DNA of 64,000 bases from Fimbriimonadia bacterium (GCA_041483895.1 JBGPGO010000008.1:32001-96000), one strand, 5' to 3'. Shown: positions 1-64,000, counted from the stretch's first letter. Numbers and translations are program-made. Notes: a model not told the origin generated them from the letters alone.

Positions 1-547
1 GCTTCCCGAAAAGCACGAGCGGTACAAGCAGATGATCGGCGTCATTCCCATGGGTTCGCAATTCACGCCTGTGAGGAAGGTCGCCTACACGATCGATCCC
101 ACGCGCGTCGGCTACAAGACCGACTATGAGCGCTTGATGATTGATGTGGAAACGAATGGCACGGTGACGCCGAGTGAAGCTGTCGCGGAAGCGGGCCGAA
201 CCCTCGACAAATTCTTCCGGATGTTCTTCGACCTGTATGAAGCGCCCGGCGAACCGTTCGAGCAGATGCACGATGTGTTGCCGCCGGAACTGCGCGACGT
301 GCCGGAGAAGCGGATCGAAGAGATGGACTTTTCCCAGCGAACATTTAACTGCTTGCGGCGCGCGTCTCTGCTTACCTTGCGGGACATGGTGCAAGTTGAT
401 GAAGGGTTCCTGACTGGCATCCGCGGTTTTGGGAAAAAGTCGCTTTCCGAAGTTCGAGAAAAGTTGGCCGAGCTGGGCCTGGAGTTGCGACCGTCCAAAG
501 GCGGCGCCCGACCCGTGTTCGACGACGACGATGAGGATGACTTCTAA
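1..547 (+). CDS. rpoA: DNA-directed RNA polymerase subunit alpha (5' truncated by window edge)
   Basis: Motifs FTPVRKVAY, TDYERL, ETNGT and the alpha-CTD (RTFNCLRRA, GFGKKSLSEV). Frame is open back to position 2. Followed by rplQ. Confidence 0.97.
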   Translation, partial: LPEKHERYKQMIGVIPMGSQFTPVRKVAYTIDPTRVGYKTDYERLMIDVETNGTVTPSEAVAEAGRTLDKFFRMFFDLYEAPGEPFEQMHDVLPPELRDVPEKRIEEMDFSQRTFNCLRRASLLTLRDMVQVDEGFLTGIRGFGKKSLSEVREKLAELGLELRPSKGGARPVFDDDDEDDF

Positions 548-984
548 TGCGCCATAGAGTTGCCAACCGAAAACTAGGTCTGCCCAGCGATCAGCGAAAG
601 CACCTGCTTAGCAATCTCGTTCGGCAGATGATCATGCACGGCCGTGTCCATACGACGTTGTACCGCGCCAAGGAGCTTCGGCCGATGGTCGAAAAACTGA
701 TCACGACCGCGAGGAACGGCGCCGATTCCGTTGCCGCCCGTCGACAGGCTCGCAAGCTTCTGGTCGGACATTCCAGCCGTCAGGCCAACCCGAAGATGGC
801 GACCATGACCCCGACCCAGCTCGGGGACAAAAGCCTCATTACTGGAGAAGACCTTGTCAAGCATCTGTTCGATACGGTTGCGCCTCGGTTCAAAGACCGG
901 CCGGGCGGCTATACGCGAATCACCCGAACCGGCATTCGGAGAGGGGACGCCGCGGCGACGGCGTTGTTGTCTTTCGTCGAGTAA
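547..984 (+). CDS. rplQ: 50S ribosomal protein L17
   Basis: MRHRVANRKLG start, RAKELRPMVEKLIT, RPGGYTRI. TAATG overlap with rpoA. Confidence 0.98.
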   Translation: MRHRVANRKLGLPSDQRKHLLSNLVRQMIMHGRVHTTLYRAKELRPMVEKLITTARNGADSVAARRQARKLLVGHSSRQANPKMATMTPTQLGDKSLITGEDLVKHLFDTVAPRFKDRPGGYTRITRTGIRRGDAAATALLSFVE

Positions 985-1773
985 TTGACCATCGCGCTCG
1001 TCATCGAGTACGACGGAACGGATTTTCATGGATTTGCCCGGCAGCCTGGGCAAAGAACGATCGAAGGAACGCTCTGGGAAGCGATCGCGCGGATCGAGGG
1101 CGAGCAGCTTGAGATTTTCGGAGCGGGTCGCACGGATGCCGGTGTTCATGCGATTGGACAGACTGTGCACTTTGTTTCGAAGCTGCCAATCGAGCCGAAA
1201 CGTTGGGTAGAGATTGTGAATAGGGCGCTGCCGCTCGATGTTCGAGTGAGAAGCTCGCGGAAAGAGTGGGACGGGTTCCACGCGCGGTTCTCGGCAGATT
1301 CGAGAGAGTATCGATATACGTTCCTCAACCGAGGGACCGTGAGCGTTTTCGAGAATCGATACGCATTGCACGAACCGCACCAGTTCGATGTAGAGCGGAT
1401 GGATCGAGCGGCGAGAGACTTCGTTGGAGAGCACGATTTTCGTGCATTTACGAAAGAGCTTGAGCCGGAGAAATCGAGTGTCCGGACGGTGATGGAGGCC
1501 GGGGTGCGAAGGGTGGGGCCGCAGGTGCGGTTCACGGTGGTCGGCTCGGGGTTCCTTAGGGGAATGGTCCGCATGATGGCGGGAACGCTATCGGAAATCG
1601 GATTGTGCCGGCGGGAAGCGGAAGATATCGGGAAGATGCTGGCGGATCCGGGGTACGGGCGAAGAGCGCCGATGCTGGCGGCCCGAGGACTGTGCCTGGT
1701 GAAGGTGCGCTATCGAAAAGACAGAACGATTTGGTGGTCGGATTCGGCCCCAGTGGACGCAATTGAAGGATAG
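985..1773 (+). CDS. truA: tRNA pseudouridine(38-40) synthase
   Basis: EYDGTDFHGF, GRTDAGVHA, FHARFSA, GEHDFRAF, FLRGMVR motifs. TTG start abuts the rplQ stop. Confidence 0.97.
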   Translation: MTIALVIEYDGTDFHGFARQPGQRTIEGTLWEAIARIEGEQLEIFGAGRTDAGVHAIGQTVHFVSKLPIEPKRWVEIVNRALPLDVRVRSSRKEWDGFHARFSADSREYRYTFLNRGTVSVFENRYALHEPHQFDVERMDRAARDFVGEHDFRAFTKELEPEKSSVRTVMEAGVRRVGPQVRFTVVGSGFLRGMVRMMAGTLSEIGLCRREAEDIGKMLADPGYGRRAPMLAARGLCLVKVRYRKDRTIWWSDSAPVDAIEG

Positions 1774-2208
1774 ATGATGATGAGAACATATTCGGCAAAA
1801 CCAAGTGAGATCGTGCGGGATTGGTATGTGGTTGACGCGGCCGGCAAGGCGGTCGGGCGCGTGGCCAGCGTTGCCGCCCAACTGCTGCGCGGCAAGCACA
1901 AGCCCACCTTTACCTATAACCAGGACGTCGGTGACCATGTGATCGTCATCAACGCCGACAAGGTGAAGCTGACAGGGAACAAGCCGGAGGAGCTGATCTA
2001 TTGGCACTCCATGTATCCGGGCGGACTGAAATCCGCAGCCCGCGGAGAGTGGCTGGACGCAAAGGCGGATGAGCTTCTCTATAAGGCGATTTGGGGAATG
2101 ACTCCCAAAACCCGACTCGGTCGGAAAATTATCAAGAAGTTGAAAATCTATAAGGGCAGCGAGCATCCGCACGAGTCGCAGGCGCCCAAGGTGTGGGAGG
2201 TCAAGTAA
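1774..2208 (+). CDS. rplM: 50S ribosomal protein L13
   Basis: WYVVDA, LRGKHKPTFT, GDHVIVINADKV, HPHESQ. Confidence 0.98.
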   Translation: MMMRTYSAKPSEIVRDWYVVDAAGKAVGRVASVAAQLLRGKHKPTFTYNQDVGDHVIVINADKVKLTGNKPEELIYWHSMYPGGLKSAARGEWLDAKADELLYKAIWGMTPKTRLGRKIIKKLKIYKGSEHPHESQAPKVWEVK

Positions 2209-2212
2209 CGAA

Positions 2213-2608
2213 ATGGCGCACGCAGCACGCAACTATGGCACCGGGCGCAGGAAGAACGCCATCGCCCGCGTCTGGATCAAGGCCGGCTCCGGTTCCATAA
2301 CTGTTAACGGCCGCAAGTCGGACGATTACTTCTGCCGGGCGACATTGAGCGCTTTGGTCAACGCGCCGATGAAGTGTGTTGATCTGGAGAATCGTCTCGA
2401 TATCGTGGCGACTGCCAAAGGCGGAGGGGTCAGCGGCCAGGCCGGCGCGTTGGCCCACGGCATCGCACGAGCTATCATCGAAATGGACCCTACATTGCGA
2501 TCGCCGCTTCGCCGTCTTGGACACTTGACCCGAGACCCAAGGGTCAAGGAGCGGAAGAAGTACGGGCGGAAGCGAGCCCGGCGCGGATTCCAGTACGTCA
2601 AGCGCTAG
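2213..2608 (+). CDS. rpsI: 30S ribosomal protein S9
   Basis: YGTGRRKNAIARV, GGGVSGQAGA, LTRDPRVKERKKYG. Confidence 0.98.
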   Translation: MAHAARNYGTGRRKNAIARVWIKAGSGSITVNGRKSDDYFCRATLSALVNAPMKCVDLENRLDIVATAKGGGVSGQAGALAHGIARAIIEMDPTLRSPLRRLGHLTRDPRVKERKKYGRKRARRGFQYVKR

Positions 2609-2615
2609 TCTTCGA

Positions 2616-2640
2616 CCCTCCACAGTGCGACTGTGGAGGG
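2616..2640. repeat. Family A 25-bp palindrome (11-bp stem, 3-nt loop), variant CCCTCCACAGT-GCG-ACTGTGGAGGG
   Basis: Perfect inverted repeat just after the rpsI stop. Carries a compensatory change relative to the CCCTTCACAGT copies. Confidence 0.85.
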
Positions 2641-2712
2641 ATGTTGAACTGGGCAAGGAGTTCGATGGGCACAGGTTCGGGGCCCGCCCGCATCTGTGCC
2701 CTTTCAACTTAA

Positions 2713-3966
2713 ATGGCACAGGCGACTGAACAGGCGGAACTAGACGTGACAGGCGGGCCGCATCCAATTTGGAGGCGGCACAACCTCTGGCCGCTGTATG
2801 CCATCGCGGTGCTCGCCGAGCTCGGGTACGCCGTTTTGAACATCTCGGCGATGCAGCCGTATCTCCGTTACGATCGCCAGTTCGGCGAAAGCATCATCGC
2901 GCTCGTGATCACCGTGTTTCTGCTGTCCGAGGCGGTGTTCAAGTCGCCCATGGGACATTTGGGGGATCGGTACGGCAGGCGCAGGCTGCTGCTCGTCGCG
3001 CCATGTATCTCACTTTGCACCGCCGTTCTCACCACCCTGATGCGGCCGGCCATCGGTTTTATCGGCCTGCGGGTTTTGGATGGCATTGGGGCCGCGATGA
3101 TTTGGCCGAACCTCTTTGCCGCGGTCGGGGACAAGGTAAGCGACAGCGACCGGGCGGAGGCGATCGGCGTCCTCAACATGTGCTATTGGGTTGGGATAGC
3201 GCTCGGTCCGTTCCTTGACGGGTTGGTCTTCCAGTTCACCGGCAACCGGCATTTCTCGTTCTACCTGGTGGCGCTCCTGTTCGGTGCGGCGGCGCTGATG
3301 GCTTTTCGCACCATCCCCGCGGATGGCGTGCACCCGCATCACGAAGACGAGGCGCATCAGATACCGAAGCTGCGGGACCTGTGGCAGGTGGCGCATGAGA
3401 TTCCCGGCCACTTGGCGCTCTCTATCGTCACCTTCTTCGGAATCGGCCTGCCGATGGCCATCTTCAAGCTGTACGCCAAAGATGTGCTGCAATTGTCGGA
3501 CCTCAGCTTCGGCGCGTTGCTTCTGCCGGCGGCTGCGGCGATGGCATTTTTGAGCATGCCCGCGAGTAGGGCGGTCAATCGGCTCGGAAGGGTGAAGAGC
3601 GTGCAGATCGGACTGCTCACCGGCGCTGTCGGCATGCTCATTATCGCGCTTACTTCTTCGCAAATTGCCTTGGCTGTTTTCGGCTGTCTGGTTGGGCTGG
3701 GGTTCTTGGTGGCGATTCCGGCCTGGCTTACAATAGCCAGCGATGTAAATGAGAACCAGCGCGGGACCTACTTGGGCGCGGTCCAGACCGCCCAAGGCGT
3801 GGGGGCGCTGTTTGGGGCTTCTACGGGCGGATTCCTGTACGAGCACGTATCAAAGAACGCGCCGTTCTTGGGGACCGCAGGGGCGCTCTTCCTGGCTTTT
3901 GGGCTTAGCTTCCTGGTGTTCCGGCCGCGCCGAAGCCCGTTCCTGGAACAGCCTGGCCAGGACTAA
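2713..3966 (+). CDS. MFS transporter
   Basis: About 12 hydrophobic segments and MFS motif A (GHLGDRYGRRR). Confidence 0.92.
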   Translation: MAQATEQAELDVTGGPHPIWRRHNLWPLYAIAVLAELGYAVLNISAMQPYLRYDRQFGESIIALVITVFLLSEAVFKSPMGHLGDRYGRRRLLLVAPCISLCTAVLTTLMRPAIGFIGLRVLDGIGAAMIWPNLFAAVGDKVSDSDRAEAIGVLNMCYWVGIALGPFLDGLVFQFTGNRHFSFYLVALLFGAAALMAFRTIPADGVHPHHEDEAHQIPKLRDLWQVAHEIPGHLALSIVTFFGIGLPMAIFKLYAKDVLQLSDLSFGALLLPAAAAMAFLSMPASRAVNRLGRVKSVQIGLLTGAVGMLIIALTSSQIALAVFGCLVGLGFLVAIPAWLTIASDVNENQRGTYLGAVQTAQGVGALFGASTGGFLYEHVSKNAPFLGTAGALFLAFGLSFLVFRPRRSPFLEQPGQD

Positions 3967-4321
3967 ATCCCGGTTGATTTCGCGGGGCTTCCATCGGCGT
4001 TCCGCTGTCCGCTTCGGGGATGACCTTGCCGTACGGATTCTGGCGGCGGTCTCTCTCTTCCGGGGTGTACATTTCGGCGTATTTGTCCGCGACGCTGTTT
4101 GGCAGCTTTACCTGCTGATCGACCGCGACTTCGGCCTTGGCGGCGGCGACCTTCTTGTCCAGCTCCGGGGTCGGTCTAGGCCCCACGCTCATTTTGCCAG
4201 GCTTCATCTCGACAACGGGGCGCCAGGAATCCAGGTCCTTTGGGCTCGGCTCGGTCCGATGGTGCCGGCATCCCCCAAGGACTAGGGCGAGGAGGGGCAG
4301 GGCGATCCAAATGCGTTTCAT
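3905..4321 (-). CDS. Hypothetical lipoprotein
   Basis: Signal peptide with lipobox (MKRIWIALPLLALVLGGC), start placed at ATG 4321. The 3' end overlaps the MFS gene. Confidence 0.65.
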   Translation of the reverse strand: MKRIWIALPLLALVLGGCRHHRTEPSPKDLDSWRPVVEMKPGKMSVGPRPTPELDKKVAAAKAEVAVDQQVKLPNSVADKYAEMYTPEERDRRQNPYGKVIPEADSGTPMEAPRNQPGFSPGQAVPGTGFGAAGTPGS

Positions 4322-4536
4322 TACATTGGGATTATTGGCGTATTCGCGCCACGGCTTCCTCAGCATGTTTGCTTAGAATTTCCTAAGGGAGGGAAGAGCT
4401 GGGGTGGAGATGCCCGGCCTCTGGGAAGACTGAATCGCGCTGCTCGGCCTGGGGTTTCTTGCTTCTTGGCGATAGTGAGTTATGTTGGCGTCTTAGAACA
4501 TCCCGTGCCTCTTCACGGCTGGCAGCCTCTCGAATT

Positions 4537-4561
4537 CCCTCAATAATGTGATTATTGAGGG
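4537..4561. repeat. Family A palindrome variant CCCTCAATAAT-GTG-ATTATTGAGGG
   Basis: Perfect 11-bp stem and 3-nt loop immediately downstream of the stop at 4568. Confidence 0.75.
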
Positions 4562-4567
4562 ATGCCA

Positions 4568-5644
4568 CTACCAGCATGGCTCTTCACCGCCTCTAACTAC
4601 GAGCCTGCGTTCATTTCGGATCGTTGACGAGACCCAGATCTCTTTGCTAGAATCACCAGTATCAGCCTCATATGCGATCCACCTGCCATCTCTCGAAATC
4701 GTAGGTTTGGTCCCATGTGCAATTTGCCTTATCCTGATGTTGCTGCCGATGGTGGCTATTTTTATTATCCCATCGCTCGTGCCTTCCAATTTGCAGACAT
4801 CGAATACTATTTGATTGCCAACTGAACTCCACTGGAGACTCTGCACCCCTCGCGTATTGGGGTCGGCCCCTAGGCGGCCAACTATCTTTGCCTGAGAAGA
4901 AAGTCTCCTCTCGTGCCATTGCATTCCCTTCGCAAATAGATCGGCACGCTTCGAAAAAAATGACCCGCTTTCGCTCCCTGCTAACCAAAGGTCTCCGTTC
5001 AGCGAAAACACGAGTTTCACACCGTTCGGTGAAAATGATGGACTCCAGCAGGATGTTATCGAAATCGACTCTAGGCCAGATGTTGCAGACCCAATAAATC
5101 TGAATTCTCTTGGGTGCAATGGATCGTTCTCAGTCTTGTGCGGGATATAGACAAAGCAGATCGAAGTAAGTCGTATACTCGGATGCTCGGAATACCAAAC
5201 GTCTTGCAGTTCAAGTGAACTGGGCAATAACGTCCTCTTTTCTTCAATTGAAAAAGCGATTCCGTTTCCATTTGGATGCCAACTCGGACGACCAATTACA
5301 GTTGCGCGCGAATGAATGCCGAAGCTTGTTAGCCTCAGTTGCAGCCGACCGTTGCTGTCACACATCCAAACATTGTTGGCACGAAGAAACGCAATGTGTT
5401 TCCCATCTGGACTTATCGATGGATATGATGCATCACGGCATATCTTGCTTGCAATCCCATGAGACCATTGCCACAGATCGTTACCGCGTACAAATACAAA
5501 TTTCGGAACCTCGGTGCTTGCTGCATCAGTAGAGCGTGGACCAACAACTTCTCCATGCAAGTTGCGCGACAGCATAAACGAAGCCATAATGAGCGTAGCC
5601 GCAAATACGACTCTCACAACGATATTACTATTAGCCATGTCCAT
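4568..5644 (-). CDS. Secreted TolB-like/PD40 beta-propeller protein
   Basis: Repeated PSISPDGK, PSWHPNG, PSFSPNG, PTISRDG motifs and an N-terminal hydrophobic segment. Visibly lower GC than neighbours. Confidence 0.8.
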   Translation of the reverse strand: MDMANSNIVVRVVFAATLIMASFMLSRNLHGEVVGPRSTDAASTEVPKFVFVRGNDLWQWSHGIASKICRDASYPSISPDGKHIAFLRANNVWMCDSNGRLQLRLTSFGIHSRATVIGRPSWHPNGNGIAFSIEEKRTLLPSSLELQDVWYSEHPSIRLTSICFVYIPHKTENDPLHPREFRFIGSATSGLESISITSCWSPSFSPNGVKLVFSLNGDLWLAGSESGSFFSKRADLFAKGMQWHERRLSSQAKIVGRLGADPNTRGVQSLQWSSVGNQIVFDVCKLEGTSDGIIKIATIGSNIRIRQIAHGTKPTISRDGRWIAYEADTGDSSKEIWVSSTIRNERRLVVRGGEEPCW

Positions 5645-5865
5645 TTCTCCAATTGCTTAGGATTTACGTTCTATCGCCCAACAGGTCCTCCTGTTTAGCG
5701 GCGTGAATTCGTACGCAAGAGCCACCTGGGGACCGAACTGCCAGGCGTCAATTGCACCGCTCCAGCGGCGGAAATGCGCCATGTGGAAATCTTACACCAT
5801 TCGACGGATTGTGTCGCAGTCAGCCTCTCCGAAGCGCCTCAGCAGGCGAATCTATTGAGGGATCC

Positions 5866-7032
5866 TTAGAGCAAACTCTTCGGCGAGACCCAGCGTCTTT
5901 CGGCGGAGCTGATCTCTACGGCCTCCAGAACCGCCTGGTTCTTCAGTCCTTCCTCGAAATCGGGTGTGAGCGGCTTGCCGTGCGCGATGTTCTGAAGCGC
6001 GTCGTGGATGAGGTTGGTGAAGGTGTGCTCGTAGCCGATGATGTGGCCCGGCGGCCACCAGGCCCCCGCGTAGGGATGGAAGCTTTCCGTCGTTTGGATT
6101 GTCCGGAAGCCGCGAATGGCCTGCGGGTCGTCGGTTCGGTACAGCTCCATCTCGTTCATCCGCTCCATGTTGAACACCAGCGAGCCCTTGGAGCCGTTGA
6201 TCTCAAATCGATTGAAGTTCTTGCGGCCGGGCGCGAAACGGGTTGCCTCAAAGTTACCAATTGCGCCGTTTTCGAATCTCGCAAGGAACAGCGCCGTGTC
6301 GTCCACTGTCACCTCGCCCATTTCCGTCCCTGCCTTGCCTGCCAGCCCTCCGGTTGCATCGGCGAGGATCGGCCGCTGCTTGACGAAAGTGTCCATGAGG
6401 CCGGAGACTTCGGCGATTTCGCCGACCAGATGACGGGCGAGATCGATAACATGCGCGTTGAGATCGCCATGAGTGCCGGAACCGGCGAACTCTTTTTTCA
6501 GCCGCCACACGAGAGGGAAGTTGGGATCGGCGATCCAGTCCTGCAGATAGGTGCCGCGGAAATGATAGATATGGCCGATTTTGCCGTCGTCGATCAATTG
6601 TTTCGCAAGGGCGATGGCGGGGACGAAGCGATAGTTATGGAAGAGGGCGCTCTCGACTCCCGCGCTTCGGACCGCCGCCGCCATCTCTTTGGCCTCCGCC
6701 AGGTTGTTGGCCATCGGTTTTTCGCAGAGGACCACCTTGCCGGCTTTGGCCGCCGCGATGCTGATTGGGGCGTGCAGGTGTCCCGGCGCGGCGACGTCGA
6801 TGATATCGAGATCCGGACGCTGGACGACGCGCTCCCAGTCGGTGTCCGTCTCTTCCCAGCCGAAGGTTTTCGCGGCTTTGTCTACCCGTTCTTGGTTGCG
6901 GCCGCAGATCACTTTCATCACGGGATCAACATCGAGATCGAAGAATCGGCTCACCTGGCGGTAGGCGTTCGAGTGGGCTTTGCCCATGAACTGATAGCCG
7001 ATGAGGCCGATATTGAGCTTCCGTTTCGCCAT
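5866..7032 (-). CDS. Gfo/Idh/MocA family oxidoreductase
   Basis: [13 protein letters not shown]ossmann motif, [17 protein letters not shown]. Confidence 0.95.
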
Positions 7033-7063
7033 GTGGGTTCATTTCACCGGGTGCATACCCGAT

Positions 7064-7157
7064 CCCTTCACAGTCGCACTGTGAAGGAGTCTTCTTTGTG
7101 TTGGGGTCTGGGGTCCTCGGCGCCAGCTAGGATTCGGCCGGCGAGGACCCCAACACA
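7064..7157. repeat. Intergenic repeat cluster: family A palindrome (7064-7088) and family E ~60-bp element (7097-7157)
   Basis: CCCTTCACAGTCGCACTGTGAAGG followed by TGTGTTGGGGTC...GACCCCAACACA. Confidence 0.88.
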
Positions 7158-7173
7158 TCATCGATTCATTTCC

Positions 7174-7632
7174 CTAGAAATGCATCTCCTCGTCGCCGTA
7201 GAGAAGCTGAATGTAGTTCACCTGGCCGAGGTGGTAGGTGTTGTTCCACTCGTGGTAGCTCAGGATTTCACCGACGCGGGTTGTCCCCCATGGAAGCTCT
7301 ACCGTTTTGTTGATGTCATCATCGGACAGCCCCATGATGTAGCCGCCAAAGTCGTCCGTTTCTTTTCGCGCCACGGCGATGGCCTGATCCATTGTAGCGA
7401 CGGTCTGCTTGAACGCATCCCATTTTGCCGAATCGGATTCCGGCATCTTGCCTTCGGTTATGCAGCCCTTGATCCATCTCGGGAATCCGGCCACCTCTTG
7501 CATCATCGATAAAATCGTCCGCGCTTTCCCCATCGGAACCCATTCCCATTTGTCCGGCGGCGTGGATTGCACGCATTTGATCAGTCCTTCTAGGGACTGC
7601 TTGGCTCCTTTTGCCGTAATGTCTTTGTTCAT
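7174..7632 (-). CDS. DinB/YfiT family protein
   Basis: WVPMGKART and C-terminal NNTYHLGQVNYI, typical of the DinB four-helix family. Confidence 0.8.
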   Translation of the reverse strand: MNKDITAKGAKQSLEGLIKCVQSTPPDKWEWVPMGKARTILSMMQEVAGFPRWIKGCITEGKMPESDSAKWDAFKQTVATMDQAIAVARKETDDFGGYIMGLSDDDINKTVELPWGTTRVGEILSYHEWNNTYHLGQVNYIQLLYGDEEMHF

Positions 7633-7703
7633 TTACTCCTTGCTCCTATTCAAAAGTATTGAGTCGCTGGGCATTCTAGTATTCAACCATCATCCGATTA
7701 ATC

Positions 7704-9002
7704 CTACGTGAGGCTAGGGATAAAGTCCCCGTGCGCCTCAAGCATTTCGTCCACCATCGCCTTGATCTCGTCGATTGTCAGCTCGGCACAGGTGTGCGGA
7801 TCCATCATTGCCGCCTGATACACATAGTCGCGCTTGCCGGTGAGGGCGGCTTCGACGGTGAGCGACTGAACGTTGACATTGGTCTGAATGATGGCGGCGA
7901 GTTGCGGCGGGAGATTGCCGATGTAGGTTGGTTGAATGCCGTTCTTGTCTACCAGGCACGGCACCTCAACGCAGCAGCCGGTCGGGAGATTCGTGATGAG
8001 GCCCGTGTTCTTGACATTGCCATACACGACGCGCGGAGTGTTCGTTTGCATGCTGTCTACGATCAGGGAGCCATATTCGGAGCTTCTTTTGATCGCAATC
8101 GGCTCATCGCCTTCATATTCGATGCGGCGCTGCTCCCAGATGCCGATGATGTCTTCACATCGGCGGATGTACTCGTCGAGCGGCACATCGAACCGTTCGA
8201 TCAGGTCTGGGCGGTCGCGCCGAATGAAATAGGGGCAGTACTCCGAGAAATGCTCGCTCGATTCGGTGACGAAGTAGTTCAGATGCTTCATCATCTCGAA
8301 TCGCACCGCGTCTTTGGCGAAGATTTCAGGATTTTCGGCCACATCGAAGAACCTTTTGTATAGGTTTTCCACTCCCAACTTGAACTCTAAGAAAAAGGCC
8401 ATGTGGTTGATCCCGGCCACGCGATAGTGGACCTGATCGTAGGGGACCCCGATGTATCCGCAGAGCTGCTGCGCGGTGCCTTGCACCGAGTGGCACAATC
8501 CAACGGCCCGGACTCCGCCCGAGCGGGCGAGGGACCAACAGTTCATGGCCATCGGATTTACGTACTGAAGCATCAGCGCATCGGGGCACAACTCACGCAT
8601 GTCCTTGGCCAAATCGAGCAGGACCGGGATGGTTCGAAGGCCCCGCATGATCCCGCCCAGATTGAGGGTGTCCGCGATCGTGTGTCGGAGGCCATATCTC
8701 TTGGGAATCTCGAAATCGATGACGGTCGAGGGCTTGTAGCCGCCGATCTGGAACATGGTGATGACATAATCCGCGCCCCGTACCGCTTCCCGCCGATTTT
8801 GGGTTGCGGTGATGGAATGCGGCTTCGCGCCAACCGCGGCGGCGACCTTCTGGGCGACCCGATCAGCCGTGTGCAGCCGATCGGGATCGATGTCCATCAA
8901 TGCAATTTCACAATCCGACATGCTTGGGAAACTTAGAATGTCGCCCAAGAGGTTCTTCGCGAACACAACGCTGCCCGCGCCAATCAATGCAACTTTTGCC
9001 AT
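7704..9002 (-). CDS. melA: Alpha-galactosidase, glycoside hydrolase family 4
   Basis: KVALIGAGSVVF, YVNPMA, GLCHSVQGT, AGINHMAF, TESSEHFSEY. Confidence 0.93.
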   Translation of the reverse strand: MAKVALIGAGSVVFAKNLLGDILSFPSMSDCEIALMDIDPDRLHTADRVAQKVAAAVGAKPHSITATQNRREAVRGADYVITMFQIGGYKPSTVIDFEIPKRYGLRHTIADTLNLGGIMRGLRTIPVLLDLAKDMRELCPDALMLQYVNPMAMNCWSLARSGGVRAVGLCHSVQGTAQQLCGYIGVPYDQVHYRVAGINHMAFFLEFKLGVENLYKRFFDVAENPEIFAKDAVRFEMMKHLNYFVTESSEHFSEYCPYFIRRDRPDLIERFDVPLDEYIRRCEDIIGIWEQRRIEYEGDEPIAIKRSSEYGSLIVDSMQTNTPRVVYGNVKNTGLITNLPTGCCVEVPCLVDKNGIQPTYIGNLPPQLAAIIQTNVNVQSLTVEAALTGKRDYVYQAAMMDPHTCAELTIDEIKAMVDEMLEAHGDFIPSLT

Positions 9003-9041
9003 GTTGATATTGTCGCATAGTCCTGGTGCTACAATCGAGGC

Positions 9042-9530
9042 ATGGAGCTCAAAGTGGCGAAAGCGACCAACGCGGATTGCCCCGGAATCATCGCGGTTAT
9101 CAAGGACGTCTGCGTGGAATACGGCTTCACGTGGGAGGACGGCGGCTACTTCGGCGACCTCTTCGATGTGGAAGGCTATTACCTAAGAAAGGGCGGGATG
9201 TTCTGGACGGTGCGGGAGGGAGATGAAACGGTCGGCACCTGCGGCGTCAAGCATTGGTCGGCGGAGATGTGCGAGCTATCCAGGATGTATCTTCTCAAGA
9301 AAATGAGAGGTCAAGGGCTTGGCGGCCGGCTTTTCCAATTGGCGACCGATTGGAGCAGGGAACAGGGGTATCGCCGAATGGAGATCTGGTCGGACGTGAA
9401 GTTGACCGACGCGCACGCCATGTATCAGAAAAGGGGCGCTATCCCGATCGGTCAGCGGATCTGCGACGATCCGGACGACAGCTTGGAATACGGGTTCTTG
9501 TACGAGCTAGCTTCCGTCTCCGGGGGTTAG
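9042..9530 (+). CDS. GNAT family N-acetyltransferase
   Basis: ELSRMYLLKKMRGQGLG acetyl-CoA motif, AHAMYQKRG. Confidence 0.92.
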   Translation: MELKVAKATNADCPGIIAVIKDVCVEYGFTWEDGGYFGDLFDVEGYYLRKGGMFWTVREGDETVGTCGVKHWSAEMCELSRMYLLKKMRGQGLGGRLFQLATDWSREQGYRRMEIWSDVKLTDAHAMYQKRGAIPIGQRICDDPDDSLEYGFLYELASVSGG

Positions 9531-10358
9531 CTGGTTGCCCTTGAAGAATTCTTTCATCTGCGGCGTAGCCTCCTTGGCTTTTTCGTTGTATCGCACCAGG
9601 ATCGCGACGCGACGGTTGGTCGGATCCATGGGGTTGGAGCGCACCCGCGGCCGAGTATCGGCGAATGCATTGACCTGCTTGATTCGTCCTGTTAGGCCCG
9701 CACTTTCCATGATTATTTTCGCGGCCTTCGCGCGATCGAAGGATAGGTTCCAGTTATCATAATTGGGGGTTGCGTACTGAACCGAATCCGTGTGTCCTTC
9801 AACGTCAACCGGATTCGAGAGCTCTTTCAAATGCGTCCCCACCATTTTGAGGAGGGCGGCTGCGGCGGGAAGCATTTTCGCCGAGCCCAATTCGAAAAAG
9901 CCTATTTCCGTTCTGTCCACCAGCTCAATGAGTAGTCCTTCATCTGTGACCGTCACTTCGACCTGACTGGCGAGGTTGGTTGAGCCTTTCATTTGTTTGA
10001 GCGCCACTTTGATCTGCTGCTCTGCCTTTTCAAACTTGCTCTTCTCCGTCCGGCGGACGGCGTTCATCAACGAATCCGCGCTTTTTGCGCCGGCGAGGGA
10101 TTTTTCCCCGGACTTATTGCCCGTCATCGCCAACGGATTGCGGCCGTTTTCAAATCCGGCGGTAAATCCGACCGGATCGTTGAAGTATCCCTGAATCGCC
10201 TTGCGCGTTTCTTCGCTGAGGCCGAGGATCCACATGACGAGGAAAAACGCCATCATGGCGGTCATAAAGTCGGCGAACGCAACCTTCCATGCCCCACCGT
10301 GGTGGGCTTCATGGCCGCCGGTCTTTTTGATGATCCGAATCTGTGGCTGCTCGGGCAT
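9507..10358 (-). CDS. motB: Flagellar motor stator protein MotB
   Basis: HHGGAWKVAFADFMTAMMAFF (conserved Asp) and an OmpA-like domain (EGHTDS, NWNLSFDRA, NRRV). Confidence 0.95.
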   Translation of the reverse strand: MPEQPQIRIIKKTGGHEAHHGGAWKVAFADFMTAMMAFFLVMWILGLSEETRKAIQGYFNDPVGFTAGFENGRNPLAMTGNKSGEKSLAGAKSADSLMNAVRRTEKSKFEKAEQQIKVALKQMKGSTNLASQVEVTVTDEGLLIELVDRTEIGFFELGSAKMLPAAAALLKMVGTHLKELSNPVDVEGHTDSVQYATPNYDNWNLSFDRAKAAKIIMESAGLTGRIKQVNAFADTRPRVRSNPMDPTNRRVAILVRYNEKAKEATPQMKEFFKGNQLTPGDGS

Positions 10359-10360
10359 TG

Positions 10361-11218
10361 TCAGGCGGCCTTTTCCTTCACGAATTCTTCCATCTCGCTG
10401 AAGCCCGGCCGGATGAGCGGCTCAATGTTGCGCCGTGCAAACTCGCAGCATGTCATCGGCGCCTCACCCCGGCCGAATGAGATCAGCGCGTTCTTGATGG
10501 CGTTCATGTATGCGTGTTCCCCTTCAACCCGGCCCTTCATCGCGGTGGACAACGGTCCAAAAACGCCGTAGGCCATGAGGACTCCCAGGAATGTTCCGAC
10601 GAGCGCCGCGGCGACGTGATGGCCGATCTCGGCCGGGCTGCCGCCGATCGATCCCATCGTGATGACGACCCCAAGGACGGCGGCAACGATTCCAAATCCA
10701 GGCATGGCATCGCCGACTCCTTGCATCAGCGTGGGGATATCCATTTCTTCTTTGTGGGAAGCCTCCAAATCGCTATCCATCATGTCGGAGAGGTCCATGG
10801 GCGACACGGTGCCCGTGAGAATGACCTTTAGGGTATCGCACAAAAAGTGGACGGCGTGAGGGTTGTTTGCAAAGGTCGGATATTTCTGAAAGATTTCGCT
10901 CTCCGCAGGTCGCTCGACGTGGCCTTCCAACGCGAGCAGCCCCTCTCGCCGAGACAGGTTGAATAGCTGGTACATCATTTTCAATAGCTCTTTGTAGGCG
11001 ACCTTGGTGTACAAATCCGGCTTGAGGAGGCCCATGATCTCTTTGAGAACTTCGCCGATTACACCGACGCCGTGGCTGACAATCATGGAACCGATGCCCG
11101 CTCCGCCTATCACAATGAACTCGGATATCTGCATTAATACGGCAATCTGCCCGCCAGCCATGATGAAGCCGCCGAGTATCGCACCCATAAGAACCACGAC
11201 ACCGATAATTAGTTGCAT
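10361..11218 (-). CDS. motA: Flagellar motor stator protein MotA
   Basis: RREGLLALEGHVE, AMPGFGIVAAVLG, AALVGTFLG. Start placed at MQLIIG (11218). Confidence 0.95.
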   Translation of the reverse strand: MQLIIGVVVLMGAILGGFIMAGGQIAVLMQISEFIVIGGAGIGSMIVSHGVGVIGEVLKEIMGLLKPDLYTKVAYKELLKMMYQLFNLSRREGLLALEGHVERPAESEIFQKYPTFANNPHAVHFLCDTLKVILTGTVSPMDLSDMMDSDLEASHKEEMDIPTLMQGVGDAMPGFGIVAAVLGVVITMGSIGGSPAEIGHHVAAALVGTFLGVLMAYGVFGPLSTAMKGRVEGEHAYMNAIKNALISFGRGEAPMTCCEFARRNIEPLIRPGFSEMEEFVKEKAA

Positions 11219-11286
11219 TCCGCCTGGTATCTCCGCTGTATGGTAATTCCACAGACCCCGGCCGAAACCCCTGAGAATAGTGATAG

Positions 11287-11335
11287 GGAGCGCCGGCATC
11301 TTGCCGGCTCAATGCCGCCTGGAAGGCAGCGTTCC
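11287..11335. repeat. Family F REP-like doublet (GGAGCGCCGGCATCTTGCCGGC plus inverted copy)
   Basis: Related to the copies at 15260-15320 and 37252-37274. Confidence 0.75.
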
Positions 11336-11389
11336 GTTTCGGTGCAAGGTAAACTGGAAGCATCGATCAAACGAAGGGGAATGTAAGTT

Positions 11390-12568
11390 TTGGTACCAAG
11401 CAGCAAGCGGCTCGATCAGATACCGCCGTACCTTTTCGCGGAGATGGCCAGGATCAAGGCAGAGGCCGTCAAGGCGGGCAAGGACGTGATCGATCTTGGG
11501 ATCGGCGACCCGGATCAGCCTACCCCGCCCGAAATCATCGAGGCATTGTACAAGTTTTCAAAGGAAAGTTACACCCATCGATACGACGAGAGCCCGCGCG
11601 GCGTCCCGGAATTCTTGTCCGCCGCCGCCGACTGGTTCCGGCAAAAATATGGGGTATCGCTCGACCCATCGCAAAACCTGCTGCTGCTCATCGGCTCCAA
11701 GGAGGGACTTGGCCATCTCTGCTGGGCCTATTGCGATCCCGGCGACGTGGTCATCGTGCCGCAGCCGGGCTATACGGTGTACAAAGTGAACGCTTTGATG
11801 GCCGGCGCGGAAGTGTATGAGGCGCCGCTAACGGAGGACAATCGGTTTCTGCTCGACTTCGATGCCATTCCCGACCATGTCGCCCGCCGCGCAAAGCTGC
11901 TGTTCATCTGCTACCCGAACAACCCGACAGCAGCCGTTGCATCCATCGATTACTTTCAAAAGGCTCTCGATTTTTGCGACCGTCATAGCATTATTCTCGT
12001 CAACGACGCCGCGTATGCGCAGGTCTGTTACGATGGATTCGTGCACCCGAGCTTGCTGCAGGTCCCCGGCGCTGTTGACCGTGCCATCGAATTTCATTCG
12101 CTTTCCAAAATGTTCAACATGACCGGGTGGCGTCTCGGGTTTGCGGCCGGCAGCCCGGAGGGTATCAGCGCCCTTGCGAAGTTGAAGTCCAATATCGATA
12201 GCAAGCAGTTCATGGCGATTGCGCTGGCCGGGGCGCACGCGCTGCGACATGTGAGCAACCAGAAGACTTTCGATCTGTATCAGCGGCGGCGTGACATTCT
12301 GGTGAGCGGTCTGCGGCGGCTGGGATGGATGGTTCCAAACCCGCAGGCGACATTTTACATTTGGGCGCCGGTGCCGAAAGGTTACGATTCGATGCGGTTT
12401 TCCAAAGAGATTCTGGAAAAGACGGACATCGTGCTCATTCCCGGCGTCGGTTATGGCCAGGTCGGGGATGGCTATGTTAGAATGTCTTTAACCCTTTCCG
12501 GCGATAAGAACGGCGAGCGATTGGCGGAGGCCGTCAGCCGGATCGAGGCATGCGGTTTTCAATTCTAA
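11390..12568 (+). CDS. dapL: Class I/II PLP aminotransferase, LL-diaminopimelate aminotransferase-like
   Basis: RLDQIPPYLFA, IDLGIGDPD, YPNNPT, EFHSLSKMFNMTGWRLG. Confidence 0.8.
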   Translation: MVPSSKRLDQIPPYLFAEMARIKAEAVKAGKDVIDLGIGDPDQPTPPEIIEALYKFSKESYTHRYDESPRGVPEFLSAAADWFRQKYGVSLDPSQNLLLLIGSKEGLGHLCWAYCDPGDVVIVPQPGYTVYKVNALMAGAEVYEAPLTEDNRFLLDFDAIPDHVARRAKLLFICYPNNPTAAVASIDYFQKALDFCDRHSIILVNDAAYAQVCYDGFVHPSLLQVPGAVDRAIEFHSLSKMFNMTGWRLGFAAGSPEGISALAKLKSNIDSKQFMAIALAGAHALRHVSNQKTFDLYQRRRDILVSGLRRLGWMVPNPQATFYIWAPVPKGYDSMRFSKEILEKTDIVLIPGVGYGQVGDGYVRMSLTLSGDKNGERLAEAVSRIEACGFQF

Positions 12569-13843
12569 ATGTCGAAACAGACGACTACACACAGCGTAGT
12601 TCTCCCCGCGGAGCGAGTGGTTCTGGTCTATGTCAATACGGAGCCGCACGAGGATTCGTACGTCGAGAATGAGCTCCGTTCCTTGGTCGATACGGTGGGG
12701 TATGAGGTGGTAGGCGAATTGCGGCAGCGCCGCGACCATCCGGATTCGCGCACCTACTTGGGAGAAGGGAAGGCGCAGGAACTCGGCGAGTTGGTGAAAT
12801 TCGAAAACGCCGACAGCGTGATCATCGACGCGGAGATATCAGCGCGCCAGCAACACAACTTAGAAGGGGCCGTCGGATGCTCGGTGGGGGATCGGCCGCA
12901 ACTGATTCTTGACATCTTTGCACAGAGGGCGCACACAGCGGAAGGGATGTTGCAGGTCGAACTGGCGCGGCACACCTATTGGCTTCCGCGTTTGATGAGC
13001 CGGTACACGAAGTTCGAGCGGCAGCGCGGCGGAACCGGAGCGCGTGGCGGACAGGGCGAGCAGCAGCTAGAATCCGATAAACGAAGATTTAAAGATCGCA
13101 TCGCCCAACTCTCGGGCGAGCTGGCAGACCTGCGCCGCAAGCGCAGCCAGCAGCGGGAGAGTCGGCGAAAATACCCATTCCCGTTTGCCGCAATCGTGGG
13201 TTACACGAGCGCTGGAAAGTCCACGCTGCTAAACACGCTCAGCGGTTCCCAGATTCACACCGACAAGGCTTTGTTTTCCACGCTCGATCCGACAACCAGG
13301 CGGGTAGCACTTCCCGACGGATATTCCGTGTTTGTGACCGACACGGTTGGGTTCCTTCGAAACCTGCCGACCCAGCTCATCGCGGCGTTCCGGGCGACGT
13401 TGGAGGAGGTGACGGACGCGGATTTTCTTGTTCATGTGATCGACGTGAGCCATCCGTTTTGGGAAATGCAGCGCGACTCCGTGTTCGACACCCTCAACGA
13501 GTTGAAGGCCGGTGGAAAGCCGATGGTCACGATCTTCAACAAGTGCGATCTGATTCACGATCAGCATCTTCTCAATGAGTTGGTGGCGCAGACACCCAAC
13601 TCCGCCTATATCTCGGCGCAACATGCGGTTGGGATCAACTATCTCACCGATCGGCTGGTTGCGACGCTGCGTTCGCTGTTGACGGAGGTGCGGGCGTTAA
13701 TTCCGTATTCACACAGCGGCATGGTTTCTGAGTGCTATGAGCTCGGGCGCGTCTTGGATGCGGAGTATGTGGAAGAGGGCATTCTGATGCATGCCGAGGT
13801 CGTGTCCGAGATGGCCGCGCGGCTTGCGCCGTTCCTTCAATAA
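12569..13843 (+). CDS. hflX: GTPase HflX
   Basis: LILDIFAQRA, GYTSAGKSTL, LFSTLDPT, TDTVGF, NKCD. Confidence 0.96.
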   Translation: MSKQTTTHSVVLPAERVVLVYVNTEPHEDSYVENELRSLVDTVGYEVVGELRQRRDHPDSRTYLGEGKAQELGELVKFENADSVIIDAEISARQQHNLEGAVGCSVGDRPQLILDIFAQRAHTAEGMLQVELARHTYWLPRLMSRYTKFERQRGGTGARGGQGEQQLESDKRRFKDRIAQLSGELADLRRKRSQQRESRRKYPFPFAAIVGYTSAGKSTLLNTLSGSQIHTDKALFSTLDPTTRRVALPDGYSVFVTDTVGFLRNLPTQLIAAFRATLEEVTDADFLVHVIDVSHPFWEMQRDSVFDTLNELKAGGKPMVTIFNKCDLIHDQHLLNELVAQTPNSAYISAQHAVGINYLTDRLVATLRSLLTEVRALIPYSHSGMVSECYELGRVLDAEYVEEGILMHAEVVSEMAARLAPFLQ

Positions 13844-13844
13844 A

Positions 13845-14648
13845 GTGGCAACCTGGCAGGCGCTTCTTTCTCAATCGCCCATCGACCGTCGAGAGTCTGA
13901 GATGCTGGCAGGGGCCGTGTTGGGTCGCGACCGGGCATGGCTGCTGGCACATGACGATGATATTGCGACCCCGGATGCGGAGGCTCAATTTCGGTCATGG
14001 ATCCGTCGGCGATCCTCTGGCGAGCCGATCCCCTATGTCACGGGACACAAGGAGTTTTTTGGTCTCGATATCGAGGTAACTCCATCTGTCTTGATTCCAA
14101 GGCCGGAAACGGAATTCGTAGTGGAGCGATTTCTTGCCATCGAGTCGTCGTTGCCACCTGGTCCGGTCGTCGATGTCGGCACGGGGAGCGGATGTATTTT
14201 GGCGGCGGCGCTTTCCCATAGCAATCGGTTTGGGATTGGGGTGGAGAGCGAGAGGGAAGCATTGACGGTTGCGGTTAGGAACTGGTCGCGGCTTGACATT
14301 CGTGCGCGTCCGGTACTGGGGGACCTTCTTACCGGATTCCGTCCCAATTCCGTGGCTGCGGTATTGTCGAACCCTCCATATATCGCCGGTAACGATCCCA
14401 ATTTGGATCCCGCCGTAGCCGAATTTGAACCCAGCCGGGCACTCTTTGCGGGTGCGGACGGAATGGATGTAGTTCGCCAACTTGCCCAACAGTCGTCTTC
14501 AATATTGCTTCCCGGCGGAGTACTCGTTATGGAGTTTGGGTTTGGACAAAAGGCGGAAGTTGTGCGCTGTTTGGCAGGTTGGGACCAGGTTACGGTCACG
14601 AATGACCTTGCAGGGATTCCTCGAGTCGTTGTCGCACACAGACCCTAA
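13845..14648 (+). CDS. prmC: Release factor glutamine methyltransferase
   Basis: GEPIPYVTG, VLIPRPETE, DVGTGSG, SNPPYI. GTG start at 13845 after the hflX stop. Confidence 0.95.
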   Translation: MATWQALLSQSPIDRRESEMLAGAVLGRDRAWLLAHDDDIATPDAEAQFRSWIRRRSSGEPIPYVTGHKEFFGLDIEVTPSVLIPRPETEFVVERFLAIESSLPPGPVVDVGTGSGCILAAALSHSNRFGIGVESEREALTVAVRNWSRLDIRARPVLGDLLTGFRPNSVAAVLSNPPYIAGNDPNLDPAVAEFEPSRALFAGADGMDVVRQLAQQSSSILLPGGVLVMEFGFGQKAEVVRCLAGWDQVTVTNDLAGIPRVVVAHRP

Positions 14649-14651
14649 CGG

Positions 14652-15227
14652 TCATCGGCTTTTTTCGGCGGGCTTTTTGGCCAGCGATTCGCTGCATGCA
14701 AATGTATCGAGCCAGCGGCGCCGGCCTTCCAATAACTCCAAAAGGTTGCTGAACGCGGCCCCAAGATACGGATCGTGCTCAGTCTCCGAGCGCGCCCGGC
14801 CGATCTCCTTCACGTAATCGATATATTTCTCGTTGGACTCGACCCATCTTTGAACCGTCTCCACTCGTTCTTTCGGAGCAAGCATTCGCAGCATCAATGT
14901 CCGAGATCGCAGCGGGTCGGAGAGCATGCCAAGGTCTTCTTCGGGCGGCACAGCCGTGAGCCATGCGTGAAGTTCTTTGACGCCTGTATCGGAAATGTGA
15001 TAGATAGTCCGGGCCCGGCCATTGTCGGATTGGTCTGTTGTGACTTGCAGATATCCACCGGACTGCAGGCGACGCAACGCGGGATAGACAGCGCCCGTGC
15101 TGCCGCTCCACCGCGACGCGCGGGTCTTCAAAATCAACTGTCGAATGCTGTATCCCGTGTTGTAGCCTCGATAAACGGCCCCCAAAAGGATGAAATCAAA
15201 CTCCGCCAGCGCTTGCCTTTTTGGCAT
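14652..15227 (-). CDS. PadR family transcriptional regulator
   Basis: TGYSI, STGAVYPALRRL, RARTIYHISDTG. Start placed at ATG 15227, 6 nt after TACAAT. Confidence 0.88.
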   Translation of the reverse strand: MPKRQALAEFDFILLGAVYRGYNTGYSIRQLILKTRASRWSGSTGAVYPALRRLQSGGYLQVTTDQSDNGRARTIYHISDTGVKELHAWLTAVPPEEDLGMLSDPLRSRTLMLRMLAPKERVETVQRWVESNEKYIDYVKEIGRARSETEHDPYLGAAFSNLLELLEGRRRWLDTFACSESLAKKPAEKSR

Positions 15228-15259
15228 GCTCCTATTGTACCGGATAGGACGAATCGCAC

Positions 15260-15320
15260 TGTAACGCTGGCTTCCAGCCGGCACAAGACTTCAAATTGCC
15301 GGCTGGAAGCCAGCGTTACA
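15260..15320. repeat. Family F REPIN-like perfect 24-bp inverted repeat
   Basis: TGTAACGCTGGCTTCCAGCCGGCA-N13-TGCCGGCTGGAAGCCAGCGTTACA. Confidence 0.9.
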
Positions 15321-15324
15321 AACA

Positions 15325-15350
15325 GAGAACCCCGGCGAACCGGGGTTCTC
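15325..15350 (-). terminator. Intrinsic terminator for the 15383 gene
   Basis: GAGAACCCCGG stem of 11 bp with TTCG loop on the minus strand, followed by TGTTT. Confidence 0.7.
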
Positions 15351-15382
15351 AGAGGTCCATGCGTCAGTGAATGTAGAAAGAT

Positions 15383-16153
15383 CTATCTTCCGCCGCCACC
15401 GGGACCGGGCGCTCCGCCGCCGCCAACGCGGGCCGGAGGCGCCGGAAACTTGAACGCTTTGCCCTGAAGCTCCTTGAACTTGGTCTTCTGGGCTGAGGTG
15501 AGCTCGGCTTCGACCTTCGCGGCCATCGCCTTGCGCATCTCTTGCATCTTCTGCATCATCGCAGTACGATCGCCCTGAGCGTCCTGCCTGGCCTGCTGCA
15601 TATCCTGCATCGCGTCCTGCATCACGCCGCGCATCTTATCGAGCTGGTCGGCGGTCACTCCCAGTTCCTTCTGAAGCTTCTCATCATTAAGGATCATCAT
15701 CGCGCCGGCCTGTTGAATGGTCAACTCGCGAAGCCGCTTCTGCTGGTCGGCATTGAGCACTTCGTCGATCTTCTTCTGGACATCCGCGAAACCAGCGCCC
15801 CTGGCCGCTACGCCCTGCGGAGGGCCGCCGGCGCCCGGCTGGTCGCCCGGCTGTACGTTGCCGCCGCCGCCACCGCCGGCGCCACGATTACCCCGGTTGC
15901 CTCGGGCTGCTTGGGCTTCTTCAAGGATCCTGGTGATCTTTGCATCCTGATCCGCCGTGAGCTTTAATTCCTTCTTGACTTCCGCCAGGCCAAGAAGCAT
16001 GGCGCCGCCGCCGCCAAAACCTCTCTGGCCAATGCCCTGACCTCGCTGGCCGATGCCGCGCCCGCCGCCACCGCCGGGATTTTGGGCCAACAGGGTTCCA
16101 CTGATAAGAACCGAAACGGCGATCACTGTGAACGCACGAATCGAAATTTTCAT
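15383..16153 (-). CDS. Secreted Spy/CpxP-like helical repeat protein
   Basis: Signal peptide, ELKLTADQ/LNADQQKRL/LTSAQK repeats and Gly-rich linkers. SD GGAGGT before ATG 16153. Confidence 0.7.
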   Translation of the reverse strand: MKISIRAFTVIAVSVLISGTLLAQNPGGGGGRGIGQRGQGIGQRGFGGGGAMLLGLAEVKKELKLTADQDAKITRILEEAQAARGNRGNRGAGGGGGGNVQPGDQPGAGGPPQGVAARGAGFADVQKKIDEVLNADQQKRLRELTIQQAGAMMILNDEKLQKELGVTADQLDKMRGVMQDAMQDMQQARQDAQGDRTAMMQKMQEMRKAMAAKVEAELTSAQKTKFKELQGKAFKFPAPPARVGGGGAPGPGGGGR

Positions 16154-16232
16154 CTTCCACCTCCGATGGGATTCGAGCGAATAGACGCTGGCGGACACCG
16201 AAAGTTCACCAGTCGTCTGCCTGGCAAAAATA

Positions 16233-17465
16233 CTAGAAGTTAAAAAGCTTGCCGACCAGTTTGATCATGTTCAGTTTTTGGCCCGGATTGAGGATGCCCA
16301 GCACCATCTTGCCGATATCCAGTCCACCACTTTTCAGGTCGATTCCCAGAGACTTGGTAATGCCGCCGATCAGCGTCTCCATCGCGCCCTGCTTGACGTT
16401 TTTGAGGGACTGGAGCGCGCCGCCGTACTTTTCCATCAGCTCCCCTACCTGCTGCTGCTGTTGAGGCGACAGCTTTAGGGCTTGCCGGAGACCCATGTTG
16501 AGCAGGAGCGCCTTCGGCCCGCCTTGGTATTGGAGCGCGAGCTGTTGAAGACGATCGAGCTGCTTGCCCTTCAGGCCGCCGATGGCTTCCTGCGCGGCGG
16601 TCGTCTTGAGCGCCAGCATCGCTTCCGGATTGTTCAAACCCTTCGTCCCGGCATCCACCACGAACTTGTTAAAGATGCCTTTGAGCTTGGCTTGCTGGTC
16701 TTTGGAAAGACCGAGCTCCTTGGCGACCTTGGGATTGGTGCCGAGCGCGACGGTGCTGAGTGCGCTGTCCGCGACGGATCCGGGCTGTGGCGGTTCGGGC
16801 GATGGTGGGGGAGGTTGGGGGTCTGAAATCGATTCTGTGGTGATGCCGGCGTTTGTGAAGTCGAACGGCTTACCTTGCAGGTCTGCAAACTTTTGCGCTT
16901 GATCGGGTGTGAGGACGCCGAGGATTGCGGCGTTAATTCGCGTCGTTGCTTCCCGCTCGATCGCCTCGATGGACGCCTTGTCATTGGTCTTCGCCAGCTC
17001 CCCTTCAACCGAACGGAACTGGGACCAGTTGGCCTCAACCGCCGATTCCATTTGAATCTGTTGTTCGGGGGTGACGCCGACCTTGGCCCGCACGTCGGGG
17101 TCGCCAATCAGCGCTTCGGGCCCCCGGAATTGCAGCGCCAGCTCCTTTGCCCGCTGGAGCTGCTGCGGGTTGAGGGATTTGATCAGCGCGGTTGCGGTTT
17201 TGCCTACGATGATGATATGTGCCGTGGAGTCATCTTTGGGGGCGGCCGTGAAATCTGTTTTTAGCGTTTTGAGGGAGGCTTCGAGCTGTTTCTTTTGGTC
17301 CTTGCTCAGATTCAGTTCTTTTTGAACCGGCGGCCTCATGGTGATGGCCAGGATCGTGACTGCTGTCCTCAGCTTCCGCACGATCGACGTGTCTGTCCGT
17401 TCCGGTTGTTGCCCTAAGCTGGTGATCGCGACGGCGGCCGCGCCAATCCAACATGCGATTTTCAT
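16233..17465 (-). CDS. Secreted Spy/CpxP-like protein with duplicated module
   Basis: Two copies of the EL.LSKDQ...L.LQ..GP module separated by a Pro-rich linker. Paralogous to the adjacent gene. Confidence 0.7.
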   Translation of the reverse strand: MKIACWIGAAAVAITSLGQQPERTDTSIVRKLRTAVTILAITMRPPVQKELNLSKDQKKQLEASLKTLKTDFTAAPKDDSTAHIIIVGKTATALIKSLNPQQLQRAKELALQFRGPEALIGDPDVRAKVGVTPEQQIQMESAVEANWSQFRSVEGELAKTNDKASIEAIEREATTRINAAILGVLTPDQAQKFADLQGKPFDFTNAGITTESISDPQPPPPSPEPPQPGSVADSALSTVALGTNPKVAKELGLSKDQQAKLKGIFNKFVVDAGTKGLNNPEAMLALKTTAAQEAIGGLKGKQLDRLQQLALQYQGGPKALLLNMGLRQALKLSPQQQQQVGELMEKYGGALQSLKNVKQGAMETLIGGITKSLGIDLKSGGLDIGKMVLGILNPGQKLNMIKLVGKLFNF

Positions 17466-17495
17466 GAATGTCCCCCTTCGACCTGCTGGGGAATT

Positions 17496-18173
17496 CTACC
17501 GTCTGGTAGCCTGCCGCCGCGCGATGAATGCCAAAGGCAGTGCGAGGAGTGCGACGGTCGGTTCGGGAACTACCTGAAGATAATTGTCTGTTATGATCTC
17601 TGTCTTATAGCTGTTGCTGATTCGCCTCGTGGAGAGTCCTGTACCAGTGTCTCTGCCAATAAGGTCCCAATTCAGCACCTCGCCGACGCTGCCCGCCATT
17701 ACCGTGAACTTGAAGAAGTCTATGTCCTCATGTAACCGTTCTCCGCCATTTAGAAAGCCCACGATCGCTCTGCCGCATACGAACGGAGAAGTTGCGTCGG
17801 TCGGGTCATACGCGTTGTCATAGATCGGCCCATCGGACGGCTGCCAAGAAGCCTTGTAGATATAACCGGTTGTACCGATTCTGAAGCTCTTATTGCATTG
17901 TGCTCTGAAGGTATTCGCATCTTCATCTGAAATCATGGACTTGCCTTCTAGACAGATCAGCGTTTGCACTGTGTCCAATTTCTCTAACGTGCCGCCGTAG
18001 TCGAAAAATAGGTGAAGGCCGACGGTGTCCCCGGGTTTCGCGAGAAGCAGCCCTGCATTTTGGACCCCGGTCGTCAGGTTCTCGAAGTACAGCCTGGCTT
18101 TGTATGCGCCGAATGCCGAGACGCAAAACAAAGAGGCCAGGAAGCAGACTAAAATTCGGTGCCGGATAACCAT
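17496..18173 (-). CDS. PEP-CTERM sorting-domain protein
   Basis: Signal peptide and C-terminal VPEP + hydrophobic helix + RRQATRR. Confidence 0.88.
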   Translation of the reverse strand: MVIRHRILVCFLASLFCVSAFGAYKARLYFENLTTGVQNAGLLLAKPGDTVGLHLFFDYGGTLEKLDTVQTLICLEGKSMISDEDANTFRAQCNKSFRIGTTGYIYKASWQPSDGPIYDNAYDPTDATSPFVCGRAIVGFLNGGERLHEDIDFFKFTVMAGSVGEVLNWDLIGRDTGTGLSTRRISNSYKTEIITDNYLQVVPEPTVALLALPLAFIARRQATRR

Positions 18174-18275
18174 GATAACACCTCAAAAGTGCCATCATAT
18201 TCTACAGGATCGATGTTCGGTTGTCAAGCAGGGAAGGGGAACATTCGCATGGAACTCTTTCCGTGGAGGTGGCGG

Positions 18276-21200
18276 ATGAAATCGATCGTCGTGGGATTGG
18301 CAGTCATATTCGTGGAAATGGGATTCTCGCAAGTCGTTGTGAAGTTGCCCGAAAATCGGCCGGAGTGGCAGTTTGCGGTCAATGAGATCAAGGCAGCGGC
18401 GAAGGAGAAGCTGACGGTGGTTGCGTCCATCGCCAAGGGCGAACCGGAGAGCTTCCGGATCCGGACCGGCGGTGGACAAGTGATGGTTGATGGCGGGGAC
18501 GCGCGCGGTCTGATGTACGGCCTGCTCGATGTCGCCGAACAGCTTCGGGTCTTCCATAAGGTCAGCGGGAAGCAAGACAAGCCGTTTCTGAAATACCGCA
18601 TGCTCAAGTTCAATCCGCCATTGAAGGGAAACGTCTATCTGAGCGATGAGGACGCGGCCAACAGCGCGTGGTTCTTCGATCTTGATTATTGGGACGCATT
18701 CTTTAAGATGATGGCGAAGGCGCGCTACAATGTCATCAGCTTCTGGCACTCGCATCCCTTCGGCAACATGGTTACTCTGGCCAAATATCCCGAAGCCGCC
18801 TTGCTGCAAGGCGCGGAGATGGACAAAGCAAAGCAGTTCTACCACTCGCTCTTCCAACTCGCCCATGCGCACGGCATCGATGTCTATTGGATGACGTGGA
18901 ACATCCATGTGACGCCCGGTTTCGCAAAGGCGCACAGCGTCAAAGACGGCCAGGATTCGCCGCTCATTCGCGACTACGCAAAGGAGTGCATGCGCGAGAC
19001 TCTGCGCGAGTACCCTGAGATTGACGGATGGGGCACCTGTCCCGGCGAGGCGATGGGCTCGCTCGATGCCAATGGCCGAGAAGATTTCATACGCGAATGC
19101 ATCTTGGAGCCGATGCGGGAAACGGGACGCAAGATGCCGCTCATCCACCGCTATTGGGGCGCGGAGCCGCCCGCGCTCGCCAAAATGGTCTCCGATGCCA
19201 AGTATCCAGCGGACGTTTTGCTGGATATCAAATTCAATGGCGAGCACATGTACAGCTCCCCGAAGCCGCATGTTCAGGACCAGCGCTGGTTCAACCAAAG
19301 CCCCAAGCCGTACCAAATCCTTTGGCATTTGCGAAACGATGATCTGTATCAGTTCAACTGGGGCGATCCCGATTTTGCTTATGCGCTGATCAAGAACTGC
19401 GCCGGATCGGGCGGGTTCGTGATGGGGTCAGAGGTCGAGGTGCCCGGCGTGGACCGGTATCACACGAAAGAGACCGAATGGCACAAGACCTGGAAATACC
19501 AGTTCGAAAAGCACTGGTTCCGGTGGATGCTGTGGGGCCGCGCGGGCTACAACCCCAACATGGGCGAGGACGTTTGGCGGGGGATGTATCAGGCGAAATA
19601 CGGCAAAGAGATCGGGGCGAAGGTCTATGAGGCGACCAAGACCGCCAGCAAAATCATCCCGGCGGTTGAGCGATTCCACTGGGATTATATGAACGGGGAT
19701 TGGTACGCGGAAGGGAACATTGGCGGGTGGAACACGAGTGCGGAGATGCCGCGGCCCAACTTCCGCCGCAACCAGATGTGGCACGATTTGGACGGATACA
19801 TTTTTAACAACACGATTGACGAAGGGATGCTCTCGATACCGGAAATGGTCGGCGAGTCGACAGTGTCCGGCAAACTGCCGTCAGGACGCAAGACCGCCTT
19901 TGAGGTCGCAGCCGAGCTTGGGCAGTGGTCGGCGAAGGTTGACAGTTTGGCTCACGAGGCAGAGACATTGGCGATCGGCCCACGCGCCATGCCTCGCGAT
20001 GTGATTCTTCGACAGGCGAAAATGGAGAGCCTCGATTGTGACTTGATGGACCTTAGCGCCATCAGTAAGCTGGGCGATTTCTACGCCGAAAAGCTAAACG
20101 CCGCCGGCTCGGCAGGGCTGCTGCTTTTCGGTTTCAATCCAGATGTCCGCGATGTCGCCGTTACGATGGCGAAGCAGGCCGCCGATTCCTGGTCGCGACT
20201 TGCAGACATCGCCGACCGTCATTATCTCAAACACGAAGTCTGGCTAATGGGTCAGTTTTCCTGGGGCATGTATACTCCTTTCGTCCAACGAGACGTGGAG
20301 ATGGCGCTGTCCGTTGTGCCCATCCCCCGATCCGAGCGTGAATGGACGGTCGGCGGCAAGAAGTTGAAGACTGTCACGTGGCAACACGTGGGCGATCCGA
20401 TTAAAGACCAGTGGATCGACTTCATGAACGGCATCGCAGGCAAGGTCCGTCCAACCGCAGACACAGCCACGACCGAGATACAAGTTCCGGCGGGCCGTAC
20501 CGCAGCCGTCAAGTTTCTTGGCAAGGGTCTGATAGAAGCAAGCGCGCCCGGCGGTGTCAAGTTCGGGCCGGGGATGCCGGAAGCCGCAGTCGTGTCGCAA
20601 TCCGGAGTACTCACAGTCAAAGTCGACCCGAAAGAGGCGAAAGATGGGTTTACGATTCAAGTGATTCCGCAAGGCAGGCCCGACGATCAGATCATCCTGC
20701 CGGCAAAGGACGGCAAATTGACCGCTCCCTTCGCCCTGGAAGCGCCACAAGGCGGCCTGCACGGCCAATGCATCCTCGTGAAAAAAGGCGTTGGCCACGG
20801 CAAAGAGGGCTCCGCCGGACCGATCAAGGACAATGGTTGGGCGGACTTTTCTTTCACGACCAAATTGGCCACCAAGTACGAGGTCTGGGCGCGAGTCTGG
20901 TTCACCGACGACGACAGCAACTCATTTTTCCTAAAATTCGACGGCGGCGATCCGCAGATTTTAGCGAGCGAGGATTTCAATCGATGGGCATGGGTGATGC
21001 TCCCGGCGACGATGGAACTGAAGAATGGTAAGCATACGCTCCAGGTTAGGAACCGCGAGGACGGAGTGCGCCTCGATGAGATTCGACTGATCCCAATCGG
21101 CATGGACGCGCAGGCGCTGCTGCCAAAGACATTGCAAGAAAGGTTGGCAGTCTTGGGACCGAAGGGCGCGGCGGACAATCTCGCCGCCTACTTCCAAAAG

Positions 21201-23000
21201 ATGACCCCGATCAAGGGCCCCCAACATGCCGACAGTCTCGAAGCTTGGAAAGTTCGCCGTGGAGAAGTGCGCGAGATGGTGATGCGAGATATCGGCCTCT
21301 GGCCGCTGCCGAAAGACATCCCCCTCGACCCGCATATCGCCGGCAGCAAGGAACGGGACGGTTACACGCTCAGCCGCATCTATCTCCAGATGTTCCCTGG
21401 TTGCTATGGGACCGGGTGGCTCTACGTTCCGCTCCATCCAAAGAGCCCGAAGATGCCGGCGATTATCAATCCCAACGGCCACTTTGAGCACGGAGCCTGG
21501 AACCCGACAGAACAGTCGCGGGCTATCGCGATGGCCAAGAAAGGATACGTCTGCATCGCCACCGACAGCATCCACGCTGGAGATTTCGAGGTCGGCATGT
21601 GTCCCATCGGCCTGATGACCTGGCAGAATATTCGGGCGCTCGACTATCTATGCAGCCGTCCGGATGTGGACCTCTCGCGTATCGGAATCACCGGCGCAAG
21701 CGGCGGCGGCCAGCAAACGATGTACATGATGGCGATCGACGACCGACTCGCGGCCGCCGTTCCGGTCGTGATGGCCTGCTATTACGAGCGAATAATGAAC
21801 CCGGATTGGGCCCATTGCTGGTGCAACCACGCACCGGGAATTCAGGGAGATACCGATCCGATCGAATACCTCAGCCTCTTCGCCCCGAAGCCCGCGCAGT
21901 TCGAGTCTTCGACCTACGACTGGACCGCGCAGTTCCCCGAGAACGAGTGGAAAGACGTGCAGAAGGTGTGGAATCTGTACGGCGCCGGGGACAAGATCGC
22001 GAGCCGCATCGACAACATCCCGCACGACTACGACAAAGTGCGCCGCGAGGCGATGTACGGGTTCTTCAACAAGGTATTTGGCGTGGACGATCCCGACCAG
22101 GGGAAAGAGCCGGCTCTGAAGACGGAAGACTATCCGTTCATGGACACACTCGATCAGAAGATCGCGGGCGTGCAGGATTGGTCGGCCGCGGCGGCGTGGT
22201 ATCGGGCGAACCGGACCGCTAGCGGCGTCACGCGCGAGAAGCTGGCGAAACTGGTGCGCGCGGCGGACCCTGTGGAGGCTGAGGTGGGTGGGGAACCAAT
22301 GGAGACGCTGCATGTCTCTGTGCCGTTCGCGCAGACATTCCTCATTAATGGGGAGAAAGGCACCAAGATACCCGCCGTTCTGCTCTCTCCAAAGGCGACG
22401 GCACGGGCGATACCCGCCGTCATTCTCTTGATGCCGCACGGCAAGGCGGACGCGTTCGGACCGGACGACAAACCGAACCCGCTGGTTCAGGCCATTTTGG
22501 ACTCCGGCCAGCACGTGCTCGCGATCGACGCACGGCTTACTGGGGAGCTCCAAAAGGACTGGGTCCACAACTGCCTCTTCTGGGGAAGGCCCGAGGTCGG
22601 CATGGCCGCGGACGATGCGCGCTGGGCCGCCGCCTATCTCGCCCACTATCCCGGCGTGGACAAGAAGCACATTTCCGTCATCGGCGTGGGCCACATGGGG
22701 TTGGCGGCTCTGATTGCGGGAACGCTGGGCAGCTTTTCTTCTTGCGTTTTCGATGCGCAAGGCGCGAGCTACAAGAGCCAACCACTCTACGACACAAAGG
22801 GCTACTACTCCGGCGGCAAAGGGCTTTCGACCTTCGTCCTGCCGCTGCTTCCCGGCGTAATGGAGTTGGGCGATGTGCCGGAGATCGCGAAGGCGTGCGC
22901 TTGCCCGCTTGGCGTGATCCAGCCTGGGGAAGGCATGACCGGCGCTGCGGTCTTGGATCCAACCCATCTGGAATCGGTCGCCGGGTTTTTGCGGAAATAA
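18276..23000 (+). CDS. Large secreted multidomain protein: putative glycoside hydrolase region, CBM-like sandwich, acetylxylan-esterase-like alpha/beta hydrolase, second degenerate hydrolase domain
   Basis: SD GGAGGT then MKSIVV signal peptide. ESFRI...GGDARGLMYG zincin-like N-domain, YEVWARV...NSFF...REDG sandwich, RIGITGASGGG nucleophile elbow, later ISVIGVGHMG without Ser. Confidence 0.8.
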   Translation: MKSIVVGLAVIFVEMGFSQVVVKLPENRPEWQFAVNEIKAAAKEKLTVVASIAKGEPESFRIRTGGGQVMVDGGDARGLMYGLLDVAEQLRVFHKVSGKQDKPFLKYRMLKFNPPLKGNVYLSDEDAANSAWFFDLDYWDAFFKMMAKARYNVISFWHSHPFGNMVTLAKYPEAALLQGAEMDKAKQFYHSLFQLAHAHGIDVYWMTWNIHVTPGFAKAHSVKDGQDSPLIRDYAKECMRETLREYPEIDGWGTCPGEAMGSLDANGREDFIRECILEPMRETGRKMPLIHRYWGAEPPALAKMVSDAKYPADVLLDIKFNGEHMYSSPKPHVQDQRWFNQSPKPYQILWHLRNDDLYQFNWGDPDFAYALIKNCAGSGGFVMGSEVEVPGVDRYHTKETEWHKTWKYQFEKHWFRWMLWGRAGYNPNMGEDVWRGMYQAKYGKEIGAKVYEATKTASKIIPAVERFHWDYMNGDWYAEGNIGGWNTSAEMPRPNFRRNQMWHDLDGYIFNNTIDEGMLSIPEMVGESTVSGKLPSGRKTAFEVAAELGQWSAKVDSLAHEAETLAIGPRAMPRDVILRQAKMESLDCDLMDLSAISKLGDFYAEKLNAAGSAGLLLFGFNPDVRDVAVTMAKQAADSWSRLADIADRHYLKHEVWLMGQFSWGMYTPFVQRDVEMALSVVPIPRSEREWTVGGKKLKTVTWQHVGDPIKDQWIDFMNGIAGKVRPTADTATTEIQVPAGRTAAVKFLGKGLIEASAPGGVKFGPGMPEAAVVSQSGVLTVKVDPKEAKDGFTIQVIPQGRPDDQIILPAKDGKLTAPFALEAPQGGLHGQCILVKKGVGHGKEGSAGPIKDNGWADFSFTTKLATKYEVWARVWFTDDDSNSFFLKFDGGDPQILASEDFNRWAWVMLPATMELKNGKHTLQVRNREDGVRLDEIRLIPIGMDAQALLPKTLQERLAVLGPKGAADNLAAYFQKMTPIKGPQHADSLEAWKVRRGEVREMVMRDIGLWPLPKDIPLDPHIAGSKERDGYTLSRIYLQMFPGCYGTGWLYVPLHPKSPKMPAIINPNGHFEHGAWNPTEQSRAIAMAKKGYVCIATDSIHAGDFEVGMCPIGLMTWQNIRALDYLCSRPDVDLSRIGITGASGGGQQTMYMMAIDDRLAAAVPVVMACYYERIMNPDWAHCWCNHAPGIQGDTDPIEYLSLFAPKPAQFESSTYDWTAQFPENEWKDVQKVWNLYGAGDKIASRIDNIPHDYDKVRREAMYGFFNKVFGVDDPDQGKEPALKTEDYPFMDTLDQKIAGVQDWSAAAAWYRANRTASGVTREKLAKLVRAADPVEAEVGGEPMETLHVSVPFAQTFLINGEKGTKIPAVLLSPKATARAIPAVILLMPHGKADAFGPDDKPNPLVQAILDSGQHVLAIDARLTGELQKDWVHNCLFWGRPEVGMAADDARWAAAYLAHYPGVDKKHISVIGVGHMGLAALIAGTLGSFSSCVFDAQGASYKSQPLYDTKGYYSGGKGLSTFVLPLLPGVMELGDVPEIAKACACPLGVIQPGEGMTGAAVLDPTHLESVAGFLRK

Positions 23001-23235
23001 GGCGAAGTTCGTTTGGCCGTTCGAAATCAACCGTGGAAGTTCAACGATACTTCCACGGTCTTGATTTAGAGGATCTGATTTCCGAGATGAACGTGCAGAC
23101 GATAATTCAGAGAACTCGAGGAAGGACCGATCAGATTCTCGTTCGATATTTTTTGGAATCGCCCATACTTTCAATCCGGAATCCAATTAATTTCCGCGAT
23201 GACGAGAGAAGATTTTTCCAGTTGAGGATCGCTCG

Positions 23236-23442
23236 TTAGGCGGATCGAATCTCAGTTGCGAATAGAATTTCATTGTCGCGCGCAACGTCCGATGCGACCG
23301 GAATCAGTTTCAATTTGAGAAAATCGAGATACCGATCTTCGGTAATTCCCAAAAGTTCTTCATCAAAATGCACGATATTTGCGAACAAATTTGCATTTGT
23401 GCACATCAAAATAAAAAGAACTATTGCAATTTTGCCAATCAT
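23236..23442 (-). pseudogene. AT-rich short ORF, possible degraded secreted-protein gene
   Basis: Signal-peptide-like start in an AT-rich patch (about 23000-23470). The frame continues about 34 codons past the TAA at 23236. Confidence 0.3.
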
Positions 23443-23480
23443 TATTGCAATAATAACTCATCCAAGGAGGGTCTTAGCTT

Positions 23481-23861
23481 ATGAGGAAAACAACGACTAA
23501 GAAAAAACCATCCTCGTCCGCGTCGAAAAACGGCGTGACGATCACCCTGTCCGGCGACGTCGCAAAAGTGTTTCCGAGCGCCGCAAAAGCGACTGCGGCC
23601 TTGAAGCAACTCGCGGCGATCGTCTCGTCCGCGGCTCCAGCCGCCGCTCCGAAAAAGGCCGCGGCCAAGAAGGCTGCACCGAAGAAAAGAGTGGCAGCAA
23701 AGAGAGCGGCTCCGAAGAGGACCGCACGACCGGCTGCAAAGAAAACCACTGCGGCGAAGAAAACCACCGCACGGAAGACAACAGCCAAGAGAAAGACAGT
23801 AGCGAAGAAGAAGGCCCCAGTGGCCGCTTCCATGTCCTCCCCAGTTAGGACAATGAAATAA
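23481..23861 (+). CDS. Histone H1-like Lys/Ala-rich basic protein
   Basis: SD AAGGAGG and PKKAAAKKAAPKK-type repeats. Confidence 0.8.
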   Translation: MRKTTTKKKPSSSASKNGVTITLSGDVAKVFPSAAKATAALKQLAAIVSSAAPAAAPKKAAAKKAAPKKRVAAKRAAPKRTARPAAKKTTAAKKTTARKTTAKRKTVAKKKAPVAASMSSPVRTMK

Positions 23862-23862
23862 G

Positions 23863-23900
23863 AAAAATGGGGCGGCCCGAATGGACCGCCCCATCTCTTT
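23863..23900. terminator. Bidirectional intrinsic terminator
   Basis: ATGGGGCGGCCC-GAAT-GGACCGCCCCAT with A and T tracts, between convergent genes. Confidence 0.8.
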
Positions 23901-24399
23901 ATTTTTGCCGCTTCAGAACAATTTCGTGCAGCAGCTTTTCTTCGCCATTTTGAACCTGAACAAGGCGATTGGAGAGCGTATCTTTGTCAGTGAACCGTTC
24001 TGTAGCTTTCCACTGTTTCGGGTCGCCACCAATCGGTCCGAACTCGAAAATGAACGTATCGCTGGCCATAGTCACGTGGCCGTAAAACACGCTCTCCGAT
24101 CCGTGCGTGTCAAGATAATAGACCTGCTTCGCGGTGGGATCCCACCCCAAAAAGCTGGTCACATAGATCGGCGCTTTCGAACCCTTGCCGATCTGGCCCT
24201 CGCCAATAATCCCTTTCCCGTCCGGATGGCGGCGATACTTGAATTCCACAATCAGCGGCCCGTTCGGAGTCTGCACTTCGCCCGTCCATGTGCCTCCGAT
24301 AATCTGAGTCAGTTTCGTGAGAACCGGATCCTCAGCCTTCGTCGGCGTCTGCGCGGCAGCCACCCCGGCCGCCAAGATCAACAAACTAAGCCATTTCAT
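23899..24399 (-). CDS. Secreted hypothetical protein (beta-barrel/lipocalin-like)
   Basis: MKWLSLLIL signal peptide, IGGTWTG motif. ATGA overlap with the upstream ArsR gene. Confidence 0.65.
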   Translation of the reverse strand: MKWLSLLILAAGVAAAQTPTKAEDPVLTKLTQIIGGTWTGEVQTPNGPLIVEFKYRRHPDGKGIIGEGQIGKGSKAPIYVTSFLGWDPTAKQVYYLDTHGSESVFYGHVTMASDTFIFEFGPIGGDPKQWKATERFTDKDTLSNRLVQVQNGEEKLLHEIVLKRQK

Positions 24400-25220
24400 G
24401 ATTTTCCTCTCTCTCCCTTCGGTTCGGGACATGCTTCATATCCGATGCCTTCCTCGCAATATCGTTTCAGCGATTGTTCCATCAGGGCGCGCGTGCCTTC
24501 CCGGAACATTTTTTCCAGGTCTTCCGGCACATCGCCCCAAATCACAAACTTCCGTTTGAGAATCGTCGCGTCGCCGTCCGCCTCAAACGTGTCGACGCTG
24601 AACGTGTTGTACGAGCCGGGCAGACCGCCCGGTCCGCGATACGCGCACTTGACCGGCGGATCGAGATAGACGACGATGCCGTACGAAGCGAAACCGCCGT
24701 CCCACAGCTCGCCGATTCGCCCGTTCATCTGCGGCTCGAAGATAATGGTGGAACCGGGCTTGAATCGGTGCGGCCACCAATTCGGAAATTCCACCGTCGC
24801 GGCGCGGAACACCCGTTCTTGGGACGCGTTGATCCGCATCTCCATTTCGATGTTCACGTGCCGATAGGGCGTCTGGTCCATTTGTTGGGCCACCTCTTTC
24901 GTGGTTTCTGCGTACCGTCGTAAGTGTAGGGCCGTCTCGGCCGCGGTGGACGATAGGGGGCTGGTCCATCGTTCGTACATCTCGCGCAAGGGGATCGGGT
25001 TCAGATAGTTGAACCGATTGCGCCCCTCGCACCGGAACAGGACCAGCCCCGCATCCTCCAAAACTCCCAGGTGCTGCATAACCGCGAAACGGCTCAGCCC
25101 CGTCAGCTCTTTGGTGAGCTGACCGGTGGTTTGCGGCCCTTCGCGCATCAAGTCCAGGAGTCTCCTCCGATGAGGACTCGCCAGCGCCCGCCAGACGGTT
25201 TCCGATTCCACGTTTGCCAA
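24396..25220 (-). CDS. ArsR/SmtB HTH regulator fused to an SRPBCC (AHSA1) domain
   Basis: WRALASPHRRRLLDL, SRFAVMQHLGVLE, INASQERVFRA...NWWP. Confidence 0.9.
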   Translation of the reverse strand: MANVESETVWRALASPHRRRLLDLMREGPQTTGQLTKELTGLSRFAVMQHLGVLEDAGLVLFRCEGRNRFNYLNPIPLREMYERWTSPLSSTAAETALHLRRYAETTKEVAQQMDQTPYRHVNIEMEMRINASQERVFRAATVEFPNWWPHRFKPGSTIIFEPQMNGRIGELWDGGFASYGIVVYLDPPVKCAYRGPGGLPGSYNTFSVDTFEADGDATILKRKFVIWGDVPEDLEKMFREGTRALMEQSLKRYCEEGIGYEACPEPKGERGKS

Positions 25221-25221
25221 T

Positions 25222-25248
25222 ACGTGATATTATTATAACATATCATGT
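25222..25248 (-). promoter_or_regulatory. Extended -10 (TGTTATAAT) inside an imperfect palindrome, probable ArsR autoregulatory operator
   Basis: ACGTGATAT-N9-ATATCATGT directly upstream of the TTG start. Confidence 0.6.
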
Positions 25249-25290
25249 GGCGGATGTCTAGGTATTTGGGTCCTTTTTGAATGTAAAAAT

Positions 25291-25315
25291 CCCTCAACAA
25301 TCACATTGTTGAGGA
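25291..25315 (-). terminator. Family A variant hairpin acting as a probable terminator
   Basis: CCCTCAACAAT-CAC-ATTGTTGAGGA, followed by ATTTTT on the minus strand, right after the stop at 25317. Confidence 0.65.
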
Positions 25316-25316
25316 C

Positions 25317-25679
25317 TTACGTATGCCGTCCGGCTCCGTCCATGGGAGGATTGGCCGCCCTTCGTGAACTGATCATCCCGATGACCGCGCAAGCCAAAGC
25401 AGTAACTGCAGCGACGGTAATGACCCCGGCGGGCCACACGGCTTGGGTCATCAGAAGTTTGCGGCCAAAGAACACCGTGTCCAGTGCGGCCATGCACGCG
25501 CAGATGGCGTAGCCGATTTTGGGCCTGTTGTGCGCGAGGGCAACGCCTCCAATCACCACCACCCCAAACCCGACGTTCCAAATGAGCCAGGGCAACTTGC
25601 CCCCGGCCATGTATCCCTGCACCCCGCTGGCAATGTCCAGGAGGGCGTAGAGAATAAGGACGCCTCTAAGCCAGGTCAT
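25317..25679 (-). CDS. Small 4-TM membrane protein (TMEM14-like)
   Basis: Four hydrophobic helices. YALL..SGVQGY and FFGRKL..T.AVWPAG pattern. Confidence 0.7.
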   Translation of the reverse strand: MTWLRGVLILYALLDIASGVQGYMAGGKLPWLIWNVGFGVVVIGGVALAHNRPKIGYAICACMAALDTVFFGRKLLMTQAVWPAGVITVAAVTALACAVIGMISSRRAANPPMDGAGRHT

Positions 25680-25707
25680 TGGGGAAAAGTGTACCTAGGC
25701 AAAGAAA

Positions 25708-25768
25708 TGTGCCGGGGTTCACTTTCGCCGACCACCCCGCTGTTCCTGACCGCCTTGACCCCAGCACA
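25708..25768. repeat. Family E ~60-bp element
   Basis: TGTGCCGGGGTTCAC...GACCCCAGCACA. Confidence 0.75.
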
Positions 25769-25817
25769 GAACAGTTGCGCTGGAGTGTTTCAATCTTCCC
25801 GCCGGGCCGGCAGCCGC

Positions 25818-26513
25818 CTAGGTAATCCCCCGCTCGTTGAGTTGCTTGAGATCAGACCGAACGTACTCACCGACGGCCCAAGAAGTCCGATCCGTCTTGT
25901 TCGAAGCCAAGTTCGCTGCTTCGATTAGAAACGCCTTGAGTCTGACAAGGACTCGACGATACCCCGATGTATCGCTAACCATCTTGCAGCCACTGGCCTC
26001 AATGCTGTGCAAAAGGCGAACTTTCCAAAAAAAGCGCAGCTTCTCTTCATCGGTTAGAGTACCCATGTGGTTCGAAATCAGCGTTTCAAGTTTCGAAACG
26101 GCTTCGCGAATGTATGCATCATGGCGGATATCAATGTAGCCCTTAAGCGCCGCTCCCCACAATTCCGCTTCGCCCAACGCCCACTGAAATGGTCTGCGAT
26201 CCTCGATAAGCGAAGCAATCTCATTTGGCTCGATTCCTTGCCAGGCCATTGCTTGACACTGACTGAAGAAGATGCCTTGGCATATTCCTTGTCCGGCTTT
26301 GCTTTCAGTCTTTTGAGCCCAAGTGCTTTCGTGGTGCTCTATCACATACAGTGTCTGGCGACCCAGAAGCCCCCACACTCGGCGCGAGTTTCTCAGTACC
26401 GGCAATCTTCTTGTCACTGCTACTGCCGTTTGTATGCTCAGCATCCGGCAAAGGGCGATAAACCCGTCAATAGACTCGAAAACTCCCACAAAGCCAATTA
26501 CATCTTCTCGCAA
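25818..26513 (-). CDS. Hypothetical protein (lower GC, start uncertain)
   Basis: 231-codon ORF filling the gap between repeat clusters. No recognisable motif. Confidence 0.45.
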   Translation of the reverse strand: MREDVIGFVGVFESIDGFIALCRMLSIQTAVAVTRRLPVLRNSRRVWGLLGRQTLYVIEHHESTWAQKTESKAGQGICQGIFFSQCQAMAWQGIEPNEIASLIEDRRPFQWALGEAELWGAALKGYIDIRHDAYIREAVSKLETLISNHMGTLTDEEKLRFFWKVRLLHSIEASGCKMVSDTSGYRRVLVRLKAFLIEAANLASNKTDRTSWAVGEYVRSDLKQLNERGIT

Positions 26514-26546
26514 TTAACCGTTGCGGAGGCAGTAAAAACTGAAACA

Positions 26547-26777
26547 GGGTTAGGGTGGGGGTTCGTCCGCATCAAAAATCTATCATTCCGAAAAACCCCT
26601 GACAGTGCGAATGCCAGGGGATATCCGCGCCCCCGATGTATTGGGGTTTTTGGTGCTTGGCAGTCAACACGAATCGGCAGACGTGAACCCCAATACATCT
26701 GGGGGGAGTATCACCGTTGTGTTGGGGTCCTCGCCAGCCGCAACCGAACGAGAGCCAACCACCATAGACCCCAACAC
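26547..26777. repeat. Intergenic repeat cluster: family G half, family A variant (26596-26620), two family E elements (26635-26699 and 26718-26777)
   Basis: GGGTTAGGGTGGGGG; CCCCTGACAGT-GCG-AATGCCAGGGG; TGTATTGGGGTT...AACCCCAATACA; TGTGTTGGGGTC...GACCCCAACAC. Confidence 0.85.
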
Positions 26778-26829
26778 GTCGGATACCTCCGACGAATCGA
26801 TCGTCGGGGGATAAAGTCGCTGTGCCAAG

Positions 26830-28110
26830 TCAGCTATCGTGCAGCACCGCGATCGGTCGGCCTCGCGTCTCCGGCAACGTCCAGATCCATGCCCCGGTCA
26901 GCAGCGCGAACAGCGCCGCCAGCGAAATCCCTCCCGCTAGCCCGTATCGCGGCGCGATGACCGCGATCACCACCGGTGTAAAGAACTGCACCCCCCGCGC
27001 CAGGTTGAACGCCGCCCCCATCGCCGTGTTCCGAATTGCGGTCGGAAACAGCTCGGAAAACAGTGGGCCATATCCCCCGAACATCCCTGTGCCAAATCCC
27101 ACCAAGAACATGAACGCCAAAATCATCGGCGGCGAAGCCGAAATGGAAGACCACAGCAGCGTGATCATAATCAGCCCCAGCGCCATGATGACCGAGTAGA
27201 TGGAATACGCTGGCCGCCGGCCGACCCGGTCCGCCACCACCCCAAAGCTGGCATATCCCAGCAGCCCGCCGCCCTGCGTCACCAGCATCCACACCGCCGA
27301 AGTGGCCAGGGAAAAATGCCGCTCCTTGTGGAGGTACGAAGGCATCCACGAATAGGTGAACCAATAGGCCGACATATCGAAGATGGCCAGCACCAGCGAC
27401 AGTGCGAACAGCCTGCCGGTCGTGCCGGATAGCAGCATCCGAAGACGATTGCTGGTCTCTTGCGCCATGGCATCGTGTGTCAGCCCGCCCTCCGCGATCA
27501 GCTTCCGCCGCTCCAACCACACATCCGACTCCGGGAGCGATGTGCGAACGAAGATCACTAACAGCGCAGGCAGCACCGAGACGAAGAAACACATCCGCCA
27601 ACCGATCTGCGGCGCCAAAAATCCGCCGACAACGGTCGCAAGCGCGATGCCGATTGGCGCGCCCGTTTGCATCAGCGCCCCATACCGCCCACGAACCTTT
27701 GGCGGAAACGTCTCGCCCACATAGGTCTGTCCGGTCGCCCACTCACCACCGACTCCCAGACCGGTGAGGACGCGGAAAACGATGAGCGCGCCCAGCCCGG
27801 AAGAAAGGCCGCAAAGAAACGTCCCGACACTGTACGTGAGGATCGTCCACTGCAAAACGCTGCGCCGCCCAAAGCGATCCGAAAGAACGCCGAAGATCAC
27901 GCCCCCTATCGCCGTCGCCGCCAGCGACGCCCCCATCACGTAGGAAAGCTGAACTTCCGACAGGCCCAGCTCCTTGCCAATCGGAATGAGAAGAAAAGTG
28001 TACAGGATCAGATCGTAGAAGTCAAAAATCCATCCCGCCCAGGAGAGCAACAGGATTCGGTAGTGCTGCCTTGTCGGCCTCTCATGATCGGACAGCAACA
28101 TGGCTTTCAC
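26830..28110 (-). CDS. MFS transporter (sugar/carboxylate type)
   Basis: GWIFDFYD, FGVLSDRFGRR, GLGVGGEW, SELFPTAIR. Confidence 0.93.
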   Translation of the reverse strand: MKAMLLSDHERPTRQHYRILLLSWAGWIFDFYDLILYTFLLIPIGKELGLSEVQLSYVMGASLAATAIGGVIFGVLSDRFGRRSVLQWTILTYSVGTFLCGLSSGLGALIVFRVLTGLGVGGEWATGQTYVGETFPPKVRGRYGALMQTGAPIGIALATVVGGFLAPQIGWRMCFFVSVLPALLVIFVRTSLPESDVWLERRKLIAEGGLTHDAMAQETSNRLRMLLSGTTGRLFALSLVLAIFDMSAYWFTYSWMPSYLHKERHFSLATSAVWMLVTQGGGLLGYASFGVVADRVGRRPAYSIYSVIMALGLIMITLLWSSISASPPMILAFMFLVGFGTGMFGGYGPLFSELFPTAIRNTAMGAAFNLARGVQFFTPVVIAVIAPRYGLAGGISLAALFALLTGAWIWTLPETRGRPIAVLHDS

Positions 28111-28169
28111 AATCTAGTTCAGTGGCGCCGAATAATATCCTACCCAAACGAGGGAGCAACGCAAACTCC

Positions 28170-30011
28170 CTACCGACGCCGCAGCAGTCCCCCGACCTCC
28201 GATAGGTTGAGGCCGATATAGAAATAGTTCGCATTCGCCTGGAAGTTGCGACCGAAGCCGACCCAGAACATGTCCCGGAAGAACGTCGCGGAGAGGGCCA
28301 ACCCGATCTCCACCGGTTGCTTGTCGGAAAAATCGAGCAGGGCGATGCTGAAGCCCAGTCCCGGCGAGAGGCCGTGATTCCAGAAGTCGTTGTTCTTCAT
28401 CCCATACTTCCAATGGTAGCCAAGACCGAGGGTCGGCTGGTAGCTGACATTCCGATCGATCGTCCCCTGCGGCTGCACCATCAACAAAGCCCCGCGCGTC
28501 TCCATGTACAGGCCATACGCCTCGAGTTTGAACTCTTTGCGCCCCTGCATCAAGACTTTCCGCTCCTTGGTTTGCGGATCGTCCGACACCACGGAAATGT
28601 CAACGATAACTCGATCCCCCGGATAGCGCGGACCCACGGATCGCATGTCCAGTGTGGTGTCCAGGTCCTGATCGCCTTCCGCGGCGCGCGGAACCAAATC
28701 CCGCGCCTGCAACGCAACCCCTGCGCCGATATCAATTGCCTTCGCGACTTCCCGAAATTGCGACGATATCTGGCTGAAGTAGGTGATGTTGTTGGCAAAA
28801 ACACCCGCAAAATCGGTGAAATTCTGTGCCGACGCTGTGTTCACCACCCCTGGGTGCGTGGCGTTGTACGCGATCATGTTGGCGGCAAGAGATCGGAATC
28901 TCGAAGGGAGGTCGGTAACGTCTCGCAACATCCTGCGGGAAGAGGTATCGAGCAGCGTCCCGATCTCAAGCAGCTTGCCGGCGTTGTCAGCCGCCTGAAG
29001 AGTCGGCACGTTCGTCAGCATGTTGATGGTCTCGATCAGGCCCTTGGCTTCTGCATGGAGCGGCTTGCCGTCGGCAGGCGCCTTGGATAGGTTATCCAGA
29101 AGGGTCGTCAGATTTTGGGTTATCCCGTCGAAATTCATGCCCGCGACCAGTTCGTGCAGACCGTCGCCCATATCATGCAGCGTATCGCGGACCTGGCTCT
29201 GAAACGATCCGGTCATGAACTGGTTGGACAGATTTGCAACTCCCTGCGCTAATTGCAGGTCCCTTTGCGTGCGCGGATCCGCCACGGTTTGGAAGCGAGC
29301 GAATGGGATGGGGCTTCCCGCCTTTAGGCTGTCATACCTGTCGAGGTGTATGCGAGTCGACCGGCCGTCGTGACCCACCAAGTGCGCTTCCATAAAGACC
29401 TGAACCTGGCTCGTCTGACCGGACTGCCGACCCAGCTCATTCGCCGTCTTCGTCAGATTGCTCCCGATGGCATCTCCGAGCGGCTTATAGTCACCCTCGC
29501 CTATCGCCTTTTCGATCGCCGGCTTGAATTCGTTATAGATGACGGGGTCTTTGAATTCCAGCGTCTTGATGGCAGCAAGAATTTTGACGCCTGCCGCGCC
29601 GTGTTCGCCGCGAACAGAATTGAGCTGCGTGTCAAGAGACATCAGACGCCGCGTATCGTTCATCTTCAGCGCGACCGCTTTGCCAACGGCCATGCCGGCC
29701 ATGGCGATCTGTCTTTCCTGCGCCGTCAAAATCTGGCCAACGGCGGTCTCCAGGAGCTCCACGCGATCGGTCAGCGGTCCTGTCGCGATACCAGGGGATT
29801 TTTCTTTCGCAAGCGAAGCGAGAAACGCCTCTCGCTTCCAGTTGATCTTGAAGGTGGTGTCCATCTCAATCTCGGTCGTGCGGTTGCGGCTATCGATCGG
29901 CTTGCCGTTGGCCAGCACGAACGAGATATGATCGAGAACGTCGCCATAGGCAATCCCCATGGCAATGGGACAGAACGCGATTAACCCTAGCAATCTTCTT
30001 CCACCGTGCAT
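28170..30011 (-). CDS. Secreted hypothetical protein with helical middle and C-terminal beta-strand-rich region
   Basis: Signal peptide, 613 aa, alternating aromatic/Gly strands at the C-terminus (YFYIGLNL). Confidence 0.7.
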   Translation of the reverse strand: MHGGRRLLGLIAFCPIAMGIAYGDVLDHISFVLANGKPIDSRNRTTEIEMDTTFKINWKREAFLASLAKEKSPGIATGPLTDRVELLETAVGQILTAQERQIAMAGMAVGKAVALKMNDTRRLMSLDTQLNSVRGEHGAAGVKILAAIKTLEFKDPVIYNEFKPAIEKAIGEGDYKPLGDAIGSNLTKTANELGRQSGQTSQVQVFMEAHLVGHDGRSTRIHLDRYDSLKAGSPIPFARFQTVADPRTQRDLQLAQGVANLSNQFMTGSFQSQVRDTLHDMGDGLHELVAGMNFDGITQNLTTLLDNLSKAPADGKPLHAEAKGLIETINMLTNVPTLQAADNAGKLLEIGTLLDTSSRRMLRDVTDLPSRFRSLAANMIAYNATHPGVVNTASAQNFTDFAGVFANNITYFSQISSQFREVAKAIDIGAGVALQARDLVPRAAEGDQDLDTTLDMRSVGPRYPGDRVIVDISVVSDDPQTKERKVLMQGRKEFKLEAYGLYMETRGALLMVQPQGTIDRNVSYQPTLGLGYHWKYGMKNNDFWNHGLSPGLGFSIALLDFSDKQPVEIGLALSATFFRDMFWVGFGRNFQANANYFYIGLNLSEVGGLLRRR

Positions 30012-30071
30012 ACTGTTTGGATGGTACTAACGTTCGGCATGGTACATGGAGGGGTCCTTCTACCCATTGCA

Positions 30072-30105
30072 AAGGGAAAGGCCTCCATCGTGGAGCGATG
30101 GAGGC
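30072..30105 (-). terminator. Intrinsic terminator
   Basis: GCCTCCATCG stem of 10 bp followed by CTTTCCCTTT on the minus strand. Confidence 0.65.
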
Positions 30106-30122
30106 TGGACAGTAGTGTCACG

Positions 30123-30713
30123 TTAGCCCTTTTTAGACGGTGTGGCTGTTACTTTTCCGCCCTGAACCTTCAGAATGGTCGCCGGCTTTTGCGGCCATTT
30201 CACTGGTTCGGAAGCATTCTCACCAGTATACTTATAGGTCCCCGCGCCATCCAGCCGGACATCCAACTGGCCGTTTGCGTTGATGTGATCGAACGTGCCG
30301 ACGGCATTAACCGTGAAGCTCGGACCGGTGCGGACCGGTGGGCCAACAAGCCCGCCGCTTCCTTGGGCGCCCACACCGCCTCCAACGACGACTGCGGTGG
30401 CTGGGCCCGGCTTGTAAATAAAAGTGCCCAATCCTTTGAGGGTGTACCGTGGTCCCGCCTTCGTGACCTGGAAGCCATCGACCTTGATGTATTGATCGTA
30501 ATCTGTCGATGCGAACGTGATGGTGACCGTACCGTCGCCCTTGATTTCGAGGTTCCCCGATCCGTCGATCAAGACCACGCCTTTGCCCGCCGCCCAAATG
30601 CCGGACGGTTGTATTAGGATTTTGTGGTCGTTCTTATGATCGGTCGGAGTTTGCGAATGTCCGATTTGGATCAGCGCCGCAATCAAGACTGAAATCGCGA
30701 TCTGGGTTTTCAT
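30123..30713 (-). CDS. Secreted beta-rich hypothetical protein (paralog 1)
   Basis: SD AAGGAGGA then MKTQIAISV. Shares VGPPV.TGPSFTV.A.G.FD with the next gene. Confidence 0.75.
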   Translation of the reverse strand: MKTQIAISVLIAALIQIGHSQTPTDHKNDHKILIQPSGIWAAGKGVVLIDGSGNLEIKGDGTVTITFASTDYDQYIKVDGFQVTKAGPRYTLKGLGTFIYKPGPATAVVVGGGVGAQGSGGLVGPPVRTGPSFTVNAVGTFDHINANGQLDVRLDGAGTYKYTGENASEPVKWPQKPATILKVQGGKVTATPSKKG

Positions 30714-30734
30714 TTTTGTCCTCCTTGTTCTTTG

Positions 30735-30766
30735 GTCACGGTCCAGTGACTGCACTGGACCGTGAC
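30735..30766. repeat. Perfect 14-bp inverted repeat between the two paralogs
   Basis: GTCACGGTCCAGTG-ACTG-CACTGGACCGTGAC. Confidence 0.8.
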
Positions 30767-30785
30767 AACGTGGCTTAGATTAGCC

Positions 30786-31355
30786 TTATGGCTTCGGGTC
30801 GATCTTCAGGTCCGTGCCATTGGCGCTCCAGGGGTTGGCGGCGGTAAGTTTGCCGTTCAATCCGGTAAAGGTCTGATAGCTGCCTTCACCCGTCAATGTG
30901 AGCGCAAACTTACCGACGGCATCGATCTTGTCGAAGCTGCCGTAAGCCTTGACTGTGAAGGAAGGGCCGGTGTAGACGGGCGGTCCGACAGGTCCGCCGG
31001 GATTTCTGGTGATCGCGTCGACGGCGCTGTAGGCGCCGTGAACGGGCTTGACCTTGATCTTACTCTTCAGATTAAGGATCGCCTTCGGGACGATCACGCC
31101 GTGCCCTGTGAGCTCGATCGCGTCGCCGTTAATCTCCTTGACGACAAAACCTTGATGTGTGAAGATCTTGTCGAACTGGACCTTGGTCAGGCCTTGGATA
31201 TGTACGGTGCCATTACCGTCCAATGTGAGGTAGCCGGAGCCGTCTACCATGATGTCGCCTTTTCCCTTGGCAGTAACACCGGTTACTGCTGTTTGTGCGA
31301 TCGCGAGCGTTGTTCCAAGAATCGCTGCGATTGCGAGTGCGATATATCGACTCAT
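30786..31355 (-). CDS. Secreted beta-rich hypothetical protein (paralog 2)
   Basis: SD AGGAGG, signal peptide, paralogous to 30123-30713. Confidence 0.75.
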   Translation of the reverse strand: MSRYIALAIAAILGTTLAIAQTAVTGVTAKGKGDIMVDGSGYLTLDGNGTVHIQGLTKVQFDKIFTHQGFVVKEINGDAIELTGHGVIVPKAILNLKSKIKVKPVHGAYSAVDAITRNPGGPVGPPVYTGPSFTVKAYGSFDKIDAVGKFALTLTGEGSYQTFTGLNGKLTAANPWSANGTDLKIDPKP

Positions 31356-31513
31356 TCGATTCTGTCCTCCTGATTTGGTCCGCTGTGCTGCGTGCGGTCA
31401 GCGGTACTGTTATGATTCCGGGCTTTATGATACCAGTTACACCTTTTTGGAACGGTCCTGGGTCTATGCTGGGAGTTCTTTTGTCTTCTTTCATGCTTCG
31501 ATGTGCCGGGGTC

Positions 31514-31560
31514 TTGATTTTTTCGAATTTTTTGTTATAATAGTAGACGTTAGTGTACTA
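31514..31560 (+). promoter_or_regulatory. Sigma70-type promoter with overlapping palindromic operator for imuB-dnaE2
   Basis: TTGATT (31514), 16-nt spacer, TATAAT (31536-41) with TG extension, then TAGTAGAC-GTTA-GTGTACTA (31541-31560). Confidence 0.65.
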
Positions 31561-32728
31561 TTACTTGTGTATTCTGTTTGCAGGGAGTGGCTACAAAGAG
31601 GAGTGGTTGGAAGGATGTCTACAGTTCACCGATGGGATCGAGCCCAGCGGCGGGGACTGCGCCTATTTTGACCTTTCCGGTCATCCGGATCCTTCCGAGA
31701 TAGCCGCGCGGTTGGCCGAGTTCCTGTCCGATGCCTCGGGCAGGCCGGTCCGATACGGCGCGGCCGGCTCCAAGTGGATCGCTCGCCTGGCGGCGGAATG
31801 GGAAGACGACGGCCTCGCTCTTTCGGATCCGGCGGCCTTCCTTGCGCCGCTTCCGGTGGAGTGCCTGCGCCCGATCGCTCCGGAGAACATCGTGCGGCTG
31901 CGCTTTTTGGGCTATCGCACGATCGGCGAGGCGGTTTCGATTCCGTTGGAAGTTTTGTGGCGGCAGTTCGATGAGGAAGGGTATCGGATCTATCGCGCCG
32001 CGCGGGGTTTTTTTGCCGATCCGGTGCGGGCGCTGTTCCCGCCGGAATCGATCATCGAGCGGTTCCGGTTCGACGGCTGCGTTTCGAATTGGGCGGATGT
32101 GGAAGGGGCGTTGCGGTTGCTGGCCGATCGGTTGGGCAAGCGCCTGGCCGATCGGGATCGGCAGGGCCAGCGCATGGTGATCGTTTTGGAGACTGGGGGC
32201 GCTCCCTCGCGTCTGGAGCGCATGTTCGCCCGTCCCATCGCCACCCCTTCCGCCGCCTTCGCGGCGATGACGTTGATGGTGAAAAACGCCTTTGACGATA
32301 CGATCGTCAATGAAAAAACAAAAAACAAAAATTTCATTGACGATCGCATCGTCAAATCCACTCCCAATGATGCGACCGGTCTCCTGACCGAGTCGCAAGT
32401 TCCTCCGGGGTCTCCTGACCGGACAAACGACGGGCGGTCAGGAGACCTAAAGAATGGTTGCGACTCGGTCGGGAGACCGGTCGCATCGATTGAGTCGCAC
32501 TGTGAAGGGGCCATCCGCGCCATCCGCATCCTGATGCCCGGCCTGGAAAAGACCGACCGCGCCCAACCCAATCTGCTGGAAAGCGTGCCGGAACGGAGGC
32601 GGAGGCTGATGATGGAACGCATCATCCGCACCTTCCGCTCCCGTTACGGCGACCGCTCCATCCGCCCGGCGCGCGAGGTCCCCGTCCCGCGGCGATTGCA
32701 AATCCTGCGAGAGTGGCAGCGTGGATAG
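31553..32728 (+). CDS. imuB: ImuB-like inactive Y-family polymerase (N-terminally reduced) with in-frame repeat insertion
   Basis: AYFDLSG, SKWIARLAA, FLAPLPVECL, LRFLGYRTIG, QPNLL clamp-type motif, RSRYGDRSI. Directly upstream of dnaE2. Confidence 0.85.
   Translation: MYYYLCILFAGSGYKEEWLEGCLQFTDGIEPSGGDCAYFDLSGHPDPSEIAARLAEFLSDASGRPVRYGAAGSKWIARLAAEWEDDGLALSDPAAFLAPLPVECLRPIAPENIVRLRFLGYRTIGEAVSIPLEVLWRQFDEEGYRIYRAARGFFADPVRALFPPESIIERFRFDGCVSNWADVEGALRLLADRLGKRLADRDRQGQRMVIVLETGGAPSRLERMFARPIATPSAAFAAMTLMVKNAFDDTIVNEKTKNKNFIDDRIVKSTPNDATGLLTESQVPPGSPDRTNDGRSGDLKNGCDSVGRPVASIESHCEGAIRAIRILMPGLEKTDRAQPNLLESVPERRRRLMMERIIRTFRSRYGDRSIRPAREVPVPRRLQILREWQRG
32291..32509. repeat. In-frame mosaic block 1 (in imuB): inverted family B pair, family C long hairpin (32369-32487), half family A
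   Basis: TTGACGATACGATCGTCAATGAAA / TTTCATTGACGATCGCATCGTCAA; GATGCGACCGGTCTCCTGACCGAGTCGCAA and its reverse complement; AGTCGCACTGTGAAGGG. Confidence 0.92.
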
Positions 32729-35700
32729 CCCCGCAAGGAAACGAATATTGGAGGGCTCCGCTCCGTCGGAGCCGCAGATTGCCGTCTGGCGCGAGGCGGG
32801 GCGGTGGTGGGACGGCGAGGCGTATCGCGAATTCCGCCGCTTCTTGGACGAGCGCGGCATCCAGCGGGAGAGCGTGGACGAATTTCCATCCCTCAGCCGG
32901 GCGCTCTCGGAGAGGATGGAGGAGCAGCCGTACGAGGAGGACCATCGGGAGGAGTGGGCCTTCCGCATGCGCAAGATCCGGGATGAAAAAGTCGCCCGCG
33001 CCAACGGCTGGCTCCCCCGCGACGATGCGACCGGTCTCCTGACCGAGTCGCAAGTTCTTGACGATGCGATCGTCAATGAAAATATTAAAAATGTAGGCGC
33101 GGGTCAGATTGACGATTCGCCACCGATTGCCGACAACCAAGACCCGCGTAACCCCGTTGGAAATTCCGTCCCCCTCGGATCAAAAAATGTAGGCACGGGT
33201 CGGATTGACGATGCCCCGCCGATTGCCGACAACCAAGATGCGATCGTCAATGAAAAAACCTCTCCCTTCACAATAGGGATTGTGAAGGGAGAGAAAAACT
33301 CTCACCTACAGCCAGATTCCTCGCAAGCTCGGAATGACAACTCCCCTTCACAGTGCGACTGTGAAGGGATAAAAAGCACCATATCGTATGTATCCATCCC
33401 TTCACAGTCGCACTGTGAAGGGGACAACGATGCGCCGGGGTTCTCGTCTACCGAATCCGTACGTCCGCCGACCACCCAGACCCCGGCGCAACCCTGTCTC
33501 CATGTGCTCAGTGGATACAGCTTCGGCAGAAGCTCCATGCTCGCCGAGGAGATCCCGGTCCTGTGCGCCGACATGGGTATCCCCGCCGTCCTCGTCGCCG
33601 ACATCTTCTCCCTGACCGGCGCGATGGAGCATTCCAAAGCCGCCAAAAAGGCCGGAATCAAACCGCTGATCGGCGCCACCTTCGAGATGGCCGAAGGCGG
33701 CGAGATCGTCCTCGTCGCCCGCACCCGGAATGGCTATCGGAGCCTCTGCCGCCTGATCTCCGAGTGCCACTTAGGCGAGCCGCGCCTCTTCCCCCTATGC
33801 ACCTGGGAGCGGCTGGAGCGGCACCGCGAAGACCTGCTCTGCCTCACCGGCGGGCACCCCGGCCTGATCAGCCGCCTCCTGCTCGCGCAAAAATATGGCG
33901 AGGCGAATACCGTAACGCGCCGACTGATCGATCTCTATGGCCGCGATAATGTCTTCATACAGATCGAGCGCAGCTACTATCCGTTCGAAAAGGCGCTGGA
34001 GGGGCGGCTGCTGGAGCTGGCCTCCCATTGCGGCGTGCGCCCCGTGGCCGGCGGACCGATCACCCATGCCAAATTCGAGCACTTCCCGGCGCAGGACGTG
34101 CTGATCTGTATAGATACCCTTTGCGCGATTGAAGAAATTGACGGGCGCAAGCCGGGCAGGAAACAGGGGCAAACGCAGGTCGAAGGCCCCCCTCGCCGCG
34201 CCCTCAACGCCGAGAGATATCTGCACAGTCCCGCCGAGATGCGCGCCCTGTTCGTCGACCGGCCGGATTTGCTGGAAAACACATGGGCGGTGGCCGAGCG
34301 GTGCGACCCATGGGTGATGCCGCCCCGGACGGAGCTGCCGAAGCTGTACCCGGACGAGTTCGCCACCCTGCGCGAAATCACCTATGCCGGCGCGCGCGCC
34401 CGCTATCCCAAAATCGGCAGCAGCCTGCACCGCCGCATGGAAAACGAGCTGAACCGGATCGAGCAACTCGGCTTCGCGGGGCATTTTCTGGTCGCGTGGG
34501 ATATGTGCCGGTGGGCGCGGGAGAACCGGATTCTGTTCAGCGGTCGCGGGTCGGTGGTGGATTCGGTGGTGGCGTTTGCTCTTGGCCTTTCCCGCATCGA
34601 CGCGCATCACCACAACCTGCACTTCGATCGCTTCCTTCCCGCAGATGGGTCCAAAAGGCCGGATATCGACATCGACTTCGAGGCCGCCAAACGCAACGAC
34701 GTGCGCGAATATCTGACGAAAAAATATGGCGAAGATCATGTGGCCACCGTCGGGGCGGTGGGGGCCTACTGTTCGCGGGGAATCGTGCGGGAGGTGAGCA
34801 AGGTGTTCGGCATTCCGCCGGAAACGATCGGCTATTTTGCCAAGCGCATCCACGGCGGCGTCAGCCCGGACAACCTGCGCGCCTCCCTCAAGGCCCGGCC
34901 GGAACTGCGAAACAGCAACATCCCGGCGGACCTGTTCGAGTGGGTGTTCGCCCTCAGCCCTCTTCTCATGGATGTGCCGCGAAACATGCGCTCCCATTCG
35001 TCCGGCGTCGTGATCTCCCGAACGCCGATCATGGACACGGTGCCGGTCCTCATCTCCGGCCTGGACTCCGTAAAAATTATGCAGTGGGACAAGCGCAGCG
35101 CCAAGCATGTGTTCGACAAATTCGACGTGCTCTGCCTGCGCGGGCAAGACGTGCTGGGGAGGACCCAGGAGCAGATCCGGCTGTTCGAGGATTTCGATGT
35201 GGAAGACATCTCGCTGGAGGACCCGGACACCTACGCCACCATGCGATCGGGGCATCTGATCGGCGTGCCGCAGTCGGCCTCTCCCGCGATGCGGCAGGCG
35301 CACGTGCGGCTGGGGACGATGGACCTGAAGGACGCCAGTTTGGTGCAGGCGGGCATCCGGCCCGGCGTGGGCGGGGCGGTGAAGATCAACGAATTGATCG
35401 CGCGGCGGCGGGGCAAGCCGTACAGCTTCCAGCATCCCAAATTGGAAAAAATTCTGGGCCACACCTATGGGATTATCGTTTTTCAGGAGCAGGTGGACCA
35501 ACTGCTGCAGGAGTTCGGAAACTATACGTCCGGCGAGGCGGAGGCGACGCGCGAGGCCATCTACGAGAAGCGGCGGGAGAAATACGCGGCGCAGATTAAA
35601 GAGGAGGTGATCTCGCGGGTACTGGCGCAGGGATACGCGCAGTCGGTGGCGGAGGAGGTCTATGATTTAGTTTCCGGATTTCAGGGATATGGGTTTGCGG

Positions 35701-37256
35701 AGGGGCACGCGCTGGCGTTCGCGGAGATTTCGATCCGCTCGGTCTGGTGCCAGCAGCACTATCCGGCGGAGTATTTCGCGGCGCTGCTGAACTCCCAGCC
35801 GGCGGGATATTACGGCCCCTGCACGCTGGCGAACGAGGCGCGGATTCGGGGGGTGAGGATGCTGCCGGTGGATGTGAACGCGAGCGGGTTGGAGTTTTCG
35901 GTGGAGGATGTGCGGTCGGAGATGGACCCTCGGTTGATCCTTCCTCGCGCCGGCATCCGCGTGGCCCTTCACCAGATCAGCGGAGTGTCTTCCGACACCC
36001 TGACCCGCATATCCTTAAATGGGGTCTTGGATTTCATTGGCGATCGCATCGTCAACATCCCTTCACAGTGCGACTGTGAAGGGATAGGAGATGTGTTGGG
36101 GTCCTCGCCTGCCGGATCCGACCGAATGCCAATAAGCCCAGACCCCAACACCGGCATCATCACCCCGGATTTCATTGACGATGCGATCGTCAATGAAAAC
36201 TCCCCTTCACAGTCGCACTGTGAAGGGATGGAGAGACTCCCTCCCCCTTTTTCCGGCGCTGCCCGTTCCCCTGCGCCGGAAAAAGGGGGAGGGTTGGGGT
36301 GGGGGTTTGAATTCTCGATGCGCCGGGGTTCACTGTTACCGACTCCTCCCGATTGCCAACAACCCAGACCCCGGCGCTATACCTCTTTCTTCGACTTCGT
36401 CGCGCGGGTGCGGCCGGCGCGGGACGAGTTGGAGCGGCTGATCCTGTGCGGCGCGCTGGACAGCCTCCACCATAACCGCCGCGCGATGCTGTGGGCGATT
36501 CCCTCGGCGCTCAACTACGCGAGCAGCGTCGCCCCTTCACAGTGCGACGACGATGCGATCGTCAATGAAAAAGTATCTTCCTTCACAATGGGGATTGTGA
36601 AGGAAGAAAAAAATGATGCGACCGGTCTCCCGACCGAGTCGCAAGTTTCTTCGCGGTCTCCGGACCGATGCGGCGACTCGGTCGGGAGACCGGTCGCATC
36701 TATATCGGCTTGCGACTCGGTCAGGAGACCGGTCGCATCCGTAAGCCCAGACCCCAACACCCTCCCCCTCACCAACACCGAACCCCCCATGCCGATGGAC
36801 GTGGCGGATTTTCCCGAGCAGGAAAAGGCGATCTGGGAGCGCGACATCCTTGGCATGGACGTGCAAAAGCACCTGATGGCCTGGGAGCGCGAGCATGTGC
36901 AGGCGCGCGGCGGCATCACGGGAGCGCAGGCGATGGCCTCCAAGGACGGGACGAAATGTTTCGTGGTCGGCCATCCGATCCGCCTGCGCTTTCCCCCGAC
37001 GCAAAGCGGCCGCCGCGTGGTGTTTTTCGATCTGGAAGACGAGACGGGCCTCTTAAATGTGACCTGTTTCGATGAGACCTATCAGCGATATGGGCACGCG
37101 ATTATCTGCAATCCCTATGTGACGGTGGTGGGCATCGCGCAGGCGCGGGACAACTATATGGGATTTTTGGCCGAGAAAATTTTCCCCTACCGCGCCAACC
37201 TCCGCAACTTCACAACCACCCTCCCGCTCACGATGGCAGATTTTCTCGTTAGGTAA
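32721..37256 (+). CDS. dnaE2: Error-prone DNA polymerase DnaE2 (ImuC) with N-terminal DUF6504-like domain and three repeat-derived insertions
   Basis: PHP domain (LHVLSGYSF), GRGSVVDS, RPDIDIDFE, KFDVLCL, YGIIVFQEQ, YGFAEGHA, LLNSQPAGYY, OB fold (FFDLEDETG). N-terminal WREAGRWWDGE. Confidence 0.93.
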   Translation: MDSPARKRILEGSAPSEPQIAVWREAGRWWDGEAYREFRRFLDERGIQRESVDEFPSLSRALSERMEEQPYEEDHREEWAFRMRKIRDEKVARANGWLPRDDATGLLTESQVLDDAIVNENIKNVGAGQIDDSPPIADNQDPRNPVGNSVPLGSKNVGTGRIDDAPPIADNQDAIVNEKTSPFTIGIVKGEKNSHLQPDSSQARNDNSPSQCDCEGIKSTISYVSIPSQSHCEGDNDAPGFSSTESVRPPTTQTPAQPCLHVLSGYSFGRSSMLAEEIPVLCADMGIPAVLVADIFSLTGAMEHSKAAKKAGIKPLIGATFEMAEGGEIVLVARTRNGYRSLCRLISECHLGEPRLFPLCTWERLERHREDLLCLTGGHPGLISRLLLAQKYGEANTVTRRLIDLYGRDNVFIQIERSYYPFEKALEGRLLELASHCGVRPVAGGPITHAKFEHFPAQDVLICIDTLCAIEEIDGRKPGRKQGQTQVEGPPRRALNAERYLHSPAEMRALFVDRPDLLENTWAVAERCDPWVMPPRTELPKLYPDEFATLREITYAGARARYPKIGSSLHRRMENELNRIEQLGFAGHFLVAWDMCRWARENRILFSGRGSVVDSVVAFALGLSRIDAHHHNLHFDRFLPADGSKRPDIDIDFEAAKRNDVREYLTKKYGEDHVATVGAVGAYCSRGIVREVSKVFGIPPETIGYFAKRIHGGVSPDNLRASLKARPELRNSNIPADLFEWVFALSPLLMDVPRNMRSHSSGVVISRTPIMDTVPVLISGLDSVKIMQWDKRSAKHVFDKFDVLCLRGQDVLGRTQEQIRLFEDFDVEDISLEDPDTYATMRSGHLIGVPQSASPAMRQAHVRLGTMDLKDASLVQAGIRPGVGGAVKINELIARRRGKPYSFQHPKLEKILGHTYGIIVFQEQVDQLLQEFGNYTSGEAEATREAIYEKRREKYAAQIKEEVISRVLAQGYAQSVAEEVYDLVSGFQGYGFAEGHALAFAEISIRSVWCQQHYPAEYFAALLNSQPAGYYGPCTLANEARIRGVRMLPVDVNASGLEFSVEDVRSEMDPRLILPRAGIRVALHQISGVSSDTLTRISLNGVLDFIGDRIVNIPSQCDCEGIGDVLGSSPAGSDRMPISPDPNTGIITPDFIDDAIVNENSPSQSHCEGMERLPPPFSGAARSPAPEKGGGLGWGFEFSMRRGSLLPTPPDCQQPRPRRYTSFFDFVARVRPARDELERLILCGALDSLHHNRRAMLWAIPSALNYASSVAPSQCDDDAIVNEKVSSFTMGIVKEEKNDATGLPTESQVSSRSPDRCGDSVGRPVASISACDSVRRPVASVSPDPNTLPLTNTEPPMPMDVADFPEQEKAIWERDILGMDVQKHLMAWEREHVQARGGITGAQAMASKDGTKCFVVGHPIRLRFPPTQSGRRVVFFDLEDETGLLNVTCFDETYQRYGHAIICNPYVTVVGIAQARDNYMGFLAEKIFPYRANLRNFTTTLPLTMADFLVR
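33021..33490. repeat. In-frame mosaic block 2 (dnaE2, between DUF6504-like and PHP domains)
   Basis: Family C (33024), B (33058, 33237), 56-bp direct repeat E-variant (33087-33142 and 33183-33238), A variants (33261, 33344, 33398), GATTCCTCGC..CTCGGAATGACA (about 33314-33339), E (33431-33490). Confidence 0.92.
36031..36377. repeat. In-frame mosaic block 3 (dnaE2 HhH region)
   Basis: B (36032, 36170), A (36059, 36203), E (36092-36151 and 36319-36377), family G perfect 21-bp stem (36239-36293). Confidence 0.92.
36533..36760. repeat. In-frame mosaic block 4 (dnaE2, linker before OB fold)
   Basis: A/B chimera (36533-36571), A variant (about 36576-36607), three family C copies (36615, 36674, 36709), right half of E. 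Confidence 0.92.
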
Positions 37257-37274
37257 CGCTGGCATCTTGCCGGC
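37252..37274. repeat. Family F REP-like element overlapping the dnaE2 stop codon
   Basis: GGTAACGCTGGCATCTTGCCGGCA. Confidence 0.75.
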
Positions 37275-37275
37275 A

Positions 37276-38340
37276 CTATCGACCCGAAGGCTTCGCACCT
37301 GAATGAAAATAAGTGATCGTCCGCGAGATGGCCGGGAGATCGTCGACGAAACCCTCACCATTAATCCATGATCGGTCAGTGCCCATCTGCAAGGTCCAGT
37401 TTCCATGCCTATCGTACTTGTACTCGTACAACATTTCCCAGTCCCGACTTCCATCTTCGTTGTAGCCATTGCGCGAAACAACATTTCCGTACTGATCATA
37501 TCGCTCCACCTTCATCATCCAGGCCTTCCCATCCGCCTCATACGACGTCATCGTCACGGTCCGCGCATCGGGAGAAGAGTCTTCAACAATCTTGGAGCCT
37601 GATTCGGTGTCCGTTAGCGTCCTGGACCTGAGCGTTCCATTTGGATAGTACACGAAATCCTCCACCTGCTTTCCACCATATCGACTGAAGTGCGAAACTA
37701 GCAGTCCACCAGCAACACCATATCGACGTGTCTCATCAATTTGTACGGATCCGCCGAAATCACCAGACGAAAACAATTTTGCATAATGACAAAACTGTTC
37801 GAAACCATCCGCCGTGCGACTCCATCTCCATGAGCCGCGTTCCGTCTTTTCGCCAGAATCATAGGCCTCGTAGGATTTCCGAAGATGATGACCATTGTCA
37901 TATTCGAAAGTCTTGATTGACCCATATGATGCGGAAATGCTAAGGAGGTCTCCCGTTGGCGAGTATTTGTATGTTATCGTGGATTCGGGGGATCCATCCC
38001 TAAACTCCTCCTCGATAATCGGCCGGTGCGAAGCGTCGTAATGATAAACGCACTCATAGAAGCTTTTCCGGCACGCAGGCACAGATTGGGATAGCTGAGA
38101 TAGCTTGATCATAGTGCCGCGCCGATCATACGTTAGTTCGCGCTGAACAGTCCAATGAGCCTGCTCGTTCTCACCATCCCGCGTCTCTTCGACGACTTGC
38201 CGGACAGGTCCACGGAGGTTCTCATCCTTGGCCATTGGAAATAATTCGGGAGGATTGATCGGCTCGATGTTCTTCGGCCATTGAGGTTGCGCGGCGGCGG
38301 ATTGCAGCAGGAGCAAGAGCACCATCATCTCATAACTCAC
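37276..38340 (-). CDS. Secreted YD/RHS-like repeat protein (paralog)
   Basis: WPKNIEPIN, DENLRGPV, many YD dipeptides, YDRHGNWT, RTITYF. Confidence 0.8.
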   Translation of the reverse strand: MSYEMMVLLLLLQSAAAQPQWPKNIEPINPPELFPMAKDENLRGPVRQVVEETRDGENEQAHWTVQRELTYDRRGTMIKLSQLSQSVPACRKSFYECVYHYDASHRPIIEEEFRDGSPESTITYKYSPTGDLLSISASYGSIKTFEYDNGHHLRKSYEAYDSGEKTERGSWRWSRTADGFEQFCHYAKLFSSGDFGGSVQIDETRRYGVAGGLLVSHFSRYGGKQVEDFVYYPNGTLRSRTLTDTESGSKIVEDSSPDARTVTMTSYEADGKAWMMKVERYDQYGNVVSRNGYNEDGSRDWEMLYEYKYDRHGNWTLQMGTDRSWINGEGFVDDLPAISRTITYFHSGAKPSGR

Positions 38341-39392
38341 TTGTAGTACTCGATAGTTCGTCGGACCGCCGCCAGTTCTTCATCGGAAACCTCGCCATCG
38401 GGATAGGTAGTGCGGTTGGACCCAGTGCGCAAAGTCCAATTTCCGTGCGAATCATATGTGTAGTGGTAGACCTGATCCCACGTCATCGCGTCATCGCCGC
38501 CAGATGTGCGGCCCTTACGAGTCAGCTCATTACCATATTTGTCGAACGTCACCACCTCCGATATCCACTGTTTTCCACCTCTCTTCATCACGACCGTTGT
38601 TAACGTCCGGCCATCCTTCGATCGAATCTCCTTATAATCCATCTTCTCGTCCTCATTCGTGATTTTGGTATAACCCTTGCCGACTAGATCGTACGTGCAC
38701 TGCTCTCCGACGTCTCCTTCCGGACCGGTAAGCCTCGTACTCACAAGTTTTCCGCTATTCGTATAAACCCTCACCTCGATTACTTCAGCAAAGGCAACGG
38801 CATGTCCCGATGAAGTGACCATTGTATAGTGGCATTGCTGCTGAAACCTTCCAACGGGAAGGCGCTTCCACTCCCAAACGGCACCTCTCAGCCGCTCGCC
38901 ATGATCGCCGATTTCTGATGACTTAATGACATGATGATCCTGATCATAGGAGTATGTTGTGATCCAAGACGTGTTCTCGCCCGTTGATGTCATTATGGAC
39001 TCGACGAGCCCTCCCCACGAATTGAATTTGTACGCGCACCGACGCCAGCAATGGCCGTTGTCTGAATACTCGATGCCCTCAGTCTGTCCCAGCTTGTCAT
39101 AACTGTATTTTGTCGTTCGGAACCCTTTGTCTCCAGCACGCATCATATCGATCATGCGCACCCGCTCTTCTGTCATGTGGCCGGTTCGGTTGTAAGATGA
39201 CTCTTTCGTTATTCGCCATTCCGGAGGCTGATCCGGTGTCTTCTCATGCGTCTCGACACGGACCTTTGAGACGGGTCCGCGTAGATTTTCATCAGCAACC
39301 TCCGGAACAAGCTTCGGAATGTTGATGGGCTCGATGTTCTTGGGCCAGGGAGCTTGGTTTTGAATGACGAGAGCGAGAAGCGTCAGCAGCAT
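38337..39392 (-). CDS. Secreted YD/RHS-like repeat protein (paralog)
   Basis: SD GGAGGA then MLLTLLAL. WPKNIEPIN, DENLRGPV, YDSHGNWT, RRTIEYY. Confidence 0.8.
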   Translation of the reverse strand: MLLTLLALVIQNQAPWPKNIEPINIPKLVPEVADENLRGPVSKVRVETHEKTPDQPPEWRITKESSYNRTGHMTEERVRMIDMMRAGDKGFRTTKYSYDKLGQTEGIEYSDNGHCWRRCAYKFNSWGGLVESIMTSTGENTSWITTYSYDQDHHVIKSSEIGDHGERLRGAVWEWKRLPVGRFQQQCHYTMVTSSGHAVAFAEVIEVRVYTNSGKLVSTRLTGPEGDVGEQCTYDLVGKGYTKITNEDEKMDYKEIRSKDGRTLTTVVMKRGGKQWISEVVTFDKYGNELTRKGRTSGGDDAMTWDQVYHYTYDSHGNWTLRTGSNRTTYPDGEVSDEELAAVRRTIEYYK

Positions 39393-39469
39393 GATGATTC
39401 CTCCTGACTGGTGGGACGAATGAGCTCCCGTAGCGTTCCGCTCAATCGACCATCGGCTATACTCCATTC

Positions 39470-40489
39470 ATGTCTGAATATCGGCTTACACAAGTGGTGG
39501 CGTGCGCGGGTTGAGCGAGTAAGCTGGGCCCGACCCAGCTCGCGGAGGTGCTCCGCGGGATCCCCGTGCAAGATGACCCGGACGTGCTCGTCGGACTGGA
39601 CAGCTCCGACGACGCCGGCCTTTTTCGCCTGCCCGACGGCACCGCCCTGGTTCAAACGGTGGATTTTTTCACCCCCATCGTGGACGACCCGTACACCTAT
39701 GGCGCAATCGCCGCCGCCAACGCGCTGAGCGACGTGTACGCGATGGGTGGAAGGCCGCTGACCGCGCTGAATATTCTCTGTTTCCCGATCGATAGTGCCC
39801 CGGCGGAGGTATTGCGGCAGATCCTGCTGGGCGGGTTCGACAAGATGCGCGAGGCCGGGGTCGCGGTCGTCGGCGGGCACAGCGTGGAGGACAAGGAGCC
39901 GAAATTTGGCGCGGCGGTGACTGGGATCGTAGATCCGGACAAGGCGATCACCAACGCCGGGGCAAAGCCGGGCCAAAAGATATTCTTGACGAAGGCGCTG
40001 GGGACCGGCATTGTCGCGACGGCGGCCAAGTTCGACGCCTGTCCTCCATCGGCGTTGCAAACGGCCTGCGAATCGATGATGAAGCTGAATAAAGAGGCGA
40101 GCGAGGTGGCGGTCCGGCATGGGGTCCGCGCGGGCACGGACGTCACCGGTTTCGGCCTCGCCGGGCACCTGTCGCACATCGCGCGCAACTCCAACATCGC
40201 CATCCGAATTGATTCCAACCGGCTTCCCATCCTTCCGGAGGCTATCCAACTAGCTTTAGCGGGACACGTCACCGCAGGCGCGAACAAGAACGCAGAGTGG
40301 CTTGGCGACATGCTGCAGGTGGGACCCGTCGCGTCTGGGATCAGGGACATCGTCTTGGACCCGCAAACCTCCGGCGGCCTGGTCCTGTGCATCGATCCCG
40401 CCGTTGCCGATGCCTTCCAAGCTGATTTGCCCTCCGCCGTCGAGATCGGGGAAACCCTCCCAGGCCCGCCGTCGATTCAAGTGCACTAA
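39470..40489 (+). CDS. selD: Selenide, water dikinase; selenoprotein with in-frame UGA (Sec) at 39512-39514
   Basis: ATG 39470 reads MSEYRLTQVVACAG-TGA-ASKLGP in frame with the 39548 ORF. DDAG, QTVDFFTP, NALSDVYAMGG, TDVTGFGL, DPQTSGGL. Confidence 0.93.
39515..39543 (+). promoter_or_regulatory. Candidate bacterial SECIS stem-loop
   Basis: GCGA-(GTAA bulge)-GCTGGG-CCCGA-CCCAGC-TCGC immediately 3' of the UGA. Confidence 0.65.
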
Positions 40490-40623
40490 TCGGACCCATC
40501 GGACGGATCAGACCGATCGGACCTATTAGTCTGATCCGTCCGATCCGTCCGATGGGTCCCCGTTGTGTCGGGGTCCTCACCTGGCAAACCCCTTTCTTGT
40601 GAAGACTCCAAAGACCCCGACAC
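40489..40623. repeat. Inverted array of ATCGGACNN nonamers (40489-40559) and family E element (40564-40623)
   Basis: ATCGGACCC ATCGGACGG ATCAGACCG ATCGGACCT followed by reverse-complement copies; TGTGTCGGGGTC...GACCCCGACAC. Confidence 0.85.
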
Positions 40624-40652
40624 GGCGCCCTGGGGTAACCTAAAACCCAACA

Positions 40653-41441
40653 ATGGCCCGCGATAAACCGACCCTCAGCCCGTCCCGGTTCACCACCTAC
40701 CTCGCCTGCCCGGTGATGTATCGGTGGATGCACATAGACCCGCGCGGGCGTTGGTATCGCAAGGCCAAGGGCTATTTTGCCTTCGGGGCCTCGCTCCACA
40801 AAGTCCTACAGCAGTTCCACGAACAGGGCGGCGTCGGAACCGTGACAAAAGAGACCCTGATCGCCAACTACGAATCCGGCTGGATCGAGGCGGGATATGA
40901 ATCCGATGAGGACTCCCGGAAGCACATGGAGATGGGCCGCGAGATGCTCGCCTCCTACTACGAGAAACAGCAGGAGGTCGCGACGGAGGCACGCCCGGTG
41001 TATGTCGAGCGGATGCTGCGCTACGACATGGGGCCGTTCATCCTGTCCGGGCGCGTGGACCGGGTGGACGAGCACCCCGACGGACGGCTGGAGATTGTGG
41101 ACTACAAGAGCGGCCGGACGAGCGTGAGTGAAGAAGAGGTACGCGACGACCTCGCGATGTCCGCGTACCAGTTGCTGCTGAAGCGAACCCACCCGGAGAG
41201 GGAACTGTTTGCCACCATCCACGCATTGCGTTCGACCGAATGCGCCTCGGCCTCGCTGACAGAAAACGAGTTGGCACAGTTTGAGGAGACCCTGCGGCTG
41301 TTGGGGGAGGAGATCATCGAATGCGACTTCGAATCACTCCTCCCGACCTACAAGCCGATCTGCGCCCGCTGCGACTTCGTCCAACTATGCAAGCGCTCGC
41401 CGGAGTATTTGGAAGAATGGACGGCTGCGCAACAGTCGTAG
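40653..41441 (+). CDS. PD-(D/E)XK nuclease family protein (RecB/AddB/Cas4-like, four Cys)
   Basis: LSPSRFTTYLACP, FGASLHKVL, GRVDRVD, IVDYKSG, C..CDF...C. Confidence 0.9.
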   Translation: MARDKPTLSPSRFTTYLACPVMYRWMHIDPRGRWYRKAKGYFAFGASLHKVLQQFHEQGGVGTVTKETLIANYESGWIEAGYESDEDSRKHMEMGREMLASYYEKQQEVATEARPVYVERMLRYDMGPFILSGRVDRVDEHPDGRLEIVDYKSGRTSVSEEEVRDDLAMSAYQLLLKRTHPERELFATIHALRSTECASASLTENELAQFEETLRLLGEEIIECDFESLLPTYKPICARCDFVQLCKRSPEYLEEWTAAQQS

Positions 41442-41444
41442 CTT

Positions 41445-43739
41445 CTATCCCCCAACGGCGCCGAAATTGAGTAGCACGATGTTGAAGTCGAATAGGTCGA
41501 CAACGCCATCGTAGTTGAGATCGGAATCCAAGTCGGTCCCAAATTCCAGCAGGATTTGGTTCAGATCGACAAGGTCCACGGCGTTGTTCCCATCGACGTC
41601 CCCATTTATCAGAGCGAAGTTTTGCTGATTCGCACCGGCAACCAGCGCGCGATTCGAGACGACCCCGCGTAGGGAGCGAGGAAGTTTGAAGGCGACATCG
41701 TAAGTGCCTGGCTCAATGTCCTGGACGGAATAAGAACCTTGAAATCCGAGCGTGATGGGGAAGCTGTAGAGCGACGTTTGCGTTCCCGGCTGACGAAGAG
41801 CGAGAACGCCGGTCAAACCGGAAGTGGTGCTCAGAAACTCCAACGAAACCTTGCCGGTCAGCTTGGCCTTCGGTCCCTCCTTATGACAAATGGCTCCGTT
41901 GTATCCGCCGAACCACATGTCGTTGGAAGTCGGGGCCGTGATGCGATAGGGATAGTACGGATACCCGTTGACCATTTGCCGACTCCACGTCTTACCGCCG
42001 TCCGTCGTGTGACGCATGACCCCATTGAAGTCGGTGTCGCGACCAACGATCCAAATGTCGGTCGCGCTGACGATAGCAACGTCGAAGTAGATTTCTTCGG
42101 TGGAGCCAAGATCGAGCGGCTGCCAAGATACTCCGCCATTGTCGGTCTTCGCCACATATCCATACCAACCGACCGCCCATCCATGCTGGCGGTCCAGGAA
42201 TCTCATCCTGCTGAGCGTCGGGCCACCGGCCAACCCCATCTCCAGCCAGTTTTGCCCGCCATCGATGGTGCGCAATCCAGAGCCGCCGATTCTGTATAGC
42301 CAGCCATATTCGCTATCGACGAATTGGACGCCATTCCAGCCGGCGGGGCCATCGAAAGTGACCGGCTCCCAACTCATGCCGCCATCTACCGTATGGAACA
42401 GGCCCTGCTCGTGGCCGAGATCATAGTCCGTGCCTGCAATCCATCCGTTGAGGGGATCGGTGAAGGAGACGCCCTCGATGTAGAAGTCGCCGGAAAGGGC
42501 AGGGTAGCCGATGTTCTGCCAGCTCTGCGCGCCATCGTCGGTGCGAAAAACCATTCCGCCCGGCCCCGCCACGATGGCCACATCTCGATTCAAGACGTCG
42601 ATCGCATGGAGATTCTCGTCTCGACCGAATATCTGGCCGGTCACCTCAACCTTTTGTGTCTTCCAGAACTTGCCGCCGTTCTCGGTGCGGAGAATGTATC
42701 CATTGTGGGCCACGGCCATGGCGACATTTCCGTCGATGGCCTTGAGATCGTAAATCTGGGACCCGACCCCGGAATTGATTTGCCGCCAGGTAATTCCTGA
42801 ATCACTGGTCGCGAAGATCAACCCGGTATCGCCAACGACCCAACCATTATCGGAGTCCACGAATTTGACATCCCAAGACGCCGGCAAGGAACCAAGTCCG
42901 TCGAATACCCAATCCCACGAATATCCGCCGTCTGGGCTGCGCCAGATATCTCCTTTGAGAGAAACCCCGACCACAACGTCCGAAGTGCCGGCTCTTGTGA
43001 TTTTGGAGAAGCCCGTCCAAATGCCCGAGGCGATGGTATGCCATGAATCGCCGGCGTCCAACGATTCCAAGACTGTCGTCCCTTCGTCCGCGATGACTCG
43101 ATTTGAGTCCATCCATAAGACTGTGTTGGCGGATTTCGGGTGCGTTTGGTCCCAGGTCTTCCCGCCATCAATAGTCTTGAAAATGCCGTCCGCGTCGGTT
43201 TTCGGCAGCCAACCGCCGGCAATACCAACGAGCGGGTCCCGGTAATCCGCTCCGTACATCACCGGGCAATCTGGATACCCGGATCGGAGATACCAGTTGA
43301 CGCCCCCGTCATAAGTTGCGGCCGCGGCGCCGTTCGCACCGATGATGCCTTCTAACGGGCTGAAAAAAGAGATCTGGTACCAGGATCCGCCCGGAACGCC
43401 GTACATTCGGGACCAATGAACGCCGCCGTCCGTAGAACGCCATGAGTCGCTTCCGTTCCCGAGCACGTAGCCGTGTTCCGCATCGCTGAAGAGCACGGCA
43501 TAGAACGGGTCCGCTCCGAGTGGGCCGGTCAGCCACTGAAACCAGGTCTTTCCGCCGTCGGGGGTCTCAACCAACGTGTGGCTAGAGCCGCATACGAACG
43601 CATGATCCGGTCCGAGAAGGGAGACGCCGTTATAGTTCGCGTCGGCGGGTAAGGGACTTTGTCGAATCCACGTGTCCTGGGCAGGTACGCCGGTCGCGAG
43701 CAAGGCAATCACGATGACAAGCGAGTCACGAAACCTCAT
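41445..43739 (-). CDS. Secreted YCF48/BNR-repeat beta-propeller protein with C-terminal dockerin-like domain
   Basis: Many (T/S)xDGGxxW Asp-boxes. C-terminal GDVDGNNAVDLVD...DLNYDGVVDLFD. SD GGAGGA before ATG 43739. Confidence 0.9.
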   Translation of the reverse strand: MRFRDSLVIVIALLATGVPAQDTWIRQSPLPADANYNGVSLLGPDHAFVCGSSHTLVETPDGGKTWFQWLTGPLGADPFYAVLFSDAEHGYVLGNGSDSWRSTDGGVHWSRMYGVPGGSWYQISFFSPLEGIIGANGAAAATYDGGVNWYLRSGYPDCPVMYGADYRDPLVGIAGGWLPKTDADGIFKTIDGGKTWDQTHPKSANTVLWMDSNRVIADEGTTVLESLDAGDSWHTIASGIWTGFSKITRAGTSDVVVGVSLKGDIWRSPDGGYSWDWVFDGLGSLPASWDVKFVDSDNGWVVGDTGLIFATSDSGITWRQINSGVGSQIYDLKAIDGNVAMAVAHNGYILRTENGGKFWKTQKVEVTGQIFGRDENLHAIDVLNRDVAIVAGPGGMVFRTDDGAQSWQNIGYPALSGDFYIEGVSFTDPLNGWIAGTDYDLGHEQGLFHTVDGGMSWEPVTFDGPAGWNGVQFVDSEYGWLYRIGGSGLRTIDGGQNWLEMGLAGGPTLSRMRFLDRQHGWAVGWYGYVAKTDNGGVSWQPLDLGSTEEIYFDVAIVSATDIWIVGRDTDFNGVMRHTTDGGKTWSRQMVNGYPYYPYRITAPTSNDMWFGGYNGAICHKEGPKAKLTGKVSLEFLSTTSGLTGVLALRQPGTQTSLYSFPITLGFQGSYSVQDIEPGTYDVAFKLPRSLRGVVSNRALVAGANQQNFALINGDVDGNNAVDLVDLNQILLEFGTDLDSDLNYDGVVDLFDFNIVLLNFGAVGG

Positions 43740-43920
43740 TGTTTCCTCCAATTCTTTGCCACCCAAATGGAGTCGCGTTCAGCCGCTTTGATACGGGAAC
43801 CGACTCGGCGATTAGGCGTTGGGCAAGGTAGCCCCGATGGACGTCAACGAGGATCGCGTCAGGTTATTGTAACTCGGTGACCGGCAATTGTCATGTCGGA
43901 AGTTTTAACGACAGATCGAG

Positions 43921-44664
43921 CTAAAAGCGGGTCAATGTCTTCGAAAGAATGCGCTCCACCTGTTCCAGTTGCTCTGGCGTATCCACCGAAGGGCCGGACG
44001 GGCGGCGGGTTCGGGTCATCGCCATCGTGTAGCCGTGTTCCAGCAGCCGCAACTGTTCCAGCCCTTCCGCCTGCTCTAACGGCGTCCGTTTGAGCCTGGT
44101 GTACTGCATCACCGTCTCTCGCTTGAAGGCATAGATGCCCAGGTGCCGGAGCGGCTTGAACCCCGGCTGGCGGGGATAGGGTATCTGGGAGCGCGAGAAA
44201 TAGAGCGCGAAGCCCCAATTGTCGGTGACGACCTTGACCACGTTCGGATCATCCTCCTCCGATGCGGCGCATGGGCAGAAAACGCTCGCGGAATCCGGGC
44301 GCTCGGAGGCCAGCATCGGCTTGAGACAGGCCAGAATGTCGGCGGGCCGGACGAGGGGCTCGTCGCCCTGGATGTTCAAGTAGATCTCTCCCAGGGTTGC
44401 CGCCGCCACCTCGGCCACGCGGTCGGTGCCGGTGGGGCAGGAGGGGCTGGAGGGGACGGCCTCCGCCCCGAAAGCCGCGGCCGCCGCCTGGATCTCCCGG
44501 TCCGGCGTGGAGATCACCACGCGATCGATCATCTCCACCTGTCGGGCTTTTTCCCACACCCATTGCACCATCGGCTTGCCGGCGATAAGGGCGAGCGGTT
44601 TGCCGGGAAAGCGGGTGGCGCCCATTCGGGCGGGGATGACGGCGATGATGCGGGCCTGTGCCAT
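43921..44664 (-). CDS. kdsB: 3-deoxy-manno-octulosonate cytidylyltransferase
   Basis: IPARMGATRFPGKPL, TGTDRVAEV, NIQGDEP, ALYFSRSQIP, LEQLRLLE. Confidence 0.96.
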   Translation of the reverse strand: MAQARIIAVIPARMGATRFPGKPLALIAGKPMVQWVWEKARQVEMIDRVVISTPDREIQAAAAAFGAEAVPSSPSCPTGTDRVAEVAAATLGEIYLNIQGDEPLVRPADILACLKPMLASERPDSASVFCPCAASEEDDPNVVKVVTDNWGFALYFSRSQIPYPRQPGFKPLRHLGIYAFKRETVMQYTRLKRTPLEQAEGLEQLRLLEHGYTMAMTRTRRPSGPSVDTPEQLEQVERILSKTLTRF

Positions 44665-44704
44665 GGGGGTGATTGTTATCCGTGCGGCTCGCGGACGTCA
44701 AGGG

Positions 44705-44798
44705 GTGTCGGGGTCTTTGGTTTCGGCTGGAGCAAGGAGTTGCCGGACGTGAACCCCGACACATCCCAAAAATCCCTTCACAGTCGCACTGTGAAGGG
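44705..44798. repeat. Family E element (44705-44763) and family A palindrome (44774-44798)
   Basis: GTGTCGGGGTC...AACCCCGACACA; CCCTTCACAGTCGCACTGTGAAGGG. Confidence 0.88.
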
Positions 44799-44809
44799 AC
44801 ATCCAAATA

Positions 44810-44843
44810 TTAGAATGCCCCGGGGCAAGCCGGGGCAGTTTTT
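44810..44843. terminator. Bidirectional terminator-like hairpin
   Basis: TGCCCCGG-N6-CCGGGGCA, with TTTTT downstream on the plus strand and TTCTAATATTT downstream on the minus strand. Confidence 0.65.
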
Positions 44844-44973
44844 ACGATCCCACCAGGAGGATGCGGTTCATCGCCGCACATCCCCGGAGGGCGGTCGGCT
44901 AAAACGCGCGACCCTCCTGGCGCATAGGTTCGTTATACATCTTTTTGCACCACCTCCTTCTTGCTTAGGATTG
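44812..44973 (-). ncRNA. Candidate ~160-nt structured small RNA or small-ORF mRNA (13-aa ORF at 44899-44940)
   Basis: TTGACG-N18-GATAAT promoter (45008-44979), SD AAGGAGGTG, ORF MYNEPMRQEGRAF, extensive self-complementarity, terminator. Confidence 0.5.
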
Positions 44974-45089
44974 GTGGCATTATCCCATGCCTGGGGGAGC
45001 GCCGTCAACGGTACTCCACTAGATAAGACGAATGACCCAGGCAAATCATTCCCGCCTTCGGTACCGGGTTTTCGAAATTGCCCACGCGA

Positions 45090-45147
45090 TGTGCCGGGGT
45101 CCTCGTTGGCTGATCCGGTCTGTTCGTTTGCACCGAAGACCCCGGTA
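45090..45147. repeat. Family E ~60-bp element (degenerate right end)
   Basis: TGTGCCGGGGTCCTCG...AAGACCCCGGTA. Confidence 0.7.
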
Positions 45148-45214
45148 ATAGCGTAACCTTTCGGCAAATGCCGGCGTCTAATGCTCAAGTTGGACTTTTT
45201 GTCGAGGTGATGAG

Positions 45215-46528
45215 ATGTTTCGTTTTTCTGTAATGCTCATTGCTGTGTCTGCGGTTTCGGGCGCGAATGCCAAGGGCTACGGCCTGTTCGGAGACCAGAT
45301 CATCGGGCCGTACGAAAGTTTCAAGACCGAGGTCATCCGGCTGGGCGGCACACGCAACTCGCCGATCTTGTTTTCCAGCGGAACGGCGGACAAAGATGGC
45401 CGCATCTTGGAAACGTTCCGCCTTTCCGGACCTATGCCGACGCAGGCCTCTATCGGACCGTCCGAAGCACTCGGCTTCTTGGATCCGGAATATCTGGATT
45501 CCACCCAAAGAAACAGCTACCGACAGATCTGCAAGTACGATCCCCAGGGCCGCATGACAGAGATGTACTACACGACCATCACCGACGGCAAAAAGACGGA
45601 TACCCGATACGTATACACATACGACACTCAGGGCCGAATGAACAAGCAGGCCACGTATCAACGTGACAAGCTGATTTCGGCATCGTCGACCGAATTTGAT
45701 GGGGACGGACGAGTGGCAAGGAGCGAGAATTTTAGCGCCGACAAGCTGCAATCCACCACCGTCTACACTTATGACGCCAAAGGCAATCAGACCGAAATGC
45801 GGACCGAATATGCGGATCCAAAGGAGCGCACGAGTGGATACCGCTCTGTGACGGAGTTCGACGGCCAAGGGCGAACGGTGCGCATGGCCACCTACAACGG
45901 CGATGATTTCATGTACAGCGAGCAGTTACAGAAGTACGACGATCAAGGCGGAGTCGTCCAGACCACCTATCTGAACTATGTGCCCGACAAAGCGGTGGCA
46001 ACCCGGACGGTCACCAACATCGGTGCGGACGGTCGAGTGACGTCGGAAGAGCATTTTGATTTCGATGGCAAGCTCACGAGTCGTTCTGAGACTTCGACGA
46101 AGGACGGAGAAACGGTCACGACAACGTATGGCGCCGACGGCAAGGTGACGCAGAAATCGATCAGTCGCCAGGACGATAAAGGCGGTTTAAACGAATCCAC
46201 AGCATACGACGCCGAGGGAAAGGTGATCTACAGCTACAAGAGCTGGCAAGAGAATAAAGAGACTCACAGCGAATCCATTCAGCGATCTGGAAACGATAAA
46301 TATACAAGAACGGTCAAAGTGATCACGAAGGATTTCCTTCCGAAACTGGAACAGACGTACGACGGCGACAAACTCACGCGCCAGGTCCGATATGAGTATC
46401 ATATCGATAAACACGACAATTGGACGAAGGTCGTTCGCTTTGAGACTGAGGGAACCGGGCCGGAACGGGCAGTGTCGATGGCAACGAGGTTGATTCAGTA
46501 TCGTCTGGAAGCCGAAAAACAAAAGTGA
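45215..46528 (+). CDS. Secreted YD/RHS-like repeat protein
   Basis: SD GAGGTGA, signal peptide, repeated YDxxG, DKHDNWT, RLIQY. Confidence 0.8.
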   Translation: MFRFSVMLIAVSAVSGANAKGYGLFGDQIIGPYESFKTEVIRLGGTRNSPILFSSGTADKDGRILETFRLSGPMPTQASIGPSEALGFLDPEYLDSTQRNSYRQICKYDPQGRMTEMYYTTITDGKKTDTRYVYTYDTQGRMNKQATYQRDKLISASSTEFDGDGRVARSENFSADKLQSTTVYTYDAKGNQTEMRTEYADPKERTSGYRSVTEFDGQGRTVRMATYNGDDFMYSEQLQKYDDQGGVVQTTYLNYVPDKAVATRTVTNIGADGRVTSEEHFDFDGKLTSRSETSTKDGETVTTTYGADGKVTQKSISRQDDKGGLNESTAYDAEGKVIYSYKSWQENKETHSESIQRSGNDKYTRTVKVITKDFLPKLEQTYDGDKLTRQVRYEYHIDKHDNWTKVVRFETEGTGPERAVSMATRLIQYRLEAEKQK

Positions 46529-47814
46529 AGTTCATCCACATCTTCTGGCTGCTTGCGGCGACAGCCCGCATTTCCGTCCTTGCCATGCCGGCCCCAACGC
46601 CGCCAGAAGACCAATTCCACGGCAAGGTTCATCACTATTCTTTTGAGGTTGCAAAGATAGGTCCCGGAGGAATCGGAAAAAGGACCTTGTTGAAGTCCGT
46701 AACGAAGAACTCCCAAGATCAGGTTGTTGAAGAGTTTCTCCTCACGAGCTGGCCTCCGGAGGTATGGGGAGACGCCTTGGAATCTCTTGGTGAATTGACC
46801 TTCTTGAATCCAAATTCCATCGGCCGGCCGATGCTCATGACCGAGCATCATCATTTCGCTCGCGACAAGAACGGCCGCGTATCAGAAGACGTCTGCCAAT
46901 CCATTAAGGAGGGAGAGAAGTTTACTGAGCGAAGGGAAAATACCTACGACTCGAAGGGCCATTTGATCGGCACAAAGTGTTATCGCGACGGCAAATTGGG
47001 TGAACGCGACGTGTACACGTACGACGAGCACGGCTTGCTCTCTGGAGAGCGATATGTTGGCGATCCGGAGCGTTTGATCTCCAGTTATCAATCTCCACGT
47101 ACCAGTGATTCGGACGTCGCCGGCGCGCCACGAACACGAGAGGAAGTCGAAAAGGACGAGAGCGGCAACGCGATTCGCAGGCGAACCTATGATACTGATG
47201 AAGTTCTGATTGCTGACGCGTACTTCAGATATAACGAAAAGAATATCGTAATGCAGTCTACAATTTTCCATTCCACCGCAACAGGAATTTCTCCGTTCAA
47301 AGAAACCTCTACCACCGATCCGAAAAGCAATTCGGAAACGATCGAAACGGTCGACCGAGCAGGGGACATCTTGAGTCGAATCGTCAACACAAAATCGACC
47401 TATACGATCGATAATCGAGAATACGGTTATGGTGGAAAGCTGGTCAAGCGCAGTGTAGAGGTAATGAAGCCGGAAGAGCGTTTTACCGAGCATACGGAAA
47501 CGGACGCAGACGGAAAAGTCACAAACTACGGCAAGAACTGGATGGAAGACGGTAAGATGCATACGCTGGAGTCAGGGAATCTGATGGACGGAAAGTTTAT
47601 GACACGGCGTATCGACTATTTGGACCTGGACATGGACCTGCCGTTGGAGATCGAAGAATCGGATGCCTCCGGCAAGTGTCTCATCCACATTCGGCTTGCA
47701 TATGACATGGATGAGCGCGGCAATTGGACCAAAATCACCCGATACGACGCCAAGGGAGATGGCAAGCTCGAACCTGTCGCCGTCGCCTTCCGAACCATCG
47801 AATACGCGCGATGA
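46525..47814 (+). CDS. Secreted YD/RHS-like repeat protein (tandem paralog)
   Basis: MPAPTPPEDQFHGKV, YDMDERGNWTKITRYD, RTIEYAR. Confidence 0.8.
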   Translation: MKFIHIFWLLAATARISVLAMPAPTPPEDQFHGKVHHYSFEVAKIGPGGIGKRTLLKSVTKNSQDQVVEEFLLTSWPPEVWGDALESLGELTFLNPNSIGRPMLMTEHHHFARDKNGRVSEDVCQSIKEGEKFTERRENTYDSKGHLIGTKCYRDGKLGERDVYTYDEHGLLSGERYVGDPERLISSYQSPRTSDSDVAGAPRTREEVEKDESGNAIRRRTYDTDEVLIADAYFRYNEKNIVMQSTIFHSTATGISPFKETSTTDPKSNSETIETVDRAGDILSRIVNTKSTYTIDNREYGYGGKLVKRSVEVMKPEERFTEHTETDADGKVTNYGKNWMEDGKMHTLESGNLMDGKFMTRRIDYLDLDMDLPLEIEESDASGKCLIHIRLAYDMDERGNWTKITRYDAKGDGKLEPVAVAFRTIEYAR

Positions 47815-47852
47815 AATACTGTGACTAGCAAACGCTCGAAGGAGCAAAAACG

Positions 47853-49133
47853 ATGAAATTCAGAGCAACGATCCTCGCCGCAACTGCGATCCCGGCAATT
47901 ATCTTTGCCATGCCGGCGCCAACCCCGCCGGAAGACCAATTCCACGGCAAAGTACGCCAGTACTCCCTGGAGATAGCGAAGATAGGTCCTGGAGGCGTTG
48001 GGGAAAGGACGTTGCTGAAGTCCGTAACGAAGGACTCCGAAGATCAGGTTGTTGAGGAGTTTCTCCTCACACGTTGGCCCCCGGAAGGGGCGGAAGACAC
48101 CCCGGATTCTCTCGGCGAATTGACATTCTTGAACCCGGATTCCATCGACCGGCCGATGTTGGAATCCGAGCATCATCATTTCACTTGCGACGCGAGCGAT
48201 CGGATTTCGGAAGACATTTGCCAATACAACAAAGAGGGAGAAAAATTCACCGAGCGCACGGCAAACTCGTACGATGCCAAGGGCCAATTGATCAGCGAAA
48301 AAACCTACCGAGATGGCAAACAGATCGAACGCGATGTTTACACGTACGACGAGAAAGGAATGCTCTCTAGCGAGGGATATGTGGGAGACCCTGAAAAGTT
48401 GGTTTCCAGTCACCGCTATCCGAGAGCAGGCGATCCGGACGTTGTCAGAGCGCCCCGGATCCGTGAGGAGGACGAAAAGGACGAGAGAGGCAATGTGGTC
48501 CGCCGGCGGACCTACGATCCCAGCGGTGTTTTGATTTTCGATTTGTATGCCAATTTCAACGAAAAGAACGTTGAAATTCTGTCGACCACTCTCTGCATTA
48601 CCGCAACGGGAAACGATCCATACAAAACAACGTCCACCAACGACCCCGAAAGCAACTCGCAGACAAAAGAATCAGAAAATCGGGCAGGCGATATCTTAAG
48701 TCGAGTCGTCAACACAAGGTCCAACAACAAGTCCGAAGTAAGCGAATATGGATATGGCGGAAAGCTGGTCAAGCGCCGCGTGGAAGTGGCGAAACCGGAA
48801 GAACATTATTGGGAGCATACGGAGACGGATGGGGCCGAGAAGGTCACGCGCTACAGCAAGGGCTGGATGAAGGATGGCAAGCTGCACAACTTGGAAACAG
48901 GCAGCTTCGTCGGCGAGAAATTTATCACACGCTGGACCGAATACTTGGAGGCGGACCTGCCGTTGGAGATTGAAGAATCGGATGCCTCCGGCAAGTGTCT
49001 CATTCACATTCGTCTTGCATATGACATGGATGAGCGCGGCAACTGGACCAAGATCACCCGATACGACGCCAAGGGGGACGCAAAGCTGGAACCCGTCTCT
49101 GTAGCCTTCCGCACCATCGAATACGCGCGATGA
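47853..49133 (+). CDS. Secreted YD/RHS-like repeat protein (tandem paralog)
   Basis: Near-identical mature N- and C-termini to 46525-47814. SD AAGGAG. Confidence 0.8.
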   Translation: MKFRATILAATAIPAIIFAMPAPTPPEDQFHGKVRQYSLEIAKIGPGGVGERTLLKSVTKDSEDQVVEEFLLTRWPPEGAEDTPDSLGELTFLNPDSIDRPMLESEHHHFTCDASDRISEDICQYNKEGEKFTERTANSYDAKGQLISEKTYRDGKQIERDVYTYDEKGMLSSEGYVGDPEKLVSSHRYPRAGDPDVVRAPRIREEDEKDERGNVVRRRTYDPSGVLIFDLYANFNEKNVEILSTTLCITATGNDPYKTTSTNDPESNSQTKESENRAGDILSRVVNTRSNNKSEVSEYGYGGKLVKRRVEVAKPEEHYWEHTETDGAEKVTRYSKGWMKDGKLHNLETGSFVGEKFITRWTEYLEADLPLEIEESDASGKCLIHIRLAYDMDERGNWTKITRYDAKGDAKLEPVSVAFRTIEYAR

Positions 49134-49223
49134 AGTGCTATACTCTACGTAGTAACATATAGAAATCCGGGCATGGGTATCGGGTGTAATGTGCCGCACC
49201 TTTGAACCAAGATAATAAGATTT

Positions 49224-51029
49224 TTGACCGTAGCGTGCGGGCGCAGACCCCGCCGGCAAAACCTCGAAACCCCGCCCGATCAAAAGGGGTATCGTCCCAT
49301 CGAACCGAGAACTAAGAAAGAAATCATTGTCAACGTCACTCCGCGCGAGACGCGGATTGCCACACTAGAAGAGGGCCAACTGGTCGAGTTGAGGGTCGAG
49401 CGCGAAGAGCGCGTGGTAGGCTGCATCTTCAAAGGCATCGTCCAAAACGTCCTGCCCGGCATGGATGCGGCCTTCGTCGACATCGGCCTGGAGCGCAACG
49501 CTTTTCTCTATGTCGCCGACGTCCTATTGGATGACGGCACCGACACAGATGCCGCGTCCCTCAGCCGAAACGAGCTTCGCCAGCGCAAGATCAAGGACCT
49601 GCTGCGTCCCGGCCAAGAGTTGCTCGTCCAGGTTATCAAGGCCCCCCGTGGAACCAAAGGCGCGCGCGTATCCACACGCCTCACTCTTCCCGGCCGATAC
49701 GTGGTGCTCATGCCCGAAGGAGGCCACCTGGGCGTCTCACGCAAGATCGAGGACCGGGATGAGCGCGACCGACTGCGCAAGATCGGCCAGAAGTTCTGTC
49801 CGGAAGGCTTCGGTCTAATCCTCCGAACGGAGTGCGAAGGCAAGACGGAAAAAGAGCTCGCGCAAGACATCGCTTTCCTGATGAGAACCTGGAACCAGAT
49901 TTCGGTCAAGGTTGAAGGCAGCCGGGCGCCCTCCATGGTGCATTCCGATTTCACCCTGCTTTATCGCACCGTCCGCGACGTGTTCGGCGCGGATGTAAAT
50001 CGCCTCGTGGTCGACGATCCGGCGGAATACGAAGCCGTGAACGAGCTTGCGGATCTGGTGGCGGCAAAGATCAAGGGCCGCATCCATCTGTATGACAACG
50101 AAGAGTGCATTTTCGACAAGTACGGTATCGAGGCCCAAATGGACCGGTTGCTCCGCCGCAAAGTGTGGCTGAAATCGGGAGGCTATATCGTCGTCGACGA
50201 GACGGAAGCGATTACAGCCATCGACGTCAATACCGGCAAACAGGTCGGCGCAACCTCGCTCGCCGAAACCATTGTCAAGGCGAATTTGGAGGCGGTGGAG
50301 GAGGTCGCGCGCCAGATCCGGTTGCGGGATTTAGGCGGAATTATCGTCATCGACTTCATTGACATGGCCGGTGCGGGCGACCGCCGCATCGTATTGAACG
50401 CATTCACACGGGCCCTCAAACGGGACCGGGCGCGCACGCGCGTCGGACGGATCAGCTCCCTCGGCCTCATTGAAATCACACGCAAGCGAACCGGGGAATC
50501 GATCACAGAGGCGATGACGGAGCCTTGTCCGTTCTGCCACGGCCGGGGCCGGATTGCAGGAGCGGAGACCGTTTCCCTGCGCGTGGAGCGCGATCTGATG
50601 CGCGCGGCCAACGAACCGGGCAACGCGCTCTTGGTCGAGGCCCATCCGGACGTGAGCGAATGGATTATCGGCGCGGACGGAGAATGTATCGAAGAGCTGG
50701 AGCACCGGGTGCGCCGCGCAATCTACGTGCGCAGCAATCCATCGCTGCCGGTTGAAGAATACGAGATCAAGAACGGGACGACGGCGGAGTTTTCGCAGGT
50801 TTTGTCGCACTACAAAAGGGCGCAGGTTTTGGAATGCGACGTGGTGCAGTCGGTGTTATCCGCCGGCGAGCCAAAGGCGGTCGGTTGGTCGGACGACGGG
50901 TACTACCTGCGCCTTAGCAACGGGCTCGAGCACATTGGCGGACGTGTCAAGGCAAACATTACCGAGGTCCGCCGCAGCCATGCCGCCGCGAATCCCGTGC
51001 CGCTGGGTCACGCCAACCCGGTGGCGTAA
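49224..51029 (+). CDS. rng: Rne/Rng family ribonuclease (start uncertain)
   Basis: KEIIVN, VLPGMDAAFVDIG S1 domain, AIDVNTG, RLRDLGGIIVIDFIDM, CPFCHGRG Zn-link. Confidence 0.93.
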   Translation: MTVACGRRPRRQNLETPPDQKGYRPIEPRTKKEIIVNVTPRETRIATLEEGQLVELRVEREERVVGCIFKGIVQNVLPGMDAAFVDIGLERNAFLYVADVLLDDGTDTDAASLSRNELRQRKIKDLLRPGQELLVQVIKAPRGTKGARVSTRLTLPGRYVVLMPEGGHLGVSRKIEDRDERDRLRKIGQKFCPEGFGLILRTECEGKTEKELAQDIAFLMRTWNQISVKVEGSRAPSMVHSDFTLLYRTVRDVFGADVNRLVVDDPAEYEAVNELADLVAAKIKGRIHLYDNEECIFDKYGIEAQMDRLLRRKVWLKSGGYIVVDETEAITAIDVNTGKQVGATSLAETIVKANLEAVEEVARQIRLRDLGGIIVIDFIDMAGAGDRRIVLNAFTRALKRDRARTRVGRISSLGLIEITRKRTGESITEAMTEPCPFCHGRGRIAGAETVSLRVERDLMRAANEPGNALLVEAHPDVSEWIIGADGECIEELEHRVRRAIYVRSNPSLPVEEYEIKNGTTAEFSQVLSHYKRAQVLECDVVQSVLSAGEPKAVGWSDDGYYLRLSNGLEHIGGRVKANITEVRRSHAAANPVPLGHANPVA

Positions 51030-52660
51030 TGGATGTCGAGGAACTTCGCCTGCAGCTTGCCCGGCGCGAAGCCGAATTGGAGGCGATGCGCCGCGTCAAC
51101 GAGGCGATGGGTTCCGCATTCGGCTCCCAGGAAATGCTGCAGGGAATCGCCGAGATCGGCCGCCAGGTAACCGACACAGACGTCTGCGAAATCTATCTCA
51201 TTCCTGAGAACGGCGAAGAACTTGTCCTCAAAGCCAGCACGGAGAATCAGGACCTGATCGATAAGGTGAGCGTCAAAATCGGCGAGGGGATAACCGGGAT
51301 GGTGGCGCTGGAACGGCAGCCGGTTGGGGTCAATCAGGACGCCTATAAGGATCCCCGCTCGAAGTACGTTCCGATTCTGCACGAAGAGGATTATGAGAGC
51401 TTTTTGGCGGTGCCGCTCCTGGTCCGGGACAAGCTGCTCGGCGTCATTACCGTCCGCACAACCGAGCCGCACGATTACAGCCCGGAAGAAGAAATGCTCC
51501 TTGCCGGCGTCGCGGGCCAGGTGTCGGGAACCATCGAAACGATGAGCCGATTGAGTGAATTGGAACACCAGGCCGTGCAGTATCGGACGCTGGCGCACGT
51601 GGGCCGCATGCTGTCCTCCACCGCCTATCTGGAAGAGATATTGCAGCTCTTGGTATCGGAAACCTCGCGGCAAATGAATTACAGAGTCTGCACGCTGCGG
51701 CTGCTCGACGAAGAGTCCCAGGAGCTTCTTCTGCACGCTTCCATTGCCACGAGCCGCGCGTACCTCAACAAACCGAGCATCAAATTGGGAGAGAGCGTTG
51801 CTGGAGTGGCCGTCAAGGAAAATCGCACGGTGACCGTTGAAGACGTGCAATCCTCTCCCGACTATCTGTTTCCGGAGATTGCGCGGGAACAGGGATTGCG
51901 GTCCCTCATCTGCGTGCCGCTCACGTTGGCGGGGAAGGCGCTCGGCGTACTCTCTTGCTATAAGGGGCAGCGTCACAACTTTACGCGAGACGAGATCCGG
52001 ACGCTGGAGACGATTGCGGGACAGGCGGCGATAGCGGTCAGCCACGCTCGGCTCAGCGCGCGCGATACGCTGATGCAAGAGATGCACCATCGGGTCAAAA
52101 ACAACCTCCAGCAGATTGCGAGCTTGCTGCGGATGAGCATGCAGCATTCAGAGCAAAAGCCACTGGAAGAGCACCTTGCGGAAAGTCTGAACCGCATCCA
52201 GGCCATCGCTACTGTGCATGATCTGCTCTCCCGCGACGATCTCGAATTTGTGCGGCTAAAGGCCGTCGCTGAGGCGATCCTGATGAATTTGATTCAAGGC
52301 TTTGCTCCGCCCGACTGTCACATACGTGTCGCGATCGAAGGCGAAGATGTCCGCCTACCGATGAACCAGGCGAATCATGTCGCGCTGGTGCTGAACGAGC
52401 TGGCGCAAAATGCGATCGAACACGGATTCATCGGTGGAGGTGAGTATGTTATAGAGATTTCGATCGGCGTACAGCAAGACCACGTCGAGATCCAAGTTCG
52501 AAACAATGGCCGGCCTCTTCCTGATGGCTTTGACCTGGCTTCGTCAAAGGGGATGGGCCTTAGCATTTGCGAATCTATCGTCCGCAGCGGTCTCGCCGGA
52601 AAGTTTGCCATCACGCAGGCGGATATGACCGTCGCAGTGTTTACCTTCCATCGGGGTTAG
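51029..52660 (+). CDS. GAF-GAF sensor histidine kinase (HisKA_2/PdtaS-like)
   Basis: Two GAF domains, EMHHRVKNNLQ H-box, NELAQNAIEHG, GMGL. Confidence 0.92.
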   Translation: MDVEELRLQLARREAELEAMRRVNEAMGSAFGSQEMLQGIAEIGRQVTDTDVCEIYLIPENGEELVLKASTENQDLIDKVSVKIGEGITGMVALERQPVGVNQDAYKDPRSKYVPILHEEDYESFLAVPLLVRDKLLGVITVRTTEPHDYSPEEEMLLAGVAGQVSGTIETMSRLSELEHQAVQYRTLAHVGRMLSSTAYLEEILQLLVSETSRQMNYRVCTLRLLDEESQELLLHASIATSRAYLNKPSIKLGESVAGVAVKENRTVTVEDVQSSPDYLFPEIAREQGLRSLICVPLTLAGKALGVLSCYKGQRHNFTRDEIRTLETIAGQAAIAVSHARLSARDTLMQEMHHRVKNNLQQIASLLRMSMQHSEQKPLEEHLAESLNRIQAIATVHDLLSRDDLEFVRLKAVAEAILMNLIQGFAPPDCHIRVAIEGEDVRLPMNQANHVALVLNELAQNAIEHGFIGGGEYVIEISIGVQQDHVEIQVRNNGRPLPDGFDLASSKGMGLSICESIVRSGLAGKFAITQADMTVAVFTFHRG

Positions 52661-55037
52661 CGGCTTCAGTTCCCTTGACATATCTATCAAACCAATGCAG
52701 CCGCTCCCACAATACATGTTCCACCGACTCGCGAGCCGAATAGCCGTGCGACTCGTAGGGGAGCATCACCAACCGCACCGTGCCGCCGTGGCCCTTAATC
52801 GCCTGGAACAGCCGCTCGCTTTGGATGGGGAAGGTACCCGGATTATTGTCCATCTCCCCGTGGAACATCAGCAGCGGCGCCTTGATCTTATCGGCGTACA
52901 TAAAGGGGGAAACCTTCATGTACATGTCGGGCGCTTGCCACAAAGTCCGGCGCTCACTCTGAAAACCGAACGGCGTCAGTGTACGATTATATGCGCCGCT
53001 CTGTGCGATTCCCGCCTTGAAAAGATCACAATGGGCGAGCAGGTTGACGGTCATGAATGCGCCATAGCTGTGACCCATTACGCCGACACGATTCGGATCG
53101 GTTACACCCATCTCGTCTGCCTTGTCGATGGCAGCCTTCGCGCTCGATACCAGCTGCTCGATAAACGTGTCGTTAACTGTTTCCGGATCGCCCACAATCG
53201 GTATGGTTACATCATACAAGACGGCGTATCCATTCATGAGGAAGAAGAGCGGCGAGATCCCCGCCATAGTAGTGAATCGATCAGTGGAGCCGCTCACTTG
53301 GCCGGCGGTTGAAGTATCCGTGTATTCTAGCGGATAGGCCCAGATGACGGTCGGAAGGCGCGTGCCCTGCTTGTAGCCGGACGGCAGGTACAACGTAAAG
53401 GAACATTGCACACCGTCGCTCCGCTTGTAGGTAACTAGCTGTTTGGCGATTCCGCGAATCTGCGGCGTGGGGTCCTTGAATGCTGTCAGCGCCTTTACCC
53501 CCGAGGCGTCGTGTAAATAGTAGTTTGGCGGCTCGGACTGGGACTCTTTTCGAGTCACATATTGTCCAGAATCCGGCAGGTATTCAGCCACCGTCTCATA
53601 GTTGCCACCGCCGCATCGCCAAACCTGCTCCGTCTTGCCGCTGGACAGGTCATACCATTGCAGAAACGGATGGCTGCCGGTCGGTCCCGCTCCCTCGCCG
53701 CGCAGCAGCAGGCGTCCGTCTTGATTTATCAGGGCATATTCGCCATTCGTAAGACGCGTCGCAACCGGCTGGCCTGGGTCGCTGTATCGATCGCGCATAT
53801 CCAGGTCCCACAGCAGTTTCGGCGCGCCAGCCGGCTGATTGAAATCCATGAGATAGGTCTGTCGTCGCTGCCGCTCTCGTTCGTATTCTGTCAGGAGTCC
53901 TACTCCGTGCTTCTCGGTCCAGGATATCCCGGCATATCGGTTCCTCGCAAGAGCCAACTCGCGCGCCGCCCCTATCGGGACGTCCCGCATCATCACTTTG
54001 TCCCTATGGTCCACCTTTCGTTTCGGGTCGCCGCCATCCAGCGCCTCCACCCAAACCAGTGTCGAAGGCGCATCCGGACTCCAACCGATACTACGTATCC
54101 CCGTGGGCACGCCATCGAGCGGAACTCCTTCTTCATTCGGAAGGCTGGCCAGCGTCTCGACCTTTCCGGCGTCGATCCACAATAGCTCGATCTCGTGGGC
54201 GAATCCGCCGGCCGGCAAGAGGCGGGAAAAGGGGGGTACGGTCCTATCAACGAGAACGTAGTTGCCATCAGGTGACACGTCCGCGGAGGCGTACATGCCC
54301 TTCTTGCCGATACGCCGTTGCGCACCATTGGGAGAAACGATGATAAGTTGCGATGTCATGAAATATTCGAACAAACGGTCATCGCTTTCGTCCTGGAGTA
54401 GGTCCTGGAAAGTCCGCGTGGGGGCCGTTTTGCCGATGTTCTCCTGTACGTCGGGTCCGGCAGGCACCGGGCTTCGGTTTGGCATCTTCCCGCGATCCTC
54501 CGGCACGGCCCTGACCAGCAGTGAGCCGGTTGACCAGATCCATTGATACGATTGCCCATAGGCCGCGTTCACAGTCAAGTGGGGAAGCGCCTTCGATTTC
54601 CCCGTCTTGGCATCCGCCAGCCAAAGCTCTATCCCCTTGGCGCCGGTCGCAAGAAACGCGATGCGCTGCTCATCCGGCGACCAGCTCGGGCTGGACACCG
54701 AAAGGTCCTTGGGAAGCTGCATCGCCGTCTCCTTCCCATCAGCAACGTTCTTGATCGTCAAACCGACGATTTTTGCTGGCGCATGAGGACCGCTCGTCTG
54801 CGGATTAATGCGCGATCCGGCCAGGCGCAGCATGGGCGCCGCCAAATCCGCGATGGACGGGTACCGAACCCCCTGCACCAGCAGCATCCTGTCCCGCGCC
54901 GGAGAGAATATGACCGTGGGAGGCGGGGGTGCATCCAGCACGTCCAATACTGCCTTCGGCGGCTTCTGATAGCCCTGCGCGAGAAGGGCCGACGGGAGGA
55001 GCCATAGTGCGAATAGGATCGATTTCACGGTTCTCAT
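52641..55037 (-). CDS. S9 family (prolyl oligopeptidase-like) peptidase
   Basis: GHSYGAFM, HGEMDNNPGT, ESHGY catalytic triad. Signal peptide from ATG 55037. Confidence 0.93.
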   Translation of the reverse strand: MRTVKSILFALWLLPSALLAQGYQKPPKAVLDVLDAPPPPTVIFSPARDRMLLVQGVRYPSIADLAAPMLRLAGSRINPQTSGPHAPAKIVGLTIKNVADGKETAMQLPKDLSVSSPSWSPDEQRIAFLATGAKGIELWLADAKTGKSKALPHLTVNAAYGQSYQWIWSTGSLLVRAVPEDRGKMPNRSPVPAGPDVQENIGKTAPTRTFQDLLQDESDDRLFEYFMTSQLIIVSPNGAQRRIGKKGMYASADVSPDGNYVLVDRTVPPFSRLLPAGGFAHEIELLWIDAGKVETLASLPNEEGVPLDGVPTGIRSIGWSPDAPSTLVWVEALDGGDPKRKVDHRDKVMMRDVPIGAARELALARNRYAGISWTEKHGVGLLTEYERERQRRQTYLMDFNQPAGAPKLLWDLDMRDRYSDPGQPVATRLTNGEYALINQDGRLLLRGEGAGPTGSHPFLQWYDLSSGKTEQVWRCGGGNYETVAEYLPDSGQYVTRKESQSEPPNYYLHDASGVKALTAFKDPTPQIRGIAKQLVTYKRSDGVQCSFTLYLPSGYKQGTRLPTVIWAYPLEYTDTSTAGQVSGSTDRFTTMAGISPLFFLMNGYAVLYDVTIPIVGDPETVNDTFIEQLVSSAKAAIDKADEMGVTDPNRVGVMGHSYGAFMTVNLLAHCDLFKAGIAQSGAYNRTLTPFGFQSERRTLWQAPDMYMKVSPFMYADKIKAPLLMFHGEMDNNPGTFPIQSERLFQAIKGHGGTVRLVMLPYESHGYSARESVEHVLWERLHWFDRYVKGTEAANPDGR

Positions 55038-55063
55038 GCCTCGAATGATACACAATGGAGGGC

Positions 55064-56656
55064 ATGATCCATCTGCTTTTGTCCGCCGTCGCGATGCAGA
55101 CTTGGCCGCTGACCCGCGCGGAACGGACCGATTTCCAAGAGACATCGCATTACGAAGACGTAATCGCCTTCATTCAACAGCTTCAGAAAATGGGGGCCCC
55201 GATCACGGTCGAGTACATGGGAACCAGCCAAGAGGGAAGGCCGATACCGCTCGTCATCGCCACCAGAATCCCCGATCCGCACAGGGCCGGAAAGCCAGTG
55301 GTCTACATCCAGGCCAATATCCACGCCGGCGAAGTGGAAGGGAAGGAGGCCGCCCTACACATTCTCCGCAAGCTCTGCCAAGGCGGCGACATGCTCGACA
55401 AAATGGTGATCCTGATGACCCCGATCTACAACTGCGACGGCAACGAGAAATGGGGTCCAGGGGAGCGCAATCGGCCGGAACAGGACGGCCCCGCCATCGT
55501 TGGGGTACGGGGCAACGGACAGGGATTAGACCTGAACCGAGACGCGATCAAGGCCGATTCGCCGGAGATGCGGGCCGCATTGGATCGAATCTATTCCCAG
55601 TGGGACCCGGACATCGTGATGGACCTGCACACCACCGACGGCACGCGCCACGGGTATGAACTGACCTACGCGCCGCCGCTCAACCCCAACACCCCGCCAT
55701 CCGTCCTGAAATATTCGCGCGATGAGTTGCTTCCGGGTTTGCGCAAACGGCTTCGGCAGCAGTTCAAGATGGAGATGCAGGACTATGGAAACGTTTACGA
55801 TCGGGAAGGGATCAAAGCCTGGTATACGGTCGCGCCGGAGGGCCGGTACGAAACCAACTACGCGGGCCTTCGCGGGCGAATTGGGCTGCTGAGCGAGGCC
55901 ACCACCTATCTGCCGTTCAAGGACCGCGTCGTCGCAACCGAGCGCTTCGTCTGGGGCGTGTTAGAAGAGGTGGCGAAGAATCCGGCCAAGATCGTTGCAC
56001 TGACTCGGCAGGCGGACAAGGATGTCGTGACGTGGGCGACGACTCACCCGGAACTTGGCGTCCGCTTTGAGATGGCCCCGCGCGGATCCGAAGAAGTGAT
56101 TCTGGAGGGCTTCGCTCCGTCGAAGCCGAACGCTCCGTCGAAACCGAACGGCAAATTGGAGGGCTCCGTTTCATCGGAGCCGCACGGCCGCCCAACAAAC
56201 CTGACACGCGTCAAGATGCCGGTGTACGATCGCTTTGTCCCAACGCGCACCGCCAACTACCCCGCCGCCTACTGGATACCGGCGGAACAGGAGAAGGAGA
56301 TCGAACTGCTCCGCCGCCACGGAGTCAAGGTCGAAAAGCTGGTAGAGGACTCGCAGGTCGAGTGCGAGGAGTTCACGATCTCGGAGGTGCATGAAGATGC
56401 CAAACTATTCCAGGGCCATCGGCTGGTGCGATTGGAGGGGAAATTCGCTCCCGCGAAACGCACGATGCCAAAGGGCAGCTACCTGGTCCGCACCGCCCAA
56501 CCGCTCGGCCTGGTCGCGTTTTCCATTCTGGAGCCGGAGGGCCTGGACGGCGCCTCCGCCTGGGGCTTCTTTTCACCGGCGATGAAAATGGGTGACGCGT
56601 TTCCTATTCTCAAGTCATTTGAAAGTCCGAAATGCGCCACGGAGTCAAGGTGGTAG
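55064..56656 (+). CDS. M14 family zinc metallopeptidase
   Basis: NIHAGEVEGKE, DLNRD, DLHTTDG. Confidence 0.92.
   Translation: MIHLLLSAVAMQTWPLTRAERTDFQETSHYEDVIAFIQQLQKMGAPITVEYMGTSQEGRPIPLVIATRIPDPHRAGKPVVYIQANIHAGEVEGKEAALHILRKLCQGGDMLDKMVILMTPIYNCDGNEKWGPGERNRPEQDGPAIVGVRGNGQGLDLNRDAIKADSPEMRAALDRIYSQWDPDIVMDLHTTDGTRHGYELTYAPPLNPNTPPSVLKYSRDELLPGLRKRLRQQFKMEMQDYGNVYDREGIKAWYTVAPEGRYETNYAGLRGRIGLLSEATTYLPFKDRVVATERFVWGVLEEVAKNPAKIVALTRQADKDVVTWATTHPELGVRFEMAPRGSEEVILEGFAPSKPNAPSKPNGKLEGSVSSEPHGRPTNLTRVKMPVYDRFVPTRTANYPAAYWIPAEQEKEIELLRRHGVKVEKLVEDSQVECEEFTISEVHEDAKLFQGHRLVRLEGKFAPAKRTMPKGSYLVRTAQPLGLVAFSILEPEGLDGASAWGFFSPAMKMGDAFPILKSFESPKCATESRW
56103..56184. repeat. In-frame GGAGGGCTCCGCTCCGTCGGAGCCG-type REP-like copies inside the M14 gene
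   Basis: Copies at 56103-56128 and 56156-56184 plus a partial tandem duplication. Same family as 32748-32776 in dnaE2. Confidence 0.8.
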
Positions 56657-56775
56657 GAGCGATGCAGACACAGCCGGAAGCCATCCCCGACTCCTGCAGC
56701 CCGTAATTACTGATCGATTTCACATATGAACAGGAGTCCTATTGCAGACGTATAACTTGGCATCAGGAATTACCT

Positions 56776-57300
56776 GTGAAGCGTGTCATTTTCGTCGCTC
56801 TATTACTCGGTGTGGCGCTCGGTTGCACCCGCGCCCCGATTCGTCCGAAACCGCCGGCCGGTTGGATTCTTTTCAAACCGCACGGCTGCGGTTTCTCGGT
56901 CAACCTGCCGAGGGAGCCCGCCGAAGGACGGACGAATTGGACGCCCAATATGAAGGTTGGGAAAAAGTGGAGTGTCAACGACGAGCTGATCGCGTACAAG
57001 ATTCTGTACGTGGAGTTCACGAAAGTGCGCGGCAGCGATCGGGAAAAGCTGAGCGCTTATGTGACGGGGTTCGAAAGGTCCTTCGCTCGGGAACGAATCC
57101 TCACCACCAATTCCACGGATATCAGCGTGCGCGGCAAGCCAGGGCACCGGTCCGAGTTCATCTTCCCGGACTCTGTCAGCGAGATCATGGTTGTGGTAGA
57201 GCAGGATGACGTCTATAGAATCCTCTTCGTGGCTGGGCCGAGCGGGCAGTTGGATGGGGTCAAACCGAAAGCCTTTCTCGATTCGTTTGAGGTCGAATAG
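56776..57300 (+). CDS. Hypothetical lipoprotein (tandem paralog 1)
   Basis: Lipobox VALGC, P.GW..F.P...FSV..P motif, C-terminal FLDSFE. Confidence 0.75.
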   Translation: MKRVIFVALLLGVALGCTRAPIRPKPPAGWILFKPHGCGFSVNLPREPAEGRTNWTPNMKVGKKWSVNDELIAYKILYVEFTKVRGSDREKLSAYVTGFERSFARERILTTNSTDISVRGKPGHRSEFIFPDSVSEIMVVVEQDDVYRILFVAGPSGQLDGVKPKAFLDSFEVE

Positions 57301-57357
57301 CGTTCTTGCAGGAATCCCCAGCGCATAGCGCAAAGTAGGCTGGGAAGGAGGCGAGAT

Positions 57358-57894
57358 TTGAAACGAATTTACTTTTGCCATATGATTCTAGTGGCTTGCC
57401 TGCTCGTGGGCTGTTCGAAACCCGTCCAGCCGCGTCCATCCCTTCCCGTTGGATGGATTGACTTTAGTCCTGCAAATATGGGGTTCTCTGTCTATCTCCC
57501 CAAAAAGCCGGCCCCCTTTCCTGTTCCAAATGTTCCGAAAGAAGCCAAACTCATGAAGGCATGGCAGATCGTCGGCCCGCCGATGGGGTATCGCCTAGTG
57601 AATTCGCGCGGCCCTTTCACCAAGGATCTGAAAGTTGAACTTTCCGCTTATTGCGAGAAGTTCGATCGGGATTTCTGTAAGGCGAGTGGGGCAACAGTCA
57701 ACTCTTCGAAAGACATGGAGATCCGCAGCTTACAAGGACATCGGACGGATGTGACGATTCCGGGTGGCTACACGGGATTTATCGTGTCGGTAATCAAAGG
57801 TGACGGGATATTTTCATTGGTTGCTGTCGGTCCGCCGGCGGACGTGAATCGACCGGAACTCAACACCTGCATCGATTCAATCGAGCTGAAATAG
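57358..57894 (+). CDS. Hypothetical lipoprotein (tandem paralog 2)
   Basis: SD AAGGAGG, lipobox LLVGC, PVGWIDFSP..GFSVYLP. Confidence 0.75.
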   Translation: MKRIYFCHMILVACLLVGCSKPVQPRPSLPVGWIDFSPANMGFSVYLPKKPAPFPVPNVPKEAKLMKAWQIVGPPMGYRLVNSRGPFTKDLKVELSAYCEKFDRDFCKASGATVNSSKDMEIRSLQGHRTDVTIPGGYTGFIVSVIKGDGIFSLVAVGPPADVNRPELNTCIDSIELK

Positions 57895-57925
57895 CGTCGA
57901 GAATTAACCGATTGGTGAGGTAGGC

Positions 57926-58447
57926 ATGAACCGATTGTATGTACAACTTTGCGTCATTGGAGTCATTGCGATATGTGGTTGTTCCTCAAAGCCGAAACTT
58001 CCAACCGGATGGGCTGTCTTCCAGCCGGCAGGCTGGAAGTTCTCTGTCTACATGCCCCAGATTCCTCCGACGGATCCCAGCATGATCTTCCAAGATAAAA
58101 CGGGTCGAGGGCAAGGCTGGTCAATCGAAGGCGAAAACCGCATCCATATGATCGTGGCGATGGAGGGCAAGGGATTAGAACAGATGAGGTCCGGTACTGA
58201 AGCCTACTTGGATTCCCAGGTCAAGCCTATGTTCGCCGAAGCCAATCTTCGTCAGACCGCAAAGCGTGAAACCAAAATCAACGGCCATCCAACGACCGTC
58301 GTGGACTACACAGGATCGCTGACGAGCTTCATGACAGTCCAATATGTTTACCACGGAGACGTGGTAGTGATGCTGATTTTGGGTAGTACGGGCGGCAAAG
58401 ATGATGATAATATGAAGGCGTTCCTCAATTCCGTTGAGTTCAAGTAG
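57926..58447 (+). CDS. Hypothetical lipoprotein (tandem paralog 3)
   Basis: Lipobox AICGC, PTGWAVFQP..KFSVYMP, FLNSVEFK. Confidence 0.75.
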   Translation: MNRLYVQLCVIGVIAICGCSSKPKLPTGWAVFQPAGWKFSVYMPQIPPTDPSMIFQDKTGRGQGWSIEGENRIHMIVAMEGKGLEQMRSGTEAYLDSQVKPMFAEANLRQTAKRETKINGHPTTVVDYTGSLTSFMTVQYVYHGDVVVMLILGSTGGKDDDNMKAFLNSVEFK

Positions 58448-58461
58448 GTATCATCGCCCTT

Positions 58462-59448
58462 ATGCAATATCGTAGTCTGGGAAGAACGGGAGTGCAGGTC
58501 AGTGAGCTGTGTCTGGGGTGCATGAATTTCGGCTGGGGGACCGAAGAGGCCGACTCCATCGCCATCCTCAATCACGCCTTGGAGCAGGGCGTGAACTTTT
58601 GGGACACTGCCAACGTGTATAACAAGGGCGAGAGCGAAAAGGTGGTCGGCAAGGCGCTGCAAGGGAAGCGCGAGAAGGTCATCCTGGCGACCAAGTTCCA
58701 TGGCAAGATGTCCGACGACCCGAACGATTCGGGCAATTCCCGCCGCCACATCATCGCCGCCTGCGAAGCCTCACTGAAGCGGCTCGGCACGGACTGGATC
58801 GATCTGTACCAAATCCATCGCCCGCAGCCGGAAATCCCGATTGATGAGACCTTGCGCGCGCTGGACGATCTGATCCGGGCCGGTAAGGTGCGCTATGCCG
58901 GGACCAGCACGTTCGGCGCATGGCAGATCACGGAATCGATATGGGTTGCCAAAGAGCTGGGCCTCAATCGCTTTGTCTGCGAGCAGCCGCCATACAATCT
59001 CCTCGATCGCCGAATCGAACGCGAACTGCTGCCGTGCTGCATCACTTACGGGATTGGGGTCATCGCCTGGTCTCCGCTCGCGGGCGGGTTCCTGACGGGC
59101 AAGTACATCGGAGGGGCGAAGCCGGAAGGATCGCGCTACGAAAAGGACAAGCCTTTCCGCGAAATCGGCCCGCACGCCCTGGAAGTCATCGACAAGTTCC
59201 ATGCCTATGCCAAGAATAGGGAAGTGGCGGCATCGCATCTGGCTCTGGCGTGGGTCATGCGGCTGGAAGGCGTTACCGCCCCGATCATGGGCCCACGGAC
59301 AATGGAACAACTTCAAGATCAACTAAAGGCGTGCGATATCGAGATCACCGACGACGACCGGAAAGCCATCGACGAGATCTCTCCGCCCGGAAGCCATGTG
59401 GCGGAGTATTACACAGCCAACTTCGGACCGAACAAATACGCTCTGTAA
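58462..59448 (+). CDS. Aldo/keto reductase
   Basis: LGRTGVQVSELCLG, DTANVY, ATKF, IDLYQIH, WSPLAGG. Confidence 0.96.
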   Translation: MQYRSLGRTGVQVSELCLGCMNFGWGTEEADSIAILNHALEQGVNFWDTANVYNKGESEKVVGKALQGKREKVILATKFHGKMSDDPNDSGNSRRHIIAACEASLKRLGTDWIDLYQIHRPQPEIPIDETLRALDDLIRAGKVRYAGTSTFGAWQITESIWVAKELGLNRFVCEQPPYNLLDRRIERELLPCCITYGIGVIAWSPLAGGFLTGKYIGGAKPEGSRYEKDKPFREIGPHALEVIDKFHAYAKNREVAASHLALAWVMRLEGVTAPIMGPRTMEQLQDQLKACDIEITDDDRKAIDEISPPGSHVAEYYTANFGPNKYAL

Positions 59449-59462
59449 GTCGCCGATGAACG

Positions 59463-60311
59463 CTACAGGGAAATCGCAACGACGGCTTTGCCGAGGGCCG
59501 GGATGAATCGCACCTCGTTCGCGCCGAAGTACTGCATCCCCATGCTAAACGCGATACCGGACACACCCGCCTGGCGCGCCATTTTGGTGACCTTTCCCGC
59601 AATCACCCAGTCCGGAGTCGTCTCGCTTGAGACCTCCTCCGAAACATAGTCGGCGATGCGGCGAACCCAGGCGTCAATGGGCTGCATAAACAGCCGATCC
59701 GCCGGTTCAACGTGCAGCTCCAACGCGTAGAGCCACACGATATCGCGGAGCATGAGAGAGCAAATCTTCGGACCGATGCCGCGCACGGCGACGAGCCGCT
59801 CAAACCAAGGCTGAATTTTTCCGGACCGGATGACGCTGTCCCGCACCGCATGAAACAGATTGCCGACGCAGTCTTCCCGATGGATATCTTGCACCAACTC
59901 GAGAATGCCATCCAAGATGCCGCGGTTCATCTGTTCGGTGGGTTTCCGCCGGCGTTCTTCGCAGACCTGCAGGAACAGGCTCCAAAGAGAAATCGGTCCG
60001 GAAGACTCCAACAAGTGATCGAATGCTTCGTCCGTTGGCGTCAGGCGATTGAGGGCCTCCACCGCAATGGCGGCATACTCATCCCCGACATCTCCGCGCC
60101 GAGAGAACGCATAGTAACCGTAGACCACTCGAAGCACTGCATGGGGGCTCTCGAGCGCTTCCAGAATCATGTCTTGCGAGATAGGAGGCAATCGGAGGAC
60201 CGATGCGATTCTGGGCAAAAGGACATCTTGTTGAAAGCGGGTCGCCTTTTCCCCCGCTATTTTACGGATCACCCTCTTTTGGGCGAGTTCATCTATTGTA
60301 AAATTTGTCAT
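59463..60311 (-). CDS. HhH-GPD superfamily DNA glycosylase-like protein
   Basis: LVAVRGIGPKICSLML helix-hairpin-helix and downstream PIDAWVRR. Confidence 0.65.
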   Translation of the reverse strand: MTNFTIDELAQKRVIRKIAGEKATRFQQDVLLPRIASVLRLPPISQDMILEALESPHAVLRVVYGYYAFSRRGDVGDEYAAIAVEALNRLTPTDEAFDHLLESSGPISLWSLFLQVCEERRRKPTEQMNRGILDGILELVQDIHREDCVGNLFHAVRDSVIRSGKIQPWFERLVAVRGIGPKICSLMLRDIVWLYALELHVEPADRLFMQPIDAWVRRIADYVSEEVSSETTPDWVIAGKVTKMARQAGVSGIAFSMGMQYFGANEVRFIPALGKAVVAISL

Positions 60312-60342
60312 GGTTGCGCCTGTGGTCGCGACAGGCTCTAAA

Positions 60343-61665
60343 TCAAAAAGTAGCGTCGGCGCCGAGGGACCAGTAAAAGGGCAGAACAGGTGTCTGGACC
60401 TCTTTATTAGCGCCCGAGGCCGTATTCACAGCCAACATTCTCTGCAATATTTCCCCGACCCACGACTTCACATCCAACCGCGCGCCTCGCATCTTGTTCT
60501 CAATTACCCACGCGGCGGAGGAACACCATAGTCCTACCGGGCCAGTTGGAGAACCGATGGTGAGACACCGCTCGTTCTCCCAGCAGGCGTTGATCAGTGC
60601 GTAGGCGCCCATCTTCATGTTGTCGTAACCGAACTTCATGTCGTTGCTTTCAACAAGCCGGTCCACTTGAAAGACCGCGCAGAGCCGATTCGTCTTTCCA
60701 ATGAAGTTAGCCAACAGATCGTTCTTTTTGACAAACTCGCTGAACGCGTCTCGATTCTCGACGCCGCTTGGGATCAGATAGTCCATTTTATCCGCCGGAT
60801 TCTCCCGGCCCGCTCCCGTGAACATAAAGAACACCACAGCGCCGGGCGGCAGGGTCGCGGCGAAGCTCTGGACGCCTGTCAACAACTGTTCATACGTGGG
60901 CTCGGTGAGGATCGTCACGTGAGACGGATCGTATCCGGTGCTCTTCGTGAGAGCCTCCTTCATCAGCGCGCAGTCATTGATGGCATTGGGAACATCGCCG
61001 ACCGAGGCGTGGTACTTGCTGATGCCGATCAAGATCGCATACTTCATGGGGTCGATAGCGACCGGAGCATTCGGATTCGTGCCGGTTGGCCCGGCGGAGG
61101 TCTTCACTTCGCTCTTTGCCTTCACCATCGATGAGGCGGCGAGCCGGTCCGAATCGGTAAGGATTTCGTTGTCTACTCGCCAATCCAGCTTCTTTTGCGA
61201 ATCGAGATCGCCGGCTGTTTGAATGGCGGCGGCGGCCTTTACGGCATCTCCCAAGGCCTTCTGGGCATCAGAAATCACAAAATAGAGGGCGGCGCTGTTT
61301 TGACCCTTTGCCGCAAGCGCCTGCAGTTCCGCCACGGCGGTCGCAAAATGAGGCTTGCCGGATTCGCCACCGGCGGCCAGACCCAATTGGTACTCTGCAT
61401 AGGCCCCGCCGAAGTTGGCGCTGTAGGGCGCGCCCTTGCGCCAGGTTTCGCGTGTTGTCGGGCCGATGGTGAAGGTGGTTGATAGGCTGGAATCCATCGG
61501 CCGCAGCTTGCCGGCGGCCTGGAACATGGAGCGGGCGGTAGCCCAGTTCTTGGCCTTTGCCGCGGTAACTCCCTGCATATAGGGCTCAATCCAGGGTTCC
61601 TGGGCGAGCGCGAGCGCCGCGAACCCCAGAGCCACAATCGTCATTCCAAGCCGTTTTGTCAACAT
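60343..61665 (-). CDS. Secreted helical-repeat plus caspase (peptidase C14)-like protein, catalytic residues apparently lost
   Basis: KYAILIGISKY, NAINDC, FFMFTGAG, DYLIP. Confidence 0.75.
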   Translation of the reverse strand: MLTKRLGMTIVALGFAALALAQEPWIEPYMQGVTAAKAKNWATARSMFQAAGKLRPMDSSLSTTFTIGPTTRETWRKGAPYSANFGGAYAEYQLGLAAGGESGKPHFATAVAELQALAAKGQNSAALYFVISDAQKALGDAVKAAAAIQTAGDLDSQKKLDWRVDNEILTDSDRLAASSMVKAKSEVKTSAGPTGTNPNAPVAIDPMKYAILIGISKYHASVGDVPNAINDCALMKEALTKSTGYDPSHVTILTEPTYEQLLTGVQSFAATLPPGAVVFFMFTGAGRENPADKMDYLIPSGVENRDAFSEFVKKNDLLANFIGKTNRLCAVFQVDRLVESNDMKFGYDNMKMGAYALINACWENERCLTIGSPTGPVGLWCSSAAWVIENKMRGARLDVKSWVGEILQRMLAVNTASGANKEVQTPVLPFYWSLGADATF

Positions 61666-61680
61666 GGTCGCCTCCCAAGC

Positions 61681-62883
61681 TTAATCTTCGCCGAATTGGT
61701 AGTTCAACGACAGGCTTGTATCCATCCCAGAATGGCGATTTGAGGATCCAAAGTCCAAATTCAGTCCCCAACGGCCATCCAACGGGCGATATCCCAAGCC
61801 GAACGTAAATATATTTTCGTCGCTGAACGTCTGATCGTTCCCGGCTTGATAGCTATGGAACCCAACTCGGACCGGAACAAGGAAGCCATGCAGGCCCAAA
61901 GTGTATTGGAGGCCCAATCCAAAGTTGGTGGCATTGTCTCGCTGATCAGCAAGTCCACTGTTGGACTTGAAGAAGTGGTCAATTTGGGCCGCTCCCACCA
62001 GGAAGTCCGTATTCGAGCCTCGCGGGTTCTCTAGTAAAAGGTAGCTGGCGCCGAACGAGACCTTGGCGGGAACAGTGTCGCCGAAGGCCGCCGCTCCGCC
62101 GAAATCGCGCAGTTTCATCTCGGACCGGTAGGTTACACCCCAGGTGCCCTTCATGGTGTTGAACGGTGACATTACGCCCACCTGAACCCCGAAACCCGTG
62201 CCGGTCTCGTTGATAGTCGATTCAGTCGTGCCGAGGTCATTGTTCGGGTCGTTCGGGTCGACCAGCGTCTCCGAGTGGAAATAATTAAAGTTCTCTTGGA
62301 CGTAGAGCAGGCCGATCCCGAATTGCATGTTGTTTGTTAGCTTGCGAGCGTAGGCAAGTGTGAAGAAATCGACCGAAATCTCGGTATTGTCGATATAGGG
62401 TCGGATTTCGAGATTGCTGTCCGGGTCCCCGCTCGTGAGGCGTGCCGCAAACTTGTTGTTCTCATAGAAGCCGCCTCGCCAATAGGCGATCCCCAGCGTG
62501 CCGCCCGGTCCTTTGCCGTTCTTGCCGAGCGGAAGCGCCAACCCGGCGAATCCAAGCCGCTGATCCCCTGAGCTGCCGGTTGTGCGGGAGGCCGGATTGA
62601 TCACGTTGCCGGCAAGGGTCGTTTGATACGTAGGCAGAGTTCGCATGACGATCGAGAACTCCGGCTTGGAAAGGTATGCCAGTCCTGCCGGATTCCATGC
62701 GGCGGCCGTCACATCGTCGGCAATTGCCGCAAACGCGCCGCCCATGCCATATCCACGACCACCCATGTCGAGCGAGTAGAGCGTATCGCCCGGTTTTTGA
62801 GCCCATACGCCAATCGCGCTCATTCCGATGCCGATCCAGATCGCCTTAAGCGTCCTTGCTTGTCTCATGATAGTTCGCTCCAT
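61681..62883 (-). CDS. PorV/PorQ or FadL-like outer-membrane beta-barrel
   Basis: GGRGYGMGGAFAAIADDVTAAAWNPAGLA N-terminal hatch motif, amphipathic strands, terminal LSLNYQF. Confidence 0.85.
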   Translation of the reverse strand: MERTIMRQARTLKAIWIGIGMSAIGVWAQKPGDTLYSLDMGGRGYGMGGAFAAIADDVTAAAWNPAGLAYLSKPEFSIVMRTLPTYQTTLAGNVINPASRTTGSSGDQRLGFAGLALPLGKNGKGPGGTLGIAYWRGGFYENNKFAARLTSGDPDSNLEIRPYIDNTEISVDFFTLAYARKLTNNMQFGIGLLYVQENFNYFHSETLVDPNDPNNDLGTTESTINETGTGFGVQVGVMSPFNTMKGTWGVTYRSEMKLRDFGGAAAFGDTVPAKVSFGASYLLLENPRGSNTDFLVGAAQIDHFFKSNSGLADQRDNATNFGLGLQYTLGLHGFLVPVRVGFHSYQAGNDQTFSDENIFTFGLGYRPLDGRWGLNLDFGSSNRHSGMDTSLSLNYQFGED

Positions 62884-62892
62884 TCCTTGGTA

Positions 62893-63999
62893 CTAGAACG
62901 ATACAAAGAACTGCTTCTTTGCGGTCGTTGGGCCGTTGCCGGCCTTATCGGTGGCTGTAACCTCAACGGTATAGGCCGTATTCGACTTGCCCGGGCCCTT
63001 TCCCACATTGACTTGACCCTTCCAGCGGATACCCGTGCCATTCGTGAGCGCGGCGCTGGAAAGAAAGTCCACTTTGGCTACGACATTGTTGTGGGAGTCT
63101 CTGATAACGGCCGTAATCTTCGCGGGATCGAGGCTCTTGTCGCTCAGGTCCTTCACGTCGACGATCACAAGCATGTTCGAGAACGGCGGGATCTTCTGAC
63201 TTTTGAACGGATAAAGGATCGTCAGCGTCGGCGCCGTTCGGTCAATCTGGACGCTGACCGACTGTGTGGCAATATTGCCGGCCTTGTCCGTCGCGGTAAT
63301 CGTTATCGTGTGGTTTCCCTCAGAATAGCCGGTTGTATCCCAGTCGACGCTGATCGCCGATGTGTTTCCGGTGTTTGACGCCAGGTCACCGCCATCTACC
63401 TGGACCTTCCAATTGTCCAAGTTGCTTTCGATGACTTCGCCTGTGATGGAAACCGTGCCGCTGACGAAATCATCTTTGAGCGGCTTGACGTTCTGGATGA
63501 CCGGTGCGGTGTTGTCCACGTTCACGCTTCGACTGAGCGTCGCCACGTTTCCGGCCTTATCCTGGGCGCGGACGTCGATGGTGTGCGGACCGTCCGGGAA
63601 GGTTCGATTGCTGCCCGTCTTGGCCCGCGTGTCCCAGCTCACCGTCAGATTCGAAGAGGTTCCGGTATTGCTCGGGATGTCCACGGAGCCGTCGATCCGG
63701 ACCGTCCATTTGTCCAGATTCGAATCAGTAACGGTTCCCGTGATATCCGTGATTCCCTTCACGAAGGCATCGGCGAGCGGTGCGGTCAGAACGATGGTCG
63801 GACCGGTCTTGTCGATGCTGAAGGTGACAGAGGTCTCGGCAACGTTGCCGGCTTTGTCCGTACCCGACAGCTTCAGATTATGCGAACCTTCCGATAGGAC
63901 GCTTGTGTCGATCGTTGAATTGACCGTGGTCTGGGTTGACGTGGCCGTTCCAAGCCCACTCGTGCCGCCATCGACGGTGAGGTCCCAGTGATCGAAGTT
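62893..63999 (-). CDS. Bacterial Ig-like repeat protein (5' truncated by window edge)
   Basis: Repeated WDT...G.HTI...A.DKAGN...DNTAP units. Frame is open to the window end. Confidence 0.88.
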   Translation of the reverse strand, partial: NFDHWDLTVDGGTSGLGTATSTQTTVNSTIDTSVLSEGSHNLKLSGTDKAGNVAETSVTFSIDKTGPTIVLTAPLADAFVKGITDITGTVTDSNLDKWTVRIDGSVDIPSNTGTSSNLTVSWDTRAKTGSNRTFPDGPHTIDVRAQDKAGNVATLSRSVNVDNTAPVIQNVKPLKDDFVSGTVSITGEVIESNLDNWKVQVDGGDLASNTGNTSAISVDWDTTGYSEGNHTITITATDKAGNIATQSVSVQIDRTAPTLTILYPFKSQKIPPFSNMLVIVDVKDLSDKSLDPAKITAVIRDSHNNVVAKVDFLSSAALTNGTGIRWKGQVNVGKGPGKSNTAYTVEVTATDKAGNGPTTAKKQFFVSF

Positions 64000-64000
64000 C

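Follow-up and report, generated by a model that had tools for sequence, protein, structure and literature searches.

The imuB-dnaE2 operon of an uncultured, free-living sediment member of the Armatimonadota (Fimbriimonadia bacterium, GCA_041483895.1) carries four in-frame blocks of concatenated hairpin repeats. We estimate a probability of roughly 65% that these blocks are lineage-specific arrays of REP/REPIN-type elements, likely selfish, which survived in the genes by keeping the reading frame, lacking stop codons and lying in loops that are predicted to be disordered and tolerated. The genome (G000 below) is a MAG assembled from short reads into 43 contigs, and the window is the whole stretch of 64,000 nucleotides that was analysed (JBGPGO010000008.1:32001-96000). 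The operon and its upstream element comprise the following features.

31541-31560, no strand assigned: SOS-box-like palindrome TAGTAGAC-N4-GTGTACTA, overlapping the GTG start of imuB
31553-32728, + strand: imuB-like gene, 391 aa, Y-family polymerase-like
32721-37256, + strand: dnaE2-type C-family polymerase gene, 1511 aa, with Pfam PHP, DNA_pol3_alpha, finger, HHH_6 and OB domains

The imuB-like product matches NCBIfam Pol IV models over aa 24-246 with scores under their cut-offs, and its orthologues match Pfam IMS and IMS_C. DnaE2 scores 546 bits against the NCBIfam 'error-prone DNA polymerase' model, below the cut-off of 939. Its orthologues are 52-63% identical and each lies downstream of an imuB-like gene, which abuts or overlaps dnaE2 in all eight orthologous loci. 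A second, housekeeping dnaE on contig C18 is 30% identical to DnaE2. Compared with the ImuB-DnaE2 mutasome, the C-family polymerase domains, the catalytic acids, an extra dnaE and an upstream Y-family-like imuB are present, but no imuA or imuA' adjoins imuB in G000 or in the orthologous loci, where the neighbours are SRAP, MPG or unknowns. Orthologous loci L019, L020, L024 and L025 also have the SOS-box-like palindrome, just 5' of the imuB start codon. A relaxed search of the whole genome returned three sites, one at imuB and one ~185 nt upstream of recA. Judged by its sequence, the palindrome may be bound by LexA, and the operon is probably SOS-repressed and non-essential.

It could be argued that the operon is a dying pseudogene collecting junk, or that the blocks arose by mis-assembly of repeats in a metagenome bin. 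ImuB has lost ~65-70 codons near its N-terminus (orthologue residues ~12-80 are missing in the alignment), so that the mutasome could already be impaired, and no imuA lies beside the genes. However, the deletion is internal and in frame, it leaves the start codon and the upstream palindrome in place, and the remaining part of ImuB is predicted to fold with confidence (the AF2 model has a mean pLDDT of 76); the orthologous loci have no imuA either. Both genes are open, as the preliminary description had reported, with no stop or frameshift in 391 and 1511 codons. D648, D650 and D652 (PDIDID) and K800 and D802 (KFD), the motifs that it had called intact, are invariant columns in a nine-sequence alignment. 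DnaE2 keeps 288 of the 297 columns that are invariant in its eight orthologues; the nine changed columns (3.0%) place it at the low end of the range for the other sequences by the same measure (1.7% to 7.9%). As for assembly, depth is about 2-7x in the eight sequencing runs, which may stem from the sampling campaign behind the MAG, and none of their contigs crosses a whole block, but contigs from six of the runs (X1-X6) bridge six of the eight junctions between unique and repeat DNA with 0-1 mismatches. No empty-site joint is found among the joints listed for the eight runs, contigs being blind to rare variants. Taken with the intact frames, these observations make decay or artefact a very improbable explanation.

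The four blocks, and the elements within and beside them, are arranged as follows.

32291-32509, + strand: block 1, with an A plus inverted A doublet, a B-E-B' composite hairpin and half a C unit; ImuB aa ~250-319
32366-32490, + strand: B-E-B' composite, REPIN-like, an inner hairpin enclosed by B units in inverted orientation
32740-32780, + strand: J hairpin, a fifth small repeat where imuB and dnaE2 meet (dnaE2 codons 7-20)
33021-33490, + strand: block 2, with B, A, two diverged K-type units, an A-D composite, a C-C' REPIN and a K-type hairpin
33342-33424, + strand: REPIN in block 2, formed by a pair of family C REPs in inverted orientation, 25 nt apart
36031-36377, + strand: block 3, with an inverted A, a C...C' pair with K and A hairpins inside, an H hairpin and a K-type hairpin
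36233-36310, + strand: H element in block 3, a long GC hairpin followed by a G-rich tail
36533-36760, + strand: block 4, with half a C unit, an A-D composite, B-E'-B'-B' and half a K unit, between the HhH module and the OB domain

Insert boundaries were taken from a MAFFT alignment of G000 with eight orthologues of the same order, and they fall within a few codons of the four blocks as first delimited in the preliminary description. The insertions unique to G000 span nt 32300-32509 (ImuB aa 250-319), 33036-33461 (DnaE2 aa 106-247), 36018-36362 (aa 1100-1214) and 36534-36746 (aa 1272-1342), and all four are absent from all eight aligned orthologues. At these points the orthologues have short joints of variable length, in agreement with the earlier suggestion that the inserts fall at loops or linkers; G037 and G039 carry short unrelated inserts at the block 2 joint. 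The DnaE2 inserts total 328 aa, close to the ~350 repeat-derived residues first proposed, and removing them leaves an orthologue-sized protein of 1183 aa (range 1147-1262 aa). Block 2 lies between the N-terminal domain of DnaE2 and PHP. Block 3 splits the (HhH)2 module; the Pfam HHH_6 match comes in two stretches, and the one listed, aa 1218-1255 (profile positions 49-89 of 90), comes after the block.

Together the blocks contain about 30 units of at least eight families in mixed orientations, and no block has more than one open frame besides the one used. The claim that they are built almost entirely of repeats needs qualifying: under strict similarity with at least three matches elsewhere in the genome, the multi-copy share of blocks 1-4 is only 70%, 40%, 43% and 81%. 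The remainder comprises the loops of hairpins, K-type members that have diverged, and a 96-nt tandem duplication (33087-33238), local to block 2, that makes up its two diverged K-type units. The arms of the B-E-B' composite (32369-32398 and 32458-32487) are 97% complementary, and 15 matches cover at least 75% of it, including itself, the block 4 copy and, for example, C27:4018-4145 and C5:14917-15051. The arms of the block 2 REPIN (33342-33370 and 33396-33424) are 100% complementary. Four copies of the H element were found, every one intragenic: in dnaE2, in mutL, in an FAD oxidase gene and at the start of one further gene. The J hairpin has 11 further blastn-short matches in the genome and sits in an N-terminal part of DnaE2 that varies in length among orthologues. 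In block 3 the arrangement is nested, with K and A hairpins lying between two inverted C units.

The hairpin families are real and genome-wide. Family B (unit 29-32 nt) has 130-151 copies in G000, family C (27-28 nt) about 100, family A 44-52 and family D 30-33, and 139 K-type long-loop hairpins were counted against 11 in a reversed-sequence control. Elsewhere in the genome the block units are multi-copy, mostly intergenic, and cluster with one another throughout; C- and K-type hairpins are indeed present in the three intergenic examples cited earlier from the window (7064-7157, 26547-26777 and 44705-44798). Repeats make up 5.22% of intergenic DNA as against 0.32% of coding DNA, and 51 of 130 family B copies lie inside predicted genes. 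In family B, 114 of 148 copies lie within 150 nt of a partner, and in family C 47 of 98. Head-to-head pairs number 18 for B and 10 for C; tandem B pairs are commoner (50). Composites of A with C or D, of C with K, and of a hairpin between B and B' recur at other loci. The block units were not found in relatives, and since family B has no copy in any of 40 relatives, the arrays appear to be young.

These units share the traits of REPs and REPINs: they are short palindromes in many copies, mostly extragenic, with inverted doublets that fold as one hairpin. In the manner of a MITE, the B-E-B' composite could also be read as a core bounded by terminal inverted repeats; no conserved flank motif or target-site duplication shows in logos built from 147 B and 99 C copies. 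A search for the RAYT genes expected of REP-like units returned six Y1 (HUH) transposase genes in three families, whose representatives score 92.6, 92.3 and 87.6 against NCBIfam REP_Tyr_transpos (cut-off 80). The gene at C5:229682-230248 (92.6 bits) has two family C hairpins on each side, forming a REPtron at C5:229546-230506, and the hairpin of the block 2 REPIN is among its flanking elements. C/D is the sole operon family with a RAYT link, the other two RAYT families being flanked by REPs absent from the operon, and for B, A, K and H neither an adjoining RAYT nor another enzyme was found.

If insertion were peculiar to the mutasome, similar blocks would not be expected in other genes. An interior repeat block of at least 40 nt is present in 62 of 2211 confident genes, and the hosts outside the operon, about 60 genes, belong to every functional class and include essential ones (by Pfam name, ffh, ftsY, era, trmD, alaS, a class II aaRS, carB, purL, purA, argG, grpE and mutL among them). 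None of 12 relatives has the Ffh insert (aa 92-146). Because similar in-frame mosaics occur in so many other genes, the mechanism is genome-wide and not mutasome-specific. The proposal of a mutasome hotspot does stand as a matter of statistics: the operon contains five of 69 intragenic blocks, with 0.13 expected (Poisson P about 3e-7, post hoc), and 10.5% of intragenic repeat bases in 0.17% of coding DNA. It is also the densest 6-kb repeat window of the genome, with 819 repeat nucleotides against 508 in the next, while its flanks are ordinary (16-113 repeat nucleotides per 4 kb). Only seven of 634 intergenic arrays reach 300 nt, a length attained by blocks 2 and 3.

Such an excess could mean that mutasome DNA is a preferred landing site for hairpin transposition, with insertions arising there more often and not merely persisting, for example because the DNA is single-stranded or stalled when HUH transposases act, or because the product aids the gap filling that fixes copies. 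It is not easy to see how tolerance by itself would load a coding operon with more repeat sequence than any intergenic stretch (819 against 508). Nevertheless, mutL is the sole repair gene among the 60 other annotated hosts, the genes found to hold an interior block of at least 40 nt do not include the housekeeping dnaE, and the four insertion points have no evident motif in common (judged by eye). Orientations in the operon are mixed, and every site is a length-variable joint, as tolerance predicts. We regard targeted capture as doubtful on this evidence.

There is precedent for REPs in DnaE2. Short palindromic REPs with a GTAG/CGTC tag, often as dimers or groups, have been found in frame in genes (Di Nocera, De Gregorio & Rocco 2013, PMC3733652), and the hosts named there include DnaE2 of O. 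terrae (aa 934-971 of 1116), S. wittichii (166-246 of 1196), R. palustris (128-157 of 1153) and E. litoralis (175-203 of 1262). The inserts given there measure 9-82 residues, with a single site per DnaE2, and the authors suggested flexible linkers and argued that the link with repair genes was not fortuitous (PMC3733652). We found a further case in a Jiella genome, where a 216-nt multi-copy palindrome interrupts DnaE2 at a joint like that of block 3. This recurrence in other phyla, and the authors' argument, speak for targeted capture. G000 differs from these published cases (PMC3733652) in having three DnaE2 sites (328 aa) plus one ImuB site (70 aa), in hosts that are mostly not repair genes, and in B and C units without the GTAG/CGTC tag. 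Family B starts with GAT and family C ends with AT; GTAG is present only on REPs beside the RAYTs of contigs C20 and C3.

The arrays might instead be useful, for instance as mRNA or ssDNA hairpins that throttle or time expression of the error-prone polymerase, or as flexible interdomain tethers. Compared with windows of equal length taken from non-repeat dnaE2, block 1 (z -7.5), block 3 (z -6.7) and block 4 (z -4.7) have a much lower RNA folding energy, indicating very stable structure, but block 2 does not (z -1.2). The frame is preserved across the whole series of units and the native parts of DnaE2 are still conserved. However, identical units occur in unrelated housekeeping genes and intergenic DNA, the arrays are young, and the aligned orthologues do without them, having at most the short inserts of G037 and G039. 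A selected function thus seems quite improbable.

In the AF2 models, which covered blocks 1, 3 and 4, pLDDT falls below 50 in each block and is 77-94 in the flanks, although low pLDDT is expected anyway for segments without partners in the alignment. The affected residues are aa 255-316 in block 1 (between a helix and the last confident strand), aa 1103-1216 in block 3 (pLDDT 26-31) and aa 1274-1349 in block 4. The inserts are predicted to be floppy, disordered loops, which are probably tolerated by the proteins.

The likeness to other repeats is partial. Rickettsia palindromic elements (RPEs) are reportedly selfish palindromes in frame in many functional genes, including essential ones, at surface-compatible sites. 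They are single units of 100-150 bp in an obligate intracellular alphaproteobacterium, whereas the G000 arrays, up to 470 nt long, are tilings of short units; the likeness is one of behaviour only. The BIMEs of E. coli, which bind IHF, gyrase or Pol I, are extragenic mosaic clusters in which REPs of several types alternate in orientation and are joined by short linkers; the G000 blocks likewise concatenate several REP-type units in alternating orientation. By description, the H element resembles the 'triplex motif' repeats (TM_ECO/BoxC/PIT) in its GC hairpin and G-rich tail and in having copies within genes, but H is only one family in the blocks. In the REPIN-RAYT system, inverted REP doublets form hairpins, REPINs occur in clusters, and a RAYT is flanked by its own REPs (Bertels & Rainey 2011, PMC3116915). 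Family C, with both a doublet (33342-33424) and a REPtron, fits this description. REPINs are placed in extragenic space in that article (PMC3116915), whereas G000 has doublets in ORFs and other elements in spacers, and B, its most abundant family, has no adjoining RAYT.

We favour selfish arrays that the operon tolerates. The elements would move as single-stranded hairpins by means of RAYT-type (HUH) transposases or an unknown enzyme, and new copies would land beside or inside earlier ones, so that one tolerated seed could grow into an array. Copies that break the frame would be removed by selection, and the remaining inserts would, as far as sequence can indicate, be translated within proteins that still work. 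The open frames attest to such selection less strongly than might appear, since intergenic arrays are also stop-poor and have 29-36% of their frames open at block lengths. The operon may collect most repeats because they are mostly costless there, given its probable repression and dispensability and its several long, length-variable joints. Among the roles first considered for the arrays (a tolerated sink, a regulatory device, or a mechanistic link between this polymerase and repeat spread), the evidence leans towards a tolerated sink plus nesting. The link of REPs with DnaE2 and repair genes is already published (PMC3733652), and the arrays of this operon are an extreme case of a little-studied habit.

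The mutasome operon and its repeats, four larger blocks and a fifth small one, occupy the following positions:

31553-32728, plus strand: imuB-like ORF, 391 aa, matched by NCBIfam Y-family (Pol IV) models with scores below their cut-offs
32721-37256, plus strand: dnaE2, 1511 aa, with Pfam PHP, DNA_pol3_alpha, finger, HHH_6 and OB matches
32300-32509: insert at block 1 (32291-32509), ImuB aa 250-319
32740-32780: fifth, small repeat at the imuB/dnaE2 gene junction
33036-33461: insert at block 2 (33021-33490), DnaE2 aa 106-247
36018-36362: insert at block 3 (36031-36377), DnaE2 aa 1100-1214
36534-36746: insert at block 4 (36533-36760), DnaE2 aa 1272-1342

Orthologues of the imuB-like ORF match Pfam IMS and IMS_C. 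Eight orthologous loci from this order each pair a dnaE2 (1147-1262 aa) with an abutting or overlapping imuB-like gene of ~380-400 aa, one of the ORF calls extending further at its 5' end. A second dnaE, 30% identical to dnaE2, lies on contig C18 of the source genome (G000). Together with the DnaE2 domains, these observations make the imuB-dnaE2 identity sound. Among named records, the closest DnaE2 loci come from Fimbriimonadaceae and Armatimonadota MAGs. Inspection of the neighbourhoods found imuA absent beside imuB in G000 and in the orthologous loci. The latter have SRAP or methylpurine glycosylase genes as neighbours; neither Pfam nor NCBIfam gave a match for the ORFs upstream of the operon in G000 (30123-30755 and 30786-31355, minus strand), which are unlike the SRAP neighbour. 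Against the genome as a whole (3.95 Mb in 43 contigs, 57.9% G+C), the native parts of the operon (within 31600-37250) have 60-70% G+C, the repeat blocks 52-59% and the DNA immediately upstream ~41-55%, a contrast suggesting that the cassette may have been acquired horizontally.

A palindrome of the form TAGTAGAC-N4-GTCTACTA is found at 31541-31560, overlapping the imuB GTG start. The same type occurs at imuB in orthologous loci L019, L020, L024 and L025 (in these five loci it either overlaps the GTG start or ends 4 nt short of it), and a comparable palindrome lies ~185 nt upstream of recA (C18:43059-43078). It is a candidate LexA box for the order, and the imuB transcript may be leaderless. 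Since the palindrome is common to the orthologues and resembles the site upstream of recA, the operon is probably under SOS repression.

In MAFFT alignments with the eight orthologues, each of the four inserts was present in G000 only, and the three DnaE2 gaps were also recovered in a search across 40 relatives. The preliminary description had placed the blocks within a few codons of these limits, and its claim that they are built of hairpin units is borne out by the genome-wide recurrence of families A, B, C, D and K. Under a strict multi-copy test (at least 3 matches elsewhere in the genome), the multi-copy share of blocks 1-4 is 70%, 40%, 43% and 81%; what is left comprises loops, K-type members that have diverged and a local duplication of 96 nt. 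Relative to same-length non-repeat pieces of the gene, blocks 1, 3 and 4 are predicted to fold far more stably (z of -7.5, -6.7 and -4.7), and block 2 is not markedly more stable (z -1.2). Block 3 sits between the two halves of the HHH_6 match, and relatives G037 and G039 carry short, unrelated inserts at the joints of blocks 2 and 3.

Part of the stretch is present in 20 sediment-metagenome runs, with no RNA run listed among them, and the contigs of eight were examined. Among the contig pieces listed, those from runs X1-X6 (0-1 differences) bridge six of the eight unique/repeat junctions. Blocks 3 and 4 are bridged at either end and blocks 1 and 2 at the right end, while the left ends of the latter two are unbridged among the pieces listed from the eight runs. 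No contig in these runs spans a whole block, so that the operon is covered piecewise, and no empty-site joint is among those listed. Listed between-block joints were rejected as alleles, their sides being short (20-33 nt) and joining repeat copies. Because the runs may stem from the campaign that produced the MAG, this bridging is support and not independent proof.

Besides the frame used, which is open in all four blocks, at most one further frame per block is free of stops. Intergenic arrays are also stop-poor (29-36% of frames open at block lengths), and by a rough estimate the chance of four independent blocks all retaining length and frame would be ~1e-4. With protein identity to the nearest orthologue at 63%, saturation of synonymous sites would make dN/dS unsuitable; constraint was instead assessed by a leave-one-out count of invariant columns. 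In DnaE2, 9 of 297 columns invariant in the other eight sequences are changed (3.0%, with 1.7%-7.9% for the others), and the PDIDID and KFD residues are invariant, in agreement with the initial claim of intact catalytic motifs. G000 ImuB has lost, in frame, orthologue residues ~12-80 (window 31553-31620), a deletion that leaves the upstream motif, the start codon and ~11 initial residues in place. Judged by the match of an orthologue to Dpo4, the lost segment corresponds approximately to the fingers subdomain in the Y-family fold. The rest of ImuB is modelled with confidence (palm-like part pLDDT 67-86). Set beside the bridged junctions and conserved columns, a reading of the blocks as gene decay or assembly artefact appears very improbable, even with this loss in ImuB and two junctions unbridged.

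AF2 models for blocks 1, 3 and 4 were built from 9-row alignments. In DnaE2, pLDDT was 26-31 across most of aa 1103-1216 and 29-39 across aa 1274-1349, with 77-92 in the adjoining domains. ImuB aa 255-316 fall below 50, flanked by a helix and by the little-finger-like part's last confident strand. The proposal that structure prediction might reveal disordered loops thus finds low pLDDT at all three blocks, as is expected anyway for unaligned segments.

The hairpin families recur in the genome as follows:

family A: 44-52 copies
family B, GAT-GCGACCGGTCTCCTGACCGAGTCGC-A: 151 copies at ≤3 mismatches
family C, CCCTTCACAGTGCGACTGTGAAGGG-AT: ~98 copies
family D, loop variant of C: 30-33 copies
K-type hairpins, with long loops: 139 copies vs 11 in a reversed-sequence control
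H element: hairpin with a G-rich tail; other hairpin units also occur

Family B was found in none of 40 relatives searched (the unpublished G036 included), indicating that its expansion is lineage-specific. Block 2 contains a perfect inverted C-C' doublet with a 25-nt spacer, which by its sequence is a REPIN in the sense of Bertels & Rainey 2011, and block 3 has one K and one A hairpin inside a C...C' pair. A partner lies within 150 nt of 114 of 148 B copies and 47 of 98 C copies, and the composites A+C/D, C+K and B-hairpin-B' are found again at other loci. This clustering and recurrence suggest that the blocks were probably built in fewer events than their ~30 units. Around 147 B and 99 C copies, no conserved flank and no duplication was seen.

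Among 51 intragenic B copies, 26 share one of five open frames, encoding the peptide DATGLLTESQ, and none uses the single stop-containing frame; this bias may reflect the best-tolerated peptide. A regional B hotspot was observed at C7:98000-133000 (at least 23 copies in ~35 kb), with in-frame copies in genes for a POR/acyl-CoA synthetase fusion, DUF1638, RACo and FeoB. An Rfam search returned nothing at gathering score. Its 18 sub-threshold matches to eukaryotic miRNA precursors were not taken as RNA families; many coincide in place on both strands, marking them as generic hairpins. A HIP1 or cyanobacterial origin, considered because family A contains GCGATCGC, was rejected, as the octamer has only 264 occurrences and the nearest DnaE2 loci are from Armatimonadota.

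The search for RAYT/HUH genes proposed in the preliminary description recovered six Y1_Tnp ORFs in three families, and one representative of each exceeds the NCBIfam cut-off for REP-associated tyrosine transposases:

C5:229546-230506: RAYT family flanked by family C hairpins
C6:19328-20105, C27:26305-26983 and C21:31999-32780: RAYT family flanked by CCCTCAnnnGGnCCTCC-type hairpins
C20:35901-36887 and C3:71936-72767: RAYT family flanked by GTAG-tagged GTAGCCGCGGTTCCTCGTTCCGACC units

In the first, the RAYT gene (C5:229682-230248) has two family C hairpins on each side, oppositely oriented, forming a REPtron. The REPs flanking the other two families are absent from the operon, and no enzyme among the three families of the genome could be assigned to B, A, K or H. 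Y1_Tnp is present in 34 of 41 genomes of the order. RAYT number was rejected as the cause of the repeat load, since the G000 count of 6 falls within the 0-9 of the others.

Genome-wide, 2940 genes were predicted with a codon-usage-based caller, and repeat words were defined as 16-mers with 4 or more copies genome-wide, two or more of them intergenic. A census at k=12 was too noisy (10% of the genome marked), and the raw k=16 ranking was contaminated by WD40, beta-propeller and TPR genes and multi-copy recombinases, hence the intergenic criterion. The comparison of coding with intergenic copies proposed at the outset gave 0.32% coverage of coding vs 5.22% of intergenic DNA. Repeat words away from gene ends occur in 129 of the 2940 genes (7290 nt in total); dnaE2 (595 nt) and imuB (174 nt) hold 10.5% of this total in 0.17% of coding DNA. 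Interior blocks of at least 40 nt number 69 in 62 of 2211 confident genes: one block in 57 genes, two in 4 and four in dnaE2, where the merge rule splits block 2. The operon has 5 blocks vs 0.13 expected (Poisson P ~3e-7, post hoc), a within-genome excess of ~40-fold in blocks and ~60-fold in repeat bases.

The other hosts, with Pfam families found for 55 of 60, include ffh, ftsY, era, trmD, alaS, a class II aaRS gene, carB, purL, purA, argG, hisA/F-type genes, aroE, grpE, nuoA, plsY, kdtA, mutL, glycosyltransferases, ABC ATPases and others; a few of the 60 are artefactual (TPR protein repeats, 5'-extended ORFs). In Ffh the 55-aa insert falls between the N and the G domain (aa 92-146), and all 12 relatives compared lack it. 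In-frame repeat blocks of ~70-190 nt were observed in four essential translation/secretion genes:

C5:120906-122387: ffh
C18:28473-29516: trmD
C5:14566-15669: era
C16:32510-35455: alaS

Counts over 2211 genes and 6-kb windows and the host list thus allow both statements to hold: the operon is the clear extreme, as the initial view of a mutasome hotspot held, but in-frame mosaics are a genome-wide trait and not specific to it. A selected role for the arrays, to which the stable folding of three blocks might be ascribed, seems very unlikely beside so broad a set of hosts.

The 6-kb operon window contains 819 repeat nt, compared with 508 in the runner-up, 339 at the 99th percentile and a genome-wide median of 26; the 4-kb bins flanking the operon hold 16-113, and 7 of 634 intergenic arrays reach 300 nt. 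This bears on a second possibility, targeted capture, in which mutasome DNA is a preferred insertion target. Tolerance does not wholly account for a coding operon with a higher repeat density than any intergenic DNA, and this keeps targeted capture alive as a minority possibility.

The favoured explanation (probability roughly 0.65) is that selfish REP/REPIN-type elements would insert everywhere in the genome, that copies would be purged unless they kept frame at a loop, and that resident elements would draw further copies to the same place. The operon would lead in repeats as a probably dispensable, SOS-repressed cassette with many long joints of variable length.

Di Nocera et al. 2013 (PMC3733652) described intragenic REPs in several species; they note many in replication and repair genes, propose these as favoured hosts without a test and speculate that the tie between REPs and repair genes is non-fortuitous. 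The REP-tagged DnaE2 proteins reported there (O. terrae, S. wittichii, R. palustris and E. litoralis) carry 29-82 aa at one site each, whereas here ~400 repeat-derived codons, with many families together, are spread over four operon sites. In-frame fusions such as RPE and BRE are among those covered in the review by Delihas 2011 (PMC3184786). Among the papers listed by a literature search on palindromic or repetitive elements in Armatimonadota and Fimbriimonas, none treats the subject. In a quick survey of 75 DnaE/DnaE2 loci from other phyla (ignoring the longest ORFs of L063, L070, L104 and L120 as wrong-frame high-GC), six had hairpin-type private inserts. One, in Jiella sp. (NZ_JAKQZG010000001.1, L081:4895-5110), is a 216-nt near-perfect palindrome, in frame at residues 867-938 of the DnaE2 ORF, with an RNA MFE of -133 kcal/mol and 83 matches in its own genome; judged by sequence, it is an independent REPIN-like insert at a block-3-like joint. 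A private insert in the DnaE/DnaE2 of another Armatimonadota MAG is weakly multi-copy.

The operon is an extreme case of a previously published phenomenon, REPs in DnaE2. A broader idea, which we consider doubtful, is that hairpin transposition of the REP/REPIN type favours the SOS mutasome as its target across phyla of bacteria, through a mechanistic tie between single-strand hairpin transposition and the error-prone polymerase locus or its product. If so, insertions would arise or be fixed at the mutasome more often than anywhere else, and in G000 the process would be far advanced, making imuB-dnaE2 the densest repeat locus of the chromosome with both proteins still readable. The operon is by far the heaviest case found, with ~60 other genes of G000 showing a milder form, and it offers one locus at which to measure tolerance against targeting, the consequences of large disordered inserts for a polymerase and its scaffold, and array growth through nesting. 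For annotation, it is a warning that mobile DNA can underlie long 'low-complexity' stretches of MAG proteins, and in-frame REP insertion is a rarely studied route by which selfish DNA lengthens proteins.
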